Shown here: one piece after another, positions 1 to 64,000 of the stretch | Layout: the number at the start of each line of letters is the position of its first letter | Position numbering within the stretch: position 1 is the stretch's first letter | Origin: Treponemataceae bacterium | Lineage (GTDB): Bacteria; Spirochaetota; Spirochaetia; Treponematales; Rectinemataceae | Assembly (NCBI GenBank): GCA_963678065.2 | Contig: CAXXVZ010000003.1 | Span: 448,001 to 512,000, forward strand | Reading direction: 5' to 3' | DNA: 64,000 nucleotides | Position numbers and translations under genes: made by a program | Notes under the pieces: generated by a model | Told to the model about the DNA's origin: nothing | Database searches by the model: none | What the model saw: the letters and a program-made list of their open reading frames with translations, nothing else

Positions 1-1010
1 CCGGCCCGGAGATCGTCCGGAATGGAGGCCTTTCCTCCGGCAACATGAGGCGTGACAAGGCAATCCACAGGCCTTTGGTTCTGCCTGATCTTCACCCGCG
101 CCCTGAAAGGGCCGCAGATGGCTGCCGGATTCTGAAACCGGAAGTCGGCCGACTCGAGGCCTTCCGAGAAGAGCCCTCCGCCCGATCCGACAACAACCCT
201 GTTGTTCACCGCGTCGAGCGAGAGGACGTAGAGGGCTTCGGCTCCCAGGCTGAGCCCTATCCCTCGCCTCTGTCCGATAGTGTAATACGGAAGCCCCCGG
301 TGACGGCCGACACATTTCCCGTCTGTCGTAACGATGTCGCCGGGCATGGGTTCGCGGTCTGAGAAGAGGGGGGAATAGTCACCTCCTGCGATAAAATCCT
401 GACTCTCGGCCTTCTCCGCGACCTCGAGCCCTAGGCCGCGCGCGATATCGCGCACTTCCTCTTTTGTCAGCTCTCCGAGCGGGAACATGATTTCTGACAG
501 CCGCCCCGAGTCGAGTCCGTAGAGGAAGTAGCTCTGATCTTTCGCCGCGACGGAGGCGGTCTTCAGGTAGTTGATGCCGCCGACATTCTCGATGCGGGCA
601 TAGTGTCCCGTGGCGAAGGCGTCAAACGCGAGCCCGGATTGCCGCGCGCGTGAACAGAGAAAGCCGAATTTGAGTTCACGGTTGCAGACGATGCAGGGAT
701 TCGGAGTCCGGCCCACGAGGTACTCGCTCCGGAAATAGTCGAGGACTTTGGCTTCGTACTCCGCGCAGAGATCGACGACATGGTATTCTATTCCGAGTTG
801 CGCGCACAGGCGTTCGCATGCGGCTATATCCTCTTCCTCGCCAGGGCCGTAACATGCGTGCTTCGCTCCTTCCTGTATCTTCACGGCCCCCGACCATATC
901 TTCATGGTGAGGCCGAAAACCTCGAAACCCTTGTCCTTCAGTATTGCCGCCGCGACGGCCGAATCGACGCCGCCGGAAAGTCCGACGGCCACGCGCTGTG
1001 GTGTATTCAT
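1..1010 (-). CDS. mnmA: tRNA-specific 2-thiouridylase MnmA (3' end runs off the window)
   Basis: Missing from the ORF track; hand-translated from ATG at 1010: MNTPQRVAVGLSGGVDS (PP-loop), GRTPNPCIVCN, ATGHYARI, KDQSYFL, FPLGELTKEEVR, YTIGQRRG. Confidence 0.96.
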   Translation of the reverse strand, partial: MNTPQRVAVGLSGGVDSAVAAAILKDKGFEVFGLTMKIWSGAVKIQEGAKHACYGPGEEEDIAACERLCAQLGIEYHVVDLCAEYEAKVLDYFRSEYLVGRTPNPCIVCNRELKFGFLCSRARQSGLAFDAFATGHYARIENVGGINYLKTASVAAKDQSYFLYGLDSGRLSEIMFPLGELTKEEVRDIARGLGLEVAEKAESQDFIAGGDYSPLFSDREPMPGDIVTTDGKCVGRHRGLPYYTIGQRRGIGLSLGAEALYVLSLDAVNNRVVVGSGGGLFSEGLESADFRFQNPAAICGPFRARVKIRQNQRPVDCLVTPHVAGGKASIPDDLRA

Positions 1011-1115
1011 TTCATGGCAAGGATATCACGCGCGCGTCCGGAGGGCCAAGCGGCCATCTTAAGGACAGCCCGGCAGGCCTCTTCGGAAACAAAGCTGTTG
1101 GACAGCCGTTTTGAG

Positions 1116-1144
1116 TTGTCTTCAACCTTCCTTTCAGTCATAAT
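1116..1144 (+). promoter_or_regulatory. Putative sigma70 promoter of oadB
   Basis: TTGTCT-17 nt-CATAAT about 30 nt upstream of GGAG RBS/ATG. Confidence 0.5.
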
Positions 1145-1176
1145 ACCTGTATTCAAACCACACGGAGACTCACGAC

Positions 1177-2310
1177 ATGAGCGAGGTATTCATCGGTTTC
1201 ACGTCGGTCACATGGCAGCATCTGGTCATGTACGGCATCGGCGGCATTCTCATCTGGCTTGCCATCAACAAGGGTTACGAGCCTATGCTGCTCCTGCCGA
1301 TAGGTTTCGGCGCCATCCTTGTCAATCTGCCGCTCTCAATCGCGGGCATCCCCACGAACGGCGACGCCCCCGGCTTCCTGAACATTCTCTACAACGCAGG
1401 CATCCTGACGGAATTGTTCCCCCTCCTCATCTTCATCGCGGTAGGGGCGATGATCGACTTCGGCCCGCTCTTCAAGAACCCGGTCATGATCTTCTTCGGG
1501 GCGGCCGCGCAGTTCGGCATCTTCGCCACGATGATCATAGCGACCTTCCTCGGCTTCAGCCTGAAGGAGGCGGCGAGTATCGGCATCATCGGCGCGGCCG
1601 ACGGCCCGACCTCGATTTTCGTCGCGACGCGCTTCGCCCCCGACTACCTCGCGGCCATCTCGGTGGCGGCCTACTCCTACATGTCCCTCGTGCCCATCAT
1701 CCAGCCGCCCGTCATCAAACTCCTGACCACCAAAAAAGAGCGCATGATCCACATGCAGTACCACGAGAGCAAGGTTCCGCAGTGGCTCAAGATACTCTTC
1801 CCCATCGTCGTCACCATAATCGCCGGCTTTGTGGCCCCCATCTCGGTGCCCCTCATCGGCTCGCTCATGTTCGGGAACCTCATCCGCGAGTCGGGTGTCC
1901 TCGAGCGCCTCTCGCAGACGGCCCAGAATGAGCTTGCCTACCTCGTCACCCTCCTCCTCGGCATCACGATCGGATCGAGTATGACCGCCGAGAAGTTCCT
2001 CAATCTCAAGACTCTCATGATCCTCGCCATGGGACTCGTCGCCTTCATCTTCGACACCGCGGGCGGCGTCCTCTTCGCCAAGCTCGTCAACCTCTTCCTG
2101 CCCAAGGACAAGAAGATCAACCCCATGATCGGCGCCTGCGGAATTTCCGCCTTCCCGATGTCGGCCCGCATCATCCAGAAGATGGCGAACGACGAGGAGC
2201 GCGGAAACATCATCCTCATGCCGGCCATAGGCTCCAATGTTTCAGGCCAGGTGGGATCCATCATCGCGGGCGGCATGGTGCTCGCCCTCGTTCCGCTTTT
2301 CGTGATGTAA
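1177..2310 (+). CDS. oadB: Na+-translocating carboxybiotin decarboxylase beta subunit (OadB/MmdB/GcdB family)
   Basis: Highly hydrophobic; EPMLLLPIGFG, GAAAQFGIF, IGIIGAADGPT, AAYSYMSLVPIIQPP, INPMIGACGISAFPMSAR. Confidence 0.95.
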   Translation: MSEVFIGFTSVTWQHLVMYGIGGILIWLAINKGYEPMLLLPIGFGAILVNLPLSIAGIPTNGDAPGFLNILYNAGILTELFPLLIFIAVGAMIDFGPLFKNPVMIFFGAAAQFGIFATMIIATFLGFSLKEAASIGIIGAADGPTSIFVATRFAPDYLAAISVAAYSYMSLVPIIQPPVIKLLTTKKERMIHMQYHESKVPQWLKILFPIVVTIIAGFVAPISVPLIGSLMFGNLIRESGVLERLSQTAQNELAYLVTLLLGITIGSSMTAEKFLNLKTLMILAMGLVAFIFDTAGGVLFAKLVNLFLPKDKKINPMIGACGISAFPMSARIIQKMANDEERGNIILMPAIGSNVSGQVGSIIAGGMVLALVPLFVM

Positions 2311-2320
2311 GGAGTCAGAA

Positions 2321-2494
2321 ATGGATGCACTCATCGAAAATATCAGGTACGCGAGCATACAGGTCCAGGCCCTGGCAGTCACTGCCGGCGGACTCATCGG
2401 AGTCTTCGCGACTCTTGGTGTATTCTATATTCTTATAACAATTTCCAACAAATTCGGCAAAGGCAAGGAAGCGGCGGACAAACCGGAAGACTGA
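2321..2494 (+). CDS. 57-aa single-TM protein, OadG (gamma/delta subunit)-like
   Basis: Below ORF-track cutoff; GGAG RBS at 2311; MDALIENIRYASIQVQALAVTAGGLIGVFATLGVFYILITISNKFGKGKEAADKPED; one hydrophobic helix and a charged tail, directly after oadB. Confidence 0.75.
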   Translation: MDALIENIRYASIQVQALAVTAGGLIGVFATLGVFYILITISNKFGKGKEAADKPED

Positions 2495-2552
2495 CTTTCC
2501 TGCATAAATCGCAACAGCGCAAGCCACGGGCCATAACCGCGCGGTGCCGTTC

Positions 2553-2596
2553 CGACAAAAAGGCCGCCCATACCAGATGGACGGCCTTTTTTGTCG
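2553..2596. terminator. Bidirectional intrinsic terminator between oadG-like and fprA
   Basis: AAAAAGGCCGCCCAT...ATGGACGGCCTTTTTT hairpin with A- and T-tracts between convergent genes. Confidence 0.85.
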
Positions 2597-2632
2597 CGCA
2601 AATCCGACTCGCGAAGCGCAGATACGTCCTCG

Positions 2633-3847
2633 TTATGCGCCCTTCACGTGGCGGGCGAGCTCGCGTCCGCGCTCGAAAAGGACGTCGAGAGTCGTGGCGT
2701 CCGGGCTTCCTGCCCACTCGACACTCTCGAGGCTGTCCCACTTGAGGGGCGCGATCCTGGCCTCGTAATCCTTCTTGGCCCCGCCGACCCAGCCCCAGCT
2801 GCCGATGCGCAGCGCTTTCCGGTTCCAGACATGCTTGCGCTCGAACACCTCGAGGAGGTAGGCGATGGGCGGGAACATCTTGTACTCGTAGGTGGGCATC
2901 GCGACGATTATGCCTTCGCACTTGTATGCGTCGGCGAGCGCGAAGGAGACGTCCTCGTTCGGGATCCTGTGGAGGACATAGGGAACCTTCTCGTGATCGA
3001 GTCCGGCAAGAACGGCCTTCAGACCCTTCTCGGTGTTGCCGTACATGGAACCCCAGACGACGCAGACCTCTTTCTCGCGATTTTTATCCAGGTAATCCGC
3101 ATATTTCGCATAACGCCCGATGATGACCTGCGGGTCTTTGCGCCAGATTATGCCGTGGCTTGGCGCGACAACCTTGAGATCGAGGATCGAGAGTTTTTCG
3201 ATGGCTTTTTTCACGAAAAGCCCGAAGCTCGACACGATATTGGAGTAGTAGCGGAGCGACTCCTTCTCATAAAAGCTGTGTTCGGCCGTATCGAACTGGT
3301 CGTCGAAAACCCTGTCTCCGAGTGCGCCGAAGCCGCCGAAGGCGTCGCAGGTGAAGGCGATGCCGGAAACAGGCTCGTATGTCACCATTGTTTCCGGCCA
3401 GTGGACGTTCGGCGCCTCGATGAAGTGGAGCACCATGCCTTCGCCGAGATCGAGCGTGTCGCCGGTCTTTACGACAACGAGACCCTCGGTGATCTTGTAA
3501 AAGGATTTGACGAGTTCGACACCTTTGGCTGTCGCGTAGATCTTCACGTGAGGATTGAGGGCCTTGAACTCGGCGAGCCAGCCGGTGTGGTCGGGTTCGA
3601 GGTGATTCAGAATGAGGTAGTCGATGTTGGAGATGCCGGTGCCAGCCTGGGAGAGCTGATCGCCCAGAATGGCAGGAGCATTCGTCCAGTCCCGGACCAG
3701 GTCGATCAAGGCCGTTTTTTCGCCCTTCACGACATAGCTGTTGAGGGAGACGCCGTCTGGGATGGGCCAGATTCCCTCGAAGAGATCGGTGGTCCGTATG
3801 TCGACATGGAGAGCGTGTATCCTGTCGGTGATCGGGTAGGCTTTCAT
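2633..3847 (-). CDS. fprA: Flavodiiron protein FprA (class A; O2/NO reductase)
   Basis: MBL diiron ligands HLEPDH, VHWPE, CDAFG, PSHG plus flavodoxin domain (GSMYGNT, GSWGWVGG); start placed at MKAYP behind GAAGGA. Confidence 0.93.
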   Translation of the reverse strand: MKAYPITDRIHALHVDIRTTDLFEGIWPIPDGVSLNSYVVKGEKTALIDLVRDWTNAPAILGDQLSQAGTGISNIDYLILNHLEPDHTGWLAEFKALNPHVKIYATAKGVELVKSFYKITEGLVVVKTGDTLDLGEGMVLHFIEAPNVHWPETMVTYEPVSGIAFTCDAFGGFGALGDRVFDDQFDTAEHSFYEKESLRYYSNIVSSFGLFVKKAIEKLSILDLKVVAPSHGIIWRKDPQVIIGRYAKYADYLDKNREKEVCVVWGSMYGNTEKGLKAVLAGLDHEKVPYVLHRIPNEDVSFALADAYKCEGIIVAMPTYEYKMFPPIAYLLEVFERKHVWNRKALRIGSWGWVGGAKKDYEARIAPLKWDSLESVEWAGSPDATTLDVLFERGRELARHVKGA

Positions 3848-3905
3848 CAATCTTCCTTCGTCGAAATATGATGTTGCGGCAGGATTCCACTCTCCTGCCG
3901 CGTTC

Positions 3906-3934
3906 ATTATACCGCAATCACGGAACTTTCAGAA
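3906..3934 (-). promoter_or_regulatory. Putative fprA promoter
   Basis: Minus strand TTCTGA-17 nt-TATAAT. Confidence 0.5.
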
Positions 3935-5389
3935 GGCACCTGTCCCGAGCTTGGCGGAAATCCCGAGACTGACCGGATTCCCCTGGAAGAGTACACCATA
4001 CTCAGTCGCCTTTTCGCCGAAAACGAAGGTCAGGTCCGCCTGGAGGCTCATCCTGTCAAAGAGCTTCCAGGTTACCGAAGGCTTCACGAGACCCGAGAAA
4101 TCGGAGAGGTTTGCGATCGACAGGATCGAAACCGTTATGTTGTCGTCGAGAAATTCCGACTTGCTGAACGAGAACCCCGCGTAGTGCATGCCCGAATTGT
4201 AGGCCACTGCGGCGAGTGCCCCGCTGAGCGCTTTTACGGCAGAAGAGGGGAGCCCTGGGGTCTCAATGACTGCCATTCCGGTGGAGATGAGATTCTTGCG
4301 GTCGGAATCGAAATACCCCTCGCCGTTGTAAAAATACTGTGCGATGGCCACAATATTTGCTTTTGAATTATTGTACAGCAGTCCGGCCGTGCCCGAGGGG
4401 ATCCAATCTGTCTTTTTCGGCAAGGCGATGAGATACGGGTAGGAAGCGCTTATGGATGAGTAAAAAGTTTTCTCGCTCCCGTGCGCGATGCTGAACTCGC
4501 CGAACATATCGAAGTCCCCCAGAGGGCCCGCGAGTGTCAGCATACCGCGCTCAGGCCTTCCGTACTGGTAGTAGCCCCCCAGCCCCACCTCATAGTGCTT
4601 TACGAGCACTTCGGCCTTTGCCGCGAGCGCGATGTCCGAGGGATAGACAGGCAGGGGATTGGTCGGATCCTTGGGGTTCAGGATGGCGTAGGCGTAGAGA
4701 TTGTTCTGCGTTCCGAGTATGGGCATGTGTACCCGGAAATTGACCGGACCCTCCCGCTGGGCAGTCGGGTCGGTGATATCTATGGACCCGACATTGATGA
4801 CATCGGCGGGACTCCAGAAGTAGCCTGTTCCCCACTTGACCGTGGACTTCCCGAAACGGAAGAAGACGGAGTCTTTCCATGAAAAATCGGAAAAGAGCTC
4901 GAATACCGAGATGTTCGGGAGGGCAATCTGGCCTGAAGTCGTGACAAGGGAGGAGCCAGTCAAGGTCGCCGATGTCAGGAATGTGCTGGTTGCAGTGAAT
5001 GGCCAGGCGATCTTGGCAGAGCCATAAACCCGGAAGTCCTCGTCCGGCCTCGCGTCGAAGAAGACGAGGCTGGACAGCGTGGGATTGACGACGGTCGAAT
5101 CCGGTTTCAGGGGATCGAACCCGCCGGTCCATGGAGTGTTCCACTTCCAGCTCAGGCCTATATTCCCGGTGAAGCTCCCGCCGATCCTGACTTTGTCGGT
5201 CTTGAGGGCTGCGGAGACGCCATTGCCGGCATCCTTCACTGGCGTATTGTCCACGACTTCGTCGCCGAAGAGAGCATCCTCGCTCGCACTTCCGGAACCG
5301 GGGAGACTCTCTTGCGCAAAACCCGAAAACGTCGCCAAAAAACCGAGGCAGAGGAGGCTGAAGGTCCTGGTGAATGCTTTTTTAGCCAT
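3929..5389 (-). CDS. Exported protein, probable outer-membrane beta-barrel
   Basis: Signal peptide ending GFA-Q; alternating beta-strand patterns; FRFGKSTVKWGTGYFWSPAD motif; C-terminal Phe; last gene of the ABC operon. Confidence 0.7.
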   Translation of the reverse strand: MAKKAFTRTFSLLCLGFLATFSGFAQESLPGSGSASEDALFGDEVVDNTPVKDAGNGVSAALKTDKVRIGGSFTGNIGLSWKWNTPWTGGFDPLKPDSTVVNPTLSSLVFFDARPDEDFRVYGSAKIAWPFTATSTFLTSATLTGSSLVTTSGQIALPNISVFELFSDFSWKDSVFFRFGKSTVKWGTGYFWSPADVINVGSIDITDPTAQREGPVNFRVHMPILGTQNNLYAYAILNPKDPTNPLPVYPSDIALAAKAEVLVKHYEVGLGGYYQYGRPERGMLTLAGPLGDFDMFGEFSIAHGSEKTFYSSISASYPYLIALPKKTDWIPSGTAGLLYNNSKANIVAIAQYFYNGEGYFDSDRKNLISTGMAVIETPGLPSSAVKALSGALAAVAYNSGMHYAGFSFSKSEFLDDNITVSILSIANLSDFSGLVKPSVTWKLFDRMSLQADLTFVFGEKATEYGVLFQGNPVSLGISAKLGTGAF

Positions 5390-5398
5390 GACTGACTC

Positions 5399-6226
5399 CT
5401 ATTTATTCACCTGCTCGATGAAGGCCTTGGTGAAGACCTTGTCGGGCAGGGGAGCCACGGATTGCTCGGCCATGGTGATCTGGCTCTTCTCTCCCTTGTT
5501 GATCTCGTCGACGATGAGTATTTGGGAGGGCATGAGCCTTCCGTCGATCTCGGCGTACTTGGGATAGAGAGTCGTGCGCATGAGCCTGCCGGAGACCGAG
5601 AAATCTTCCTGCTTGAGCAGCATGGTCCGATCCTTGCGGACGTAGAGCTTCATGCGCTCGTAGGCGACCTCGTTGGTCTTCGCCTTCAGGTCGAGGATCC
5701 AGACCGGGAATTTGCCCACCATCCCCTCTTTCGTGGACTCGATGGTGTAGTCATCGACGAGGGAGGTCTTCGTGAAGTCGGAATTTTTGGCCTCGCTGTT
5801 CTGCAGGTTTTCCTTGATCGACGAGAACGAAAACTTGCGGCTCGTCGGATCGTAGAACCAGACGCTCTCTTCCTCGCGGAGGTAGCCCTGGCCTTTGTTG
5901 ACTTCAGGAAGCATGATGAGGAGGGCGAACTGTTTTTTGGTGTCGCGGCGGTAAAGCCTGACCTGAGTCACAGTCTGCTTTTCGCCCGGTTTCTCCGAGA
6001 CGATCGTGATGAGCGAGGAATAATCCTTGCCCGAAAAGTCTTCGAGAGTGTCGAGCGTCTGCAGGATTTTTACCGGATCGGCTGTCTGAGCGAAGAGGCC
6101 GGAAGATGGAACGAAGGTGAGGAGGAAGAGCGCGCACTGCATCAGCGCGGTTGTCCTCCCAAGCCACAAACGAGGCGAGGGCGCCCTGCGCCTGATTCCG
6201 GAATGCATCTGCGGATCGTGGTTCAT
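5399..6226 (-). CDS. LolA-like outer-membrane lipoprotein-sorting family periplasmic protein
   Basis: Signal peptide ending LFA-Q; PEVNKGQGYL, VWFYDP, C-terminal LPDKVFTKAFIE; start at AGGAG-preceded ATG 6226. Confidence 0.8.
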   Translation of the reverse strand: MNHDPQMHSGIRRRAPSPRLWLGRTTALMQCALFLLTFVPSSGLFAQTADPVKILQTLDTLEDFSGKDYSSLITIVSEKPGEKQTVTQVRLYRRDTKKQFALLIMLPEVNKGQGYLREEESVWFYDPTSRKFSFSSIKENLQNSEAKNSDFTKTSLVDDYTIESTKEGMVGKFPVWILDLKAKTNEVAYERMKLYVRKDRTMLLKQEDFSVSGRLMRTTLYPKYAEIDGRLMPSQILIVDEINKGEKSQITMAEQSVAPLPDKVFTKAFIEQVNK

Positions 6227-6246
6227 ATAGAGACTCCTGTATGTAA

Positions 6247-7569
6247 TCATTTCTGTGTCCTCAGGGCTTCTGCGGGTTCGAGCCTGGCGGCGTTCCGTGC
6301 AGGGAAGAAGGCCGCGGCCAGAGTCAAAATAGCGATGAGGAGGACGTTGAAGATTGCCCGAAAGGGCGGTACGAAGAATGAGAGATGTCCGTTTTTCATG
6401 ATGAGGAAGATCGGCGAATCCATACCGAAGTTGAACAGGGACAGGATGCCCATGAGGACGAGAGAGAGCGCGATGCCCGCCACGGCCCCGCCGATGGCGA
6501 GGAAGAGAGCTTCGTAGAGGAAAAGCCCCCGTATTTCGCCCCGTTGTACGCCGACCGCCCGCATGGTACCGATCTCCCGGATGCGCTCGTACATGACCAT
6601 CCTGAAGGTGTTGGTGATGCCGACCATGATGATGAAGAAAAGCACGATGAGGATGATGAGACTCGCGGTGTCCAAGGCCGTGACGATCTGCCTGGCCTCA
6701 GACATGATGTCGTCGATGGTGAGGATGCGGTACTTGATGCCCTCCCATTTTTCCTTTTTCTGATTGCGCATCATGGCCTGGAAGGGGGTGACCGCGCCAT
6801 TTTCGTTCTTGGTGCCTCGGTCAAAGAGCTGCAGGCCCGATGTCTTCATATTCTTGTAGAGGGCTTCGGCAGCATTGCCCGACTCCTTGAGGTCGGAGAG
6901 CATGAGTCCCATGCTCATGTACTCGCCCTTCTTGAGGCCGACGAGCTCATTCACGTAGTCGATGTTGGCGTATGCCATGACGGCGCCGATGATGCTGGTG
7001 TCCCTGTTGATCGCGGCGACCGTGAACTCTCCCACGTTGTTCTGTCCTGTCAGGGTCGAGAGCTGCACGAGAAGTCTGTCTCCCGCCTGGGCATTGAGCT
7101 TCTTCGCGATCTTCTCGGAAATGATGATGGCATCCTTCTGCGCGGCGGCATCCCAGTTGCCGGATGCGAGGACGAGTCTCTCTTTCAGAAAGCCCGACGA
7201 GGAGAGGTCGAGGCCTGTGATGTTCTGGCGGGCAGTCTTGGTTTCAAATACGAGTGTGCCCTGGAACTCGCTCGTCCTCGTGATGAACACCGGCTTTATA
7301 CCCGCGTTCTTCAGGGCCGCGCTGATGACGGAGTCGTCGCGGATAACTTCCAGGGACTTGCCCGAGGCGGTTTTCTCGTTTCCAGTCACAAAGACATGGC
7401 CCGCCATCAGATAGGCGAAGTTCTCGGACACGTTGTTGATGAAGGCGCCCGCGAAGCCGTTGATCAGCGTGACGATCATGATGCCGAAGGCTATGGCGCC
7501 TCCGAGCAGGAAAGACCTCTTCTTCTGTCGGGAGAGGTTCCGGAATGCAATATTGGCGATGACGCTCAC
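6247..7569 (-). CDS. ABC transporter permease (MacB/FtsX/LolC-E family)
   Basis: IAFRNLSRQKKRS, large periplasmic loop, ERIREIGTMRAVG, PARNAARLEPAEALR. Confidence 0.92.
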   Translation of the reverse strand: MSVIANIAFRNLSRQKKRSFLLGGAIAFGIMIVTLINGFAGAFINNVSENFAYLMAGHVFVTGNEKTASGKSLEVIRDDSVISAALKNAGIKPVFITRTSEFQGTLVFETKTARQNITGLDLSSSGFLKERLVLASGNWDAAAQKDAIIISEKIAKKLNAQAGDRLLVQLSTLTGQNNVGEFTVAAINRDTSIIGAVMAYANIDYVNELVGLKKGEYMSMGLMLSDLKESGNAAEALYKNMKTSGLQLFDRGTKNENGAVTPFQAMMRNQKKEKWEGIKYRILTIDDIMSEARQIVTALDTASLIILIVLFFIIMVGITNTFRMVMYERIREIGTMRAVGVQRGEIRGLFLYEALFLAIGGAVAGIALSLVLMGILSLFNFGMDSPIFLIMKNGHLSFFVPPFRAIFNVLLIAILTLAAAFFPARNAARLEPAEALRTQK

Positions 7570-7578
7570 GGCGTTCTC

Positions 7579-9093
7579 CTATTCCGACTGCATGGCGCGC
7601 ACGGGCTGGATCTTGAGCGCGACGGACACGGGGTAGAGGTGGGCGAGGTATCCCACCGCGATGATTCCGGCGAGCGAGCCGAGTATTGTGCCGAGGCTCA
7701 CCGAAGGATTGAGGTATTTGCCACCGAAAAGGACTTCGAGGAAGGGATTGCCCGCCGCGATGTGGAGCGACTTGAGTATCGCGACCGTAGCGACCGAAAG
7801 AAGGACGCCGACAAGGCCGAATACGAGGGAGAGTACAAAGGTTTCGGTGGCGAAAAGCTTGCGCACGAACCCCCTGCCGGCTCCGATCGCGCGCATCGTG
7901 CCGATCTCGCCCGTCCTCTCGATGACCGAGATGACGAGGGTGTTCATGATGATGATGATCGCGACGATGGCGAGGATGATGATCGCGATGTTGAACACTA
8001 TCCGGACGACATCGACCGACTGCCCGTAGGGTCCTGCGGCCTTCTGCCAGTCTCCCGCCTCGGCGTCGATCTTTTCCGACGCGAACCAGGTATTGAGCGC
8101 TCTGGACACTTGTGGTCCGTCGGATGGTTTTTCGGTCCGGATGAGCATGAACTGCCAGGCTCCCAGGTCGACGGCGTTCAGCTTTTCCCGGATGGTTTTG
8201 TCGCCGAGGAGTGTGGCGAGGTTCTTTTCGTCGAAGCCCTTGGAGACTGGAGCCGCGCTTTCGACCATGTTGTCGCCGAAAAGGCTGTCGGTATCCGCCG
8301 TGTCGAGCATGGCCGTCTGGGTTTTCGTGAGAGTGATGTTTTCGTCCGCCCCGACCGTCATGCCTGCGAGAACGCGCAGGGAGTCGATGTCGACGAAGGA
8401 CATCTGCTCGGGAGAAGCGCCGTCCCCCTTCTGCTTGTAGGTGCCGACGATGGTTAGCTCGCGCAGTCTCATGCCGCCGGAGCTGTATCCCTGGATGAGG
8501 ATGGGATCGCCGATCTTGAGCTTCCTGCCCAGTTTTTTGGACAGCGTCTCCATGTGCTTTTCATAGAGAATGAGGCCGGGCTGTCCGGGGGCGAGTCTCT
8601 GGCCGGAGGTAATATCCACGCTGTCGAAGACCTTCCAGTAGTCCTGTGCGTCTATGCCGAACATGAAGAGAAAGCCGGCGCCAGGATCGTCGTCGGAAGA
8701 GCCGTCAGCGGACGCGTCCCGCGCGCTCTCCTCTGCGTCCTTTATCGCCATGCCGAAGCCGGTGGCGAGGCTCGTTACGCCTTTCACCCCCGGCAGTGAA
8801 GCCACTTTGGCGCGGACCTTTTCATAGTCTGGAATGTTGGGGGTCGCGTCGAGGCCACCCACCGACTGCACGCCGAAGAGGGAGACCTTGCCGTTCGGAG
8901 AGGTTCCGGAAATGAAGACGTCCCCGGTGTAAGAGTCGGTGAAGGTGTTTCGTATTCCCGCTGCCGACGCGTCGATGAAAGAATTCCCCACCACGAGGAT
9001 GAGGACACCGAGAGCCAGCAGTATTCCGACGATGAGGCTCTTTGATTTGTGCTCCAGGAGGTTCCTGAAGGCCATTCTTATGATGACGTTCAT
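7579..9093 (-). CDS. ABC transporter permease (MacB/FtsX/LolC-E family)
   Basis: MAFRNLLEHKSKS, ERTGEIGTMRAIGA, PVSVALKIQPVRAM. Confidence 0.92.
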   Translation of the reverse strand: MNVIIRMAFRNLLEHKSKSLIVGILLALGVLILVVGNSFIDASAAGIRNTFTDSYTGDVFISGTSPNGKVSLFGVQSVGGLDATPNIPDYEKVRAKVASLPGVKGVTSLATGFGMAIKDAEESARDASADGSSDDDPGAGFLFMFGIDAQDYWKVFDSVDITSGQRLAPGQPGLILYEKHMETLSKKLGRKLKIGDPILIQGYSSGGMRLRELTIVGTYKQKGDGASPEQMSFVDIDSLRVLAGMTVGADENITLTKTQTAMLDTADTDSLFGDNMVESAAPVSKGFDEKNLATLLGDKTIREKLNAVDLGAWQFMLIRTEKPSDGPQVSRALNTWFASEKIDAEAGDWQKAAGPYGQSVDVVRIVFNIAIIILAIVAIIIIMNTLVISVIERTGEIGTMRAIGAGRGFVRKLFATETFVLSLVFGLVGVLLSVATVAILKSLHIAAGNPFLEVLFGGKYLNPSVSLGTILGSLAGIIAVGYLAHLYPVSVALKIQPVRAMQSE

Positions 9094-9098
9094 GCCGC

Positions 9099-9836
9099 TC
9101 AGTCCGTCACCGCTCCGGGAGCGGCTTCCTTGCAGGTCTCATCCTCTCCGCAGCGATAGTTCTCCGTTACGAGTCCGTCGCGGAGGCGGATGATGTGGTC
9201 GGCGACTGCGACGATCTTGGCGTCGTGAGTGGAGAAGATGAAGGTCGTTGCGAGTTCGCGGTTGATCTTCTTCATGAGTTCAATGATCTGCTCGCCCGTG
9301 GCCGAGTCGAGGTTGGCTGTCGGTTCGTCGGCGAGGACGATGACGGGCTTGGTCACGAGGGCTCGCGCGATCGCGACGCGCTGGCGCTGGCCTCCCGAAA
9401 GTTCATTCGGCTTGTGGGTTCTCCATTCCGAGAGTCCGACTTCGGCGATGAGCCAGTCGATCCACTCCTTCTTTTCAGCCTTGCTAGTATTGGTCTTCCC
9501 GAGGAGGAGAGGAAATTCGATATTTTCCCAGACATTGAGAACAGGGATGAGGTTGAAAGACTGGAAGATGAAGCCGAGCGTCTGGTGGCGCATCAGCGTC
9601 AGTTCCTTGTCTGAGAGGCCGGAGGTCTTTTTACCGCCGATCATGACATCGCCCGAAGTCGCCTTGTCTATGAGACCGATCATATTGAGGATGGTGGTCT
9701 TTCCGGATCCGGAGGGACCCGCGATCGAGACAAAGTCACCTTTCTCGATTGAGAACGACACGCCTTTGACAGCGTGGACTTCGACCTTTCCGAGAGGGTA
9801 CACTTTTTTGACGTCTTTCAGTTCTATGATGGGCAT
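9099..9836 (-). CDS. ABC transporter ATP-binding protein (LolD/MacB-like)
   Basis: Walker A GPSGSGKT, LSGGQRQRVAIARAL, LADEPTANLD, STHD. Confidence 0.96.
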   Translation of the reverse strand: MPIIELKDVKKVYPLGKVEVHAVKGVSFSIEKGDFVSIAGPSGSGKTTILNMIGLIDKATSGDVMIGGKKTSGLSDKELTLMRHQTLGFIFQSFNLIPVLNVWENIEFPLLLGKTNTSKAEKKEWIDWLIAEVGLSEWRTHKPNELSGGQRQRVAIARALVTKPVIVLADEPTANLDSATGEQIIELMKKINRELATTFIFSTHDAKIVAVADHIIRLRDGLVTENYRCGEDETCKEAAPGAVTD

Positions 9837-10152
9837 CGGTAATCCTCCGGGGCATCCCTTGGCAGAAGGAAATCAGTGCGGCCCCCAGAGGGCGCCTCGT
9901 TTCCCCGGTTCCGACTCCGTAGTCCGGTTCCGTATGGGATCCCACAATAATGTGAGAAGATATCGACCTGATGACACTTGTTTCAAGGATATTGATGGAT
10001 TATCAGTCCATTTTTTCATAATCGGAAGGAAAAACGGCCACTGTGTATCTTTTCATTGACCACTGCCTGCGGTATTTGGTAAGAGAGCCTGTACTGAAGG
10101 CGGCATTCCCCGGGACAGAGACTGTCCCGGGCTCACATACGGAGGCTTTTCC

Positions 10153-12105
10153 ATGAAGCATTCGGAGGCTATCCTCGCAACGCTCGTCGGCAAACTCGAG
10201 TTGAGCGCGCTGCCTGATTCCGTCAAGCCTCTCTTCCTCGCCCGACTCGGGGCAAGATTTTCGGCGATAGCTGAAGGTTTCCGCAAGCTCTACGGCGATC
10301 GTGCCGATTTCGAGCTTTGGATGGAGCGTCTCGGGGAAGCCCTTGTCGAAGCGCAGTCACAACGTCCTTCAGACCTCGCCGAGCTTGACTGCGAACGCGA
10401 GGCCGATCCTGCCTGGTTTTTGGACCAACGTTGGGTGGCCACCATGCTCTACGCGGACAGATTCGCCGGCGATCTTTGCGGGGTGGAGGGACGGATTCCC
10501 TACCTGAAAGATCTCGGCGTCAATTATGTCCACGTGATGCCCGTTCTGAAATCGCGCGAAGGCGAGAATGACGGCGGCTATGCCGTCAGCGACTACCGGG
10601 ATGTCGATCCCCGCTTCGGCACGCTCGGCGACCTGACCCGACTTGCGTCGACCCTGCGGCGGGAGAAGATGCTGCTCTGCCTCGATGTCGTCCTCAATCA
10701 CACGGCTGACAGCCACGAGTGGGCGAGGCGCGCGCTCGCCGGCGAGGAAGCGTATCAGAACTTCTATTATATGTACGCCGATAGAGCTGTTCCCGACGAA
10801 TTCGAGAAGACCTTGCCGGAGGTATTCCCCGAGCTCGCTCCGGGAAACTTTACCTGGAAGCCGGAAATTTCCCGGTGGATCATGACGGTCTTCAACCGCT
10901 ATCAGTGGGATCTCAACTACACCAATCCGGCCGTATTCGTCGAGATGCTGCGCATCATCCTCAATCTCGCGAATTTGGGCGTCGATGTACTCAGGCTGGA
11001 CGCCACTCCCTTCCTCTGGAAGCGCATCGGCACATCCTCCCAGAACGAGCCGGAGGCCCACCTCATCCTGCAGACGATGAAGGCCTGCTGCCGCGTCGTC
11101 GCCCCCGGCACCGTCTTCAAGTCCGAGGCGATCGTCCAGCCCGTCGAGATCATCCGCTATCTCGGCGACGCGCAGACGAAGGAATGCGACATCGCCTACA
11201 ACGCTTCCCTCATGGTCTACCTCTGGGACGCCCTCGCGACAAAGAATACGAGGCTCCTCGTCAGGGGACTGGAAAACATTCCACCTATTCCCTCAGGCAC
11301 GACCTGGATCACCTATGTCCGCTGCCACGACGACATCGGACTCGGCTTCTCCGATCTCGACGCCCAGTCCGTCGGATACACCCCGGCGCTGCACCGCCGC
11401 TTCCTCATCGACTACTACACGGGGAAATTCCCCGGTTCGCCCGCGGCGGGACACCCCTTCATGTACAATCCGAAGACGAAGGACGCGCGCATCTCCGGCA
11501 GCTGTGCGAGTCTCTGCGGCCTCGAGAAGGCCCGTGAAAGCGGGGATCCCCTCCTCGTCGAACTCGCGCTGAGGCGAATTCTCCTTCTCTACGGAGTGGT
11601 CTTCTCCTTCGGCGGTATTCCCCTCGTGTATTACGGGGATGAGCTCGCCCTGTGCAACGACCGTTCCTACGAGTCCGATCCCGCGCTGAAGGACGACAAC
11701 CGCTGGATGCACAGACCGGCAATAGACTGGAAGCTCCTCGGGCATCTTGCAAAGAGGAGTTCGGCGGAGTTCAGAATCCGGGAGGGAATCAGGCGCTTCG
11801 CGAGGATCCGGAAAGAATCCTCCGAATTCTCGGGCGGTTCTCCCTACCAGATGATGCGCAACGACAATCAGCACGTATTCAGCTTTCTCAGAGAGAATGA
11901 GGAAACGAAGACTCTCGTTCTGGCAAATTTCTCGGAAGAGGATCAATGGATCGATGCGGGCATCACTCTCCGGGCGGGCTTCACGGGACCTCTCGCGGAC
12001 AGACTGAGCGGCGTCGCGCCGGTTGTCAGGGACAATGCCATACGTATCCCGGCGCTGAGCTGCCTCTGGCTTTCCGATGCCGGCCGGACAGGGGTACCGG
12101 AGTAG
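10153..12105 (+). CDS. GH13 amylosucrase/sucrose hydrolase-like glycosidase
   Basis: NDGGYAVSDY; catalytic motifs RLDATPF, FKSEAIV, YVRCHDDIG; ARISGSCASL and DDNRWMHRP typical of GH13_4. Confidence 0.88.
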   Translation: MKHSEAILATLVGKLELSALPDSVKPLFLARLGARFSAIAEGFRKLYGDRADFELWMERLGEALVEAQSQRPSDLAELDCEREADPAWFLDQRWVATMLYADRFAGDLCGVEGRIPYLKDLGVNYVHVMPVLKSREGENDGGYAVSDYRDVDPRFGTLGDLTRLASTLRREKMLLCLDVVLNHTADSHEWARRALAGEEAYQNFYYMYADRAVPDEFEKTLPEVFPELAPGNFTWKPEISRWIMTVFNRYQWDLNYTNPAVFVEMLRIILNLANLGVDVLRLDATPFLWKRIGTSSQNEPEAHLILQTMKACCRVVAPGTVFKSEAIVQPVEIIRYLGDAQTKECDIAYNASLMVYLWDALATKNTRLLVRGLENIPPIPSGTTWITYVRCHDDIGLGFSDLDAQSVGYTPALHRRFLIDYYTGKFPGSPAAGHPFMYNPKTKDARISGSCASLCGLEKARESGDPLLVELALRRILLLYGVVFSFGGIPLVYYGDELALCNDRSYESDPALKDDNRWMHRPAIDWKLLGHLAKRSSAEFRIREGIRRFARIRKESSEFSGGSPYQMMRNDNQHVFSFLRENEETKTLVLANFSEEDQWIDAGITLRAGFTGPLADRLSGVAPVVRDNAIRIPALSCLWLSDAGRTGVPE

Positions 12106-12173
12106 CGACAGAGTTTGTCCCCTTGTGTCGATCCGGCCGGATGCGGCGGCGGGCCGCCGGGATTCTCTCTGGC

Positions 12174-13448
12174 TCAGAGCCCTTCGGTCTGAGTCTGCCC
12201 CCTCGGCCCGGCCTCGTGCGCCGCGATGATCTCGGTGACAAGCTCTGCGAGCCGCTTGATGCCTTCTTCGATCTGGGCGAGGCTGGAATATGAGAAGTTG
12301 ATCCTCATGGCATTGAACTCGGGATTGTCGAAGTAGAAGGCCGAACCCGTGACGTAGGCTACCTTCTTTTCGATGGCTTTGGGGAGAAGCTCGTCCGTGT
12401 TGATGTAGCGGGGCAGGGAAATCCAGAGGAAGAGCCCCCCTTCGGGTTTAGTCCATCTGAGGTCCCACCGCTTCGGCATGTATTTTTCCAGCATCTCCAC
12501 CATGTAGTTGCGCTTTTCCCGGTAGATCCTGCGGGTGTTGGCTATGACCGCATCGAGTCTTCCTGTAGCCATGTATTCTGCGAGCCATCTCTGAGCGAAG
12601 ACATTGGTGCAGAGGTCCATGGCCTGCTTCGCTATCACGAGTCTCGCGATGATGGGAGGACTCGCCATGATCCAGCCGATGCGGGTTCCCGGAGCGAGGA
12701 TTTTCGAGAAGGTCTTCAGGTTGATGACGTTTCCCTGGTTCGCTCCGTTCGTATCGAGTGAATAAATGGAGGGAATATGTTCGCCGAGGAAACGGATTTC
12801 GCGGTAGGGGGAATCCTCGACTATGAGAAGATTGTTCCTGCAGGCAAAATCGAGGATGGCCTTCCGCTTTTCGAGGCTCCAGCAGATTCCGGAGGGGTTC
12901 TGGAAATCGGGAATGAGATAGATGTATTTGATCCGCTTCCCGTCACGCGCGGCGCGCTCGTAGCGTTTTTCCAGCTCGGTCATGTCGAATCCGTCGTTCT
13001 CCGGGCTGAAGGGAATGCCGAGGACCTTCCCCCGGTATGACTGGATCGCCTGGATAGCCCCCACATAAGTCGGCCTTCCCGCGATCACATAGTCCCCCGG
13101 ATCGAGGAAGAGTTTGGGTATCATGTCGAGCGCCTGCTGGCTTGCGGAGACGATGAGGAGGTTGTCCGGCGCTATAGAGACTCCCTGGCGCGCTTCGAAC
13201 TTGATTATTTCGCGCTTCAGGTCGGGCTCTCCTTCGGTAGTGCCGTACTGGAGTGCCGCTGCCGCGTGTTTTTCAAAGACACGATCCGCGGCTTTTCTGA
13301 GATCCTCGACGGGGAAGGTCTCAGGCGCGGGAAGCCCTCCTGCAAACGAGATGATGTCCGGCTGCTGCGTCAGCTTGAGAAGTTCGCGGATGACTGATTT
13401 TTTCATATTGCGCGCATTCAGGGAATAGAGGGACTCTGGGTCGTACAT
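12174..13448 (-). CDS. PLP-dependent class I aminotransferase (LysN/2-aminoadipate transaminase-like, no HTH)
   Basis: ISFAGGLP, IPDFQNPSG, VEDSPY, TFSKILAPGTRIGW (PLP Lys), PEGGLFLW. Confidence 0.92.
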   Translation of the reverse strand: MYDPESLYSLNARNMKKSVIRELLKLTQQPDIISFAGGLPAPETFPVEDLRKAADRVFEKHAAAALQYGTTEGEPDLKREIIKFEARQGVSIAPDNLLIVSASQQALDMIPKLFLDPGDYVIAGRPTYVGAIQAIQSYRGKVLGIPFSPENDGFDMTELEKRYERAARDGKRIKYIYLIPDFQNPSGICWSLEKRKAILDFACRNNLLIVEDSPYREIRFLGEHIPSIYSLDTNGANQGNVINLKTFSKILAPGTRIGWIMASPPIIARLVIAKQAMDLCTNVFAQRWLAEYMATGRLDAVIANTRRIYREKRNYMVEMLEKYMPKRWDLRWTKPEGGLFLWISLPRYINTDELLPKAIEKKVAYVTGSAFYFDNPEFNAMRINFSYSSLAQIEEGIKRLAELVTEIIAAHEAGPRGQTQTEGL

Positions 13449-13521
13449 CGGTGACTCCTCATATCCATACCGGAGGGGCGTTTTGCCTGTCCGGGCTGTG
13501 GATTATCCATGGTTCTCTGGA

Positions 13522-13550
13522 ATTCTATACTCCGTCGATGCATCCGTAAA
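13522..13550 (-). promoter_or_regulatory. Putative promoter of the aminotransferase
   Basis: Minus strand TTTACG-17 nt-TAGAAT. Confidence 0.45.
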
Positions 13551-13712
13551 GTGGATAGAAGCTGAAAATGTCAAAAAATGATGCGGTGTTTTAAAAATTG
13601 AAATGGGCGCTGAGCATCGATGCCCGATCCGCCGATCCATCCACCACCCTGCCTTGCGCGAGACATCGTTTCACACTAGACTTAGTCAATAATTCCCTTC
13701 AACGAGGTTGCC

Positions 13713-14822
13713 ATGCCACTCAACTGCGGCATCGTCGGCTTGCCCAATGTCGGCAAGTCCACAATATTCTCAGCCCTCACAAGCGCCAGGGCCGAGGCTG
13801 CCAACTATCCCTTCTGCACCATCGACCCGAATGTCGGCATCGTTTCCGTTCCCGACGCCCGCCTTTTCCGGCTTTCCGACATGTTCAAGCCGAAGAAAAC
13901 CATCCCCGCCATCGTCGAGTTCGTCGACATAGCGGGACTCGTAAAGGGCGCATCCCAGGGCGAAGGGCTCGGGAACCAGTTCCTCTCCCACATCCGCGAG
14001 ACAGGCATGATCGCCCACGTCGTGCGCTGTTTCGACGATCCTGACATCATCCATGTCGCCAACAGGGTGAGCCCCGCCGACGATATCGAAGTCATCCATA
14101 CCGAGCTTGCGCTCGCCGACCTTGAGACTCTGGACAAGAGGGCGGACAAGCTGACCAAGCAACTCAAGGTCCAGGATCCGCTCCTCAAGAAAGAGACCGA
14201 GAAGGAGCTTGCAGCGCTCGCGAAAATCCGTCCCGCTCTCCAGGAAGGTAAGGCTGCCCGTTCCGCCGGACTCGAGGCCGACGAGATCGAGGCTGTTCGC
14301 AAATCCTTCCTTATAACCATGAAGCGCGAGATTTACGTGTGCAACACCGACGAGGCAGGCGCGACTTCGGGCAACGCCTACATCGATATAGTCCGCGCCA
14401 GAGCGGCCGCCGAGGGTTCCGAGGCTGTTGTCATCTGCGGGAAATTCGAGGCAGAACTCGCCGACCTCGGCAGTGAGGAGGAGAAGAAAGAGTTCCTCGA
14501 GGAGCTCGGGCTGGCGGAATCGGGGCTCTCCTCGCTCATCCACGCGGCCTATCGCCTTCTCGGCCTGCGCACCTTCTTCACGGCAGGAGCCGATGAATGC
14601 CGCGCCTGGACTATCAGGTCGGGCGATAAGGCCCCCGCCGCGGCCGGCGTCATACACACGGATTTTGAGCGCGGCTTCATCAAGGCCGAAGTTTACCACT
14701 ATGACGACCTCATGGCCCTTGGTTCGGAAGCGGCTGTCAAGGCGGCTGGAAAACTCAGGCAGGAAGGGCGGGAGTATATCGTCGAGGACGGCGATGTCAT
14801 GTTCTTCAAGTTCAACGTCTAG
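13713..14822 (+). CDS. ychF: Redox-regulated Obg-family ATPase YchF
   Basis: GIVGLPNVGKST, ANYPFCTIDPN, DIAGLVKGASQGEGLGNQFL, IHTDFERGFIKAEV; promoter-like TTGCGC-17-TAGACT at 13654-13682. Confidence 0.98.
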   Translation: MPLNCGIVGLPNVGKSTIFSALTSARAEAANYPFCTIDPNVGIVSVPDARLFRLSDMFKPKKTIPAIVEFVDIAGLVKGASQGEGLGNQFLSHIRETGMIAHVVRCFDDPDIIHVANRVSPADDIEVIHTELALADLETLDKRADKLTKQLKVQDPLLKKETEKELAALAKIRPALQEGKAARSAGLEADEIEAVRKSFLITMKREIYVCNTDEAGATSGNAYIDIVRARAAAEGSEAVVICGKFEAELADLGSEEEKKEFLEELGLAESGLSSLIHAAYRLLGLRTFFTAGADECRAWTIRSGDKAPAAAGVIHTDFERGFIKAEVYHYDDLMALGSEAAVKAAGKLRQEGREYIVEDGDVMFFKFNV

Positions 14823-14948
14823 TGCGGGCCGGCATTCAGCCATGTCACAGGCAGGCGGATGACACACAAAAAAAACGAACCGCTATACGGAATTTAAGCA
14901 TTATGCGCTTGTCGGAAACTCGATGCTTCGGTATGCTTTCAGGAAATC

Positions 14949-17795
14949 ATGAACAAGCTGATTATAAAAGGCGCGAGAGAGCACAATCTCAAGAACATCG
15001 ATCTCGAGCTTCCGAGGGATAAACTTATCGTCATTTCCGGCCTTTCCGGTTCGGGGAAGAGCTCGCTCGCCTTCGACACCCTCTTCGCTGAGGGACAGAG
15101 GCGCTATGTCGAGTCCCTGTCGGCGTACGCGCGGCAATTCCTGGGGCGGATGGACAAGCCCGATGTCGACTATATAGAAGGCCTCTCACCCGCCATCTCC
15201 ATTGAGCAGAAGACGACGCACCGGAATCCCCGCTCCACAGTGGGCACGGTCACTGAAATTTACGACTACTACAGACTTCTGTACGCGCGGATAGGTGTTC
15301 CCCATTGCCCCTCCTGCGGGCGGGTGATCAGAGAACAGAGCATCGACCAGATTCTGGATACGATCAATTCATGGCCGAAAGGCAGCAAGCTCCAGATTCT
15401 CGCCCCCGTGATCCGCGGACAGAAGGGCGAGCACCGGAAAATCCTCGAGGACGCGGGCAAGCAAGGCTTCTCGCGGGCCCGGATAGACGGTGAGATCCTC
15501 GAAGTCGACGGCGGCGTCAAGCTCGAAAAACAGAAGAAGCACACGATCGAGCTCATCGTAGACCGCATCAGACTCTCGGAGGATACGCGCAGGCGCCTCG
15601 CCGAGTCGGTGGAGACCGCCCTGCAGATAGCCGAGGGTTCGGTCATACTGGTCAGGGACAGGACCGGGGGAGGGGAGTCCGAAGAGTTCTTCAGCCAGAA
15701 AGGGGCCTGCCCCGAATGCAACATTTCGCTGCCCGAGATGGAACCCCGGCTTTTTTCCTTCAACGCCCCCCAGGGAGCCTGCCCCGCCTGCTCCGGTCTC
15801 GGGGTCAAACTCGAGTTCGATCCCGACCTCGTCATCCCTGACCGGAGTCTCTCCTTCAACGAGGGCGGCTGCATTCCCTACAACCCGGATGCCGCGTGGA
15901 ACAGGAGCCGCTTCGAGGCCCTCGCCAAACACTACAAGTTCAGCCTCGACACTCCTTTCGCCGAACTTCCGGACAAAGTCATGGGTGCGATCTTCCGCGG
16001 CTCCGACGAGGAAGTGAAGGTCCGATACGACAACAGGGAGGGCACAGGACACTTCGAGTACCAGTCCAGATTTCCCGGCATCCTCGCGGAACTCAAGCGG
16101 CGCTGGATGGAGACGACGAGCGACGGCATCAAGCAGTGGCTCGAGCGCTTCATGACCGAAAAGCCCTGCGAGGTTTGCGGGGGGAAGCGTCTCAAACCCG
16201 AGGCGCTCGCCGTCACAGTGGGAGATTCGGACATCCACACTCTCTCTGCGCTGTCGGTGGAAGAGACGCTGGCCTTCCTTTCGTCGATGAAACTCGGCGA
16301 GACGGACCGCCAGATCGCGAAACAGATCCTCAAGGAAATCACCGCGCGGCTCTCTTTCATGAAGAATGTCGGCCTCGACTACCTCAGCCTGGAACGGAAG
16401 GCGGCCACTCTCTCGGGCGGCGAAGCCCAGAGGATCCGCCTCGCGACACAGATAGGGAGCTCCCTCGTCGGAGTCCTCTACATCCTGGACGAGCCTTCCA
16501 TCGGGCTTCACCAGCGCGACAATCAGAGGCTGATCGACACGCTCCTGTACCTGCGGGACATAGGCAACACTCTTGTGGTTGTAGAGCACGATGAGCAGAC
16601 GCTCAGGACGGCCGACTACATCGTCGACCTCGGTCCGGGTGCCGGTGTCCACGGGGGCGAGGTCGTCGCCCAGGGCACTCCGGAGCAGGTCATGAAGAAC
16701 AAGAAAAGCCTCACCGGACAGTACCTCGCCGGAGATCTCGTCATCGAGGTTCCGGAAAAGCGGCGCCCCGGGAACGGTGGGTTCATCGGGATTCAAGGCT
16801 GCCGCGAACACAACCTCAAGGATATCGACATACGATTCCCTCTCGGGACTTTCACCTGCATCACGGGGGTCTCGGGCTCCGGCAAGAGCACTCTGCTCAC
16901 CGATCTTCTCTACCCGGTCATCTCCAATCGGGTAATGAAGACTTCCTGGCCCGAAGGCGAGTACAGACGCATCGAGGGATTGGAGAACATCGACAAGATC
17001 ATCAACATCGACCAGAGCCCCATCGGCCGCACGCCCCGATCCAACCCGGCCACCTATGTCGGGGTCTTCACCCACATCCGCGACCTCTTCTCGAACCTGC
17101 CCGAGTCGAAGGCGCGGGGCTGGAAGCCGGGCCGCTTCTCCTTCAATGTCAAGGGAGGGCGCTGCGAGAACTGCCAGGGCGACGGCACGATCAAGATCGA
17201 GATGAACTTCCTGCCGGACGTCTACATCACCTGCGACGTCTGCCACGGCAAGCGTTTCAATTCCGAGACCCTGGACGTGCGCTACAAGGGCAAGAACATC
17301 GCCGAAGTCCTCGACATGACCATCGAGGAGGCGGCCGCCTTTTTCGCGCACATACCACAGATCGCCAACAGGATGAACTCCCTGCTTTCGGTCGGACTCG
17401 GCTACGTCAAGGTCGGTCAATCGGCCCTCACCCTGTCGGGAGGCGAGGCTCAGCGCGTCAAGCTCGCGTTCGAACTGGCCAAGCGGAGTACGGGGAAAAC
17501 CCTCTACTTCATGGACGAGCCGACGACGGGACTCCACTTCGCCGACGTCAAGCAGCTGATGGAGGTCATCCAGAGGCTGGTGGAGGCGGGCAACTCTGTC
17601 GTCATGATAGAGCACAACCTCGACGTCATCAAACAGGCGGATTGGATCATCGACCTCGGTCCCGAAGGAGGCAACCGCGGCGGCAGTATCGTCGCACAGG
17701 GCACTCCCGAATACATCATCGGGGTCAAAGCCTCCCACACGGGACTCTACCTCAGGGATGTCCTCGTACCCGCGAAAGCCTTTCGCAGAAAATGA
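14949..17795 (+). CDS. uvrA: Excinuclease ABC subunit A
   Basis: [10 protein letters not shown], two ABC ATPase modules ([24 protein letters not shown] twice), CxxC zinc fingers; promoter-like TTGTCG-17-TATGCT at 14909-14937. Confidence 0.99.
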
Positions 17796-17858
17796 CCCTG
17801 ACTCCCAGAAGCCGCGGACATTGCTCCGCATAGCGCGGTCGGTGTATCATCCTGCCCG

Positions 17859-20800
17859 ATGCGCCGACCGCAGTTTTTAGCACTGATCTTTGCCGCCGCG
17901 ACGATACTCCGGACGGGCGCGCAGCTTTCGGGAAATTCGCCGCCAGACACGCAGAGCGTGCCTGGCGCTTCCACCGATGCGGGCACAGGGGCAGACACGG
18001 CTGTTTCGGAAACGGCGGCTTCGCAGGGAGCTGCGGCGTGGGCCGCTCTCTCGTCGCTTGAAAAAAAGGCCCTGCCTCTTGAAATAGCCGTCGCAAGTTA
18101 CTATGACCTCGTCGCCATGACGAAGAAGCTGGGCTTGCCGCAGACCGGCACGGCGGGACAGCTCCGCGAAAGGCTGTACGCCTGGTACGGCATACAAGCT
18201 CCTGTAAAGGAAGGCGGAAACCCCGTCGTCGTGATCGAGAAGGCCGACAAGGCCTCGCTCTTCAGAATCGAGGGAATGGATGGTCCTCTCGTCAAAATCA
18301 GCGGAGGAGTGAGACTCTCCGTCCAGGAATCCGATGGCACGACTCACCGGATTTCAGCGCGATCCATAACCTATGACAGGGACCGCAATGCGATCAGCGC
18401 TTCGGGTGGGGTCAGGTACGAGCGCGAAAGCGGCAGTTCCGTGGAGGTGTTCACCGGGTCCACGGTCGTCGCAGACCTCGACGATTGGACCGGCGTCTTC
18501 GTCGACGGCAGCTTTTCGATGCCCGGAAGTGCTTCCAGGAGCTCGACGGGAAGCAGCGCGACGACATCCTCGACCACTGCTTCGTCGACAGTGCAGAGCC
18601 TTCTCGGAACTTTCGGATCGTCTTCCTCCGGGCTCACTGTCGCCGCGGATCGCATCATCAAGCGGACGGGCGATGTGATTCTTGTCCAAAACGCCGAAAT
18701 GACCTCCTGCGACGATGAAGAGCCGCACTATGTCATCAGGGCGGGGAAAGCGTGGCTACTCGGCGCGGGTGACTGGGCAGTCGCCGACGCGTCCCTTTTC
18801 ATAGGTGGCCTGCCTGTCCTCTGGCTGCCCTTTTTCTACTACCCATCAGAGGAAATTGTCTTCCATCCTGTCATCGGTTCGAGGACCCGCGAGGGACGTT
18901 ACATCCAGACGACGACGTGGCTCATCGGGGAAAAATCCGTCTCCTCGTCGGCAGGGAGTTTCCTGTCCATCGGCCTGGACCAATCGAAGACGAGCCGATC
19001 GGTCGAAGGAGTCTTTTTCCGGACCCGGTCAGCCGATGTGGAACGGGGAGCGGGTTCAGCCTCCACGTCGGTTCCTTCCACGACCGCGAAGGCCGGCACC
19101 GGCCAGACCGCATCGAAAGCCGGAAAAACCTTCCTGAAGCTGTTGCTGGACGCGTATTCCAACCTCGGGATTTATTCCGGGCTGGAGGGCTCTTTCCCCG
19201 ACAGGACAGGGAAAAACAGTCTTTCATTCACCGCTGGCCTTGGTCTGAGCCGCTCGCTCTTCTATACCAGCAATGGGATGTATTCTCCCTTCTCTGCCGC
19301 CTCCGACTGGCAGTCGGTCTGGAATACGACTGACCTTGGGTTCGCCACATTGCCTTTCCGCTTCGGGGCCGAGCTGAAATCGACCTTCTTCCTTCCGATC
19401 GGCAAAACCGGACTTACTGGCACCGTTTCGCTTCCGGCTTTTTCGGATCCCTATTTCGAGCAGGATTTCAGGGGGAGAGCCGAAGACATGGAGTGGCTCA
19501 AGCTGTTTTCCTCGACAACGACGGATTCAGCGCGACCGTCAAAACGTAGCAGTCTTGTCCAGAAAATCGAATTGACAGGGGCGCTCTTATCGCAGTCGCC
19601 GGGGACGGGGCTCCTCTCGGGGATCGACCTGTCCAAACTCGGCATGTCCGCAACCTGGTACACGAAGACTGCGTCCTACAGCCCGGCACTGACGGGAACT
19701 GCGGCATCCTTGGAGGCGGTCAATCCGCAGAGGAGCTTCTTTTATCCCGATACACTGAGATTCTTTGATTTCAGCACGACTTTAAAGGGCAATCTCATCA
19801 CCTTCCCGGCTACCGCCGGCAGGTCAGGGAGTGCCGACACGGGTAGTTCATCCGATTTTCGGACTCCTTCCCAAGGAGACGGAAATGCGGCTTCATCCGG
19901 GCAGCCTAAGGATACGGAAAATCGAACATCGGCGGGCCCGGAGGCATCGACGGAAAACCCTACGGCGAAGAGTCCGGACGCGGAAACAAAGACGACCACT
20001 GAGTCCTCCGGCTCCGCGTCATCTCTCGACTTCAGAGTGCCCGGCCTCGCGGGCACGACGAAAACCTCTATCTCGGCATCCTCCTCCGGGAAACCTTTCA
20101 GTTTCAGCGCGGACTGGAATTTCACACCGACAGCTTTCTTCGAGGACCGTTTCCTTTCGGATTCGTGGGGGAATGTTTCCGACATCGACTACAGTCTCTA
20201 CTACAGCCTCCTCTCTCTCTCGATGACAGGTGGCGTCGATGCGAAGGCCGGTCTGTTCGATGACCTTGCCACGGTGACGGCCGGAATCGGAGTTCTGGGA
20301 CAGTACCGGCTCCGGCCGTATTTCAACGACACACGGTCTGACACCTCGACGATCAATTCTTTGATCCTTTCCGATTATCAGTATCAGCTGATGAAGATTA
20401 CCAGCAATTTCAAGACTTCCCTCATGCCCCTCAAAGACAACTGGCTCTGGGGACTTTCGTCGATCGCCTACAGCATCTCCTCCAATCTGTATGCCTACAC
20501 ATACTCAGGGATGTCGGATTCCGGGCTGACAGGGACAGCTCTCTATGATTCTACCTTCGCCTCCTGGGACAGAGACAGCATAACGGCCCACAACGCGTCG
20601 GTGACCTTTGCAATCCGCCCTGCCGGATTGACCCAACAGCTCAGTCTGACCGCCAATCTTCCGCCTCTCGATGAGACCTACACGCTCAAACTCGATCTGG
20701 ATGCGGGTTTAGCGAAGTTCAATCTCCAGGGACAGGCGACAAAAGTCCAGCCCGCGACAGTCTACTCCCTCAACCCCCTGACTGCGGGGATCACTCTCGG

Positions 20801-21533
20801 CTCCGGCGCATGGCCACGATTCTCTTCGACCCTCGTCTACAACATCCAGGGCGAAACACCCGATTCCTTCACGACAAGTCTTTCATGGAAGGCCTTCACC
20901 TCATCTCTCGTGTACAAATACTCGAGCGGGTACATCATTTCATCCGCGCACACCTGGGTTTCCGACGGGACCCAGAGCTTCCGGGCAGAATCCTTCACTG
21001 CGGGCCTCAATCCCTCATTCTCGTCGAAGCAAGGAGCAAAGAATCCCTGGTCAGTCTCCCTCAACGCGGGACTCACGCAAAACCTGGTTCGTTTTTCCGA
21101 ATCCAAGCTGCAGGTCGGCCTCAGCTCCAAAATCAGTCTTGGAAAGAACTTTTCACTCTCATTCTCGGGTACCTCGCAGAACACTGCCGCCTGGAGGTAC
21201 TACACCTTCCTGTTCCAGCCTTCCGGAGGTTTCGATCCGGCGGATTATAGCCGGAATATCTTTTCCGACGTCATCGACTCATTGACCGTATGGGATTCTA
21301 CCGCCCTGAAACGCAGCCTCATGAAGCTTTCCACCCTTTCTGTGTCGATGCAGCAGAATCTCCACGACTGGGATCTCGGAGCGACTGTGAGCGCTGCGCC
21401 GCTCCTTGTCGAGCCTACCGGCGCAAAACCATACTACACTCTCGAGATCTCTCTCTCGATCCTCGTCAAATGGCATGACATTCCGGGAATTTCCACGACG
21501 ATCACCAAAGATTCGAGCGGCTTGAGCTACTGA
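17859..21533 (+). CDS. lptD: Spirochaete-type LptD/OstA outer-membrane assembly protein
   Basis: Signal peptide; beta-jellyroll region with TSCDDEEPHY and PVLWLPFFYYP...FHPVIGSRTREG; C-terminal beta-barrel with LHDWDL. Confidence 0.8.
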   Translation: MRRPQFLALIFAAATILRTGAQLSGNSPPDTQSVPGASTDAGTGADTAVSETAASQGAAAWAALSSLEKKALPLEIAVASYYDLVAMTKKLGLPQTGTAGQLRERLYAWYGIQAPVKEGGNPVVVIEKADKASLFRIEGMDGPLVKISGGVRLSVQESDGTTHRISARSITYDRDRNAISASGGVRYERESGSSVEVFTGSTVVADLDDWTGVFVDGSFSMPGSASRSSTGSSATTSSTTASSTVQSLLGTFGSSSSGLTVAADRIIKRTGDVILVQNAEMTSCDDEEPHYVIRAGKAWLLGAGDWAVADASLFIGGLPVLWLPFFYYPSEEIVFHPVIGSRTREGRYIQTTTWLIGEKSVSSSAGSFLSIGLDQSKTSRSVEGVFFRTRSADVERGAGSASTSVPSTTAKAGTGQTASKAGKTFLKLLLDAYSNLGIYSGLEGSFPDRTGKNSLSFTAGLGLSRSLFYTSNGMYSPFSAASDWQSVWNTTDLGFATLPFRFGAELKSTFFLPIGKTGLTGTVSLPAFSDPYFEQDFRGRAEDMEWLKLFSSTTTDSARPSKRSSLVQKIELTGALLSQSPGTGLLSGIDLSKLGMSATWYTKTASYSPALTGTAASLEAVNPQRSFFYPDTLRFFDFSTTLKGNLITFPATAGRSGSADTGSSSDFRTPSQGDGNAASSGQPKDTENRTSAGPEASTENPTAKSPDAETKTTTESSGSASSLDFRVPGLAGTTKTSISASSSGKPFSFSADWNFTPTAFFEDRFLSDSWGNVSDIDYSLYYSLLSLSMTGGVDAKAGLFDDLATVTAGIGVLGQYRLRPYFNDTRSDTSTINSLILSDYQYQLMKITSNFKTSLMPLKDNWLWGLSSIAYSISSNLYAYTYSGMSDSGLTGTALYDSTFASWDRDSITAHNASVTFAIRPAGLTQQLSLTANLPPLDETYTLKLDLDAGLAKFNLQGQATKVQPATVYSLNPLTAGITLGSGAWPRFSSTLVYNIQGETPDSFTTSLSWKAFTSSLVYKYSSGYIISSAHTWVSDGTQSFRAESFTAGLNPSFSSKQGAKNPWSVSLNAGLTQNLVRFSESKLQVGLSSKISLGKNFSLSFSGTSQNTAAWRYYTFLFQPSGGFDPADYSRNIFSDVIDSLTVWDSTALKRSLMKLSTLSVSMQQNLHDWDLGATVSAAPLLVEPTGAKPYYTLEISLSILVKWHDIPGISTTITKDSSGLSY

Positions 21534-21656
21534 GTGATGGTCGTTTTGAGGAAATCCTTCCGGGTTCCCCAGCCGCGAGTCGCGGGGGTTGATTCGCAGG
21601 CGGGGTATGTTGATTTATTTCCCCGCCGGCCGGTACTATTCCCCCGAGGAGAACAT

Positions 21657-22613
21657 TTGGACAACACGACAGGCATTGTCCTCGAAAACACGAGCCTCGT
21701 GGCAGACATCTGTGGCGCCAATGACTACAACCTCCGCATCATGGAACACCTTCTGGGTGGGCGCATACTCTGTAGGGGCAACGAGTTGTTCTGCGAGAGC
21801 GCGGACCCCGGGATCCGGACACTTTTCACTTCTCTCGTGAACTCGCTACTGCAATCCATCGAGGACGGACTTCCCGCGACACCTGACCTCATCATCGCTC
21901 TCCACGCCGACTTGACGCCGGATGGTTCCGAAAAGCGGAGCACCGATGAATTCCTCGATCTCTGCATCCAGATCCCTGGCGGTTTTTCCAAGGTGTTTCC
22001 AAGGAGCAAGACCCAATCCCTCTATCTCAAGGGGCTCTCGACCCACGATCTCACATTTGCCGTGGGCCCCGCGGGCACAGGCAAGACATACCTCGCCGTC
22101 GCATGGGCCCTTCGGGAGCTCCTTGCAAAGACCAAGCGGAAACTCATACTCACTCGCCCTGTCGTGGAGGCGGGCGAGAGTCTCGGTTTTCTGCCCGGAG
22201 ACCTCGTCCAGAAGATAAGTCCCTATCTGCGCCCACTCTACGACTCGATGGAAGCTCTCATTCCCTTCGAGACAATGAGGCGCCTCGAGGAGACCAGGAC
22301 CATAGAAATCGCTCCCCTCGCATATATGAGGGGGCGAAACCTCTCAAACTGTGTCGTCATCCTCGACGAAGCGCAGAACACGACGAAAGAGCAGATGAAG
22401 ATGTTCCTGACCCGCCTCGGAGAAAATTCGAGGGCCGTTGTCACGGGGGATACCACGCAAGTGGATCTTCCGAGAAAGGGGGAATCGGGTCTTGCCCATG
22501 CGGTGGAAGTCCTCCGCGATGTCGACGGAGTCTTTGTCTGCACTCTTGACGCCAGGGACGTTGTGCGCAGCCCCCTGGTCCGCCGTATAATAGAAGCCTA
22601 TGAGTCCATCTGA
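21657..22613 (+). CDS. phoH: PhoH-family ATPase
   Basis: GPAGTGKT, TRPVVEAGESLGFLPGD, APLAYMRGR, LDEAQN, GDTTQVDLP; TTG start behind GGAG; promoter-like TTGATT-18-TACTAT at 21610-21639. Confidence 0.95.
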   Translation: MDNTTGIVLENTSLVADICGANDYNLRIMEHLLGGRILCRGNELFCESADPGIRTLFTSLVNSLLQSIEDGLPATPDLIIALHADLTPDGSEKRSTDEFLDLCIQIPGGFSKVFPRSKTQSLYLKGLSTHDLTFAVGPAGTGKTYLAVAWALRELLAKTKRKLILTRPVVEAGESLGFLPGDLVQKISPYLRPLYDSMEALIPFETMRRLEETRTIEIAPLAYMRGRNLSNCVVILDEAQNTTKEQMKMFLTRLGENSRAVVTGDTTQVDLPRKGESGLAHAVEVLRDVDGVFVCTLDARDVVRSPLVRRIIEAYESI

Positions 22614-24822
22614 CAAACGTGCCGCGCGGGACACCGGCCTTCGACGGTGGCCCGCGTTCGGCGTTGCGCCTGGAGGACCTGTCTTTCTCATCATCGGCAT
22701 CGCAGCCTTCCTGATTTCCGTCCTCCTTGTCATGTTTCTCGGCCAGAGAGCCTTCACGAGCCGCAAGGCCAGCTTCGGGATCGAGGCGGGCAAACTTGCC
22801 GACCACGATGTCGTGGGAGAGCGCGATCTTGTCCTCGTGGACCGGAAAGCGACCGAACTCCGCATGGAAGCCGAAGAGCGTCTCGTGCTGCCCGTATTCG
22901 CGATGGACCCGAGCAAGACAGAATCGGCTACCACGCGTCTCAGGGAGTTTTCCGACCTCGCGAACGATCTTTCGGGCAGGGGATTGCCCTCAGACACCCT
23001 CTTCCTCACTGTCCAGAAGGAATTTCCTGGCGTCCTGGCGAAGAGTCAGGTGCTCGACCTGTTTCGCTCCCAGGCCATTCCGCAGATACTGATCAACGCC
23101 GAAGCAGTCCTCCGGAAGGTCATGGACCGCGGCATCGCCACCATCCCGGGACAGGGCCTGGAGAAGCTCAATCCGGATTACATCGAGCTTCGCAGACTTA
23201 TTGACGGTCGGACAGTCACCGAAGAGCTGCCTATGTCCCGTCTCGTCACAAAAAAAGGCCTCAACTCGGTCATCGACGACGAGATGTCCAGCCGTTACGT
23301 ATCACGGGTTCTTTCAGGACTTGTGGGCGACCTCGTCATGGCATTTGCCCTCGAGAACGTCTTTTTCGACGCGGATCAATCGGATCGGGCAAAAGAAAAG
23401 GCGAGGAAGGACGTCGAGCCGGTGCAGATCCGCATAAGCAAGGGAGAACGAATCATCAGGAAGGGCAGTCTGGTGAGCGATTCCGACTACGCTAAGCTGC
23501 AGGCCATCCGCACCGCGGTGATCCGTCAGGACTGGAACCTCGTCGCGAGCCAGATAGGTCTCATGCTCGTCTGCGTCGCGCTGGCATTCTTCTTTTTCGC
23601 TCCGGGGGGAATGGCCGGCGCCAGGACAGGACGACCGGAGGTCCGTCTCCTCGCCTCTGTTTCATACCTGTATTTTCTGATATCTCTCGTGCTCGCCCGG
23701 TTTTTTTCGTTCAACCCGGTCATGGCGCTCAGTCAGTACCTTCCGACCTCCCTGCTCTCCATGATGATAGCCGTCCTCGCCGGCCCCAGAGCGGCCGTGC
23801 TCTACAGCATCGTGCTTGCCCTGCTCGCTGGGGCTGGTGCGGGGATAAACGGACAGCTCTTCCTCATGGTCTGCCTCTCAGGCATCGCCGGCGCCTACGT
23901 AGTGCGGGCCGCGAGTTCCCGCATCGATCTTGTCCGCGCGGCGCTTTTCCAAGCGGCGATTCAAGGAGCGCTCAGCATCCTCCTCGCCTCAGGCATGGGC
24001 ATCCTTCCCCGCGATTTCGCGGTCACCGGCTTCATTCACGCGGGCAACGGATTCCTCTGCGGCGTTCTGGTCCTCACGCTGCTTCCCGTCCTTGAACAGT
24101 CTCTCAATTCGCCCACCAGGTTCCGCCTGCTCGAGCTGTCAGACCTCAACACCCCGACCATGAAACGCATGCAGTCCGTCGCGCCCGGCACATACAGCCA
24201 CTCCATCACCGTCGCCCACCTCGCCGAAACCGCCTGCAGGGCTATAGGGGCCGACCCCCTCCTCGCACGGGTGGGCGCTTATTACCACGACATCGGCAAG
24301 ATGGAGCAGCCGGAATACTTCATCGAAAATCAGTCGGGGTACAACAAGCATGAAGAGATCAATCCACGGCTTTCCGCCACCGTCATCCGCAGCCACGTCA
24401 AGATTGGCGCCGAAAAGGCGAGGGGGCTCGGCCTTCCTCAGCCCATCGTGGACATAATCGCCCAGCATCACGGCAATGGCATCATCACATGGTTCTTCGA
24501 TCAGGCTCTGAAGACCGATCCTGACGCGAAACCGGAAGATTTTTCCTATCCCGGCGATCCTCCCGAGAGCAAGGAGGCAGGTGTCGTCATGCTCGCCGAC
24601 GCCGTCGAGGCTGCGTCGAGGACCCTGAAAAAACCGACAGTCTCCCGCCTGGAACAGTTCATCCGCGAAATAATCGACGGCAAGATCGCCGCAGGCCAGC
24701 TGGACAGCTGCGCCCTCACCTTCCGGGACCTTGATCTCGTCCGGGCGAGTTTTATCAAGATACTGGCGGGCTATTTCCATTCCCGAATTGAATATCCTAA
24801 AAACAGGGAGTCACTCCGATGA
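22600..24822 (+). CDS. pgpH: 7TM-HD family phosphohydrolase (PgpH-like c-di-AMP phosphodiesterase)
   Basis: N-terminal TM, large extracytoplasmic domain, multi-TM region, HD domain APGTYSHS, YYHDIGK, QHHG, MLADAVEAASR. Confidence 0.88.
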   Translation: MSPSDKRAARDTGLRRWPAFGVAPGGPVFLIIGIAAFLISVLLVMFLGQRAFTSRKASFGIEAGKLADHDVVGERDLVLVDRKATELRMEAEERLVLPVFAMDPSKTESATTRLREFSDLANDLSGRGLPSDTLFLTVQKEFPGVLAKSQVLDLFRSQAIPQILINAEAVLRKVMDRGIATIPGQGLEKLNPDYIELRRLIDGRTVTEELPMSRLVTKKGLNSVIDDEMSSRYVSRVLSGLVGDLVMAFALENVFFDADQSDRAKEKARKDVEPVQIRISKGERIIRKGSLVSDSDYAKLQAIRTAVIRQDWNLVASQIGLMLVCVALAFFFFAPGGMAGARTGRPEVRLLASVSYLYFLISLVLARFFSFNPVMALSQYLPTSLLSMMIAVLAGPRAAVLYSIVLALLAGAGAGINGQLFLMVCLSGIAGAYVVRAASSRIDLVRAALFQAAIQGALSILLASGMGILPRDFAVTGFIHAGNGFLCGVLVLTLLPVLEQSLNSPTRFRLLELSDLNTPTMKRMQSVAPGTYSHSITVAHLAETACRAIGADPLLARVGAYYHDIGKMEQPEYFIENQSGYNKHEEINPRLSATVIRSHVKIGAEKARGLGLPQPIVDIIAQHHGNGIITWFFDQALKTDPDAKPEDFSYPGDPPESKEAGVVMLADAVEAASRTLKKPTVSRLEQFIREIIDGKIAAGQLDSCALTFRDLDLVRASFIKILAGYFHSRIEYPKNRESLR

Positions 24823-25274
24823 ACAATGTCGATCTCGGTTTCCGGGACATCGCCGAACCGGCATGGATGGACGCGGTGGAATCCTTCGCGCAGAAAGTCC
24901 TTTCCCGTCTCGGAAAGGACAACTGGGATCTGTCCGTCCTGTTCTGCGGCGATGGATTCATCAGGGAGCTCAACAGGGATTACCGAAACAAGGATGAAGC
25001 CACTGATGTCCTCTCCTTCGCTCAGGGCGACGAGTATGTCGACGGGGATGGCGCGAGGCGGTTCCTCGCCGGGGATATCGTCATCTCCCTCGATACGCTT
25101 GCCAGGAACTCTGAATATTTCGGCGTCGACGTGGACGAAGAGCTCAGACGACTCATCGTCCATGGAATCCTGCACCTTTCCGGCCTCGATCACGAAGACA
25201 ACGACCCCGCCCGCCCGATGCTACTCATGCAGGAAGAGATGATGGCCACGCTCTCCCCGACACGGATATCATGA
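24819..25274 (+). CDS. ybeY: rRNA maturation RNase YbeY
   Basis: LNRDYRNKDEATDVLSF, GDIVIS, HGILHLSGLDH. Confidence 0.97.
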   Translation: MNNVDLGFRDIAEPAWMDAVESFAQKVLSRLGKDNWDLSVLFCGDGFIRELNRDYRNKDEATDVLSFAQGDEYVDGDGARRFLAGDIVISLDTLARNSEYFGVDVDEELRRLIVHGILHLSGLDHEDNDPARPMLLMQEEMMATLSPTRIS

Positions 25275-26059
25275 GCCCGCTCTTTGACGCATTCCTTCAC
25301 GGCCGACAGCGCCCCGGTCTGGAGGAAAAACCCGACGGCATCGCCGCTGAACGGCAGGAGATGATAGAAGGCATCGAGGAGCTTTCCGTCACGACGGTCA
25401 AAGAAGTGATGGTCCCCCGCACCGACACGGTCTTCATACCGCTTTCCGCTACGCATGTGGAAATACTGGAAACCGTTGTATCGTCGGGGCATTCGCGCAT
25501 TCCCGTATACGGTGAAACGATCGACGACATTGTCGGTATTCTCTACGCCAAGGACATACTGAGAGTCCTGAAGGCAGGAAAGTCGATCGACCTTGCGGGC
25601 CTCGTCCGCAAACCCTTCTTCGTGCCTGAATCCAAGCGGATAGACTCTCTTCTCCGCGAGTTCAAGCGCAGACACGTGCACATCGCCATCGTCGTAGACG
25701 AGTACGGGGGCGTTTCCGGCATCGTCAGTCTCGAAGACATCATCGAAGAGATTGTCGGAGAGATCCAGGATGAATTCGACGACGAAGGGGAGGAGATACT
25801 CCGTTCTCCTGATGGGGGATGGCTCTGTGAAGCCCGGATCGATCTCGACGATCTCAACAAGCGCTTGGGACTGTCTTTGCCCGAGGACGACTTCGATACT
25901 CTCGGAGGCTATGTCTTCGACCTCTTCGGGCGGATACCGGAACCAGGCGAGAGCGTGGAAGCATCCGGGCTCTGTTTTGTCGTTCAGGCCACGGAAGGAC
26001 ATCGCATCACCCGTGTCCTGATACGCAAATCTCCCGTCCCGGATGCGGAGAATTCGTGA
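25271..26059 (+). CDS. corC: CBS-pair/CorC-HlyC domain protein (CorC/YbeX/TlyC family)
   Basis: VKEVMVPRTD, GHSRIPVY, VVDEYGGVSGIVSLEDIIEEIVGEIQDEFD, TLGGY; no TM domain. Confidence 0.9.
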   Translation: MSPLFDAFLHGRQRPGLEEKPDGIAAERQEMIEGIEELSVTTVKEVMVPRTDTVFIPLSATHVEILETVVSSGHSRIPVYGETIDDIVGILYAKDILRVLKAGKSIDLAGLVRKPFFVPESKRIDSLLREFKRRHVHIAIVVDEYGGVSGIVSLEDIIEEIVGEIQDEFDDEGEEILRSPDGGWLCEARIDLDDLNKRLGLSLPEDDFDTLGGYVFDLFGRIPEPGESVEASGLCFVVQATEGHRITRVLIRKSPVPDAENS

Positions 26060-26162
26060 TAGAAGGAGTTGAACTTGTGTGGACGCAGGGCGATAATATA
26101 GGTAATCATGGTGTGACTATTTTGTATAGTAAAATGTTGTTTTAATGATTGGCAAGTTTTCC

Positions 26163-26191
26163 TTGCCCAATTCGATATTTTGGTATACAAT
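26163..26191 (+). promoter_or_regulatory. Putative gdhA promoter
   Basis: TTGCCC-17 nt-TACAAT within an AT-rich intergenic region. Confidence 0.65.
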
Positions 26192-26287
26192 GCTCGAAAG
26201 GAGGGGATGCCCAGAGGGAAACCTCGGACAAAATATCCCTTCTGAAAATCAATCATTTTTCGATCAGGCCTTATAAAGGAGGGCTGG

Positions 26288-27634
26288 ATGAATTCTTACA
26301 TAAAACAAGTTCTCGATGACCTCAAAGCCAGGTACCCTTGGGAAACCGAATTTTTGCAGGCGGCCGAAGAGGTGCTCGAGTCCATTTCTCCGATAATCGA
26401 CGCGGAACCCAAATACAAAGCCCACCGCATCCTCGAGCGCATCACCGAGCCGGAACGCACGGTCATGTTCCGTGTGCCCTGGATAGACGACAAGGGCGAG
26501 TACCGGATCAATCGCGGATACCGCGTCCAGTTCAACTCTGCCATCGGGCCCTACAAGGGTGGCCTGCGCTTCCATCCCAAAGTCCAGCTCTCCACTCTCA
26601 AATTCCTCGGCTTCGAGCAGATTTTCAAGAACAGCCTCACGAGCCTTCCGATGGGCGGCGGCAAGGGCGGTTCCGATTTCGACCCGAACGGGAAAAGCGA
26701 CAATGAGATCATGCGCTTCTGCCAGAGCTTCATGACCGAGCTCTTCCGCCACATCGGCCCTGACACCGATGTTCCCGCCGGCGATATCGGCGTCGGCGGA
26801 CGCGAAGTGGGATACCTCTTCGGCCAGTACAAGCGTCTCGCGAACGAGTTCACCGGAGTTCTCACCGGCAAGGGACTCAGCTTCGGCGGTTCTCTTGTCA
26901 GGCCCGAGGCGACCGGTTTCGGCGCGACCTACTTTGCTGCGGAAATGCTCAAGCTCGGAAATGATTCTTTCGCGGGCAAGACTGTCTCCGTTTCCGGTTT
27001 CGGCAACGTGGCATGGGGCGTCTGCATCAAGGCCAGCCAGCTCGGCGCCAAGGTCGTGACCATCTCCGGCCCCGACGGTTATGTCTTCGATCCCGACGGC
27101 ATCGGCACCAAGGAGAAGTGGGATTACCTGGAAGACATGCTCGTCATCGACCGCAATAAGGTCGAGAGCTATGTCAAGAAATTCCCTGCGGCCACCTTCT
27201 ACGCCGGCCGCAAACCCTGGGAACAGAAAGTCGACATTGCGATGCCCTGCGCTATCCAGAACGAGCTCAACGGAGAAGACGCGAGGGCTCTCATAGCCAA
27301 CGGCGTCAAGATCGTCGTCGAAGTTTCCAACATGGGCTGCACTCCTGAGGCCTGGAAGCTCTTCATCGAGAAGAAGATCCCCTTCGCTCCCGGCAAGGCG
27401 GCAAACGCCGGCGGCGTCGCCACCTCCGGCCTCGAGATGTGTCAGAATTCCATGCGCCTCGCCTGGAGTGCCGAAGAAGTGGACCAGCGCCTGCATCAGA
27501 TCATGGTCAACATCCACACCGCCTGCGTCGAGACTGCCAAGAAGTACGGATTCAGCGGCAACTACGTGATCGGCGCGAACATCGCCGGCTTCAAGAAAGT
27601 CGCCGACGCGATGATCGCCCAAGGATTGGTTTGA
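26288..27634 (+). CDS. gdhA: NAD(P)-specific glutamate dehydrogenase
   Basis: GPYKGGLRFHP, PMGGGKGGSDFDP, DVPAGDIGVG, RPEATGFG, SGFGNVA, KAANAGGVATS; AAGGAGG RBS. Confidence 0.98.
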   Translation: MNSYIKQVLDDLKARYPWETEFLQAAEEVLESISPIIDAEPKYKAHRILERITEPERTVMFRVPWIDDKGEYRINRGYRVQFNSAIGPYKGGLRFHPKVQLSTLKFLGFEQIFKNSLTSLPMGGGKGGSDFDPNGKSDNEIMRFCQSFMTELFRHIGPDTDVPAGDIGVGGREVGYLFGQYKRLANEFTGVLTGKGLSFGGSLVRPEATGFGATYFAAEMLKLGNDSFAGKTVSVSGFGNVAWGVCIKASQLGAKVVTISGPDGYVFDPDGIGTKEKWDYLEDMLVIDRNKVESYVKKFPAATFYAGRKPWEQKVDIAMPCAIQNELNGEDARALIANGVKIVVEVSNMGCTPEAWKLFIEKKIPFAPGKAANAGGVATSGLEMCQNSMRLAWSAEEVDQRLHQIMVNIHTACVETAKKYGFSGNYVIGANIAGFKKVADAMIAQGLV

Positions 27635-27677
27635 TCGTCGCGTCGAGATGCGATGATCGCCTAGGGTTGGTTTGACC
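27604..27677. repeat. Direct-inverted-direct repeat of the gdhA 3' end
   Basis: gacgcgatgatcgcccaaggattggtttga (27605-27634) recurs as gatgcgatgatcgcctagggttggtttga (27647-27675); intervening gatcgtcgcgtc is an inverted copy of the first 12 nt. Confidence 0.85.
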
Positions 27678-27735
27678 ACCAGGTAATAAGGGCTCTCGCC
27701 TGGCAGAATGCTGGCGGGTCCTGAAGCGAAAAGAG

Positions 27736-27770
27736 GAGGGACGGTCCATGTGGGGCCGTCCCTCTTTTGT
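27736..27770 (+). terminator. Intrinsic terminator after gdhA
   Basis: 12-bp stem GAGGGACGGTCC/GGGCCGTCCCTC followed by TTTTGT. Confidence 0.75.
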
Positions 27771-27827
27771 ACCTTGCGTTCGAGGGTGCGCTTGTATATC
27801 GTGACGCCAGTCGCAGGGGGGAAGGCC

Positions 27828-30815
27828 ATGTATTTCAACGAATTGGTCGCCGCGTACGACCAGCAGCGCCGCGAACGGAACATCTACCACGATCTCATGC
27901 GGTTCCGCATCAGGGAAGTCCTCCTCGTCGGCAGCCTCTACGATTCCTTCGTCGTCGAATCCGATGGTGTGCTCACCGAGCAGATATACGGGGAGTACTT
28001 CAAGCTCAACCTTAACACTGTGCCCCGCGTTCAATGCGCCTACACAGCCGAGACTGCCCTCGATTTGTTCACCGATGGTCGCTATGACCTCGTCATTCTC
28101 ATGGCGGGACTCGATTTCACCCAGCCTCTGGAAATTGCCGCCGCGATGAAACGCCTGTGGCCCGACACACCTATACTCCTCATGGTCACCAACAACACGA
28201 GCCTCGCGAGCCTGGACATGCAGAACCCGAGACTCGCCCACATAGACCGGGTCTTTGTATGGAACGGCTACTCGAAGCTCTTTGTCGGAATGATCAAATA
28301 CGTGGAGGACCTGCGCAATGTCGACGCAGACACGAGAACGGGCCAGGTCAGGGTCATCCTCCTCATCGAGGATTCCGTGCGGTACTACTCGCGCTACCTG
28401 CCTGTTCTCTACAAAGTCGTGTTGCGCCAGACCCAGGCTCTCATCGAAGAGGAAAAGGCCGGAGAGACATTCAAGCTCCTCAGCATGAGGGCGCGACCCA
28501 AGATACTCCTCGCCTCGAGCTACGAGGAGGCCGTGACCATATTTGAGAAGTATGAGCCCTACATCCTCACCGTCATAACCGACCTCCGTTTCCCCCACAA
28601 GGGAATCTGCGACGAAAATTCCGGATTCGAATTTCTCGAAATGGCGAAGAGCCGCATCCGGGATCTTCCCGTCCTCGTCCAGTCGAGCGAAAAGTCAGTC
28701 CGCGAACATGCCTACGTCCTCGGAGCATCTTTTGCGGACAAGAATTCCGAGTCGCTCGAGCATGAACTCGCCACCTACCTTCAGGAAAACCTTGGATTCG
28801 GTCCATTCCGCTTCCGTGATCCGAGCGGCAACGTGATTTCGACAGCCCGCAACATGGAAGAGTTCATGTTCCAGCTGAACGAACTCCCCGCCGAGAGCAT
28901 CATCCACCACGCCCGCCGCAACCACTTCTCGGCCTGGCTCATGGCGCGCGGCGAGATACAGTTCGCGAAACTTCTCAAGAACTACAAAGTCGACGATTTC
29001 GATTCCGCCCAGGATGTCCGCGATTTCATCATGCGCATCGTCAACAACGCGAGGCGCGACAAGTCGCGGGGCGTCGTCCCCGCCTTCGACGAGGCTTTCT
29101 GCCGCGACGAGAACTGTATCTCCCGGCTCGGGGACGGCTCGGTCGGAGGGAAGGGCAGGGGACTCATTTTTCTCCGGAGCCTCCTCGAAAACCTCGATTT
29201 CACGCAGTACCTGAAAGGCATCGAAGTGAAGATCCCCCGCACGGCCTTCATAGGGATCGACGAATTCGAGCGCTTCCTCGAGTCGAACGGACTCTGGTCC
29301 TTCGCCTATTACGAGGCGGCTCACCAGGAAATCCGCACCCGTTTCCTGGCTTCTCCGCTCTCTTCCCAGCTGGTCGGCAGGCTCAGGCGCTTTGCCTCGG
29401 CGACGACCCAGCCCCTCGCCATCCGTTCCTCGGGTCTCTTCGAGGACATGCTCATGGTCCCCTTCTCCGGAATCTACGACACCTACATCATCCCCAATTC
29501 ACACCCTGACTTGGAAGTTCGGGTCAGACAGATGTGCGATGCGATCAGACTGATCTACGCCAGCCTTTTTTCGAAGGCAGCCTGCGACTATTTCGAGACT
29601 GCGGGATACAATCTCGAAGAGGAGCGGATGGCGATCGTCATCCAGGAAGTCGTCGGCAGACAGCGGGGTCGATATTTTTACCCGCATCTCTCCGGCACTG
29701 CCCAGTCATACAATTACTACCCGGTTTCCTACATCAAGCCCGAAGATGGCCTGTGCATTTCCGCCCTCGGGCTCGGATGTTATGTAGTGGAAGGCGGAGT
29801 CTCTCATCAGTTCAGCCCCCGCTATCCCAGAATCGACGTCGTGTCGCCCGAGCACCTGATCGAAAATTCACAGAGGGTATTCCGGGCGCTCGACATGGAT
29901 CTGGCAGAACCCGACCTTTCTGTCGGCGAGGACGCAGCTCTCGTCGAGTTGCCCATCTCTGAAGCCGAAGCGGATCCGATGTTCAATCTCCTCGCCTCGA
30001 CCTGGGATATCGCCGACCGCTGTCTCGTCCCCGGGACCGGGGCGAGAGGGCCCAAGTTCATCAATCTCGCCAATATCCTGAAATACGATGCCTTCCCCTT
30101 CGCCCAGGCCATCGAGATGATTCTCCAGATCGGATCGCGCTCCATGGGCGCTCCGGTGGAAATCGAGTATGCGCTCAATATCGACGAACCGGACGGGATA
30201 CCGGCTCTCTATCTCCTCCAGCTGAAACCGCTCATGCACAAGGAAGACAAGATCGAGATCGATTTCTCCGGAATTGATCCTGCGGATTGTGTCATCGTTT
30301 CGGGAAGAAGCATGGGCAACGGACGGGACAACTCGATCACTGACATCGTCTGGGTGGACCCGGAGCGCTTCAACCGTTCCCGAACGGTGGATATAGCGAC
30401 TGAAATCGAGGAAATAGACATGACTTTCCGGAGGGAAGGTCGTCGCTACCTTCTCATCGGTCCCGGGCGGTGGGGCACCAGAGACAGATGGCTGGGTGTG
30501 CCGGTCACCTACCCGCAGATTTCTCGCGCAAGAGTCATCGTGGAGGCTGACCTGCCCGGCTTTCACGTCGAATCATCCCTCGGCTCGCACTTTTTCCACA
30601 ACGTCACGAGCATGAACATCGGATACCTGACAGTGCCTTCCAACGAGCCCGGCGTCTTCGTCGATTGGGACTGGCTCGCCGCCCTGCCGCGCTGTCGACA
30701 GACCGTTCACTGCAACTGGGCCCGCCTGGAAAGCCCGCTCGATGTGCTCATGGATGGGCGAAACGGCCGCTCCCTCGTCATGAAGCCCGGTCCCCGAAAA
30801 CAGGAAGCCTCCTGA
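27828..30815 (+). CDS. Receiver-domain/PPDK-type ATP-grasp fusion protein (often labelled PEP/pyruvate-binding domain protein), 995 aa
   Basis: Two receiver-like folds (second: ILLIEDS...VITDLRFP...QSS...ADK); helical RNHFSAWL domain; ATP-grasp VGGKGRGL, LAIRSSGLFED, MAIVIQEVVG, EIEYA...LLQLKP; C-terminal GPGRWG...SSLGSHFF domain. Confidence 0.85.
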   Translation: MYFNELVAAYDQQRRERNIYHDLMRFRIREVLLVGSLYDSFVVESDGVLTEQIYGEYFKLNLNTVPRVQCAYTAETALDLFTDGRYDLVILMAGLDFTQPLEIAAAMKRLWPDTPILLMVTNNTSLASLDMQNPRLAHIDRVFVWNGYSKLFVGMIKYVEDLRNVDADTRTGQVRVILLIEDSVRYYSRYLPVLYKVVLRQTQALIEEEKAGETFKLLSMRARPKILLASSYEEAVTIFEKYEPYILTVITDLRFPHKGICDENSGFEFLEMAKSRIRDLPVLVQSSEKSVREHAYVLGASFADKNSESLEHELATYLQENLGFGPFRFRDPSGNVISTARNMEEFMFQLNELPAESIIHHARRNHFSAWLMARGEIQFAKLLKNYKVDDFDSAQDVRDFIMRIVNNARRDKSRGVVPAFDEAFCRDENCISRLGDGSVGGKGRGLIFLRSLLENLDFTQYLKGIEVKIPRTAFIGIDEFERFLESNGLWSFAYYEAAHQEIRTRFLASPLSSQLVGRLRRFASATTQPLAIRSSGLFEDMLMVPFSGIYDTYIIPNSHPDLEVRVRQMCDAIRLIYASLFSKAACDYFETAGYNLEEERMAIVIQEVVGRQRGRYFYPHLSGTAQSYNYYPVSYIKPEDGLCISALGLGCYVVEGGVSHQFSPRYPRIDVVSPEHLIENSQRVFRALDMDLAEPDLSVGEDAALVELPISEAEADPMFNLLASTWDIADRCLVPGTGARGPKFINLANILKYDAFPFAQAIEMILQIGSRSMGAPVEIEYALNIDEPDGIPALYLLQLKPLMHKEDKIEIDFSGIDPADCVIVSGRSMGNGRDNSITDIVWVDPERFNRSRTVDIATEIEEIDMTFRREGRRYLLIGPGRWGTRDRWLGVPVTYPQISRARVIVEADLPGFHVESSLGSHFFHNVTSMNIGYLTVPSNEPGVFVDWDWLAALPRCRQTVHCNWARLESPLDVLMDGRNGRSLVMKPGPRKQEAS

Positions 30816-30920
30816 TCATTGACGGCCGATCCGGTTTTCGTCCATAGTATCACACTAAACTGAAAGGCCGGCTCAGAATACGCCCAAAGCAGGCCTTCCA
30901 ACCCAACCCGGAGCGCATGA

Positions 30921-32489
30921 ATGGATGCACGAAATCTGGTAAAAACCCTTCATCCCCTGGAGGTGAAGGTACTCCTGCGATACAGTCCCGACGACGAATT
31001 GGATTCGGAACGGCTGAAAGGCGAACTCGGTTACAGGGATGGACAGGATAACCAGGCTTTTTCCTGGCTAGTCGCAAAGGGACTCGCGGCAGAGTCATCG
31101 CGCAGCGCCCGCACGATCTTCGAAATAACTCAATTGGGTCGCGATACGGCCCGCGACGGGACTCCCGAAGAGAGGATTCTGGCATATATCTCTGCCTCTG
31201 GCGCATCCCGCATTCCGGATATTGTCGCGGGATTGGGGCTCGACCAGAAAACAGTCGGCTCGGCCTTCGGCCAGCTCTCCAAAGATGGTCTCCTCGTCAT
31301 GGATGCGGAAAAGAAGGCTTCCCTCGCATCGACAGGCACACTTCCTGCGCGCATCGCCCTTCTCAAAGGACTTCTTGCCTCTGCCTGCGCTGCGCCCGAT
31401 GGGATTCTCGAAGAAGCCAGACTCGATGCGGGTCAGATCCAGGTCATGTCCGGAGTGGCCAAGAAGAGAGGAGCCCAGGACGCCTATTTCCGTCTTGCGG
31501 AACGCGAGCGGCTTGCCTACCGACTCCTCCCCGAGGCGATGGGCGTGAAAGCCGAACTCGAGGCCCAGGGAGTCACAGGCGATGAGCTGGGAGAAATCTC
31601 ACAAACCATCCTGGAAAACGGGAGCTGGAAAACCGCAACCTTCCGGCCCTACAACATCGGCATCTCCGCACCCCGCCTCATTCCGGGAAGGCACAATCCA
31701 TATGTAGAATTCCTCGAAAGCGTCAAGGACAAACTCGCTTCCCTCGGTTTCGAGGAGTTTGACGGCAGCCTCGTGGAAACCGAGTTCTGGAACTCCGATG
31801 CGCTTTTCATGCCGCAATTCCACTCCGCCCGCGACATTCACGATGTTTACTATGTTTCCGAGCCCTCAAAGGCTCGTTTCATAGAAGAACCTTACCTCAC
31901 ACAGATTTCGCGGACCCATGAAAACGGCGGAGAGACGGAGAGCCGAGGTTGGTCCTATGACTTCGACCGGGAGTTCACCAAGCGTCTCATCCTCAGAAGC
32001 CAGGGGACCGTCCTCTCCGCCCGGCAACTGCCCAAGGCCCAGATTCCCGGAAAGTATTTCGGCATAGCCCGATGCTTCCGATACGACAGGGTCGACGCCA
32101 CACATCTCTCGGATTTCTACCAGACGGAAGGTATCGTTCTCGGAGAGGAAGTCAATCTCCGAACCCTTCTCGGTTTCCTCAGGATGTTCGCCGTCGAGGT
32201 AGCGGGCGCTAAGGAAGTCAAATACGTTCCCGGATACTTCCCGTTTACGGAGCCCTCCGTCGAGGTGCACATCAAGCACCCTGTTCTCGGCTGGTTCGAA
32301 CTGGGCGGAGCAGGCATCTTCCGGCCGGAGGTCACCGAGCCCCTTGGCGTCACGGTGCCGGTCCTGGCCTGGGGAATCGGTATCGACCGCATGGCTCTGA
32401 TGGCCCTCGGTCTCAATGATCTTCGAGAGCTGTTCAGCCCTGATCTCGAAAACGTACGCATGCGCCGGTCCCTGGCTGCACTGAAATAG
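30921..32489 (+). CDS. pheS: Phenylalanyl-tRNA synthetase alpha subunit, long archaeal/eukaryotic type
   Basis: FWNSDALFMPQFHSARDIHD, FRYDRVDATHLSDFYQTEG, YFPFTEPSVE, ELGGAGIFRPEV, AWGIGIDR; long N-terminal extension. Confidence 0.97.
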   Translation: MDARNLVKTLHPLEVKVLLRYSPDDELDSERLKGELGYRDGQDNQAFSWLVAKGLAAESSRSARTIFEITQLGRDTARDGTPEERILAYISASGASRIPDIVAGLGLDQKTVGSAFGQLSKDGLLVMDAEKKASLASTGTLPARIALLKGLLASACAAPDGILEEARLDAGQIQVMSGVAKKRGAQDAYFRLAERERLAYRLLPEAMGVKAELEAQGVTGDELGEISQTILENGSWKTATFRPYNIGISAPRLIPGRHNPYVEFLESVKDKLASLGFEEFDGSLVETEFWNSDALFMPQFHSARDIHDVYYVSEPSKARFIEEPYLTQISRTHENGGETESRGWSYDFDREFTKRLILRSQGTVLSARQLPKAQIPGKYFGIARCFRYDRVDATHLSDFYQTEGIVLGEEVNLRTLLGFLRMFAVEVAGAKEVKYVPGYFPFTEPSVEVHIKHPVLGWFELGGAGIFRPEVTEPLGVTVPVLAWGIGIDRMALMALGLNDLRELFSPDLENVRMRRSLAALK

Positions 32490-32500
32490 GGAGAAGTCCA

Positions 32501-34207
32501 ATGCCCAAGATAGAAGTCAATGAAAAACAGTTCTTCGAACTCCTCGGGGAACGCTACGATGCACGGCAGCTCGACACACTTCTGCCGACCGCGAAAGCCG
32601 AACTGGATGAGTGGAAACCCGAAGAGGGAGATGCCGAGACAAGAACCATCAAGATCGAGCTGAACGACACGAATAGACCCGATCTCTGGACCACTGCGGG
32701 ACTCGCGAGGCAGCTTCGCGTGAAGCGGACCGGGCAGAGGCCTGTCTATGGATTTTTCTCCGACAAGCACAATGTAAGGCAGACCACAAAAAAAGTGATC
32801 GTCGAGGAATCTGTCCGTACCCCTCGTCCATGGCTCGCCGGCTTCGTCGCGAGCGGAATCGATGTGACCGACGCTTCTCTCAAGGACATGATACAGACCC
32901 AGGAGAAACTCGCCTGGAATTTCGGACGGAAGCGGAGAACCGTATCGATAGGTCTGTACCGGACCTCGATAATCCAGTGGCCGATCATATACAAAGGCGT
33001 CGATCCCGATTCCGTCTCCTTTGTGCCCCTGCAAGAGACCCGCAGCATGTCGATGCGCCGTATCCTCTCCGAGCATCCAAAGGGAAGAGAGTACGCCTTC
33101 ATCCTCCAGAGCATGCCGATTCATCCGATATTGACCGATTCCCGTGGCGCCGTCCTCTCCTATCCGCCGATCATCAATTCTGCCGACCTCGGCGCGGTGC
33201 AGGTCGGGGACAGGGAGCTCTTCATCGAAGTGACCGGGACTGACATGCACTCCGTCTGTCTCGCGGCCTCCATCATGGCCTGCGATCTCGCAGACATCGG
33301 CTTCGCCATCGAGCCTGTGCAAGTCGACTATGCCTACGACACGCCCTTCGGCCGCTCGCCCGTCTTCCCCTGGTACTTTCAGGAGCCTGTCGCGGTAAAG
33401 GCGGACAGGGTGGCCAGGCTCCTGGGCGTGACAATGTCGGCGGAAGAAGTTGCAGGAGCCGTGGGCAAGATGGGATGCAGGTACAGCGTCCGCGACGACG
33501 AAGTGACCGTCTATCCTGCCGAGTATCGCAACGACTTTCTCCACCCTGTCGATATCGTCGAAGACGTCATGATCGGCATGGACATGGAGAGCTTTGAACC
33601 GGAGCGTCCGAGGGATTTCACGATCGGAAGGCTTTCACCGATCGAAGTCTTCTCGCGGAAAGCCAAAAGAACCATGGTCGGTCTCGGTTTTCAGGAGATG
33701 ATCTACAACTATCTCGGGAGTCGCAAGGATTTTGCCGACAAGATGGGACTCGATCCGGACGCGATAGTCCGCATCAGCAACCCTATGACGGAAAACGTCG
33801 AGTTCCTGCGAAACTCTCCGCTTCCCGGACTGCTCGGAACAGAGTCCATCTCAAGCACGGCCGCCTATCCCCACAAGACCTGCGAAGTCGGCAAGGTCGC
33901 GGTGAAGGATGAATCCGAAAACTATGGCATATCGACGCGGCAGACTCTGGGTTTCATGATCAGCCACCAGACGGCGAATTTCAACGAAGCCTCAGGCAAT
34001 GTCGCCACCCTGTTCTACTATCTCGGCCGTGAGTACAGGATCGTCGAATCCGAGGACAGTCGATTCATACCCGGAAGACAGGCAAACATTGTCTGTGGAG
34101 AAAAGACAGTCGGCGTATTCGGCGAGATTCATCCCCGCGTGCTCGAAGCCTGGGGCATCGTCATGCCCTGCGTCGGCGGCGAAATCAATCTGGACGCCAT
34201 TCTTTAG
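32501..34207 (+). CDS. pheT: Phenylalanyl-tRNA synthetase beta subunit, short archaeal/eukaryotic type
   Basis: DTNRPDL, QEKLAWNFGRKRR, LSYPPIINS, YRNDFLHPVDIVEDV, FGEIHPRVL; 568 aa, no bacterial B2/B8 domains. Confidence 0.97.
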   Translation: MPKIEVNEKQFFELLGERYDARQLDTLLPTAKAELDEWKPEEGDAETRTIKIELNDTNRPDLWTTAGLARQLRVKRTGQRPVYGFFSDKHNVRQTTKKVIVEESVRTPRPWLAGFVASGIDVTDASLKDMIQTQEKLAWNFGRKRRTVSIGLYRTSIIQWPIIYKGVDPDSVSFVPLQETRSMSMRRILSEHPKGREYAFILQSMPIHPILTDSRGAVLSYPPIINSADLGAVQVGDRELFIEVTGTDMHSVCLAASIMACDLADIGFAIEPVQVDYAYDTPFGRSPVFPWYFQEPVAVKADRVARLLGVTMSAEEVAGAVGKMGCRYSVRDDEVTVYPAEYRNDFLHPVDIVEDVMIGMDMESFEPERPRDFTIGRLSPIEVFSRKAKRTMVGLGFQEMIYNYLGSRKDFADKMGLDPDAIVRISNPMTENVEFLRNSPLPGLLGTESISSTAAYPHKTCEVGKVAVKDESENYGISTRQTLGFMISHQTANFNEASGNVATLFYYLGREYRIVESEDSRFIPGRQANIVCGEKTVGVFGEIHPRVLEAWGIVMPCVGGEINLDAIL

Positions 34208-34271
34208 CTCTCTTCGGAGAGAAGGCCGGCGATACCTGAAGCGCCTCTGACTCCCTTTCTGGAGTCAGAGG
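34208..34271. terminator. Hairpins between convergent pheT and speE
   Basis: CTCTC-TTCG-GAGAG and an 11-bp perfect inverted repeat CCTCTGACTCC/GGAGTCAGAGG; no clear U-tract. Confidence 0.5.
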
Positions 34272-34343
34272 TTCCCGTGCATGGAGAGGGCCCGCGGACG
34301 TTTAACGCTCGAGGGCCTTCTCTGTATCTGTACCGGGGCAGAC

Positions 34344-35183
34344 TCAGATTCCGTCAGTTATCCTTCTGATGTATTCGGGAAGCGCAAATGCGGCCCGCAT
34401 GATGTCAGGATTGAAGTACAAAGTCGGAATGGACGCAAAGCGGCTTGTCGAACCTGGTTCGGCGCTTGCCGGATCGAAAGTCTTCGTCGCAAACGCAAAG
34501 AGGCGGTGCGAAAAACAAGGAAGAATTCCCGGACTGTCGTAGAGTCTGAAAACGGGAAAGAGACGCTTCAGCTTGGCTATCGCCGAGGCCAGCTCGCGCC
34601 TGCCCTGCAGGAATGCGTGACTGCCGCAATCCGCGATGATGGCTCCGTCGCTTGTGAGCAACCTGAAACAGTCGCAGAAGAAGGATTGCGGATAGAGCTG
34701 TGAAGAAGAGGCTCCGGGAATGTCGACGATGATGAGGTCGAAACGTTCACGGCTGTCACGCACAAAGTCGGTCCCATCCTTGGCCACAAGTTTGACCCTC
34801 GGATTGGTGAAGGCTTCTGTCTGTTTGGGGAACCAACGTTTGACGGCTTCGAGCACGGCGATGTCGGCTCCGACCACAGTGATTTTTTCCAGCGCCGGAT
34901 GTCGGAGGAGCATGCACAAGGTCCCTCCATCCGATCCACCGACGAGCAGGACCGAGCGGACCGAGGGAGAGCAGGCGAGAGGAAGATGGGCCATCATCTC
35001 ATGATATGGATCCTCTTCGCTGTCCGAAACGAGGACTATGCCTCCTGAAACGAGAATCCTTCCGAAATCCTCAGTCTCCATCACTGTCACCTGACTGTCA
35101 TCACTTTCCGATTGAAGCGTCCTCGTTATTTTTATACCCTGGGACGACCCAGGGCTTTCTTCGTGCAGAGTCCACACTGTCAT
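34344..35183 (-). CDS. speE: Spermidine synthase (aminopropyltransferase)-like protein with divergent active site
   Basis: ETEDFGRIL, PYHEMMAH, VLLVGGSDGG, DLIIVD, YFNPDIMRAAFALPEY; start at ATG 35183 behind GAGGAG. Confidence 0.8.
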   Translation of the reverse strand: MTVWTLHEESPGSSQGIKITRTLQSESDDSQVTVMETEDFGRILVSGGIVLVSDSEEDPYHEMMAHLPLACSPSVRSVLLVGGSDGGTLCMLLRHPALEKITVVGADIAVLEAVKRWFPKQTEAFTNPRVKLVAKDGTDFVRDSRERFDLIIVDIPGASSSQLYPQSFFCDCFRLLTSDGAIIADCGSHAFLQGRRELASAIAKLKRLFPVFRLYDSPGILPCFSHRLFAFATKTFDPASAEPGSTSRFASIPTLYFNPDIMRAAFALPEYIRRITDGI

Positions 35184-35333
35184 GGAGATACTCCTCGCAT
35201 TGTGTATAGAAAGGAGGGCCCCCATTGTCAAGGAGAGCGTGAGCTCTCTTTCGCTGTCATGTTTCGGCTTACTCTTTTTTTGCTCTTCAATCGGACACTG
35301 TCTTTTCGCGCGATGATTCCATGGGAGGACCTC

Positions 35334-36857
35334 ATGGAGATATTTGCGCACGAGCCTGCAGGATTCGAAGGTTGCCTTGTGGCCGTGGAAGTCGACATAC
35401 GGAGGGGGATTCCTGGAATCGATCTGGTGGGCCTCGCGGCCGGGGCTGTGCGAGAAGCGCGGGAGCGGGTGAGAGTTTCGGTCAACAATTCCGGATTCCG
35501 TTTTCCTCAGGACAGGGTGCTCATCAATCTGGCTCCATCCGATCTGCCTAAAGCGGGTTCTTCCTACGATCTGCCCATCGCACTTGCGATTCTTGTGAAG
35601 GCAGGCTTGCTGCCCGAATCAGGAAGGCCGGTTCTAGCTCTCGGAGAGCTGACTCTGGAAGGCCAGGTCCGGCCTGTCAGGGCGGTGCTTCCGGCCGTCG
35701 TCGCCGGCCTCGCGGCCGGAATACGCGATTTTGTCGTTCCTGAAGCCAATCTCGAAGAGGCACAGGCCCCGGGGAAGGGCTCTGTCCATGCACTCTCCCG
35801 ACTGGACAGAGCGGTCACGATCTTCGAGGCTATCAGAACAGGTAGGCCAAAGGCGGTGACAGCCCCGCGCAGGCGCGGATGTGTAAACGGCGAGGCGGAT
35901 TTCGACGAAATGCGCGGGCATGTAGCCATGAAGCGCTCCTTGCAGGTTGCCGCAGCCGGCAGGCACAATATCCTGCTTTTCGGTCCGCCGGGTTCAGGCA
36001 AGACCATGGCCGCCGCGCGCTTTGCCGGAATACTGCCCGATCTTGCGGAGCAGGAAGCCATGGAAGCTGCATCGCTTCGCTCCCTTGCCGGTGATTTTCC
36101 ACGTGAATCCTTCATCACGGGCCGTCCCCCCTTCAGGTCCCCTCACCACACGGCAACACTGGAGGGTATGACGGGTGGCGGAAGAGTCCTGAAACCCGGA
36201 GAAATCAGCCTGGCACACCGGGGAGTCCTCTTTCTCGACGAAGCCCCCGAGTTCCATAGGGATGTGCTCCAGGCACTGCGCGAGCCGATAGAAGAGGGCT
36301 TTGTTTCTGTCACGAGAGCAGGGCATTCGGCACGGTATCCTGCCAGATTTCAGCTTATTCTGGCGGCCAACCCCTGCCTCTGCGGGAATCTCGGAAGACA
36401 GGGCAAGGTCTGTGTATGTTCATCCACCGATCTGCGCCAGTACTGGAAAAAGCTTGGCGGTCCGCTTCTCGATAGGATAGATATTCGCGTTCCCGTAGAG
36501 CCCATCGACCCAGCTGAGCTGTTATCTTCAGAGAGTTGCACGAGCGCGGTGATGAGGGAAAACGTCACCAGGGCGATTCGGGTCCAGGAACAGCGGTATG
36601 CAGATATGCCTTTTAAACGGAATTCCGACATGTCTGCACGATGTGTGAGCCAGTACTGTCCGGTGGACGATCATCTTGTCCGGGACTTCCGTGTCGTCAT
36701 AAACAAACTTGGTCTCTCGTCGAGGGCCGTCCACTCGATCCTCAAAGTGGCACGAACGATATCCGACATCGATGGCTGTGCGGACATAACTCAGGATTCG
36801 CTTTTTGAAGCGGTGCAGTACCGGCGGTACGGAGAAGCGGATTGCTTCTGGCCATGA
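35334..36857 (+). CDS. comM: YifB/ComM Mg-chelatase-like AAA+ ATPase
   Basis: VREARERV, INLAPSDLPKAGSSYDLPIA, GPPGSGKT, PFRSPHH, PGEISLAHRGVLFLDE, GPLLDRID; GGAGG RBS. Confidence 0.93.
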   Translation: MEIFAHEPAGFEGCLVAVEVDIRRGIPGIDLVGLAAGAVREARERVRVSVNNSGFRFPQDRVLINLAPSDLPKAGSSYDLPIALAILVKAGLLPESGRPVLALGELTLEGQVRPVRAVLPAVVAGLAAGIRDFVVPEANLEEAQAPGKGSVHALSRLDRAVTIFEAIRTGRPKAVTAPRRRGCVNGEADFDEMRGHVAMKRSLQVAAAGRHNILLFGPPGSGKTMAAARFAGILPDLAEQEAMEAASLRSLAGDFPRESFITGRPPFRSPHHTATLEGMTGGGRVLKPGEISLAHRGVLFLDEAPEFHRDVLQALREPIEEGFVSVTRAGHSARYPARFQLILAANPCLCGNLGRQGKVCVCSSTDLRQYWKKLGGPLLDRIDIRVPVEPIDPAELLSSESCTSAVMRENVTRAIRVQEQRYADMPFKRNSDMSARCVSQYCPVDDHLVRDFRVVINKLGLSSRAVHSILKVARTISDIDGCADITQDSLFEAVQYRRYGEADCFWP

Positions 36858-36924
36858 AACTTATTCCAGCGGCTTCGGGCCTCAAAACTGCGCGTGCCCC
36901 ATAAATAAAACACGACAAGAACTG

Positions 36925-37183
36925 TTGACATATCTGCAGGTTTTTCGCTAAGGTTCGTCCCGCCTGACAGAGCACTTCCGGGTGCGCAAGCAGGCAGGGA
37001 AAACGTAAAAAACCTTGCAGAAGCTATTGACAGGAGCCCGGTGGATTTGATAGTTTCATTGGGCACCATAAAACAGTGCTGTGTGACTGATGAGTTCAGT
37101 CAGCGGCTCTGGTGTCCGAGTCATTCTGAGAAAGGCAGGAAGGAAAGATCTGCTTGACAGGGTGAGAGGTGTGGTGGTAAAAA
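36925..37183 (+). promoter_or_regulatory. Three tandem putative rrn promoters
   Basis: TTGACA-18-TAAGGT (36925-36954), TTGACA-18-TAGTTT (37027-37056), TTGACA-18-TAAAAA (37154-37183). Confidence 0.7.
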
Positions 37184-37438
37184 GCTGAGCCGCATGGCAC
37201 GGAAGCTGCTGATGTGGTTGAGAAAGGGTCATTAACAGGAACAAGGGAAGGGATAGAGTAAGGGAGAGGACCGAAAGGTTCGAAGCCAAACAGGGCAGTG
37301 AGGAGTCGGATGAGAGTTCGGCGAGGCACGGTCATGAGAGGCGAGAGGAAAGCGAATGCCGGTGTTTCCGAGAGGGAATACGGAACAAGAAGATTTGATT
37401 CTTTATGATATCGAATGGGCTTCGGCCCGTTTGAATAT

Positions 37439-38982
<1,544 letters not shown>

Positions 38983-39115
38983 GCGAGAAAGAGTGGACAG
39001 TCTTTGAAGTACGCTTTCACGAATGCGTGCATTCGTGAAAGCGGAAGCCGAAGGCTGACGCACTGGATCGAAGGCAGTACTAACCCTCCTTACTTTATCC
39101 CTTCTTTTTTTATAT

Positions 39116-39189
39116 GGGCCAGTAGCTCAGTCGGTTAGAGCACTTCTCTGATAAGGAAGGGGTCAATAGTTCAACTCTATTCTGGCCCA
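39116..39189 (+). tRNA. tRNA-Ile(GAT)
   Basis: Cloverleaf GGGCCAG/CTGGCCC; anticodon arm CTTCT-CTGATAA-GGAAG; GTTCAA T-loop; CCA not encoded. Confidence 0.97.
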
Positions 39190-39472
39190 TAGTAAAGACA
39201 AGTGTAAGCGGAGAGCCGAAACATGAGTCTGAGTGTTCATTGAAAGGAACCAGGGAAGGGAAGCAGACCGATGGATCAGTCAGGGATGACAGGATTCATC
39301 GGGGAAAGGCAAAACAAAAGGGCTGGGAGACCGTATGCGAGCGCGTATGGTTGACCGGCAAACGTGCAATGCGAAGAGCGAAGACGAGCGAAGCGTCCAG
39401 GAAGGGCGCGAGCGGAGTGGGGCACAGAAGCATTGCACCCGAAGTGGGAAAGAAAAGAGCGATCAATAATAT

Positions 39473-42441
<2,969 letters not shown>

Positions 42442-42597
42442 ATATTATCGTTCGCTTTTTTCCGTAAGGACACTGGCCATCCGGTCAGGTTTTCTGTCGC
42501 CTTCTTCTGCTTCCCCCGTACCCGCGCTTCGCCTGATCGTCCTGATCGGCGCCGCCTGTACTGCCTCGCTCGATGAGGCCCCTCGTTCGTATATATT

Positions 42598-42710
<113 letters not shown>

Positions 42711-42778
42711 TTTTTTTTTGTTCCCTCTCTCCTGATTCGTTCTTGTTAGCACGCATCAAAAATGTTACACTCCGCCCG

Positions 42779-43801
42779 ATGAATACGCCCGTTTTTTGCT
42801 CCTACATCAGAAGAAAGGATATGGACACTGTCCTTAATTGCCTTGTAACCGATTCGATCGGTCCGGGTGAGTATCTGGAAAAATTTATAAAAGCTGCAAA
42901 AGAAAACATGAGCTTTGAGTATGGCTTCGCCTTGCGAAGCTTGTGGTCGGCTCTTTTTGTCGCGCTCGATACGCTGGGCCTCCAAGAAGGATCGACGATC
43001 GCCATACCGGCTCTTGCCCCTTCATATTACCTGGATGTCCTGAAGACGAAAAAAATGTTGCCGGCATTCCTGGACCATGACAAAATCACCGGAATCGTAG
43101 ATTTCGACGGATTGAACGATCTTTCTCCAAAACCTTCTGCGATGATATTGTACGAAGCGCTCGGTATAATGCCTGATCCCGAGACGGTCATGAACATCGG
43201 CATTCCAGTCATTGAAGACATTTCGACTTCGTTCGGAGCTGTCCGTAATGGTATGCCTGCGGGAAGTATGGGAAAGATTGCAATACTTGGCCTCGAACAC
43301 GGCGGCCTTATAACGACAGGTGGCGGGGCGCTTGTTTTTTCCCACCACAGGCGCGAAGCCCAGGCACTGAGAAACGCTTTTGAGACTATCCCCTCAGAAA
43401 TTGTCATGACGGATTACAACGCCGCATTGGGGTTTTCGCAGTTCAGGGATCTTGAATCCTTAAAAGATAAGCGGAAAGAACTTTTTTCCCTTTTTGCGCA
43501 ATCGCTGGCGGGATCAAAGCATGCGACCTTCATACAGCCGGGTGAAGGCGACCAGGGGCATTGCGCTTTCCCTGTCTCTGTCGTCACAGGACTGAAGGAT
43601 GTGCGTCTTTACGCCAAAAAGAAAGAAATCGAAACAGAGGCCGCATTCGATACGAGCGTCGTCGCATCGTCCGATTTTCCTCATGAGAGCTGCCCGAATG
43701 CGCGATCACTCTTTATGCGCTCAGTGTTGTTTCCTCTTCATCAGAGAATCGGGGCATCCGATGCCGCAAAGATAGCACGGGTCCTTTCCAGTCTTCCCTG
43801 A
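42779..43801 (+). CDS. DegT/DnrJ/EryC1/StrS aminotransferase-fold protein apparently lacking the PLP lysine
   Basis: ALFVALDTLGL...IAIPA, PVIEDISTSFGA, ITTGGGALV, MTDYNAALGFSQ, CPNARSL...FPL. Confidence 0.8.
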   Translation: MNTPVFCSYIRRKDMDTVLNCLVTDSIGPGEYLEKFIKAAKENMSFEYGFALRSLWSALFVALDTLGLQEGSTIAIPALAPSYYLDVLKTKKMLPAFLDHDKITGIVDFDGLNDLSPKPSAMILYEALGIMPDPETVMNIGIPVIEDISTSFGAVRNGMPAGSMGKIAILGLEHGGLITTGGGALVFSHHRREAQALRNAFETIPSEIVMTDYNAALGFSQFRDLESLKDKRKELFSLFAQSLAGSKHATFIQPGEGDQGHCAFPVSVVTGLKDVRLYAKKKEIETEAAFDTSVVASSDFPHESCPNARSLFMRSVLFPLHQRIGASDAAKIARVLSSLP

Positions 43802-43810
43802 GGAGTGTGT

Positions 43811-44668
43811 ATGCTGGAAAAAAAACCGGAAATCCTTATTGTCGCCAACCTCATGAAAGACGACGCGGCCGGTTTTGCGCGGACGATCACCGACGGCATG
43901 CGAGCATACGGATACGAGCCCAAACTTTTTGCCTTTTCGGGTGACCCGGGACAACCCCCGGTAGATGGCGAGGAAGTGCTCGCAGTGAGTCTCGGAGGCG
44001 ATGGTACGGTTTTGTATACAGCAAGAAGTGTCTCGCACCTGGGAGTTCCCATCCTTCCTGTCAATCTCGGGAATCTGGGTTTCATAGCAGGCACACACAA
44101 GGCCGATTGGAATACCGTATTTGAGTCTTGGCATGACAAAACTCTTTCGGTATCCCGCCGTTTGATGATCACAGTGGAAATAGTCCGTCACGGAAAACTT
44201 GAAAGAAGCTACACCGCCCTGAACGATGCTGTTATATCGGCTCAATGTATGGCAAAGATGATAAATCTGACAGTCTCTGTAGGGGGCTCCTACCTTGGCC
44301 AGTACCGGTCGGATGGGCTTATCGTCTCGACCCCGACCGGGTCCACGGCTTACAACCTCGCCGCGGGCGGTCCGGCCGTCCATCCTGAGATGAGTGCCAT
44401 CCTCGTCAATCCGATCTGTCCCTTCACTCTCTCCATCCGGCCTCTCATCGTGCCGGGTGAATCCACGGTAAATGTCCTTGTGGAAGAATCCCGTCGCACG
44501 GGAACGATGCTCACGATCGACGGACAGGAAATTTTCCTTCTCGAAGACGGTGACACTATACGGTGCCGGAAGGCTGAAAAAGATGCGCTGATCTACACTC
44601 CCACAAAAATGGCTTTTTACGACCTTCTCAGGTCGAAGCTGGCCTGGTCGGGAGGAACGCATGCTTGA
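43811..44668 (+). CDS. nadK: NAD kinase
   Basis: SLGGDGT, VNLGNLGF, ALND, DGLIVSTPTGSTAYNLAAGGP, IDGQ. Confidence 0.96.
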   Translation: MLEKKPEILIVANLMKDDAAGFARTITDGMRAYGYEPKLFAFSGDPGQPPVDGEEVLAVSLGGDGTVLYTARSVSHLGVPILPVNLGNLGFIAGTHKADWNTVFESWHDKTLSVSRRLMITVEIVRHGKLERSYTALNDAVISAQCMAKMINLTVSVGGSYLGQYRSDGLIVSTPTGSTAYNLAAGGPAVHPEMSAILVNPICPFTLSIRPLIVPGESTVNVLVEESRRTGTMLTIDGQEIFLLEDGDTIRCRKAEKDALIYTPTKMAFYDLLRSKLAWSGGTHA

Positions 44669-46382
44669 AGAAATCACGGTACGGGACTTTGCCCTCATCG
44701 ACAACATCAGCCTGCAATTCTCCCCGGGCTTCAACATATTGACGGGCGAGACAGGAGCAGGAAAGTCGCTTCTCATCGGCGCTATCTCTTTCCTTCTTGG
44801 AGCAAAATCAGATGCCGCCCTTATTCGCGAGGGTGCCGATGAATGTGTGGTGACAGGATCCTTCGACATTACCGGTACTCCTCCGGCGACAGATTGGCTG
44901 GCGGAGCGCGGCATTGAGGCCGATGAAAGTCGCATCGTCATCAGGAGGGCCTACAAGAGCGGAGGCCGAGGGTTCATCTATATCCAGGGCCAGGCCGTAT
45001 CCCGTTCCGATCTGCTCTCTCTGACCGCCCTCCTCGTCGACATTCATGGCCAACATGAACACCAGAACTTGCTCCTGACCGAGAATCACAGGATTCTCCT
45101 GGACAGGTTCGCCGGGATCGAGGAGAAGTTGGATTCATACGCACAAACGTACCGGCAACTGCATTCACTCAGGGAAGAACGTGAAAAGGCCGAAGCCGAG
45201 ATGCGTCAGCGTCATCTTGAAGCGGATTTTTTGAGGTTTCAAGTACAGGAAATTACGGCGGCCAAGCTCAAGTCGGATGAAAAAGAGGAGCTTGAAACCG
45301 AAGAGAACGTGCTGACCCAGCACGAAAAACTTTTTGCCTCAGTTGAAATGGCCTATGCAGGCCTCTCGTTTTCCGGTGACGGTGCGGCTTCTTCCCTTCG
45401 CAAGGCAAAAACGGCCCTTGAGACGGCCTCGTCGATCGATCCCCGCCTGATGGATCAGGCAAAAAGACTTGCCGATGCCTTTTACGAAGTGGACGATCTC
45501 GCAGACAGCATACGTTCATATCGGGATTCCCTGTCCTTTGATCCACTCAGGCTGGAATGGATCGAAACCCGCCTTGCGGAAATCCACCGTCTGGAGAAAA
45601 AATATGCCGCTTCTGTTCCGGAGATACTCGAACGGGCTGAAAATAACAAAACAAAACTGATCGCCTCGGAAAACTGGGAAGAAGACAGAGCAAAGATGGA
45701 CGCGCAAATCGAGACGCTCCAGGAAGAACTCGCATCGCGCGGCATGGAGATCTCAATCGCGCGGACGAAGGCTTCGAGCCATCTCGCTGCCGCGATAGAG
45801 TCCATCCTGCGAACCATGGGAATGCCGAATACAGGATTCCTCGTTTCAGTGACGCCCCGGCGCAACGAAAGTGGCAATGCAGTTTTCGGACCCAATGGTT
45901 GCGACGAGGTGGAATTCCTCATTTCTCCCAACCCCGGTTCTCCGACGCGCCCTCTCGCCCGCATAGCTTCCGGCGGAGAACTGTCACGCGTGGCCTTGGC
46001 CGTCAAAACTGTCCTTTCTGGTCTCGACAACGTGGAGACACTTATTTTCGACGAGATCGACACGGGTATCGGCGGCGAAGCTGCGGCCTCGGTCGGAAGG
46101 CATCTTCGGGAATTGGGAAAAACCCGTCAGGTACTTTGCATCACACACCTGGCGTCGATAGCTTCCATGGCATCAAGTCATTTCAGGGTCGAGAAGGAAG
46201 TCTCAGGAGCTTCAACATTGACGCGGATCGCATACCTGGCAGGGAAGGAGAGGACCGCCGAGATAGCCCGCATGCTCGCCGGAGATCAGGAGGGAGAGAC
46301 CTCGCTCGCCCATGCGGCGGAACTGCTGAGAAAAAACAGTCTGACAGCCTCTTCCCCTGTCACAGGCAGAAGCCACGGATAG
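44661..46382 (+). CDS. recN: DNA repair protein RecN
   Basis: LTGETGAGKS, DIHGQHEHQ, coiled coil, IASGGELSR, IFDEIDTGIGG, CITHL. Confidence 0.98.
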   Translation: MLEEITVRDFALIDNISLQFSPGFNILTGETGAGKSLLIGAISFLLGAKSDAALIREGADECVVTGSFDITGTPPATDWLAERGIEADESRIVIRRAYKSGGRGFIYIQGQAVSRSDLLSLTALLVDIHGQHEHQNLLLTENHRILLDRFAGIEEKLDSYAQTYRQLHSLREEREKAEAEMRQRHLEADFLRFQVQEITAAKLKSDEKEELETEENVLTQHEKLFASVEMAYAGLSFSGDGAASSLRKAKTALETASSIDPRLMDQAKRLADAFYEVDDLADSIRSYRDSLSFDPLRLEWIETRLAEIHRLEKKYAASVPEILERAENNKTKLIASENWEEDRAKMDAQIETLQEELASRGMEISIARTKASSHLAAAIESILRTMGMPNTGFLVSVTPRRNESGNAVFGPNGCDEVEFLISPNPGSPTRPLARIASGGELSRVALAVKTVLSGLDNVETLIFDEIDTGIGGEAAASVGRHLRELGKTRQVLCITHLASIASMASSHFRVEKEVSGASTLTRIAYLAGKERTAEIARMLAGDQEGETSLAHAAELLRKNSLTASSPVTGRSHG

Positions 46383-46393
46383 GACCGGGCCTT

Positions 46394-46810
46394 TTAGCAT
46401 CCATCCCGCGCTGAGCCACTCAAGCCGTGCAGGGCATCGTGAGGGAACAGCAATCCGAGCGTCGTGAAGACGCGGTTCTGGGCTGAGGGGCCGAACTGCA
46501 CGCGGGCCGAGCCCTCCCCGAATTCGGTGAGCACCTGACGGCAAGCGCCACAGGGACTTACGGGCACGGCGGAATCCGGCGTAGCGACGGCTACCGCGAT
46601 AATTCTTCGATGTCCTTTGTGCACCGCCTGGCCCACTGCGTTCCGCTCCGCGCAGATTGTGAGTCCGAAAGAGCGATTCTCGATATTTGTCCCTGTAAAA
46701 ACGCTCCCGTCCTCGCATTCAATCGCGGCTCCGACTCTGAAACGCGAATAGGGCGAATATGAGGTTTGTGCTGCCTGCATAGCCAGAGCATAGAGGCTAT
46801 CCTGATCCAC
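46394..46810 (-). CDS. cdd: Cytidine deaminase (homotetrameric type)
   Basis: YSPYSRFRVGAA, NIEN, ICAER, SPCGACRQ; GTG start. Confidence 0.96.
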   Translation of the reverse strand: MDQDSLYALAMQAAQTSYSPYSRFRVGAAIECEDGSVFTGTNIENRSFGLTICAERNAVGQAVHKGHRRIIAVAVATPDSAVPVSPCGACRQVLTEFGEGSARVQFGPSAQNRVFTTLGLLFPHDALHGLSGSARDGC

Positions 46811-46915
46811 GTTTTCTCCCGATGCTGTTCATTGACAGCGATGTCCCTACTATATACGATATTTTGTCCGGATGCCACAGCATGCCCGGATGATCGTCTT
46901 GAGAGAGTGGGAACA

Positions 46916-48019
46916 ATGGAGTCTGCAAAAAAGAAACGATATCTTTTCGCCGCTCCCGCTGTTCTCGTCCTTTATCTTCTCATTGCCGCTGAGCCGATAC
47001 GGCGTGAACTCGTTCTGTCGCCCGCCTGGCTTTACGAAATCGCTCCGGAGCCCGCGGAAACGGGGCGATATGTGACGGGGAGCCCGCGCTCATCCGAATC
47101 TGTGGCTTTCATCCGCAAGGCAGTTCCATTCCTGAATGCTGAACGCTTCGGGTATCTCACGCCGGAAGGTAGACTTGTCGGAGCGGGGAGGAGAGGATAC
47201 GGGGTCGCCCTATCCTCATACGGATTCGCCCAGTACGACAAACACTCGCTTGGCTTCACTGTCGTCGATCCTTCGGGGAAGGTTTCGGCATCGCTTGGTC
47301 TCGCGGGATTTCCTTTTTTTTCGGGCGCGCGGTGTTTCCTGATGCGACCGGACCAGTCGGGGATTCTGGAATTCGATGTGCGGGGAAAAACTGTATGGGA
47401 AAAGGAATTTCCATCCATCATCACCTGTTTTGCGGCGACGAAATCGGTAGTCCTCGCAGGCCTTCTTGATGGCCGAGTCCTGGCGATCGGCAATGACGGC
47501 CAGGTAGTACTGGAACATTTTCCGGGAGGGTCGCGCATTCCGGCCGTATACGGTGTCGCCCTTTCCAAAGATGGAGCGAGAATCGCCGTCATTTCCGGCC
47601 TGGACAGACAGACGGTGAGTATCCTCGAAAAGCGGCAGGACGGTTATCAGGAAATACGACGGCTGCCTCTGAATCTCGAGCTCCGCAGACAGATTCCCTG
47701 CGCCTTTCTCGACGAGGGCAGAACTCTCGTCTTTGAAAGGGCAGGCGGTATCGCCGTGCTCGATATCGAGGCCGGAAACCTGGATTTCAGGCCTTCAGAC
47801 GCCATGTCCTCTGCCTTCGAGCTGCCATCCTCGGCAAACGGAGCCTTCTTTCTGAGCAGCGGGAGCGGAAACTCAAGACTCATCGGTTTCGGGGCCCGTG
47901 GACGGGCGCTCGCTGACATCACTTTCGCGTATGAGGATTCCTGGCTTCACGCCGAAACATCTTCGTTGTACCTGACGACCGCATCGTCCGTCATGCGACT
48001 GGATCTGGAAGCACGATGA
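46916..48019 (+). CDS. Membrane-anchored beta-propeller-like protein
   Basis: N-terminal TM anchor; repeated beta-blade patterns (GKTVWEKEF, GLLDG, PGGSRIPAVYGVALS). Confidence 0.65.
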   Translation: MESAKKKRYLFAAPAVLVLYLLIAAEPIRRELVLSPAWLYEIAPEPAETGRYVTGSPRSSESVAFIRKAVPFLNAERFGYLTPEGRLVGAGRRGYGVALSSYGFAQYDKHSLGFTVVDPSGKVSASLGLAGFPFFSGARCFLMRPDQSGILEFDVRGKTVWEKEFPSIITCFAATKSVVLAGLLDGRVLAIGNDGQVVLEHFPGGSRIPAVYGVALSKDGARIAVISGLDRQTVSILEKRQDGYQEIRRLPLNLELRRQIPCAFLDEGRTLVFERAGGIAVLDIEAGNLDFRPSDAMSSAFELPSSANGAFFLSSGSGNSRLIGFGARGRALADITFAYEDSWLHAETSSLYLTTASSVMRLDLEAR

Positions 48020-48897
48020 AAAGCCCGCACCGTATGGAATGGCTGGCACTTCTTGCCGCTGTCTCGCTCTGCGCTTCCGCGCAGGCATTCGACTGGCCGC
48101 TCTCTCGGTCGCGGATCGAATCCACATTCGGCTCTCCTCTGGAAGGGTATTTTTTGCCCGGAATCGTCCTCTCCTCCCCGACTGCTTCCGTCTCTGTCAT
48201 CGGAAAAGGTGAAAAAAAATTTTACCAGGCGGACGGCATGCGATCCAGTTCCATGCCTACCGCCTTGGGAACTATGGTCGCCATGACCCACACCGAGGGC
48301 ATGGAATCGATTTACGCCAATCTCGAAAGGCTTTCCGACAATCTTGCCGAGAGGGAGATCTCGGCAAAATCGATGGTTGGGACCGTAGGTCAGAGTGGAT
48401 GGGCAGCCGCGAGTGGACTGTTCCTTGGGATTTTCGACACAAAAACCGCCCATTGGGTGAACCCCTTGCTCATACTTCCGGCACGCAGTGGCGGAGTCGC
48501 TCCTGCCATCCTCTCTGTGGCTCTGATCAACGCAGGCGGCGAAACCATTCTTGGAAATACTACAGGAATCCCGCAAGGATCATACACTGTCTCTTCGGGC
48601 ATCCGCGACCTTTCAGGCAGCCAGGAACTGTTCGAGCAAAGCGCTCCCTATGAAATCCAGTTGACGGTCGATGGCAAGGATGTGGCCAGAAAAGTATTCG
48701 ATCTGTTGTGGTGGAAGGATGGCCGACGGGAACTTTTTGCCACGGGAACGCTGTCCAGAGCGGAGGTTCTGGACAAAAACGGACGATACAGACTCGCCGA
48801 TGTCTTTCTTCCTCGTGGAAAAACGACAATCGGGATTATCGTGATGGACGCTGCTGGCCACCGGAGAAAAGCCGAATGGACGGTCAATGTCAGATAG
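48016..48897 (+). CDS. Exported M23/LytM-fold protein with degenerate zinc site
   Basis: Signal peptide AQA-F; FDWPL, STFG, THTEGMESIYANL, VGTVGQSGW, WVNPLLILP. Confidence 0.75.
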   Translation: MKSPHRMEWLALLAAVSLCASAQAFDWPLSRSRIESTFGSPLEGYFLPGIVLSSPTASVSVIGKGEKKFYQADGMRSSSMPTALGTMVAMTHTEGMESIYANLERLSDNLAEREISAKSMVGTVGQSGWAAASGLFLGIFDTKTAHWVNPLLILPARSGGVAPAILSVALINAGGETILGNTTGIPQGSYTVSSGIRDLSGSQELFEQSAPYEIQLTVDGKDVARKVFDLLWWKDGRRELFATGTLSRAEVLDKNGRYRLADVFLPRGKTTIGIIVMDAAGHRRKAEWTVNVR

Positions 48898-49045
48898 ACA
48901 GCCTGCGTCCATGCGAAAGCTGCCTGAAATGCTGCAAGCGGACGAAGCCCAACGAAGTCGGCGGCGTGGTCCGACGCGAGGGTGTCGATGGGTCAGGGGA
49001 TAAAGTCGACTTCGAGATCGCATCTCTCTTTTTCTGGAGGTGGCT

Positions 49046-49786
49046 GTGGACGAATCGAAATTTCAGGGCCTGAGCTCGCCGGAGACTTTCAGGATACGCT
49101 ATTCCGGCATCCTTGAAAAAATTTCCGAAGCCGCGGCGAAGTCTTTGCGAGGGCCCTCCGAAATTGAAGTTATGGCTGTCACGAAATTTCATCCGCTCGC
49201 TTCGATCCTTGTCGCCTATGAGGCCGGAATACGGCGTTTTGGTGAAAGCCGCGTTCAGGAGGCTCAAGAGAAGGCTGCAGGATTCAGGGAGCACTGTCTG
49301 GACGCCAGCCTCGAGATGATCGGCCATGTCCAGTCCAACAAAGCAAAGAAGGCTGTCGCGCTTTTCGACTGCATTCAGTCGGTGGATTCGCTGGACCTGC
49401 TCGTCGAGCTGGAGAAGGGAGCAATTTCGGCGGGAAAGTCTCTCGGTGTTCTTTTTGAACTGCACACCGCTGAGGATTCCAAATCAGGATTCCGGGATCG
49501 GGACGCCCTCTTCAGGGCATGCGAATTCATGTCTCATCCTGAAAGGAAGGTAGCTCTCATTCCATTCGGCCTCATGACGATAGCCCCGTTCACTCGGGAA
49601 GAGAGAACTGTCCATTCGGCTTTTGCCTCCTGCCGGGAAGCTTTCCTGGACATCAAGTCGCAATTCGGGTTCCCCTCATTCACGACACTCTCGATGGGCA
49701 TGTCTGAGGATTACATCGCAGCCGTCGAAGAGGGTTCGACCCTCGTGAGGATCGGGACGGCTCTTTTCGGAGCGAGGACAGCATGA
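49046..49786 (+). CDS. yggS: PLP homeostasis protein YggS
   Basis: MAVTKFH, FGESRVQE, IGHVQSNK, GLMTI, LSMGMSEDY...GSTLVRIGTALFG; GTG start behind GGAGG. Confidence 0.95.
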   Translation: MDESKFQGLSSPETFRIRYSGILEKISEAAAKSLRGPSEIEVMAVTKFHPLASILVAYEAGIRRFGESRVQEAQEKAAGFREHCLDASLEMIGHVQSNKAKKAVALFDCIQSVDSLDLLVELEKGAISAGKSLGVLFELHTAEDSKSGFRDRDALFRACEFMSHPERKVALIPFGLMTIAPFTREERTVHSAFASCREAFLDIKSQFGFPSFTTLSMGMSEDYIAAVEEGSTLVRIGTALFGARTA

Positions 49787-50373
49787 ATCCGCGCCGTGCG
49801 CTCTCGCTCTGTATGCTCTTTGCGGTCTCTGCGGCAATTTCTGGAGCCCTGGGCATTGATGGCAGGATCTCGTTCCCCTCGACCTCGGAAAATCAGGCCT
49901 TTCGAGTGTACACCCTCAGTTCTTCGCCCACTTCTGCCGTGGCTTCGACGCGCGGGGGGTCAGCCGGAACAGCCTCGGCGCAGGCGAAGCCTGCCTATGC
50001 AGGCAGCGTCGCTAAGCTGGCCATTTCTCCATCGGCCCTCCCGGCAGGCTACCCGAAACCAGCATCCCTGGCCCGACGGGCCCTCAGATTCGAAATAATA
50101 GCGGTGGGTGCGTTCCCCATCATGCTGTTTTACACTGATATCGGCTTCGGCATCGGACGGTACATCGGCAGTGGATTCGATTCCCGCTATGCACCCTGGC
50201 CATTCATCGATTCCTCATCCATACTTCCGGACGATTCGGAACGCCTTCTCCGGATCGGCGTCGCAGTTGGAATCTCCTGCGCGATCGCCGTGTTCGATCT
50301 CGTCTCCTCACTCCGGGCGGAGGCGGCGGCCCGTGCATCGGCCGAACTTGACAGTGTGTCGATACCCAAATAG
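49783..50373 (+). CDS. Hypothetical membrane protein
   Basis: ATGA overlap with yggS; signal-like N-terminus, S/A-rich linker, two hydrophobic segments. Confidence 0.65.
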   Translation: MNPRRALSLCMLFAVSAAISGALGIDGRISFPSTSENQAFRVYTLSSSPTSAVASTRGGSAGTASAQAKPAYAGSVAKLAISPSALPAGYPKPASLARRALRFEIIAVGAFPIMLFYTDIGFGIGRYIGSGFDSRYAPWPFIDSSSILPDDSERLLRIGVAVGISCAIAVFDLVSSLRAEAAARASAELDSVSIPK

Positions 50374-50406
50374 TATGGGGTACATTTCATCCCATTCGAG
50401 GAATAC

Positions 50407-50946
50407 ATGTCAGAGACTGAAGGTTTTAACCTCGACGATGCCATCCGAAAGGTTCCCGATTTCCCCAAACCCGGAATCCTTTTTTACGACATAACAAGTG
50501 TCCTCACCAACCCCGACGCCTTCCGCTATTGCATCCGGACCATGGAAAAGCTGTACAGGGACAGAGAGATCGATGCCGTCGCGGCGATCGAATCGAGGGG
50601 CTTCATCTTCGCGGCCCCCTTCTGCGACCGGCTCGGGATTCCTTTGATCCTCGTGCGCAAGAAAGGCAAGCTTCCCGGAAAGACGATATCCTGCAAGTAT
50701 GATCTCGAGTATGGCCAGGCGGAGATAGAGATGCACGAGGCCGACGTTCCCGTCGACGCGAATATCCTCATCGTCGACGACCTTATAGCCACGGGCGGCA
50801 CGGTCGTGGCGGCCGCGGAACTCATCAGATCTGCCGGATCGAGGGTTGCGGGAGTCTTTGCGGCCATAGGACTCCCTTTCCTCGACTACCAGGGAAAACT
50901 GGGAGATATCAAGGTAGACACCCTCATCGAATACTTCGGCGAATAA
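50407..50946 (+). CDS. apt: Adenine phosphoribosyltransferase
   Basis: PDFPKPGILFYDIT, IESRGF, VRKKGKLPG, LEYG, VDDLIATGGT. Confidence 0.98.
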   Translation: MSETEGFNLDDAIRKVPDFPKPGILFYDITSVLTNPDAFRYCIRTMEKLYRDREIDAVAAIESRGFIFAAPFCDRLGIPLILVRKKGKLPGKTISCKYDLEYGQAEIEMHEADVPVDANILIVDDLIATGGTVVAAAELIRSAGSRVAGVFAAIGLPFLDYQGKLGDIKVDTLIEYFGE

Positions 50947-50955
50947 GGAACCAAC

Positions 50956-52611
50956 ATGGCGCGCAGACTTGATAGAAACCCCTCATGGAAGGGCAGAAGG
51001 GGGCCGGTCCTCCTCGTGATAATGGACGGCGTAGGCTATGGCCAGTATAAAGAAGGCGACGCTGTCAACTCCGCCGACATGCGCGCCTTGCGCGCGCTCG
51101 AGGCATCTTCTCCCCACACGAAACTGAAGGCCCACGGCAAGGCCGTCGGCCTTCCATCCGATGAGGACATGGGCAACTCCGAGGTCGGACACAACGCCAT
51201 GGGATGCGGCCGCGTTTTTGCCCAGGGGGCCAAGCTCATCACCCAGGCTATCGCCTCGGGCAGCATCTTCGAAGGCGCGGTATGGAAAAAGTTGGTCGCC
51301 AATGTCCGCAAGAACGAGGGCGCCATGCACTTTATTGGACTCTTCTCGGATGGCAACGTCCATTCCCACATCGACCACCTCAAGGCCATGCTCTCGCGCG
51401 CGGCCTCCGAAGGAGTGCGGAAGGCGCGGATACACATACTCCTCGATGGCCGGGATGTCGGGGAACAGAGCGCGCTCGAGTACATTCTTCCCTTCGAAGA
51501 CTTTCTGGCAGGAATCAATGCGGGCGGAAATGATTACCGCATCGCTTCCGGAGGGGGAAGGCAGTTCATAACCATGGATCGCTATGGCGCGAACTGGGAC
51601 ATGGTCCGCCGCGGCTGGGAATGCCACGTCCACGGAGTCGGGAGAGCCTTCCCGAGCGCGGCCGAAGCCGTCAGAACCTACCGCGCGGAGATGCCTGCCA
51701 TCATCGACCAGGATATCGGCGAATTTGTCGTCGTTGAAAATGGCAGACCCGTCGGGACCATCGAGGATGGCGACTCCGTCGTCTACTTCAACTTCCGCGG
51801 AGACCGCGCCCTGGAAATGACCGCGGCTTTCGAGAAAGACGATTTTGATAAGTTCGACCGTGGTCGACGCCCGCGAGTCGAATACGCCGGCATGATGGAG
51901 TATGACGGCGACCTGCACGTGCCCGCTCAGTACCTCGTCGAACCGCCCTCCATCGAGTCAACGATGGGCGAATACTTAGCTCTCTCCGGCATCCGGACCC
52001 TCGCGATCTCCGAAACCCAGAAGTACGGTCACGTGACCTACTTCTTCAACGGCAACCGTACGGGGAAATTCTCCGAATCTCTCGAGGACTACGTAGAGAT
52101 CACAAGCGATGTCCTTCCTTTCGAGCAGCGTCCCTGGATGAAGTGCGCCGAGATTACCGACCGCGTCCTCGAGGCTATAGCCTCGGGAAAGTATGATTTC
52201 ATCCGTCTCAACTTTCCCAACGGCGACATGGTGGGACACACGGGCGTTTATCAGGCCGTCGTCTGCGGACTGGAGGCAATGGACCTCCAGATCGCCCGTC
52301 TGAGACTCGCCATCGAGAAGGCGGGCGGCATCATGATTGTAACGGCCGATCACGGCAATTCCGACGACATGTTCGAGCACGACAAGAAGACGGGCGCCGT
52401 GCAGAGGAAACCCGACGGGACCCCAAAGGCAAAAACCAGCCATTCGCTCAATCCTGTCCCCTGCATAGTCTACGATCCGGACGGGAAGGGTGAATACGAG
52501 GCGGCTTTGAGGGAGGGGCTCGGCATTTCCTCAATCGCTGCAACCTGTATCGGACTGCTCGGGTTCAATCCGCCGGAGGACTACGATCCTCCCGTCATGG
52601 TACTGAAATAG
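50956..52611 (+). CDS. gpmI: 2,3-bisphosphoglycerate-independent phosphoglycerate mutase
   Basis: IMDGVG, MGNSEVGH, DGRDV, FNFRGDR, SETQKYGHVTYFFNG, NGDMVGHTG, TADHGN. Confidence 0.98.
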   Translation: MARRLDRNPSWKGRRGPVLLVIMDGVGYGQYKEGDAVNSADMRALRALEASSPHTKLKAHGKAVGLPSDEDMGNSEVGHNAMGCGRVFAQGAKLITQAIASGSIFEGAVWKKLVANVRKNEGAMHFIGLFSDGNVHSHIDHLKAMLSRAASEGVRKARIHILLDGRDVGEQSALEYILPFEDFLAGINAGGNDYRIASGGGRQFITMDRYGANWDMVRRGWECHVHGVGRAFPSAAEAVRTYRAEMPAIIDQDIGEFVVVENGRPVGTIEDGDSVVYFNFRGDRALEMTAAFEKDDFDKFDRGRRPRVEYAGMMEYDGDLHVPAQYLVEPPSIESTMGEYLALSGIRTLAISETQKYGHVTYFFNGNRTGKFSESLEDYVEITSDVLPFEQRPWMKCAEITDRVLEAIASGKYDFIRLNFPNGDMVGHTGVYQAVVCGLEAMDLQIARLRLAIEKAGGIMIVTADHGNSDDMFEHDKKTGAVQRKPDGTPKAKTSHSLNPVPCIVYDPDGKGEYEAALREGLGISSIAATCIGLLGFNPPEDYDPPVMVLK

Positions 52612-52616
52612 TCGAT

Positions 52617-52642
52617 GGCCGTCCTTCGGGGCGGCCTTTTTT
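52617..52642 (+). terminator. Intrinsic terminator after gpmI
   Basis: GGCCGTCC-TTCG-GGGCGGCC-TTTTTT. Confidence 0.9.
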
Positions 52643-52701
52643 CTCTGGCGCGTCAGAACAGAGTTTGCGCAGCTGCGGGAGCATCGGGCAAGGAGAGCGG
52701 C

Positions 52702-53259
52702 ATGGTGGAGATCGAACTGAAAGCGTGGATCGACGACACTGGGGCCTTGGAAGAGCGACTGGCGTCGATTGGCGACTACCTCGGCCGAAGCGAAAAACGA
52801 GATGGCTACTGGAGCCTTCCGGGGATAAGCGCAGAGGAGCTGCAGAATCAGCAGCGAAAATTCCGCCTTCGGGAAGAGAGCGGGGTCCACACGGTAACCT
52901 ACAAAGACAAGACGCTATCCGGGGCTGTGGAAGTCAATCTGGAAAAGGAATTCCAGGTGTCTTCGCCTGAGTCCTTTATAGAACTCATGGAAAGGGTCGG
53001 CTGCGTCGCCCTTTCCCGGAAACACAAGATCTCGGAAAAGTACCGCGTGGGATCATGCCTTGTCGAGTCGGTGAAGATAGAGGGGCTCGGTGATTTCGTA
53101 GAAATAGAGATCCTCGCGGAGAACGACAGTCCGGAAACAGTGAAGGATGCCAAAAGCGAGCTGTTTTCGGTGCTGGACAGGTGTGGAATCGCCCGTGAGG
53201 CCGTCGAGTCTCGCTTTTACTCGGATATGCTCGCCGATTCCTGTGCCGGCTGCCTCTGA
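52702..53259 (+). CDS. cyaB: CYTH-domain protein (class IV adenylate cyclase/triphosphate tunnel enzyme)
   Basis: N-terminal EIELK (ExExK), FRLR, TYK, GLGDFVEIE, C-terminal Y; AGGAG RBS. Confidence 0.85.
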   Translation: MVEIELKAWIDDTGALEERLASIGDYLGRSEKRDGYWSLPGISAEELQNQQRKFRLREESGVHTVTYKDKTLSGAVEVNLEKEFQVSSPESFIELMERVGCVALSRKHKISEKYRVGSCLVESVKIEGLGDFVEIEILAENDSPETVKDAKSELFSVLDRCGIAREAVESRFYSDMLADSCAGCL

Positions 53260-56200
53260 CGTTTGCGCTCGAAAAAATAGAAAGCCGCGGGCACGACGAA
53301 GAAGGTGAGTATCGCGGAAAAAACTATGCCCCCGAACATCACGATACCCATGCGTTGGCCAAACTCGGCGCCCTGTCCGGCCGAGAAAATGAGGGGGAAG
53401 CTGATTACAAGGGTGGTGATGGTTGTCATGATGATGGGCCTGAACCTGAGCTTCGCGGCTTCGGTCAGGGCGTCCTCCAGCGGCATTGTGCCCATGCGCT
53501 CGACAACGAAATCGAGATAGAGGATCGCGTTTTTGGATGAGAGTCCTATCAGCATGAGCATGCCCATAAGCCCGAAAATATCGATTCCTCCTCCGACAAG
53601 CCAGACGATGAGAAGGGCCCCGATCAGAGCGAGAGGCACGGGCAGAAGCAGGTATATCGGGTAGCGCCAGGAATTAAACTGCCCCGCCATCACGAGATAG
53701 GCGAGGAAAAGTGCAAGCAGGAATAGTTGGGGACTCGTCGTCACAAGCTCCGTAGCGAGAGCGGCGGAGCTTGTCCTTGAGTTGACCGAGATTGAAAGAC
53801 CGTTGTCCAGAAGCCCCCGTGAGGTCAGGTCGGCGGTGATCGCCTTCTGCATTTCGAGGGCGGTCGGGGCGCCTGGCTTGAGGTTGATCGTGAGGGTGCC
53901 CGTGTACTGTCGGTTGTACCTGGACAGAGATACAGGGGTCTGAGTGAGGACGAAGCGACCGAGCTGTCCGATCTGGAGACTTGTCTGGAGGGCGCTCGAA
54001 TAGATGGGAAGATCAAGGAGGGTCTGTCCTCCCGCGAGCGTGGCCGGGTCGAGCTTGACCATGATCGGGTAGGCGAGTCCCCCGATGACGACGTTGGACG
54101 CCTGGGCTCCCGAAGTGTATGTCTGCAGTGTCGTGGCTATCGTCTGCGGGGTCAGGCCTGTCCCTTTGAGTTTCGCAGGGTCAGGAATGAAATCGTTCTC
54201 AAGATTTGTGTCGGAGAGGCTCGACGTGACATCCGTCACATAGGGGTTTTCCTGGATCGCACCAACGATTGCCGCATTGCGCTTCACGAGAAGGCTGAAA
54301 TCCGCAGAAACCATGCCGAGCTGGAGGGATGACCCCCCGAAGCCCCCCTGTCCTCCTCCTGCACTCACAGAGACACGCGCCGAAGGGATGTCTTTCAGGA
54401 GGGGCTGAAGGGCCTTGCGGTAGGATTGGGTCAAGACAAAGACACTCGGCCTTGAGCCTACAGGCACAAGCTCGACATCCGCCGAGGCACCTCCTCCTAC
54501 GGTTATCTGGATGATCGCTGGTTCGGGTTGCGCCATGAGGAATGCCTCAACCTTGGCTGAGGCCGCGAGGGCGACCGACTGCGGCGTTCCGGGCGGAAAC
54601 CTGACATTGACACTGAGGGTCCCGTTGTCGGACTGTGGAACGAAATTGAAAGGTATCTTGGGGACAAGGATGAAAGCGACCACGCCAAGGAAGACCACAG
54701 AGGCCAGAATAACGACAAGGCTCCACCTCAGGACAGGCCTGAGCGAACGGGCGTAGAGGTCGCGGACCATGCCCACGGCAAATTCCGTCCCATCATGTAG
54801 GGTTCCAGAAATGGATTCGAAGAGGCTAAGCCCCATGAATACAAGGTAATTCAGGAGACCAAGGAAGAGCGGCCAGACGAGAAGGGCTGGCAGGTAGATG
54901 TATTTTTTGAAGTATACTAGCCCGCCGGTCACGGCGAGAATGGCGAAGACAGAAGGCGCTTTTGTCGTCGATGTAAGGCCCCAGCGAAAAGCGTCGGGAT
55001 ATCGTACGAAGCTGCCGAAGAAATCCCTCCAACCGAGTTGGGCTCTGTCCTTCGTATACGCGAGGCGCACAGTGAGGAAAAGAACGGCTTCAAACAGAGA
55101 AAACAGAACTGCAGCTGCAAGTCCGAGGGAGAATTGCTGAAGATAACGTCCGACATAGCCGCCCATGAAGCTCACGGGAAGGAGTACAGCCAGCAGTGAG
55201 AGCGTGGACGCTACGACGGCGCTGAACACTTCGCTCGCGCCTTTGAGCACAGCGTCTTTCATGGGAAAACCCATCACCCTGTAGCGCTCCACGTTTTCGG
55301 CGACGACAATGGAATCGTCGACCACTATCCCGATCGCGATGACCATCGCGAGGAGTGAGACGAGATTGAAGGAGAAGCCAGCGAGATTGTACAGAATAGG
55401 TGAGGCCGACAGCGCGATGGGAATCGCTAGAATGACCGAAAAGGCCGTACCAGGCTTCCCGAGGAAGAGGAGGACAATGATGGCGACGACGACCAGCGAC
55501 AGCACGAGCTCGTGGTATGTGTTGGCGATGGAGGCCCGGATCGGTCCGGTCGTGTCGATGCCGAAATCGAGGGAATAGCCAGCGGGGAGAACTGAAGACT
55601 TCAGCGTCTTCCGCACGCCGTCCACCACGGCGACGGAGTTGGAATCGCTCGTCCTCTGCACCGAGACAAGAACGACCGGCATCCCGTTCAGGCGGGCGTA
55701 GTTAGAGTCCACGGAGGCATCACGCACCGTTCCGAGCTCTGCCACGGAAATCCCTCTGACAGGATCGACGAGGACGCGGCCGATCTGCTCCAGGCTTCCG
55801 GGAACGTTCTGGGTCGCGAAGGTGAGAGAGTTGTTCTGCGTTATGATCGAGCCGATGGGCTGGTTCACCGCTGAAGCCGTGATCGCGCTGACGACCTGTG
55901 TCGGTGTGAGCGAGTAGAACCTCAGCCTGTTCGGGGCGAGCAGCACCTGGAACTGCCGGGACGCCGCGCCGTCGACCGTGATATTGGCCACGCCCGCGAC
56001 ATGCTCGAGCGAGGGGGCGAGGCTGTCCTGCACATAGGCGGCCACATCGGTCAGGCTCGCGCCACCGCCGGAAACGCCGAACTGGATGATGGGCTGCGAA
56101 TTGGGGTCGAAGGTGCGCACGACGGGAGAGTTCACTCCGGAGGGCAATCTGCGGATTGTCGCATTCACCAGGGCCGCCACCTGGTTCACCATCGCATTCT

Positions 56201-56546
56201 TGTCCGCTCCCGCCGCGAAGGAGACGGTGACCCTGCTCGATCCGACCGAACTCGTCGAGTTCATGTCGGTGATGCCGCTCAGGGCGGAGACCGCGTTTTC
56301 GATCACCTGCGTGACCTGCTGGTCCACGACTCCGGGGCTGGCTCCCGAATAGGATGTGCTGATGTTGACCGAGGGGATGTTGACCGCGGGCAGAAGGTCG
56401 ACGCCGAGCCCGAACATGCTGACGATGCCGAAAGTCACGATCGCGACGAAGATGCCGATCGAGAGGACATAGCGCGTGACCGAGAATTTGACCGCTGGGT
56501 TGACCCTGTTGAACAGCTGGGCCTCATAGTCTTTTGTGCTGTTCAC
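53217..56546 (-). CDS. RND efflux transporter permease (AcrB/AcrD/AcrF family)
   Basis: LGVDLLPAV, AIGIVVDDSIVVAENV, SKNAIL, RFRPIIMT, TFFVVPA. Confidence 0.95.
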   Translation of the reverse strand: MNSTKDYEAQLFNRVNPAVKFSVTRYVLSIGIFVAIVTFGIVSMFGLGVDLLPAVNIPSVNISTSYSGASPGVVDQQVTQVIENAVSALSGITDMNSTSSVGSSRVTVSFAAGADKNAMVNQVAALVNATIRRLPSGVNSPVVRTFDPNSQPIIQFGVSGGGASLTDVAAYVQDSLAPSLEHVAGVANITVDGAASRQFQVLLAPNRLRFYSLTPTQVVSAITASAVNQPIGSIITQNNSLTFATQNVPGSLEQIGRVLVDPVRGISVAELGTVRDASVDSNYARLNGMPVVLVSVQRTSDSNSVAVVDGVRKTLKSSVLPAGYSLDFGIDTTGPIRASIANTYHELVLSLVVVAIIVLLFLGKPGTAFSVILAIPIALSASPILYNLAGFSFNLVSLLAMVIAIGIVVDDSIVVAENVERYRVMGFPMKDAVLKGASEVFSAVVASTLSLLAVLLPVSFMGGYVGRYLQQFSLGLAAAVLFSLFEAVLFLTVRLAYTKDRAQLGWRDFFGSFVRYPDAFRWGLTSTTKAPSVFAILAVTGGLVYFKKYIYLPALLVWPLFLGLLNYLVFMGLSLFESISGTLHDGTEFAVGMVRDLYARSLRPVLRWSLVVILASVVFLGVVAFILVPKIPFNFVPQSDNGTLSVNVRFPPGTPQSVALAASAKVEAFLMAQPEPAIIQITVGGGASADVELVPVGSRPSVFVLTQSYRKALQPLLKDIPSARVSVSAGGGQGGFGGSSLQLGMVSADFSLLVKRNAAIVGAIQENPYVTDVTSSLSDTNLENDFIPDPAKLKGTGLTPQTIATTLQTYTSGAQASNVVIGGLAYPIMVKLDPATLAGGQTLLDLPIYSSALQTSLQIGQLGRFVLTQTPVSLSRYNRQYTGTLTINLKPGAPTALEMQKAITADLTSRGLLDNGLSISVNSRTSSAALATELVTTSPQLFLLALFLAYLVMAGQFNSWRYPIYLLLPVPLALIGALLIVWLVGGGIDIFGLMGMLMLIGLSSKNAILYLDFVVERMGTMPLEDALTEAAKLRFRPIIMTTITTLVISFPLIFSAGQGAEFGQRMGIVMFGGIVFSAILTFFVVPAAFYFFERKRQRQPAQESASISE

Positions 56547-58003
56547 GGTTTCCCCGTCGTTCCGCCTGACCTGGCCGCGTTTGTGGTTCCTGTCGATCCG
56601 TTAGTCCCCGGCGCCCCCTTCGATCCCTTCCATCCTGCCTTGCCCGAACTATTCGGGGTGCTTGGGGTGCCGGAAGCGTCTTTCCGTCCGCCCGCTTCGG
56701 TTGAAGCTCCCGCGGCCTTCGGCTGTGCCATGATAGGCTGAACTGTCGATCCTTGGATGAGTCCCGGCGGAGGACTGATGATCGCTATCGTCCCGGCATC
56801 GAGGCCGCTCACAGCCGCGAAAGCTCCGGACTCGGCGATGATGGAAACGAATTTCTGGACGGCCACGCCGTTTTCCACCGTGTACACGTAATTGCGGTTC
56901 TCGACCGTGCCGAGCGCCATGACGGGCACGAGACTCCCCGTGGCCAAAACGACAGTGTACTTTATGTTTCCGACCGATCCGAAGGGAAGATCGAAGGGAG
57001 CACTGGGTGAGGCGACCATGGGAACAGTGCCGTTCACCGGGGCTGATGGCGCCTGCTTGATTCGCAGGGAATAGTTTGTGCCGCTGTATTCGAAACCGAT
57101 CGTCTTCCCCGCAGAAAGCGCAGGGGCGTCCGCGGGTGAAACGCCGAAACTTATCAGCCTCTGTGCGCTCACAAGGGTGAAAGCGGCCGTGTTCTGCCCG
57201 ACATACATACCCGGCGAGACCGCGATTGCGGAAATCTGCCCCGCGAAGGGTGCCCGTATCGCCGCATTCCTGAAGTTGAGCTGGGCCTGACGAAGATTGT
57301 TCTGCGCCGTGACCACGGCGACCTTGAGCGCATCGACGTTCTGGCTCGGAGTCGTGGCGAACCCGCGCTTGTTCTGCTCGAGGTTTGTCTTCGCGGTCTC
57401 CAGGGCGACCTGAGCGGTCGTCAACTGATTCCCCGCCTGATCGAGTGTGTAGGCCGAGATCCCGCCGAGATCGTAGAGCGCCTTCTGCGAATCGTAATAT
57501 CGTTGAGCAGAGTCGAGACTCGCCTGCGATGACTTTACCTGAAGCTCGAATCTCGTGTTGTTCTGCCCTGTGCTCTCCTGGACTGCCGCGAGATTGATTT
57601 TCGCCGTGTCGAGGGCTGCTTGGGCGTTGGACTGTGCGATGCCGAGCTGTGTATCGTCGAGCTGAACGACGATGTCGCCAGCGCCTACCCAGTCCCCGAC
57701 CTGTTTGCTGACCTTCGAGGCGATGCCGGCTACGAGTGCCGCAACCTGACTCTGGGTTGCAGGCACTACAATCGCGGCCGTGTTGCGCTCGGCGGTGAGC
57801 ATTCCAGCCTGAATAGTCGTCGCCTGGACAGGGATCACTGCCTGGCGGCCGCCCGACGGCACGCCCGTCCCTTGCCCCTTGGTACTCTCCTGTCCCTGTT
57901 TAGGAGTTGCGCCGTTTCCCGGGGTCGCCGTCTTTGTACAGCCCGCGAGAGCGATGGCCACGACGAAACCGACGACAGAAAGAGTTTTGTATTGCATGCG
58001 CAT
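56543..58003 (-). CDS. RND periplasmic adaptor (membrane fusion protein), lipoprotein
   Basis: Lipobox LAGC, lipoyl half-motifs, long coiled coil, IRAPFAG; start behind GGAG. Confidence 0.9.
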   Translation of the reverse strand: MRMQYKTLSVVGFVVAIALAGCTKTATPGNGATPKQGQESTKGQGTGVPSGGRQAVIPVQATTIQAGMLTAERNTAAIVVPATQSQVAALVAGIASKVSKQVGDWVGAGDIVVQLDDTQLGIAQSNAQAALDTAKINLAAVQESTGQNNTRFELQVKSSQASLDSAQRYYDSQKALYDLGGISAYTLDQAGNQLTTAQVALETAKTNLEQNKRGFATTPSQNVDALKVAVVTAQNNLRQAQLNFRNAAIRAPFAGQISAIAVSPGMYVGQNTAAFTLVSAQRLISFGVSPADAPALSAGKTIGFEYSGTNYSLRIKQAPSAPVNGTVPMVASPSAPFDLPFGSVGNIKYTVVLATGSLVPVMALGTVENRNYVYTVENGVAVQKFVSIIAESGAFAAVSGLDAGTIAIISPPPGLIQGSTVQPIMAQPKAAGASTEAGGRKDASGTPSTPNSSGKAGWKGSKGAPGTNGSTGTTNAARSGGTTGKP

Positions 58004-58013
58004 ACGTATTCTC

Positions 58014-59504
58014 CTACAGACCCATAGAGGCTTCAAGGGCGAGAACGGCCAGAAGATAGCTGCTCTTCGCCGTTGCGAAGGAGGCTTCGGCGTTGGCCGC
58101 GTCTACCGAGGCCGAAAGCAGATCCTGCAGCGAAGCTGTCCCGAAAGAATTCTGCGCCTTCACGATGGCGAGCTTTGTCGAGTACAGATCCGCACTCTGT
58201 CGGGCCAGATCGACTTTTTCGGATTGGATCGAGGCCATCCAGAAGGCATCGCGGATATCCGCGGCGATGCTCTTCGCCAGTTGCCTCTTCTGTGTGTCGT
58301 AAACTCCCATGAGGGCGAGGTTCGAATCGACGAGCGCGTTCGTGGCTCCGGCGTCGAGGAGGGGAAGTCCTACCTTGAGCCCCAGATTCGCCGACCCGGC
58401 ATTCGTCGCCGGCTGTGACCAGATCACCGCCAGGTTCAATCCGCCCGTCACGCTCACATTGGCGTTCGCCTGCCCCTTGGCGAGATCGAGGTCGATGGCT
58501 GTGGATTTTTTATTGAGTTCGGCCAGGCCCAACTCGGACCGCTTGTCCAGTCCGACGGCGATGGCTTCCTCGAGCGTAGTCGCAGGAAGGCCGGGGGCCG
58601 GGGTTTCGGCTACGGAGAAGTCGGAAACGGAATCCATGCCCGCGAGATTGGCGAGTCTCTGTCGGGCAAGGCTCAGGTCATGCTTCGCGGTTTCGACATC
58701 CAGCGACGCGGTTTTCGCATTGATGACGGCGTTCTGGAGGTCGACCGAACTGGCCTGCCGCAAATCGAATATCGCGGTGACCTGTTTCTGCAGCGCGTTC
58801 TGCTTATCGAGGATTCCGAGGCGGGTGGTCAGCGTCCTTTGCGCGGAGAGCATCGTGATATATGCCTTCTTTACGTTGAGCACGATAAGGGATCTGCTCT
58901 GTGCCGTGGAGATTTCCTTGCTCCGGAGCGCGATGATGCTTTTTTCCACCGCGGCCCGCGTCTGGCCACCCGGATAGCCATCCCAAATTGACTGGCTTGC
59001 CGAAATGCCGATGACGGTGTTCGCGGACGACGAGGATGAAGCGGGGAAATTCTGTGTCAGAGTGAGTCCGATTTTCGTGTTGGGATTACTCGCCGACTGC
59101 GTCCCCTGCACGAGGGAAAGACTGCCCTGGATGCTCTGCGCGATTCCCTGATATGCGCCGCCGAGCAGTGAGCGCACGCTCGAAGAGCTAAGCTCACTGC
59201 CGATCCCGTCAGTCAGGCCGTAGCTGCCCGCGGCCGAGAGGGAAAGTGCATCCTTGCTCGCTGCAAGCCGGTACTGGGCGCGGGCAGCCGCGAGATTGCC
59301 CTCCACGATCCGGAGTTCGTCTCCGTTTTTGACCGCTGCGTCGATAAAATCCTGGAGCGTCATCGTGACGGGAATAGGGGGAGTGCCGGTCGGCGCGGTC
59401 GACGAGTCCTGCGCGTCGGCTGCCTGTCCGGGAAGCAGCGCCAGAGTCGCAGCCAATACCGCGGCCAGGCGGAATCGTTTCCGATCGACCATTGTTGCGT
59501 TCAT
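58014..59504 (-). CDS. TolC-family outer-membrane efflux protein
   Basis: Signal peptide; two helical repeats (VKKAY, DIRDAF, GTASLQDLL); first gene of the RND operon. Confidence 0.88.
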   Translation of the reverse strand: MNATMVDRKRFRLAAVLAATLALLPGQAADAQDSSTAPTGTPPIPVTMTLQDFIDAAVKNGDELRIVEGNLAAARAQYRLAASKDALSLSAAGSYGLTDGIGSELSSSSVRSLLGGAYQGIAQSIQGSLSLVQGTQSASNPNTKIGLTLTQNFPASSSSSANTVIGISASQSIWDGYPGGQTRAAVEKSIIALRSKEISTAQSRSLIVLNVKKAYITMLSAQRTLTTRLGILDKQNALQKQVTAIFDLRQASSVDLQNAVINAKTASLDVETAKHDLSLARQRLANLAGMDSVSDFSVAETPAPGLPATTLEEAIAVGLDKRSELGLAELNKKSTAIDLDLAKGQANANVSVTGGLNLAVIWSQPATNAGSANLGLKVGLPLLDAGATNALVDSNLALMGVYDTQKRQLAKSIAADIRDAFWMASIQSEKVDLARQSADLYSTKLAIVKAQNSFGTASLQDLLSASVDAANAEASFATAKSSYLLAVLALEASMGL

Positions 59505-59929
59505 CAAGGTGCCTGCCTTTCAGCCGATTTCAGGCCCCGACCTGTTCCGGAACCGTCTTCATGGATCGTCGATACGTCCACGAAGACGGCGGATGCGGAC
59601 TCCCGCGCTTTGTTGCACAAGGCTGCGGGGCCAGCGGAGAAAATATGCTTATCCTGTATACCATCGATGTGTAGACACAGCAACAGCCAGCCGGAGTTTA
59701 TCGCCCTCAGTTTCATTAAAGAAAATAACAGGTTGTACGGCTCGCCTTTATTCGGTAAATCGGATATAAGAATTTCGGCGACAAACAGCCGCAGGCCAGC
59801 TGAACGTTCCGAAGAAAAATGGAGGACTGAAGGATTGACGGATTGTAGGCATTGGCCACACCCAGTATCTGGCAACAAATCGGTGGTTCCGAGCCGTTTT
59901 TCTGCAGGCGCTAATCAGGTAATTGTTTA

Positions 59930-60003
59930 TGGGCGCTGAGGGATTTGAACCCCCGACCTACTGGGTGTAAACCAGCCGCTCTGACCAGCTGAGCCAAGCG
60001 CCC
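59930..60003 (-). tRNA. tRNA-Val(TAC)
   Basis: Minus strand GGGCGCT...AGCGCCCA; anticodon arm GCTGG-TTTACAC-CCAGT; GGTTCAAATCC. Confidence 0.97.
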
Positions 60004-60015
60004 GGAACGTCACAG

Positions 60016-60045
60016 ACCTTAGCATGCTGTTGTGACGGGGGTCAA
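60016..60045 (-). promoter_or_regulatory. Putative tRNA-Val promoter
   Basis: TTGACC-18 nt-TAAGGT ending 12 nt before the tRNA 5' end. Confidence 0.7.
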
Positions 60046-60068
60046 TATCCGCTTTCCCATCGACAATC

Positions 60069-61055
60069 ATGCCTATACCGCAAGCCGCATCCGGCAAACT
60101 CCGCCTTACAGGCATCGGCAATCCTCTCATCGACCTCGTCATCCGCTGCGATCAGGCTTTCCTCCGCTCCCTGGGTTTTTCCCCGGGATCAGTCAACCAC
60201 ATACCGCGAAAGGATATGGAGTCCGTTCTGGGAAGACTTCCTCCGCACGACAGAATCGCCGGGGGAGGGGCAGCCAACACCTGCCGGATTGCTTCCATGC
60301 TGGGAGCCGACTGTGCCTTCGCCGGCTGTGTCGGCGAAGATGAGCTGGCAGGATGGTATGAATCGCAGCTTGCGAGAGATGGTGTGCTGACGACTCTGTC
60401 GAGCGTGCGCGGAGAAGGGACCGGTATTTTCTGCACCTTCATTCACTCGGAAGAGGAGCGAACTCTCGTCGTCGCTCCCGGAGCCGCGCTGCGTCTTGAA
60501 GTCTCAGGCCTTGACTCCCGCTTGTTTCGGCAGGGCGGAATTCTCCTCGCGGAAGGTTTCCTGGCGCGGGATCCGGAATTATTGACTGCCATACTCAGAA
60601 AGGGCGCTGCGGCAGGGATGCGCTGCGCGCTCGACCTCGGTTCGCCCGAGCTTGCGAGAACTCGGAAAAAGGAGTTTTTCGGGATTGTGGATTCGCTCTG
60701 CGATATCGTATTTGCCAATGAAGCGGAATTCGGCGCCTTTACGGGAGCTGCGGAATTGCGGGAAGCCGCGAGGCTCCTGCCTGCCTCCACGCTGTTCGTC
60801 GTCAAGAAAGGCGCCCGCGGGGCAGCATGTCTGCAGAACGGACGGATCACCGACAGCCCCGCCTTTGCCCGCGCGGCCTTGGACGAGACCGGCGCAGGCG
60901 ACGCTTTCGCAGCCGGCTTCCTCTGTGCCATGGCGGCCGGAATGGACACAGCTGAATGCCTGCGAAGGGCCAATGGCCTGGCCGGGCAGACAGTCCTCGT
61001 GCATGGGGCGGGGCTTTCGCGGAAGCAGGCGGAAGAGGCGTTCTCCCGCTCGTAG
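60069..61055 (+). CDS. PfkB-family carbohydrate/nucleoside kinase (adenosine kinase-like)
   Basis: GIGNPLID, AGGGAANT, FANEAE, KKGARG, DETGAGDAFAAGF. Confidence 0.92.
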   Translation: MPIPQAASGKLRLTGIGNPLIDLVIRCDQAFLRSLGFSPGSVNHIPRKDMESVLGRLPPHDRIAGGGAANTCRIASMLGADCAFAGCVGEDELAGWYESQLARDGVLTTLSSVRGEGTGIFCTFIHSEEERTLVVAPGAALRLEVSGLDSRLFRQGGILLAEGFLARDPELLTAILRKGAAAGMRCALDLGSPELARTRKKEFFGIVDSLCDIVFANEAEFGAFTGAAELREAARLLPASTLFVVKKGARGAACLQNGRITDSPAFARAALDETGAGDAFAAGFLCAMAAGMDTAECLRRANGLAGQTVLVHGAGLSRKQAEEAFSRS

Positions 61056-61189
61056 CATAGAGGTCGGCATTGTCTCACAATTCGCCATAACGGTGGAAAC
61101 GTGGCCCATTGTCGCAAAAAACCTCGTCAAATCTTGCCAAAAGGCTCATGAAACCATAAATTCAAAGCCATAAATACAAGGAGACCAGA

Positions 61190-63535
61190 ATGCCCGAGAA
61201 CGAGATAATCCCGATAGAACAGCTTCTGCCGAACAAGCTTCCGATAATTCCCCTGATGGGAAGACCGATTTTTCCTGGAATCTTCACGCCGATCATGGTC
61301 GGAAACACGGGAGACGTGAAGGTAGTCGAAGAGGCGCTCGGATCTGACGGAATGGTCGGCCTCGTCATGCTCACGAACGATGCCGAAAATCCAGTCTCGA
61401 CCGATCTCCATCCTGTCGGCACAGTGGCAAAAATAGTCAAACGGATCAATCTTCCGGATGGCGGAGCCAACATCTTCATTTCGACCCTGAAGCGTTTCCG
61501 GATCAAGAAATTCCTCTCGAAGGAACCGCCCATCGTCGCCGCCGTCGAATACCTGGATGAAAAAGATGATGACACGGACGAAATAAAGGCTCTGACGCGC
61601 GCGCTCATCGGCGAGATGAAGCAGGTTTCCGAGAACAACCCGCTTTTTTCCGAAGAGATGCGCCTCAACATGATCAACATCGACCACCCCGGAAAGATCG
61701 CGGACTTCATCGCGAGCATCCTCAACATCGACAAAAACGACCAGCAGAAGATACTGGAGACTACCGACGTCCGCGACCGGATGGAAAAAGTCCTCATCTT
61801 CATCAAGAAAGAACAGGAACTCCTCAAAATCCAGAAAAAAGTCCAGTCCGAGATCAACGAAAAAATCGAGAAAAGCCAGCGCGACTATTTCCTCAAGGAG
61901 GAACTCAAGGCCATCAAGAACGAGCTGGGCATGCCCACGGATGCCAAAGGCTCGGACTATCAGCGATTCAAGGACAAGATCGACGGCTTCGCCTTCGAAG
62001 GCGAGATCAAGGAGCAGGTCGAGCAGGAACTCGAGAAATTCAATCTCATGGACCCCAACTCATCCGAGTTCATGGTCACGCGCAGCTGGCTCGACCTCAT
62101 CTGCAACCTGCCCTGGAAGGTTACCGTCTCGGGCGACTTCGACCTGAAGCGCGCCCAGGACATTCTCGAGACTGATCACTACGGCCTTGAGGACGTAAAG
62201 GACAGAATCATCGAGTATCTCGCTGTCCGCAAACTCAAGAACGACGCCAGAGGATCGATACTCTGTCTCGTGGGTCCCCCCGGTGTCGGCAAGACGAGCG
62301 TAGGCAAATCCATAGCGAAGGCGCTCAACAAGCAGTTCTTCCGTTTCTCCGTCGGCGGCATGCGCGACGAGGCCGAGATCAAGGGCCACAGGCGTACCTA
62401 CGTCGGCGCCCTTCCCGGGAAGATTGTCCAGGGACTCAAGATCGCGAAGACCCGCGATCCTGTCTTCATGATCGACGAGATCGACAAGATGGGCGCAAGC
62501 TACCAAGGCGACCCTTCGAGTGCGCTGCTCGAGGCCCTCGATCCGGAGCAGAATTTTTCTTTCAGAGACCACTACCTCGACCTGCCCTTCGACATCTCCA
62601 ATGTGTTCTTTATCTGCACGGCCAACACCTTGGACACTGTCCCGAGGCCCCTCATCGATCGCATGGAGATCATCCAGCTCTCCGGGTATGTGGACAGCGA
62701 GAAACTGGAGATAGCCCGCAATTACCTCATTCCGAAGAGTCTCGAACGGAACGGAATCCGCAAAAGCGCAGTTCGGTACACGCGCGACGCGCTCCTGACC
62801 ATCGCAGAGTCCTACGCCAGAGAGGCGGGAGTGCGGAATTTCGAAAAGGCCCTGGACAAGATCCACCGCAAAGTCGCAAAGAGCATGGTCCTCGAAGGCA
62901 AAGAGAAGGACAAGTTCACGATCGACAAGGCGGCTGTCGAGAAAAATCTCGGTAAACCCCTTTTCCGCGAAGACGGGAGCAAGCGGGTCACCAAGCCCGG
63001 CATGTCGGTCGGACTGGCCTGGACGAGCATGGGCGGCGACACCCTCATCATCGAAGCCGTCGCCAATCCTGGCAAGGAAGGTTTCAAACTGACAGGACAG
63101 ATGGGGAGTGTCATGCAGGAATCGGCGGGCATCGCCTACACCTATGTCAGGCACATCGCGGCCGAGCGATTTGGCATCGGAGCCGACTATTTCGAAGGAA
63201 GGCAGATACACCTGCACATACCTGAAGGGGCGACTCCGAAGGACGGTCCCTCCGCGGGCATCACGATGGCGACGGCTCTACTGTCCCTCGTCCTCGGGAA
63301 AAAAATACGCGATCGCCTCGCCATGACTGGAGAGCTTTCGCTGACCGGTCAAGTCCTGCCGATCGGGGGTCTCAAGGAAAAAACGGTCGCAGCCAAGCGC
63401 AACAAGATCAAGGAAATCATCATCCCCGCGGGCAACGCGCGCGATCTGGAAGAGATACCCGAACATATCCGCAAGGGCATCACCTTCCAGACCGTGGAGA
63501 GGATGGAGGACGTCATCGACCTCCTGTTCGGCTGA
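61190..63535 (+). CDS. lon: ATP-dependent Lon protease
   Basis: DHYGLEDVK, GPPGVGKT, GHRRTYVGA, IDEIDK, PKDGPSAG (Ser), IGGLKEK (Lys). Confidence 0.99.
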   Translation: MPENEIIPIEQLLPNKLPIIPLMGRPIFPGIFTPIMVGNTGDVKVVEEALGSDGMVGLVMLTNDAENPVSTDLHPVGTVAKIVKRINLPDGGANIFISTLKRFRIKKFLSKEPPIVAAVEYLDEKDDDTDEIKALTRALIGEMKQVSENNPLFSEEMRLNMINIDHPGKIADFIASILNIDKNDQQKILETTDVRDRMEKVLIFIKKEQELLKIQKKVQSEINEKIEKSQRDYFLKEELKAIKNELGMPTDAKGSDYQRFKDKIDGFAFEGEIKEQVEQELEKFNLMDPNSSEFMVTRSWLDLICNLPWKVTVSGDFDLKRAQDILETDHYGLEDVKDRIIEYLAVRKLKNDARGSILCLVGPPGVGKTSVGKSIAKALNKQFFRFSVGGMRDEAEIKGHRRTYVGALPGKIVQGLKIAKTRDPVFMIDEIDKMGASYQGDPSSALLEALDPEQNFSFRDHYLDLPFDISNVFFICTANTLDTVPRPLIDRMEIIQLSGYVDSEKLEIARNYLIPKSLERNGIRKSAVRYTRDALLTIAESYAREAGVRNFEKALDKIHRKVAKSMVLEGKEKDKFTIDKAAVEKNLGKPLFREDGSKRVTKPGMSVGLAWTSMGGDTLIIEAVANPGKEGFKLTGQMGSVMQESAGIAYTYVRHIAAERFGIGADYFEGRQIHLHIPEGATPKDGPSAGITMATALLSLVLGKKIRDRLAMTGELSLTGQVLPIGGLKEKTVAAKRNKIKEIIIPAGNARDLEEIPEHIRKGITFQTVERMEDVIDLLFG

Positions 63536-63547
63536 TAATCCTGTATC

Positions 63548-64000
63548 TCAGGCTTCTTCCGGTTCCCAGTTTCCATTCCTGTTTTTCAGTCCACAGGTGG
63601 AAGAGAGGAGACGGGAGAGGCCTTCGTTCAGGCTTCGCGAGGTAGATGCCAGGGGCTCGGACAGATGTCCGGAACCGAAACCGCTTGTGAGGAGTGTTTC
63701 GGCGAGCAGCTTTGCCGCGATGAATCTCTCCTTCTTTTCTACGGCGAGTGCGAGAAAATCAGGCAGGATTCCTGTGACCTCCCAGGTGACCTGCTCGGCT
63801 TGCGAGTAGGAGCCGGCATCCTTGTCTTGGTCCGAAAAGCGGGTTGGCAAGTCCCCCGCGATTTCGTCGAGTCGGGGAACCAGCCACTCCAAGTCGAAGA
63901 GTCCCGTCGCGCAGTTGAAAAGAACGGACGTTCCGGCCCTCTCGAATTCCATCACGCGTTCCCAGGAGATGGCTGGGCCGATATCGGCCACTGTCCTTCC
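63548..64000 (-). CDS. Hypothetical protein, probably truncated by the window edge
   Basis: Frame is open to the window end and converges on lon; no recognisable motif. Confidence 0.45.
   Translation of the reverse strand, partial: GRTVADIGPAISWERVMEFERAGTSVLFNCATGLFDLEWLVPRLDEIAGDLPTRFSDQDKDAGSYSQAEQVTWEVTGILPDFLALAVEKKERFIAAKLLAETLLTSGFGSGHLSEPLASTSRSLNEGLSRLLSSTCGLKNRNGNWEPEEA

Follow-up and report, generated by a model that had tools for sequence, protein, structure and literature searches.

The window, as we call the whole stretch of 64,000 nucleotides that was analysed, carries gdhA and, 193 nt downstream on the same strand, the gene for a 995-residue dikinase-like protein (P0001). The open reading frame of the latter is free of internal stops, and the gene is present in a single copy in the genome. 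A longer frame begins at 27708, but the Met at 27828 is the point from which close relatives can be aligned and is therefore the likely start. GdhA is the only glutamate dehydrogenase (GDH) found in the genome (one match in G000, the genome of the window). The features of the region are as follows.

26288–27634, + strand: gdhA, a 448-residue hexameric-type GDH (NCBIfam PRK14030, 747.6 bits, cut-off 743)
27604–27616 and 27633–27645, + strand: arms of a hairpin across the gdhA stop (from sequence)
27605–27631 and 27647–27673, + strand: the last 27 nt of gdhA and an imperfect copy in direct orientation (from sequence)
27730–27770, + strand: GC-rich hairpin with a short U run between the two genes, arms 27736–27747 and 27753–27764 (from sequence and RNA fold)
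27828–30815, + strand: 995-residue dikinase-like protein (single-copy ORF)
27909–28319, + strand: pseudo-receiver, residues 28–164 (fold Z about 14 to receivers; conservation)
28344–28805, + strand: intact receiver, residues 173–326, with E181, D182, D252 (28581–28583), S286 and K305 (fold match)
28842–29066, + strand: small helical domain, residues 339–413 (weak DUF5752 match; helices in the model)
29115–30242, + strand: ATP-grasp of the PEP-synthase/Rph type, residues 430–805 (Pfam PPDK_N; fold match)
30261–30791, + strand: enlarged swivel-fold domain, residues 812–988 (fold matches; invariant residues; no Pfam family)

The stretch 27600–27830 has an RNA fold z of −4.5. By its sequence the hairpin at 27730–27770 is terminator-like and would lower read-through into the gene of the 995-residue protein. 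A terminator scan that requires 5 T did not report it, but reported another stem at 27768–27790. RNA contigs from four runs of one study cover short pieces of both genes, from which transcription, its level and co-transcription are not inferable.

Domains of the 995-residue protein

The AlphaFold model of the protein has a pLDDT of 92.3. Residues 28–164 and 173–326 of the model align to solved receivers at Z 13–14, with both domains scoring below the Pfam cut-off, and the closest fold match to the tandem is PleD. The original prediction of one degenerate and one complete receiver agrees with the model. The motif DLVILMAG occupies residues 87–94, and M92 ends the strand equivalent to the D252-bearing strand of the second receiver, the position where the Asp is expected. 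The acidic pair and the Lys are missing from this pseudo-receiver as well, which has conserved residues of its own (Y38, D39, W145, G147, E160, D161). The full set that marks a two-component receiver (acidic pair, Asp, Ser/Thr, Lys) is found in the second domain only, as E181-D182, D252, S286 and K305. Among 110 full-length 50%-cluster representatives, E181 is kept in 106, S286 in 103, K305 in 106 and D252 in 99, leaving 11 without D252; the latter is kept in 115 of the 117 receiver-type proteins from the loci collected. In long forms of the family, one to three or more sensor repeats precede the receivers. HisKA and GHKL ATPase domains were not found in the 995-residue protein by Pfam, in the AlphaFold model or by fold comparison. 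The helical domain that follows matches DUF5752 only weakly (Pfam E 0.00026, below the cut-off).

Pfam PPDK_N spans residues 438–808 (E 2.4e-32). The ATP-grasp residues are K442, R533, E539, D540, T552, E780 and Q798, so that the catalytic Lys, Arg, Glu and Gln of PEP synthase and PPDK are present; K442, R533 and Q798 are kept in all 110 representatives. The fold of this domain scores Z 24–27 against Rph and PEP synthase versus 17–19 against PPDK. By motif, K442 and R533 appear to match Lys22 and Arg117 of Rph (the Arg was seen in an alignment), both described in PMC4844700 as required for activity.

The swivel-fold domain directly follows the ATP-grasp, which ends near residue 805 while the swivel starts near 812, and no acceptor domain is present in cis. 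It is modelled with a pLDDT of 96.1 and is enlarged, with 177 residues versus 110–130 in the solved matches. Besides E906 it contains an Arg-carrying GxGRWG loop (30459–30476) and the sequence SSLGSHFFHN (residues 916–925), in which H921 begins a helix. Across the 143 proteins from the loci collected (117 receiver-type, 20 KaiC-like-type and 6 NTase-type), there is no variation in K442, R533, E539, E780, Q798, GxGRWG, E906 or H921; of the 110 representatives, 108 have H921. As judged from the sequences, the catalytic and receiver features are conserved beyond chance. The positions originally given for the motifs, including D252 and H921 (30588–30590), are borne out.

The dikinase phospho-His motif T/SxxGGxxxH (PMC12167813) is absent; the protein reads FHVESSLGSH921FF, with SxG[ST]HFF as the family pattern. 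In a fold search of 48,161 chains with the isolated C-terminal domain, the top four matches were all swivels, two from PPDK and one each from Rph and pyruvate kinase. The matches to His swivel domains are modest, at Z 6.5–6.9; values under 8 can reflect a common arrangement, and swivel folds that have no His score similarly (DRTGG Z 6.4, aconitase X Z 5.6). In a single alignment, residues 430–988 superpose on residues 9–467 of PEP synthase 2ols (Z 26.6, rmsd 4.3, 363 residues). They also superpose on Rph 5hv3 8–866 (Z 26.2, rmsd 5.6, 385 residues) and align to PPDK 1kbl 7–510. The order of strand, loop, His at the helix start and strand around H921 in the AlphaFold model fits a phospho-His site, as an arrangement of elements and not as a residue-level superposition. 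With the C-terminal domain as query, Foldseek returned nothing with an E value of 0.001 or lower, hhalign reached 0.2% when profiles were compared with those of 26 swivel segments, a PDB profile search gave only spurious VAMP7-type matches, an ESM Atlas search gave unnamed clusters only, and Pfam holds no family for it. The fold search, the superposition on PEP synthase and the invariance of H921 make it very likely that GSHFF contains a divergent swivel His, as first proposed, and H921 is the predicted phospho-His carrier.

About 7 residues remain after the last domain and a Pfam search found no PEP/pyruvate barrel family in the protein, which leaves no room for the barrel. NCBIfam PEP synthase models score 35–51 bits against cut-offs of 598–883. 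The protein is accordingly not an ordinary PEP synthase or PPDK.

Forms of the family and their linkage to gdh

The family is very widespread. It is present in 178 of 201 Bacteroidales genomes, in 61 of 121 genomes of an Acidobacteriota sample and in all 18 of the window's own family. A literature search, with subscription journals largely outside its reach, found no paper describing it.

The core of ATP-grasp and His also occurs without the receivers. One such form has a KaiC-like N-terminal domain (20 cases), a label that rests on Atlas scores of 0.81–0.83, which are a lead only, and on a visible N-terminal pattern without Walker A; Pfam made no KaiC call on this type. Another has a sensor domain in front and a C-terminal Pol-beta nucleotidyltransferase (NTase) domain with the pattern GSTxN...SDID. 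Core-only frames of 584–636 residues, with no N-terminal domain, were found in 12 cases, and all 12 retain the K, R, E, D, E, Q and H. N-terminally, the three long types are unrelated to one another (hhalign probability under 4%), and the KaiC-like and NTase types are each monophyletic in a FastTree tree. The receiver-less and core-only forms still adjoin gdh; in L156, for example, a core-only member at 2681–4456 is next to a GDH gene at 4576–5859.

Similar genes beside gdh in other anaerobes had been mentioned originally, and the gene-neighbourhood survey finds this linkage to be real in many phyla. In the phylum of the window, gdh is no more than 5 kb away from 25 of the 39 family matches, and GDH is present in 35 of 36 family-positive genomes versus 109 of 201 overall. 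GDH is found in 30 of 77 family loci from many phyla, in all orientations; no genuine neighbour is commoner (43 of 98 loci). It is linked in 12 of 20 cases in the taxonomic family of genome G318. Among Bacteroidales loci the count is 7 of 20, and it is again 7 of 20 for regions of close relatives, low figures that are due in part to short contigs. Kin among these loci are not independent. In the DNA fetched, 70 of 125 receiver-type proteins have no GDH within 6.5 kb. Since 74 of the 109 GDH-positive genomes in the phylum have no family match (0 of 5 in a profile re-check), GDH does not require the family protein.

The type of partner tends to go with the clade of GDH. Among the KaiC-like proteins, 16 of 20 adjoin a GDH more than 45% identical to that of the window and none lies beside the distant clade; for the NTase type, 13 of 15 rows lie beside the distant clade. 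Duplicated gdh-partner-gdh-partner cassettes occur in L073 and L093, and in L234 and L240 of the window's own family. That each GDH paralogue has a partner of its own is easier to reconcile with a protein target than with a diffusible product. Over 65 pairs the Mantel r is 0.35; co-inheritance by itself accounts for this value, which is thus not taken as evidence. No GDH residue separates linked (64, types A–C) from unlinked (19) enzymes, a comparison that a target in the active site would escape. A predicted complex of the receiver region (16–415) and the swivel with GdhA (24–448) scored 0.00 in two runs, with the ATP-grasp omitted and no controls, and counts neither way.

Proposed function

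The domains and the gene context are best explained by a regulator that would autophosphorylate on His, take its input through the receiver and act in trans on GDH. We give this reading an even chance, with gene context pointing to GDH as the target. By the chemistry of PPDK and Rph, ATP would be split to AMP and Pi and the beta-phosphate passed to H921. The phosphorylated protein would then switch the neighbouring GDH on or off, by phosphorylating or by binding GdhA. Of these two routes, gene context makes direct phosphotransfer to an acceptor on another protein, most probably GdhA, a tentative proposal, and binding of GdhA dependent on the phospho-state, as proposed for VadK, a still less probable one. 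D252 would act as an input switch, which could be set by a kinase encoded elsewhere, by a small phosphodonor or by the His of the protein itself. The pseudo-receiver could be a ligand or dimer site.

The acceptor could instead be a small molecule from the 2-oxoglutarate/glutamate/ammonia node. This metabolite would bind to the enlarged swivel (GxGRWG loop) or to a partner subunit and be phosphorylated by phospho-H921, and GDH would be served or signalled to by the product. The size of the swivel, its invariant Arg loop and the recurrence of several enzymes of this node as neighbours are in keeping with such a dikinase. The characterised Rph, HpeHI, CreHI and PpsAB act on small molecules, and several of them are split into subunits, as described in PMC12167813. 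However, these enzymes have a separate substrate domain, to which the window protein has no counterpart; apart from gdh, no partner gene was found to recur among the family loci. A partner for each GDH paralogue and the pairing of type with clade are not expected for a diffusible product. In B. thetaiotaomicron, the read counts of BT_1972, a putative member of the family, are 19–56 times below those of gdh BT_1973 in 12 samples, yet above those of BT_1970. We consider a metabolite substrate unlikely.

The original prediction offered transfer from the His to the protein's own receiver Asp, without a GHKL kinase, beside transfer to a protein such as GdhA, and the latter, as a predicted activity, is the option favoured here. 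In such a relay phospho-H921 would pass its phosphate to D252 and the phosphorylated receiver would bind GDH or another target. The receiver residues, D182 among them, are conserved in 99–106 of the 110 representatives, the sensor repeats of the long forms are placed as in hybrid kinases, and no histidine kinase gene was found among the neighbouring genes between 20 and 38 kb of the window; a kinase-regulator pair does adjoin a family gene in L065/L152. Yet the KaiC-like, NTase-fused and core-only forms keep the His and the gdh neighbourhood without a receiver. The relay therefore cannot be the ancestral output, and as the core function it is not sustained; the receiver is more likely a lineage-specific input. 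Receivers that precede an enzyme domain usually act as inputs, PleD is the closest tandem match, and D252 is lost in some representatives. Intramolecular transfer to D252 may still occur as a secondary activity of the receiver subtype, since nearly all receiver-type locus proteins keep this residue. The relay as a whole we regard as distinctly improbable.

A different protein could be the target, with gdh merely co-regulated. Candidates among the neighbours are 2-oxoacid:ferredoxin oxidoreductase (korAB-type, 10 of 98 loci), glutamate synthase (GltD/SudA-like 9 of 98, GltB 4 of 98), glutamine synthetase (type III in L017) and response regulators (LuxR-type in L033, L065 and L069). None of these genes is near in the window, however, and GDH exceeds each of them as a neighbour and stays linked to forms whose architectures are unrelated and whose orientations differ, which makes this reading very unlikely. 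It is scarcely credible that the protein is an ordinary PEP synthase or PPDK whose barrel is supplied elsewhere: the automatic database names ('PEP/pyruvate-binding domain protein', 'phosphoenolpyruvate synthase'; otherwise hypothetical protein) and the matching ATP-grasp and swivel folds favour it, whereas the NCBIfam scores do not, the genome has its own PPDK in a separate long frame whose swivel has the canonical sequence GGKTSHAA, besides a frame resembling enzyme I, and no barrel gene is among the recurrent neighbours.

Relation to known systems

A regulator of GDH built on a dikinase core would resemble several known proteins in part. PEP synthase (PpsA) and PPDK likewise have the swivel directly after the ATP-grasp, but the window protein is without the barrel, has SxG[ST]HFF in place of GGxTSHAA and carries two receivers in front. 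Rph is the best fold match, at Z 26.9 for the ATP-grasp and Z 6.9 for the C-terminal domain, and in both proteins the His domain is C-terminal. Rph, HpeHI, CreHI and phenylphosphate synthase, however, have a large substrate-binding domain, whereas the window protein has none and core-only members exist. A pseudo-receiver and an intact receiver ahead of an enzyme domain recall PleD and hybrid histidine kinases; the output here is a dikinase core instead of GGDEF, and HisKA and GHKL are lacking. GlnE and GlnD regulate nitrogen assimilation by covalent modification. The present family, one subtype of which carries a nucleotidyltransferase domain, would likewise exert covalent control over a protein of this pathway; the window protein differs in having no such domain, in its predicted phospho-His chemistry and in its probable target, GDH and not GS/PII.

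VadK (Rv1127c) is the closest parallel to the proposed mode of action. As described in PMC13400623, it is a PPDK-derived protein of about 50 kDa without a pyruvate domain or receiver and sensor domains, autophosphorylates on His, is encoded near the genes of its target pathway, the methylcitrate cycle, and pulls down those enzymes; phosphotransfer to the targets is not reported in the available text of PMC13400623. Both have an ATP-grasp and a His domain without the barrel and lie near the metabolic enzymes they putatively control, and post-translational control of a central pathway, proposed for VadK, would by analogy apply here too. Compared by published description and not by sequence, VadK differs in its PPDK origin, while the window protein is nearer in fold to PEP synthase/Rph (Z 26–27) than to PPDK (17–19) and has an enlarged swivel, receivers and a GDH partner. 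The two are of separate origin.

GDH links carbon and nitrogen metabolism in anaerobes. If the family switches GDH, a layer of nitrogen control has been overlooked in dominant gut, rumen and sediment bacteria. Baggio and Morrison reportedly found in 1996 a trans-acting factor downstream of Bacteroides gdhA. It is possible, though doubtful, that this factor belongs to one large unnamed family of dikinase-derived protein kinases that covalently switch GDH with a beta-phosphate through a phospho-His swivel. In that case the kinases would be near-universal in Bacteroidales, each GDH paralogue would have a cognate kinase of its own, and gating would be by receiver, KaiC-like or sensor domains. If true, GDH would have a counterpart to the control of glutamine synthetase by GlnE/GlnD, the idea of a metabolic dikinase turned regulatory kinase would hold beyond VadK for a second family, far larger and gated by signals, and the old GdhA observation would be directly testable.

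The Bacteroides cluster BT_1970–1973 also contains a catalase, BT_1971. Its order of gdh, catalase, partner and gdh was not found in any fetched locus, and the membership of BT_1972 in the family is for that reason one that we infer. L100, L209, L210 and L213 have the order gdh, variable genes, partner, gdh.

The 995-residue protein and its predicted fold

The features beside gdhA are:

26288–27634: gdhA, encoding glutamate dehydrogenase (GDH)
27605–27673: imperfect (78%) repeat of the last 27 nt of gdhA, 42 nt downstream, in a region where a 13-bp hairpin spans the gdhA stop codon
27828–30815, plus strand: dikinase-like gene encoding 995 residues

The dikinase-like feature beside gdhA is real, and sequence checking finds every motif of the original prediction where it had placed it. 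The gene starts 193 nt downstream of gdhA, and a terminator-like hairpin sits between the two. The surroundings are housekeeping genes, with phoH, a 7TM-HD gene, ybeY and corC upstream and pheS and pheT downstream. The genome carries one family gene and one GDH gene. The nearest named homologues belong to Rectinemataceae and other spirochaetes. The repeat and hairpin at the gdhA end may be what is left of a small duplication, or may act as an RNA-stability element.

The AlphaFold model, built from 136 sequences (pLDDT 92.3), resolves five parts. Residues 28–164 and 173–326 are receiver folds (Z 13–14, structural alignment of the model). The first is without the acidic pair, the Asp (Met92 instead) and the Lys, and has conserved residues of its own. 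In the second, E181, D182, D252, S286 and K305 are kept in 96–106 of 110 full-length representatives, a subset of 151 proteins selected by length (940–1060 aa). A small helical domain with a weak DUF5752 match follows. Residues 430–805 form a PPDK_N ATP-grasp (Pfam), whose fold is matched better by rifampin phosphotransferase and PEP synthase (Z 26–27) than by PPDK (Z 17–19). Residues 812–988 have no Pfam match.

This C-terminal domain had been proposed to carry a divergent swivel His, and two results on predicted structures say yes to a swivel fold. In a single superposition, residues 430–988 align with the ATP-grasp and swivel of PEP synthase (2ols 9–467) at Z 26.6, rmsd 4.3 over 363 residues; the same test gives Z 17.8 for PPDK (1kbl 7–510) and Z 26.2 for Rph (5hv3 8–866). 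When the domain was modelled alone (pLDDT 96.1) and aligned to 48,161 chains, the top match was the His domain of Rph (Z 6.9; 112 residues at rmsd 3.3). After it came the PPDK phosphoryl carrier (Z 6.6, twice), a pyruvate kinase C-terminal domain at 6.5, a DRTGG domain at 6.4 and enzyme I at 5.9. The swivel scores among these chains are modest, and His-less swivel folds tie with His swivels; Foldseek and profile comparisons yielded no match.

The predicted phospho-His motif reads SxG[ST]HFF; the canonical T/SxxGGxxxH, as the part of PMC12167813 consulted describes it, is absent. H921 is conserved in 108 of the 110 full-length representatives and in 143/143 typed locus proteins. The model places it at a helix start between two strands, as is the phospho-His of PPDK. 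H921 is taken as the probable phospho-His, in line with the original prediction.

Architectures of the family

At E 1e-30 or better there are 1052 representatives (50% identity), which may include other PPDK_N proteins. The protein family is represented in 36 of the 201 genomes from the window's phylum and 18/18 from the window's taxonomic family, 178 of 201 Bacteroidales, 111 of 121 in the family of genome G318, and 61 of 121 Acidobacteriota. The three main long types have mutually unrelated N-terminal regions, and the types pair with particular GDH clades.

Architectures and the clade of the neighbouring GDH
Receiver type: the window's own architecture, in some members preceded by sensor-domain repeats; of 125, 49 are beside a GDH of the near clade, 6 beside one of the distant clade and 70 beside none
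KaiC-like type (a lead-level label): about 870 aa, KaiC-like N-terminus, Walker A motif absent; 16/20 beside GDH more than 45% identical to the window's, 0 beside the distant clade
NTase type: about 1070 aa, sensor domain as in the receiver type and C-terminal Pol-beta nucleotidyltransferase; 13/15 rows beside the distant clade, the other two being the same gene in a shortened locus and a contig end
Fourth type: about 780 aa, N-terminus without an assigned domain, and core
Core-only type: 584–636 aa, ATP-grasp and His core alone, 12 frames; 8 beside a GDH of the distant clade, 1 beside one of the near clade, 3 with none in range

The core-only frames retain K442, R533, E539, D540, T552, E780, Q798, GxGRWG, E906 and H921 in 12/12. 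In locus L156 such a gene begins 120 nt after gdh, so an N-terminal domain has no space.

The sensor domain (about 120–150 aa, ERxKELxCIN/LY ... DEGPFLxEER, no Pfam match) stands singly or repeated before receiver-type and NTase-type members, as at N-termini in L025, L028, L033, L042 and L067, and also in L013, L015 and L019. Proteins P0256 (1639 aa) and P0257 (1523 aa) each have two PPDK_N domains and are apparently two fused cores, like an adjacent core-only and NTase-type pair. Receiver-type paralogues occur in tandem (L029, L031, L043, L046, L048, L052, L053, L058, L244), mostly differing in the His motif (DASxGSHFFH vs DPSQGTHFFQ); such pairs might have opposing kinase/phosphatase activities or form a heterodimer. 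Near a core-only member, L199:6694–8457 is a 588-aa frame with weak core-profile matches and two GSHFL-like motifs; it has no Pfam match, and gdh is absent from the fetched stretch. Family genes in L051, L073/L151 and L155 are in 2–3 pieces, by frameshift or splitting, or possibly sequencing error.

Linkage to gdh

The original prediction expected a conserved link to gdh, and the neighbourhood survey bears it out. Of 39 family matches in the window's phylum, 25 have a GDH match on their contig no more than 5 kb away (4/8 of the full-length matches, 21/31 of those to the core alone); simple arithmetic puts the chance expectation below 1% per locus. Across phyla GDH occurs in 30 of 77 loci, with titles including Spirochaetota, Bacteroidota, Ignavibacteria, Acidobacteriota and Desulfobacterota. 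It was found in 18/20 loci chosen for multiple or short copies, 12/20 from the family of G318, 7/20 other Bacteroidales loci and 7/20 regions of close relatives, where many contigs are short; these linkage counts include kin, which are not independent. The gdh may be upstream, downstream, divergent or convergent. Loci L073 and L093 contain duplicated gdh-partner-gdh-partner cassettes, and so do L234 and L240 of the window's own family. Support is good for both the anatomy and the linkage to gdh.

In the phylum, GDH is present in 35/36 family-positive genomes vs 109/201 overall. A family match is missing in 74 of those 109 (a re-check of five found one in 0/5), and GDH therefore does not depend on the family protein. 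No GDH residue marking family-linked enzymes was found.

Other recurrent neighbours are korAB-type and glutamate-synthase-related genes. In three KaiC-like-type loci (L159, L167, L168) a GTP-dependent PEP carboxykinase follows gdh (Pfam-checked for L159). Directly upstream of the family gene, L159:9451–10719 and L168:9154–10473 fuse an N-terminus resembling that of the KaiC-like type to an HTH (and a cupin in L159), possibly a transcription factor with the same sensor. In locus L118, two family genes and gdh are interspersed with one gene for a free-standing sensor-nucleotidyltransferase and another of sensor-cNMP-CRP make-up. Calcineurin-like metallophosphoesterase genes recur (L118:2027–8224, L158:9928–10785, L021:5863–6567) and are a candidate eraser.

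Possible mode of action

If the Rph chemistry described in the part of PMC4844700 consulted is a guide, H921 would receive its phosphate from the beta position of ATP through the ATP-grasp, with release of AMP and Pi. Core-only members have no acceptor in cis, so the acceptor should be on another molecule. GDH is the partner retained across all architectures, one per paralogue, and is therefore taken as the probable target in trans. We give a regulator acting on GDH, with the receiver as its input, about an even chance; it may act, tentatively, by phosphotransfer, or with lower probability by phospho-dependent binding.

A small-molecule dikinase is unlikely. Less likely again is the proposed output from the His to the protein's own receiver Asp, since core-only members keep the His without a receiver. 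Another target at the same node is improbable. The protein is almost certainly not a PEP synthase: the PEP/pyruvate barrel is missing, as the original prediction recognized, the NCBIfam PEP synthase scores are far under cut-off, and a separate long frame of this genome bears the canonical GGKTSHAA swivel. An enzyme I-like frame is present in the genome too.

For the regulator of GDH, the closest functional precedent is VadK, described in the part of PMC13400623 consulted as a PPDK remnant without pyruvate domain that autophosphorylates His422; its gene is near methylcitrate-cycle genes, and it pulls down their enzymes. The 995-residue protein is predicted to act similarly, as a dikinase-derived regulatory His kinase, but is not a VadK: the parent fold differs, signal domains are added and the partner is different. 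We infer such a role, with its target and chemistry, for a very large family of which the literature searched yielded no published description.

The GDH of B. fragilis undergoes reversible inactivation. B. thetaiotaomicron gdhA is presumably BT_1970, and a trans effect on it reportedly involves a 3-kb segment. The title of Baggio and Morrison 1996, via PMC4539542, states that B. thetaiotaomicron GdhA activity depends on trans-acting gene(s) located downstream of gdhA. Catalase BT_1971 is an alternative candidate for this gene. The main text of PMC5552732, in the part consulted, does not contain 'dikinase' or 'phosphoenolpyruvate'. Counts of BT_1972, a putative family member by annotation and position only, are 19–56-fold below those of gdh BT_1973 in 12 samples and higher than the counts of BT_1970, the other gdh (PMC4595636 supplement). 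The hairpin between gdhA and the family gene and the low BT_1972 counts relative to BT_1973 are consistent with a catalytic regulator.
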